In this document: positions 1 to 7,941 of the stretch, piece after piece
Layout of the letters: every line of letters begins with the position of its first letter
Position numbering within the stretch: position 1 is the stretch's first letter
Assembly: GCA_042217545.1 (NCBI GenBank)
Contig: JBDGSM010000061.1
Coordinates: 1-7,941 of the forward strand
Source of the DNA: Candidatus Nanohalobium sp.
GTDB lineage: Archaea > Nanohalarchaeota > Nanosalinia > Nanosalinales > Nanosalinaceae
Direction of reading: 5' to 3'
DNA: 7,941 nucleotides
Position numbers and translations under genes: made by a program
Notes under the pieces: generated by a model
What the model saw: the letters and a program-made list of their open reading frames with translations, nothing else
The model's database searches: none
What the model was told of the DNA's origin: nothing

Positions 1-2326
<2,326 letters not shown>

Positions 2327-2760
2327 CCAGTTTCAGGCACCAGCTTGAATTGCTCCACGGCCAAGAAAAACTCAGCCACAAACAAAAAGCAACTCAAGCC
2401 AGAGAAATAAGGTATATGTCTCGGTAACCCGGCTATCACAAAAGCAAATTCTTGTGATAGCAGTGGTGGTCGAAAAAACCCCTACTTACACCAGATACCA
2501 ACGACACAAACCGTCGTACACGGAGGCAACCGCGTTCTCGGCGTGCACTACTATCGCCCACATCGTAAATTCAGGCGACACATTCGTGCTAAGGACACCC
2601 AACTTATGGACGCCCTGAGTAGGATACGTAAATAACCCACACAGCCAATCAGGCTGTAAGGATTAAACAAGCCTTAACAGTTAAAAACCCGACCAAAAAC
2701 CAATCAAGGCCTTGCCGGGAACAACTGCCTCAGCCCGCATCCTACAAAGAAAACTCTAAA

Positions 2761-2823
2761 CTTTAAATAGGGTGGGACCCTTACCGATTAAGGCCTCCGC
2801 TCCCGACTTTCCATTTAAAAAAA
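2761..2823. promoter_or_regulatory. Candidate divergent promoter region for 23S (minus) and tRNA-Ala (plus)
   Basis: Two TATA-like boxes, TTTAAATA at 2762-2769 and TTTAAAAA at 2814-2821, lie between two divergently oriented stable-RNA genes. The TTTAAA core is palindromic, so direction cannot be assigned from sequence. Confidence 0.45.
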
Positions 2824-2855
2824 TAGCCGCCGACAACAAAAACACAGATCAAGAG

Positions 2856-3062
2856 GGGCCCTTAGTTCAGTCTGGCAGAACGTCCCCCTTGCAGGAACTG
2901 GTTACGCTCAGATTCCACGAAAACCTCTTCCGAGGTTTTCTGGAGCAGAAGACCTCACAAAGGTCTTCGAGACACGCAAGGAGGCCTTCAATGAAGGCCT
3001 CTCGGAGGCGGAATCAGTTCGGAGACAGGGGAAGGCCCAGGGTTCAAATCCCTGAGGGTCCA
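2856..3062 (+). tRNA. tRNA-Ala(UGC) with a 133-nt intron at position 37/38; exons 2856-2893 and 3027-3062; CCA not encoded
   Basis: Acceptor stem GGGCCCT/AGGGTCC with the G3:U70 alanine determinant and A73. D stem GTTC/GAAC. Anticodon stem TCCCC/GGGGA with loop CT-TGC-A|A. T arm CAGGG-TTCAAAT-CCCTG. Confidence 0.95.
2894..3026 (+). other. Archaeal tRNA intron with a relaxed bulge-helix-bulge junction
   Basis: Bulges C36-A37-G2894 and A3025-C3026-A38. Central helix CUUG/GGAG gives 3 pairs plus a G.G. A 9-bp closing helix GAACTGGTT (2895-2903) pairs with AATCAGTTC (3012-3020). Removing the segment restores a canonical cloverleaf. Confidence 0.9.
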
Positions 3063-3199
3063 CTTTCAGTGAACATCAGGAATTTGAATCGAGAAAACTT
3101 GTTTTCGTCTTCAAATCCCTGAGGGTCCAACTCACGTTTAATTCGTTGGACATCAGTCCACTAAACCTTTGGTTTAGAATCCTGAGGGTCCATCTCACG
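3043..3199 (+). repeat. Tandem repeats of the tRNA-Ala 3' end embedded in hairpin units
   Basis: TTCAAATCCCTGAGGGTCCA at 3043-3062 is repeated exactly at 3110-3129 and partially (AATCCTGAGGGTCCA) at 3178-3192. Degenerate inverted copies occur at 3070-3088 and 3147-3156. Confidence 0.9.
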
Positions 3200-3200
3200 G

Positions 3201-3211
3201 GTTTTTCTTTC
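3201..3211 (+). terminator. Candidate oligo-T terminator for the tRNA transcript
   Basis: GTTTTTCTTTC directly after the repeat units and before the stop of the convergent MFS gene. Archaeal terminators are typically U-tracts. Confidence 0.4.
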
Positions 3212-3216
3212 AGCAG

Positions 3217-4488
3217 TTAGTTTTCTCTGTAGACGAAGTACGCAGTGTAAAGGATGTAGAATACTGCTGCTACGAGGAGGGAGCCGAAGAGGAAAGGACT
3301 CCAGTATGCGAAATATGTGTAGAGGCCTCCTGCGATTACCGGTCCTGTTGCCCGAGCGAGGCTTCCGGCGCTCTGTGTCAGTCCGAATGCGCCGCCCTGC
3401 ATCGAGCTATCGGCGGAGCGGGATACAAGCGTGTTCAGGGATACGTTAAGGACTCCGTTTCCGAACGCGTATACGGCGAGGATAACCAGTAGAGCTATCA
3501 GGCCTGGCGTAAGGATCGCCTGCCCGGGAATGAACCATAGAATATTCCCGATCTGGGGTGCGAAAGGTATCAGTGCAAGGCCTATTCCTCCAATTATGGC
3601 TCCGGCGATTCCGAGGTAGCTTTCGTCGTATCTTTCTGTCAGTTTTCTTATCAGGCCTCCCTGGATTATGGCTATGAGAACTCCTACGTATACAAGCAGA
3701 AGGCCTCCCTGGGTGGTGCTGAACCCGAACTTGTCCTGGAGGTAGGGTAGGAACATCACCTCCATGCCTGAGAAGGCGAAGGAGGTCAGGAAGAAGGAAG
3801 TTATCAGTTTTCTTAGCTTTGAGTCCGATAGAGCATCCTTCAGTGCCGAGATCCCCATCTCTCCCTTGACGCTGAAATCTGCCTTTGTCTCCGGCAGGAA
3901 TGCGTATGCCATTCCCAGGTTCAGCAGGCTCAATGCTGCGGCGGTGAAGCTTGGAAGCGTGTACTTGTTGATCGTCAGGAAGCCCAAGATGTCAGAGAAA
4001 AACTGTACCGTTGGCCCATAGCTCATTAACGCTCCGAGTCCCGGTCCGAATACGAATCCGAGTCCGAAAGCGGCACCTATCAGGCCCAGGCCAGCGGCTC
4101 TATCCTCTTCCGAGGTTATATCAGCGATATAGGCCTGGGCTGCTGCTATGTTACCTCCCATAGCTCCTGCGATAAGCCTAGCGATGAATAGGAAGATCAG
4201 GCTTGAAGCAAGTCCGAAAAGCGTCCAGGCTATGACACTGCCCAGTATAGAAAATATCAGTATTGGTCTGCGACCTCTCTGATCGCTCAACCGTCCAAGT
4301 ACTGGCAGTGCGAAGAACTGTGTGATCGAGTACGATGCCGTCAGAAGGCCTATGATTAATGCGTTGGCGCCGAAGCTTTCGGCGTAGTACGGCAGTATGG
4401 GGATGATGATTCCGAAACCCGGCAAGTCGATAAATACTACTGTCAGTACTGTGAAAAGCGATCTTCTCTGAGATTTCGACAGATCCAG
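3217..4488 (-). CDS. MFS transporter, TetA/DHA1-like drug:H+ antiporter family (start probably CTG at 4488; first canonical start is TTG 4425)
   Basis: About 12 hydrophobic segments, motif A (GRLSDQRGRRP), motif B-like (FIARLIAG) and antiporter motif C (GFVFGPGLG). The in-frame upstream extension LDLSKSQRRSLFTVLTVVFIDLPGFGIIIPILP completes TM1. Confidence 0.9.
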   Translation of the reverse strand: MDLSKSQRRSLFTVLTVVFIDLPGFGIIIPILPYYAESFGANALIIGLLTASYSITQFFALPVLGRLSDQRGRRPILIFSILGSVIAWTLFGLASSLIFLFIARLIAGAMGGNIAAAQAYIADITSEEDRAAGLGLIGAAFGLGFVFGPGLGALMSYGPTVQFFSDILGFLTINKYTLPSFTAAALSLLNLGMAYAFLPETKADFSVKGEMGISALKDALSDSKLRKLITSFFLTSFAFSGMEVMFLPYLQDKFGFSTTQGGLLLVYVGVLIAIIQGGLIRKLTERYDESYLGIAGAIIGGIGLALIPFAPQIGNILWFIPGQAILTPGLIALLVILAVYAFGNGVLNVSLNTLVSRSADSSMQGGAFGLTQSAGSLARATGPVIAGGLYTYFAYWSPFLFGSLLVAAVFYILYTAYFVYREN

Positions 4489-4510
4489 ATAGAGAATTAA
4501 CTGAAGTGAG

Positions 4511-4517
4511 TATAATA
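4511..4517 (-). promoter_or_regulatory. Candidate TATA box of the MFS gene
   Basis: Minus-strand TATTATA ends 23 nt before CTG 4488, the same spacing seen for the pilin and kinase genes. Confidence 0.5.
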
Positions 4518-4557
4518 TTCCTTGGGGAAGAAGCCCCTACTGTTCACGTTTTTCCAG

Positions 4558-5007
4558 TCAGCTCGTGTAGCCTCTGATCTCTTCAGCTTTATCCAGTACA
4601 TGGCCTTTCATGGCTTCTCTGAGGTCTTCCGTCCTGCTTCCGGCTTCAAGGCCTAGAGCAGTGTCAAGAGCGTAAGCCGTGAACCTGAACCTTTCCTCTC
4701 CAGGATACCTTTTGGGTCCTTCGTAACCTATTATCTCGAAGTCGTTGTTGCCCTGCATAGCTTCTTCAAAACTTTCAGGTCCTTCACCGATCTCAAGTCC
4801 TTCAGGTGCTTGTTCAACAGCTGCGGGAATGTTCCAGATGATCCAGTAGACGGAACGGGTTTCAGGCGCATTCATATTTTCCATAAGCAGGGCTATAGTC
4901 TCTGCATCTTCAGGAACTTCTTCAAACCTTACTTTGGGCGAAATATTTTCGCCGTACTGCGTATAGCGGTCGGCTATTTCGTCGTCGAAAGGAAGTAAAA
5001 GTCTCAT
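4558..5007 (-). CDS. YbhB/YbcL (PEBP, Raf kinase inhibitor-like) family protein with degenerate conserved motifs
   Basis: Family-pattern segments: YT..GENISP, VP..AETIALLM, W(I)IWNIP, QGNNDF..IGYEGP, FRFTAYALD..L, L.EAMKGHVL. Confidence 0.88.
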   Translation of the reverse strand: MRLLLPFDDEIADRYTQYGENISPKVRFEEVPEDAETIALLMENMNAPETRSVYWIIWNIPAAVEQAPEGLEIGEGPESFEEAMQGNNDFEIIGYEGPKRYPGEERFRFTAYALDTALGLEAGSRTEDLREAMKGHVLDKAEEIRGYTS

Positions 5008-5091
5008 AGCCAGAAGTTATTATCTGGTTTCCAAAACTTTAGAGCACATATTACAGCGGAAAGAACGTTTTCGATTATTCCGGTCTCTGGT

Positions 5092-5526
5092 TCAGGTGCT
5101 GGCGTAGTACCATACGCGGGAGGCCTCATCTGCTATCATCTGTTGCTGGGTGGTTGTCTCTGCGACATCTGCTGATCTGGACCAGTTCCAGTCCTCTCCT
5201 TTGAGGATGCGGTGGTTCCAGAGATCGGGAAGCCTTCGGATCGGCGAGGTTGACTGGGCATAATCATCTATATCAAGGCCGTCGTGGAGGTTCTGGCCGG
5301 TAACAGATGGTTTGAACCTGGCTCTTTCCAGGTTCTTGATTATATCTGTCCTGACCTCTCTTTCATGATCCTCGTCATCTCTTATCGTATCAACTCCTGG
5401 CTCTGAATCATCGGTCCTGTGGAAGAAGTCATTCAGGGTTCTTACAGGGTCTCTGGAGATATCGCCTTCAAGATCGTGCAGGTCATAGCCGTGGTCCTCG
5501 AGTACTCCTGCAGCAGTCTTACTCAA
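5092..5526 (-). CDS. Acidic hypothetical protein (start uncertain; frame stays open upstream to about 5600)
   Basis: 144-aa ORF, rich in Asp/Glu like its neighbours, filling the space between genes. No family recognised. Confidence 0.65.
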   Translation of the reverse strand: MSKTAAGVLEDHGYDLHDLEGDISRDPVRTLNDFFHRTDDSEPGVDTIRDDEDHEREVRTDIIKNLERARFKPSVTGQNLHDGLDIDDYAQSTSPIRRLPDLWNHRILKGEDWNWSRSADVAETTTQQQMIADEASRVWYYAST

Positions 5527-5621
5527 CGGTTCTTCAGGCTCTGGTTCGACCCTGAACAGACCTTCACGTACATGAAGGACAGAGCCACCCTGACAAGCAG
5601 GTTAAGGAGCTCAAAGAACTC

Positions 5622-5996
5622 TTGCAGAAGGTCGATCAGGAAGCGGATAAGGTAGCTGAAATCAGGAAGAAGAAGGAAGACCTGAAGGACAAGCTCCAGG
5701 ATCTTAGAAGCGAGAAGAGGCAGCTTGAGGACACAGTATCCGACCTGGAGGACACTAAGGACGGGCTACAGGACAAGGTCGATGAAAAGAACGAGGAGAT
5801 CGACGAACTTCAGGAAGAACTGGATGAAGCCCAGGAACATGAGGCAGAGCTTGAAGCGGAGACAGATTCACAGGAGAGAAAGATAGAGAAGCTTAAACAG
5901 GAAAGAGACTCACTTGAAGACTCCGTAGAGGACACGGACGAACTCCTGACCAAGCTCAGGCACCAGGTCGGCCAGTTCGACGAAGAACTGGACTAA
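5622..5996 (+). CDS. Highly acidic coiled-coil protein (start uncertain; frame open upstream)
   Basis: Continuous L/I/V heptad pattern (LKDKLQDLRSEKRQLEDTVSDLEDTKDGLQDKVDEKNEEIDELQEEL), E/D/K-rich, no Pro in the body. Confidence 0.85.
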   Translation: MQKVDQEADKVAEIRKKKEDLKDKLQDLRSEKRQLEDTVSDLEDTKDGLQDKVDEKNEEIDELQEELDEAQEHEAELEAETDSQERKIEKLKQERDSLEDSVEDTDELLTKLRHQVGQFDEELD

Positions 5997-6023
5997 GAAA
6001 AAGGCCTTTCATATCCCTCCAAG

Positions 6024-6034
6024 TTTTTTCTTTT
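6024..6034 (+). terminator. Candidate oligo-T terminator after the coiled-coil gene
   Basis: TTTTTTCTTTT between convergent genes. Confidence 0.4.
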
Positions 6035-6476
6035 ACTCTACCTTGAACTTGCCACGGATCGTCCCGGTATCCGAGACTATGCCCAGTTCTGTGGAGTTAA
6101 ACTCTATCTTCACATCTACTTCCTGGCAGCTCGAGGCCTTTGCAGTACCGTTCAAACGAAATGCGTCCTCGTCCACAGGGGAAATGCTGACGTTAGTATC
6201 TAGTGAAGTGGTATTGCTTCCTGAAGTCAAGGTTATCCTCTGGACAGTCGCCTTGTGCGCACCCATGTTCCTGACAAGCAGGGCAAGATCCCCGTTTGTA
6301 TCAGCAGCCATATCCGCGATCTTAAGCTGGTTTGTCATTGGAGAACTCATCTGCTCCCTGCACTGGTTATGAGGAAGATAGCTGTTGTAGAAAACACCGG
6401 CTGCGATGGCAACGACCACCAGCATCCAGCCATAAGTAGACATGTACTCGATCGCCGACTGTCCCTTCAATCTCAT
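6033..6476 (-). CDS. Type IV pilin-like protein with class III signal peptide
   Basis: N-terminus MRLKG|QSAIEYMSTYGWMLVVVAIAAGVFY: basic residue plus Gly at -1, Gln +1, Glu +5, then a hydrophobic helix. It is followed by a Ser/Thr/Asn-rich beta-type domain with two Cys and several N-x-S/T sequons. Confidence 0.85.
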   Translation of the reverse strand: MRLKGQSAIEYMSTYGWMLVVVAIAAGVFYNSYLPHNQCREQMSSPMTNQLKIADMAADTNGDLALLVRNMGAHKATVQRITLTSGSNTTSLDTNVSISPVDEDAFRLNGTAKASSCQEVDVKIEFNSTELGIVSDTGTIRGKFKVE

Positions 6477-6498
6477 AGAGAAAAGTTCTGGTTCTTGA

Positions 6499-6541
6499 CT
6501 TAAGATGGTTTCCCCACCGACCAGAGAACGAACTTATAATC
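6499..6541. promoter_or_regulatory. Candidate divergent TATA boxes for the pilin (minus) and kinase (plus) genes
   Basis: CTTAAG at 6504-6499 is -28 to -23 from ATG 6476. TTATAA at 6534-6539 is -28 to -23 from GTG 6562 and is preceded by a purine-rich BRE-like stretch. Consistent with leaderless mRNAs. Confidence 0.5.
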
Positions 6542-6561
6542 AAAGAGCACAGTTCATATAC

Positions 6562-7497
6562 GTGTCAGAGCTACCGGAAGAGAAGGCCAGAGAACTCGCA
6601 GAAAAAATAATCCGGGAGAAAGGCCTTGAAAACCTGGAACTTGAAACCGGCAGCGAGGAATCCTCCAACAACATATTCGGGACACAGGACCTGTTCATCA
6701 AGATCGAGAAATATGGAGGGATGCGGAAGATGACATATCAGGAACCGGTCATCCTGGAGGAAATCGAACTAAAGGTCAAAACTCCCGAACTCAAAGACTA
6801 CGGACATATAGACGGATATCTCTACAGGATATTCGAAAAAGCCAGGGGAGAAAAACTCGACACGTTATCCCCCGGTAAAACATTCTACGACCTGGACAGA
6901 GATGAACAGAAGGAGAAACTTCGGAATATGGGCGAGAACCTGGCGAAGATACACGAAAGCAAAGCCTTCCACCGTTTCGGCACCATCCACACAATGGATG
7001 GAGAGATAAAAGGTGCATCCCGGAAAGGATGGAGTCAAGGCCTAAGAGATATACAGGAGTTCTGGCACGGCATGCTGAGAGATGAAGACTTTGATGAAGA
7101 AGTCGACGAACTTGAGGCCTTCTACAGCGAGAAAGAAGAGCTTCTGGACTCCAGACATGATCCAAGGCTGATACACCAGGAGATGGATTTCAGAAACCTG
7201 CTTTTCCAGGAAGAAGAAATCTGCGTGGTGGACTGGGAGGCAGCGGCAGCAGGAGATCCGCTTATGGATATTATCCTTCTCGAAACTATAATATTCTGGC
7301 TTGAAGATGAACAGGACGAAGAGCTCAGAAAGACCTTGAGAGATGGTTACAGAAGTATAAGACCTCTCCAGATTGATAAGGGGCTTGAAACTGTTTACAG
7401 GGCTGTTGAGCTTTCAAGACTGCTCTATGTATTCCAAAACGATGATGAACGGGTTAAGAGGATTCTGAAGGAGCTTGAAACTGCCTTAAACTCATGA
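6562..7497 (+). CDS. Aminoglycoside phosphotransferase/choline kinase (APH) superfamily protein (GTG 6562 preferred over ATG 6505)
   Basis: LFIKI (beta3 Lys), ENLAKIH, Brenner-like RLIHQEMDFRNLL, metal-binding VVDWE, GDPLMDI and GYRSIRPL are all APH-type motifs. Confidence 0.85.
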   Translation: MSELPEEKARELAEKIIREKGLENLELETGSEESSNNIFGTQDLFIKIEKYGGMRKMTYQEPVILEEIELKVKTPELKDYGHIDGYLYRIFEKARGEKLDTLSPGKTFYDLDRDEQKEKLRNMGENLAKIHESKAFHRFGTIHTMDGEIKGASRKGWSQGLRDIQEFWHGMLRDEDFDEEVDELEAFYSEKEELLDSRHDPRLIHQEMDFRNLLFQEEEICVVDWEAAAAGDPLMDIILLETIIFWLEDEQDEELRKTLRDGYRSIRPLQIDKGLETVYRAVELSRLLYVFQNDDERVKRILKELETALNS

Positions 7498-7537
7498 GAA
7501 ATATCTGAAAATGAAGTGATAAGGTAGGAGAGATGGT

Positions 7538-7602
7538 AAAGACCTAACTCTTTGGAAAAGTTAGGGTGTTGCTTCCCGGGGTTTCAGTTTTCCGGGAAAG
7601 CA
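7538..7602 (-). terminator. Two hairpins in the 16S trailer; the distal one is followed by a short U-rich run
   Basis: Inverted repeats TTCCCGG (7573-7579)/CCGGGAA (7592-7598) and CCTAACT (7543-7549)/AGTTAGG (7559-7565), then TCTTT on the minus strand. Confidence 0.4.
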
Positions 7603-7613
7603 TGGTTTGTTTT

Positions 7614-7941
7614 GGAGGTGATCCAGCCGATGGTTCCCCAACGGCTACCTTGTTATGACTTAGCCCCCCTTGCCAAGCTCAGACTCGGGTTCGGAAAACC
7701 GAATCCTCGTCTGAACCTGACTCGGGTGACTTGACAGGCAGTGTGTACAAGGAGCAGGGACATATTCGCCGCTAGATGATGACCAGCGACTACTACCGAT
7801 TTCGCCTTCACGAGGCCGAGTTGCAGGCCTCGATTCGTATTAGGACCGGGTTTGGGAGGTTAGCTTCCCCTCTCGGGGTCGCATCTCTTTGTTCCGGCCA
7901 TTGTAGGCCGCGTGTATCCCAGAGCATTCGGGCCATACTGA
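7614..7941 (-). rRNA. rrs: Archaeal 16S rRNA, 3' end (continues beyond the right edge)
   Basis: Minus strand reads ...GAATATGTCCCTGCTCCTTGTACACACTGCCTGTC...AAGTCATAACAAGGTAGCCG...GGCTGGATCACCTCC. The archaeal CCCTGCTCCTTG signature and the anti-SD tail are present. Confidence 0.98.

Follow-up and report, generated by a model that had tools for sequence, protein, structure and literature searches.

Hairpin units carrying copies of the tRNA 3′ end recur behind tRNA genes of Nanohaloarchaeota and Halobacteria

Directly behind the tRNA-Ala(UGC) gene in a 7,941-nucleotide stretch of a Candidatus Nanohalobium genome (contig JBDGSM010000061.1, positions 1 to 7,941; hereafter the window) lie two units of 67 and 63 nt, each of which opens with an imperfect copy of the tRNA tail in inverted orientation, continues into a tip hairpin and closes with a direct tail copy. 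Hairpin units of this kind recur widely and are not a one-off: they were found at other tRNAs of the same genome, in related genomes and in Halobacteria, and the possibility named in the first-pass annotation of this DNA, that of a duplication scar unique to the locus, falls away. The architecture of the units, their spread, the sharing of cores between tRNA isotypes, the junction in the T-loop, the polarity of the arrays and the presence or absence of units among relatives are consistent with small non-coding insertion cassettes that are anchored at the T-loop, duplicate the tRNA tail and stack on the side nearest the tRNA, a reading to which we give about an even chance. No published description of such units was found in a literature search that was thin on subscription journals.

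With introns allowed, ARAGORN called tRNA-Ala(tgc) at 2856–3063, with a 133-nt intron and a G3:U70 pair, the called end lying one base beyond that of the 3′ exon at 3062. This is a genuine tRNA gene (2856–3062, plus strand), composed of a 5′ exon (2856–2893), an intron of 133 nt at the canonical anticodon-loop position (2894–3026) and a 3′ exon with the discriminator A at its end (3027–3062). Without the intron search ARAGORN made no tRNA call, and the gene was missed by default ARAGORN and by Rfam because the intron interrupts it. On the other side, the array faces a convergent MFS transporter gene (3217–4425, minus strand), the stop codon of which is 25 nt from the array; this gene is a neighbour that lies outside the element, and a search with its protein retrieved haloarchaeal and bacterial homologues only, which is uninformative on the units. 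The ORFs of the window encode the MFS transporter, a PEBP protein, an RNB fragment and an APH kinase, with no integrase gene among them, as had been noted earlier, and no ORFs occur inside the units. The proposal that the units would be gene-less and targeted to tRNAs was upheld.

Read outward from the tRNA, with all features on the plus strand, the first tail copy (3043–3062) is situated within the real tRNA and comprises the T-loop, the 3′ strand of the T-stem, the 3′ strand of the acceptor stem and the discriminator. It is followed by the spacer CTTTCAG (3063–3069), and direct reading revealed the identical 7-mer again at 3207–3213, past the array. Unit A begins with a left arm (3070–3088), an imperfect inverted tail copy able to pair with either 3043–3060 or 3110–3127, proceeds into a tip (3089–3109) with the hairpin GAAAAC/GTTTTC, and ends with a tail copy (3110–3129) that is identical to 3043–3062 at 20 of 20 positions. 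Unit B consists of a spacer (3130–3146), bases 2–7 of which (CTCACG) appear again at 3194–3199, a left arm TGGACATCAG (3147–3156) that can pair with the final part of the tail copy, leaving an A/GG asymmetric loop, a tip (3157–3177) that folds as the hairpin CTAAACC-TTT-GGTTTAG, and a shorter tail copy (3178–3192) with one base deleted relative to the tRNA, which is the more decayed, distal copy. By direct reading, the post-array stretch (3193–3213) holds TCTCACG, a T5 run and the second CTTTCAG.

The 12-mer CCTGAGGGTCCA is located at 3051–3062, 3118–3129 and 3181–3192, with spacings of 67 and 63 nt; its three matches compare with 0.07 expected, and three were reached in 0 of 200 shuffles. A left frame, TGRACATCAG, is common to both units, at 3070 and 3147 (2 matches against 0.04 expected). 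These results confirmed the direct repeats, shared frame and periods previously described for 3043–3199. The alternative pairing proposed for the left arm of unit A, with the end of the real tRNA, likewise stood up to analysis: positions 3071–3088 are 83% complementary to the tRNA at 3043–3060 and equally (83%) to 3110–3127, and the hairpin formed by the real tRNA end and the left arm has a folding z of −2.78.

The array was covered by contigs from two sequencing runs, which are probably the source of the assembly and not independent of it; a 4561-nt contig matches 3075–3500 with 0 differences, and a 70-nt unitig matches 3035–3104. One minor contig gives a hint of an additional unit. Small shares in 19 further sequencing runs represented conserved tRNA exons of other organisms. 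An artefact of the metagenome bin, in the form of collapsed or chimeric repeats, could be argued from two arrays on contig C17 that are broken by runs of N, from a locus in another MAG (L189) at which a tRNA-Pro unit is joined to a tRNA-Arg tail, and from unitigs that end inside the array. This explanation is hardly credible given that contigs of the two runs, the probable assembly source, span the array without differences, and that the same architecture is present in the complete isolate genomes of Haloferax sp. S1W and Halorarius litoreus as well as in single-contig relatives.

Tail copies in the genome under study (G000) were sought with the last 15 nt of each tRNA, at up to 2 mismatches and within 400 nt. 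Eight of its 34 tRNAs had copies of their own tail downstream and none (0/34) had one upstream, with three additional, diverged cases beyond this strict count. The first-pass annotation had suggested scanning downstream of tRNAs for both direct and inverted copies of their own 3′ end. When the last 15 nt were sought in inverted orientation at up to 3 mismatches, no copy was found in this genome because the inverted arms are too imperfect, and they were instead parsed by folding and T-loop anchoring. Tandem T-loops 44–74 nt apart were identified in 21 of 41 related genomes, a reversed-pattern control giving 0 in all 41. An inverted plus direct T-loop pattern was matched in 30 of 70 Nanohaloarchaeota genomes and in all five of the cultured or complete Halobacteria tested, the latter with 3–15 matches per genome, and controls were 0 in both groups. 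G000 itself yielded no match to this strict pattern, from which its inverted arms deviate, so that all pattern counts are lower bounds.

In Haloferax sp. S1W, all nine modules were positioned 40–224 nt behind a tRNA on the same strand, five of them with 0 mismatches over the 22-nt tail and examples at tRNA-Ser, Leu, Arg and Gly, and every module checked in Halorarius and Haloferax adjoined a tRNA gene, with no orphan or gene-carrying copies. One apparent orphan module in Halorarius was found to lie behind a minus-strand tRNA. Within a genome-contig collection, 23 of 80 loci with the generic pattern also had an upstream tail copy, nearly all of these being haloarchaeal; the generic pattern also matches many bacteria and viral contigs, by chance or through other causes. 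It had 120 matches in IMG/VR, and the 9 loci sampled from these did not belong to the cassette family. A link between the unit interiors and haloviral or plasmid attP regions, which had been suggested, drew no support from the one tip motif searched (0 IMG/VR matches).

Most of the 68 parsed units measure 59–79 nt. Whole cores together with their linkers are 90–98% identical across different tRNAs and different genera: amongst 32 parsed cores there were 24 pairs of at least 85% identity that join different isotypes in different genomes, one example being a Lys core of G012 and a Pro core of G024 (98%). The window's unit A shares 89% identity with a unit at tRNA-Phe from another family, and the 17-mer GAGAAAACTTGTTTTCG of its tip has a second copy in a tRNA-Gly(tcc) unit on contig C20. 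The tails always match the local tRNA, whilst the cores cross tRNA types and genera.

Core and tail join in the T-loop. Direct T-loops vary between A and G and inverted ones between T and C, and the two variants agreed in 35 of 35 units. In Halobacteria the sequence ahead of the T-loop is constant regardless of the T-stem of the tRNA, and at locus L141 the T-loop variant of the unit differs from that of its own tRNA. The cores have terminal inverted repeats, in that they start with the inverted and end with the direct T-loop. Across 70 units, T-loop positions 55–60 were paired in 84–90% and acceptor-strand positions in 30–44%. The tRNA-specific part of the inverted arm is near full-length in Halobacteria; in nanohaloarchaea it is modest, at 3.29 against 2.96 matches of 5, a value reached in 6 of 2000 permutations. 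Seven of the 32 units, those with a spacer of 0–4 nt, have a 12–15-nt tail on both flanks of the core, and in the remaining 25 an additional 6–22 nt, some of it inverted, precede the core; an automatic target-duplication test returned only 1 of 32 because it truncated the right flank where the unit stops. Simple duplication of the target does not account for the part of the inverted arm that is specific to the tRNA.

These observations also bear on whether the units are decayed att scars, that is, places where large viruses or plasmids with tyrosine integrases once resided and deletions left just the attL and attR copies, a few dozen bases apart. Direct repeats that begin in the T-loop and stop where the tRNA ends would fit, these being, as Williams is said to have set out in 2002, the classic footprint of integrases that target the T-loop. 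Partial tRNA duplications beside prophages, described for Haloquadratum in the relevant section of PMC3119063, point the same way. Decayed scars are nonetheless very improbable in view of the uniform unit size, the conserved internal architecture and cores, the inverted copy that T-loop pairing places in most units and the absence of any cargo remnant; nor was there a same-contig, kb-scale repeat of any tRNA end in G000. A single copy of the tRNA-Leu(gag) end is present on another contig of this genome.

The arrays are polar. Identity of the tail copies to the last 22 nt of the tRNA was 21.2, 18.4, 15.4 and 13 for units 1 to 4, respectively, and in 16 of 18 arrays the first unit scored higher than the last (Wilcoxon p 4e-4); the better preservation of the tRNA-proximal copy is in keeping with the sequential insertion of units proposed earlier. 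Units also differ between close relatives. Two genomes of the same genus (G001 and G002) had no tail copy within 500 nt behind tRNA-Ala(TGC), and the module at Haloferax tRNA-Arg(cct) is present in G042 and G048 and missing from G050, the flanks of which can be aligned. The duplicated stretch in Haloferax reaches ~74 nt into the trailer, which looks like the outcome of unequal crossing-over, not of a fixed cut. Block duplications occur in the arrays, one example being L130, in which unit 1 equals unit 3.

If the units are insertion cassettes, hairpin-forming segments of ~60–80 nt would insert at the 3′ part of tRNA genes with the T-loop as their anchor. The core comprises the inverted T-loop, a linker, the tip hairpin and the direct T-loop, and behind it the host tRNA's own sequence is repeated from the T-stem 3′ strand through the acceptor 3′ strand to the discriminator, such that the tRNA would be kept intact and a second tail copy left downstream. 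New cassettes would enter beside the tRNA and displace older, decaying ones outward, and the outcome would be a polar mini-array in which the tRNA is comparable to a CRISPR leader or an integron attI. Insertion would presumably be enzymatic and site-specific, and may proceed either by staggered cuts beside the T-loop, as performed by the casposase at tRNA-Pro, or by an exchange of strands involving a hairpin fold, in the manner of attC or CTX-type sites. Several findings count against the cassette reading: no enzyme tracks the units, no gene-carrying parent element was found, the one tip motif searched had no IMG/VR match, the tRNA-specific part of the inverted arm goes beyond simple target duplication, the Haloferax duplication extends into the trailer, and the long retention of one tip type could point to a host function.

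The same layout could conceivably arise without a recombinase, if hairpins behind tRNAs trigger template switching or fold-back synthesis that copies the tail first inverted and then direct, with the T-loop, which every tRNA and every unit offers in both orientations, serving as microhomology for jumps and for gene conversion between loci that spreads the cores, and with arrays growing and shrinking via unequal crossing-over. The ends of the duplicated stretch, which are variable and can extend far into the trailer, would suit such a process, as would the block duplication at L130 and the spacer directly after the tRNA, often a small palindrome that includes the last bases of the tRNA; further points in its favour are that no enzyme correlates with the units, that the tips derive from a general hairpin family, and that the two strands fold equally well. 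Cores and linkers so nearly identical across genera are, however, hard to obtain if each arose locally and on its own, hairpins of the same kind at other genomic sites showed, by eye, no copies of their neighbours' ends, and the strong polarity needs the added assumption of a gene-conversion gradient from the tRNA. We consider this recombinase-free origin possible, if on the unlikely side.

The tip hairpin belongs to a genome-wide GAA...TTC family and is not special to the tail units: G000 contains 220 such hairpins, against 28–42 in shuffles, with copies 8–36 nt after stop codons and inside tRNA introns. They are thus common to tail units and tRNA introns. The tRNA-Ala intron of G000 has two GAA...TTC hairpins that are missing from the intron of same-genus G001, and the 55-nt two-hairpin block is shared by the tRNA-Ala introns of G000 and G002 and absent from that of G001. 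Several introns begin with a GGTTACGCTC module, and a related motif, GTTACGCT, stands at the start of some tail units. Hairpin modules might home to the loops of tRNA genes, becoming tail cassettes beside the T-arm and introns in the anticodon loop wherever they can be spliced, an extension that we regard as distinctly doubtful; on this reading the tail arrays would be a visible record of archaeal tRNA intron delivery, the route of which is called open in the relevant part of a 2026 preprint on Asgard tRNA introns (10.64898/2026.10.13.758758). The units were also inspected by eye as BHB tRNA introns, and this reading was dropped, no 3-4-3 motif having been seen at a position from which cleavage would restore the tRNA.

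Folding of the DNA gave z values of −2.73 for unit A and −3.23 for unit B, and of −2.96 and −3.40, respectively, on the minus strand; over 58 units both strands folded alike (p 0.73). Equal folding of the strands does not speak for selection at the level of RNA acting on the tRNA strand, and the decoy or antisense RNA role put forward in the first-pass annotation gained no support. A related reading is that the units are co-transcribed as a structured 3′ trailer and kept by selection for the host, whether as a tRNA-like signal for tRNase Z, as a stabilising or terminating hairpin, or as a switch in which the inverted arm pairs with either the real tRNA end or the decoy copy. Cores and tip stems are indeed conserved across genera with variable loops, the inverted arm pairs with either copy at similar energy, and the related hairpins after stop codons are terminator-like in position. 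Behind the Ser, Leu and Tyr tRNAs of many genera one tip type has been kept, and its long retention could reflect a host function. Hoelzle et al. are said in 2012 to have predicted 47 tRNA-like elements in H. volcanii, of which the examples tried were reportedly not cleaved in vitro, which counts against a function of this type. The stable ~60-nt 3′ trailer of H. volcanii tRNA-His, seen on the northern blot reported in PMC3495736, may count for one. Selection for the host is also difficult to reconcile with the lack of units at the same tRNA in same-genus genomes and in Haloferax G050, with their restriction to some tRNAs (8/34 by the strict count in G000, plus the three diverged cases), with the decay of distal copies, and with folding energies free of strand bias, hence of the G-U signature of RNA selection. 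The Rfam 15 covariance models, moreover, gave no match at 3043–3199 at E values up to 1, and at seven other loci with related motifs they matched tRNAs only. We therefore hold a host-functional trailer to be unlikely.

No candidate for an inserting enzyme emerged from the related genomes. The presence of tyrosine recombinase genes (PF00589) across the 41 relatives was uncorrelated with units, which offers nothing for a link to IntI or Xer; such genes were not found in 16 of the 41, including the unit-rich G040 and G030 and the single-contig G015, and the integrase-rich G004 and G010 had no pattern match. G000 encodes one weak tyrosine recombinase (35 bits, zinc ribbon) and no Y1 transposase, and TnpB-like ORFs are present that are not linked to units. 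Cas1 (PF01867) had 0 matches in G000 and was matched in 3 of the 41 relatives; in G001 it forms part of a row of seven co-directional ORFs that is cas operon-like as judged from ORF sizes only, and no tRNA-flanked casposon was found in the Cas1 neighbourhoods of G001 and G015. Since neither tyrosine recombinases nor Cas1 track the units, no inserting enzyme is nominated. Searches likewise returned no gene-carrying parent element, nor a parent transposon that has the corresponding terminal repeats and encodes a transposase, such as would define a MITE.

tRNA genes are classic landing pads for mobile DNA, and the users known to us are gene-carrying viruses, plasmids and casposons. Insertion cassettes of the type proposed here would add gene-less 60–80-nt hairpins that use these landing pads across Nanohaloarchaeota and Halobacteria. 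Were they mobile, a so-far unnamed enzyme would recognise the T-arm of tRNA genes, and the cassettes would have a bearing on how polar arrays resembling those of CRISPR originated. As the unusually long tRNA introns of these archaea are filled by the same modules, the cassettes would also bear on tRNA intron gain. Should the units be functional trailers, they would add to tRNA gene expression in a model archaeon a layer that has gone unrecognised. On the practical side, metagenome assemblies break at the units, which can also mislead programs that search for tRNAs or genomic islands.

Several known systems resemble the units in part. Elements with tyrosine integrases cross over in the tRNA T-loop and leave attL and attR repeats; like the units, these repeat in direct orientation the stretch between the T-loop and the tRNA 3′ end and regenerate the tRNA, and successive insertions can stack. 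Plain att sites, however, are not known to carry the inverted copy that the units have, and the units contain neither integrase nor cargo between the repeats and do not follow the integrase content of the genomes. Integron attC sites and the attP(+) site of CTX phage share with the units an imperfect palindrome with conserved unpaired positions and a variable tip, as well as arrays that grow at a primary site. From their mechanism, the expected product of a hairpin site and a double-stranded target can be derived as a tail, a short spacer, an inverted copy, a loop and a tail copy; the unit layout equals this predicted product, which by analogy lends weight to the earlier suggestion of folded recombination sites. 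On the other hand, the T-loop misfits the attC core consensus, the 'cassette content' of the units would be 0–22 nt only, and their target is a tRNA gene and not attI or dif. Downstream of E. coli tyrT there are tandem units of ~178 bp, each with the tRNA 3′ end; these are similar in placement and content to the units described here, yet bacterial, longer and confined to a single locus, and to our knowledge they have no inverted copy or hairpin core.

The SMR-A elements of Haloquadratum walsbyi (HqIRS42, 43 and 55) are non-coding, ~80–110 bp long and bounded by prominent inverted terminal repeats, according to the relevant section of PMC3119063. As described there, they are comparable to the units in being haloarchaeal, small and non-coding, in inserting into palindromes and making no target duplication, and in having no enzyme assigned; they differ in that they target near-terminal palindromes of IS605-type elements and PATEs instead of tRNA genes, and in that section's account they have no copy of the end of a neighbouring gene.

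Casposon insertion at a tRNA T-loop is, by analogy, the closest tested precedent for the proposed cassettes. Compared with a casposon, the units are gene-less and 60–80 nt long, with ends that are themselves T-loop copies; their duplication starts at approximately position 61 instead of 5 bp short of where the tRNA ends, an inverted arm specific to the tRNA is added in many of them, and casposase or Cas1 is missing from G000 and Cas1 is present in only 3 of the 41 relatives. The likenesses stem from the Aciduliprofundum boonei element, the casposase of which requires 18 bp encoding the T-loop of tRNA-Pro and an adjacent 15-bp segment that is duplicated, as reported in the relevant part of PMC5137440. 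There, as proposed for the units, a T-loop segment is the target, the neighbouring segment is duplicated with the tRNA left intact, and the inserted DNA has terminal inverted repeats (PMC5137440). The authors of that report further state that tandem, tRNA-proximal insertions could follow, in the manner of a CRISPR leader (PMC5137440), which would correspond to the stacking proposed for the cassettes.

The window, an entire 7.9-kb contig from an archaeal genome bin of ~1.03 Mb (49% GC), was found with Rfam to carry the 5' 2331 nt of a 23S rRNA gene (1-2331, minus strand) and the 3' end of a 16S rRNA gene (7613-7941, minus strand), with no Rfam match at 3043-3199. The two rRNA parts share one strand, but a gap of 5.3 kb that holds five or six protein genes separates the 3' end of the 16S from the 5' start of the 23S. 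No tRNA was reported in the window by ARAGORN in default mode; when introns were allowed, a tRNA-Ala(tgc) gene was identified at 2856-3063 (plus strand), with a G3:U70 pair and a 133-nt intron at the canonical position. This tRNA-Ala(UGC), the usual resident of the archaeal 16S-23S spacer, sits on the strand opposite to the rRNAs. A 144-aa ORF (5092-5526, minus strand), matching only the final 70 positions of the RNB (RNase II/R) domain, may be a gene fragment.

Behind this tRNA gene, at 3043-3199, the first-pass annotation had described two hairpin units, A (3070-3129) and B (3147-3192), each consisting of an inverted copy of the tRNA tail, a tip hairpin and a direct tail copy, and reading of the sequence bore this description out. 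A 12-mer of the tRNA end occurs three times in the window (0.07 expected) and the left frame TGRACATCAG twice (0.04 expected), the unit periods are 67 and 63 nt, and the inverted arm of 18 nt (3071-3088) has two possible pairing partners, the end of the real tRNA and its copy in unit A. Each of units A and B folded more stably than shuffles on either strand (z-scores of -2.7 to -3.4). The array was covered without differences by contigs of two sequencing runs, which are probably the source of the assembly, and an artefact is scarcely credible. The 7-mer CTTTCAG, located directly after the tRNA (3063-3069), recurs at 3207-3213 after the two units and a T5 run, as if one site had received the whole array. 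A minor contig in both runs (depth 40-70 versus 300-480), in which other sequence ending in a small hairpin is joined to 3052-3104, may represent a strain with an extra unit.

The first-pass annotation had also proposed scanning downstream of every tRNA gene for copies of its own 3' end, and in this genome such a scan recovered one to three copies of the last 15 nt within 400 nt downstream of 8 of 34 tRNAs, and upstream of none of the 34; three further, diverged cases appeared in a T-loop listing. The tail units are a family rather than a scar, and an origin as old att scars is very improbable. Their common plan runs from the tRNA end through a spacer of 0-22 nt, often forming a small palindrome with the last bases of the tRNA, to an inverted arm (inverted T-loop plus part of the T-stem), a tip hairpin and a direct copy spanning the T-loop or T-stem to the discriminator. 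Named records sharing the unit motif were Nanohaloarchaea. A pattern of two T-loops 44-74 nt apart matched 21 of 41 relatives (reversed pattern, 0), and one of inverted plus direct T-loop matched 30 of 70 genomes from the phylum, with no control match; as the latter misses the window's own genome, in which the inverted arms deviate, counts in relatives are lower bounds. From 54 stretches, 68 units were parsed, the eight stretches without units lying mostly at contig ends. Among 70 units of 55-85 nt, the left arm paired with T-loop positions 55-60 (84-90% of units), the 3' strand of the T-stem (57-86%) and the acceptor strand (30-44%). Near 16968 and 20483 of another contig of this genome (C17), tail arrays of Glu-ctc and Ala-ggc tRNAs are broken by 100-N gaps with identical sequence on both sides, hence the assembler could not resolve unit number. 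At 5910 of contig C14, the last 16 nt of tRNA-Leu(gag) are copied, the gene itself being on contig C6.

A generic pattern also matched true Halobacteria, with 3-15 matches per genome and no control matches in the five tested (Natrialba chahannaoensis, Haloferax sp. S1W, Haloplanus sp. C73, Halorarius litoreus and Halorubrum amylolyticum). In these organisms the inverted arm repeats nearly the whole tail in inverse orientation, and the inverted and direct T-loops enclose a conserved core. All nine modules of Haloferax sp. S1W lie 40-224 nt behind a same-strand tRNA, five of them with a perfect 22-nt tail copy; the sole apparent orphan in Halorarius is located behind a minus-strand tRNA, and Haloplanus carries three identical 102-nt units behind tRNA-Gly. 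The same plan was found in a few other archaeal MAGs (Nanoarchaeota, Woesearchaeota and bins labelled Methanosarcinales) and in one Acidimicrobiia MAG. Across a species collection the generic pattern gave 80 loci, of which 23, nearly all haloarchaeal, also had an upstream tail copy; the remainder look like chance matches. In IMG/VR, loci L193, L194, L198, L207, L216 and similar ones are near-perfect palindromes of 51-58 nt, in which the 3' half of a tRNA-Met-like gene stands once inverted and once direct, and many lie near the ends of 10-41 kb viral contigs.

Each unit could be divided into a shared core, from inverted to direct T-loop, and a tRNA-specific tail. Among 32 strictly parsed cores there were 42 pairs at least 85% identical, 26 of which joined different isotypes, 24 of these in different genomes, whilst the sequence after the direct T-loop was always the tail of the local tRNA. 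The A/G variant of the direct T-loop agreed with the T/C variant of the inverted one in 35/35 units, being those of 79 in which strict expressions found both T-loop cores. Core sharing, tRNA-matched tails and this agreement together place the shared/local boundary in the T-loop on both arms. Immediately before the inverted T-loop, five bases were slightly more complementary to the unit's own T-stem (3.29) than to those of other units (2.96), a value reached in 6 of 2000 permutations. Template switching at hairpins through T-loop microhomology would require no enzyme, but accounts poorly for cores 98% identical in different genera, and we regard it as unlikely. The unit that follows tRNA-Pro(cgg) at L189 (MAG contig CAZAII010000027.1) terminates with a tRNA-Arg(tcg) tail, after which an Arg-type unit starts; units of different tRNAs have here either recombined or been misassembled at the 50-nt core common to them.

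Arrays were polar, in that tail copies matched the tRNA at 21.2 of 22 positions in the first unit and at 18.4, 15.4 and 13 in the second, third and fourth, and in 16 of 18 arrays (p 4e-4) the first unit scored higher than the last; detection allowed at most three mismatches in the last 14 nt, hence very old units are uncounted. The window obeys this rule, since the tail copy is 20/20 in unit A, whereas that of unit B, the more decayed, is shorter and has one deletion. Block duplications occur within arrays, as at loci L130 and L110. Units also differ between relatives: tRNA-Ala(TGC) is also encoded by two genomes of the same genus, G001 and G002, where no tail copy follows it within 500 nt, and the Haloferax tRNA-Arg(cct) gene is followed by a module with a tandem copy of tail and trailer in G042 and G048, whilst G050, with alignable flanks, lacks the inverted arm, core and second tail. 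A functional trailer RNA would agree with the conserved tips and with a stable tRNA-His trailer reported for H. volcanii (PMC3495736); against it, close relatives lack the units, distal copies decay and folding shows no strand bias (-25.3 versus -25.4 kcal/mol, 27 versus 31 units, p 0.73), and it appears rather doubtful.

The tips are part of a general family of hairpins, which also occupy tRNA introns. Perfect GAA...TTC hairpins number 220 in the window's genome, versus 28-42 in block shuffles, and the 17-nt tip of unit A has an exact second copy on another contig, behind tRNA-Gly(tcc). Of one tip type there are 11 copies, one each in a tail unit, in the tRNA-Arg(gcg) intron and abutting tRNA-Pro, and eight at intergenic positions, mostly 8-36 nt past a stop codon and often trailed by a second hairpin, which carries GGAGG in the loop and immediately precedes the next start codon. 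This pair, which recurs between co-directional genes (C26:27396, C52:6928, C35:3484, C23:8213 and others), may combine a terminator with a translation-start structure. The window's tRNA-Ala intron contains three such hairpins (two GAA-type, one GAG-type) and has a 5' module in common with the tRNA-Glu, Trp and Ala(cgc) introns. Two GAA...TTC hairpins form a 55-nt block (columns 63-117 of the intron alignment; window intron 2894-3026) that is present here and in G002 and absent from G001, an insertion or deletion inside the intron; 10.64898/2026.10.13.758758 describes the route of intron arrival as open.

Insertion at tRNA genes fits best, given the layout, T-loop junctions, shared cores, polarity and presence or absence between relatives, and we give about an even chance to the units being insertional cassettes. 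The window's genome has TnpB-like ORFs and, at the end of a contig, a single weak match to a tyrosine recombinase, carrying a zinc ribbon; Y1 transposase and Cas1 were not found. Tyrosine recombinases were not found in 16 of 41 relatives, including the unit-rich G040 and G030 and the single-contig G015, and G004 and G010 are integrase-rich yet without a pattern match. Cas1 was present in 3 of the 41, with no tRNA-flanked casposon seen around two full-length copies, and one tip motif had no match in IMG/VR. These absences stand as 'not found', many genomes being incomplete. Neither a casposase nor an attC/CTX-type enzyme was found to track the units, and the mechanism is therefore an inference. 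Folded-hairpin recombination of the attC or CTX type would be one of two known routes to such products; it accounts for the carrying of an inverted arm. Casposase-type chemistry would be the other.

A full-text literature search, with subscription journals mostly outside its scope, found no published description of these tail units. Earlier work describes a recombinase-bearing element disrupting a tRNA gene (PMC3293823), SMR and PATE elements together with prophage-associated partial duplications of tRNAs (PMC3119063), and a palindromic motif 10 bp downstream of tRNA genes in M. kandleri (PMC5217627). For a casposase acting at tRNA-Pro, PMC5137440 reports that a T-loop segment is required and that the adjacent 15 bp are duplicated, and the minimal units (7/32), whose core has a tail copy on either side, fit that product.
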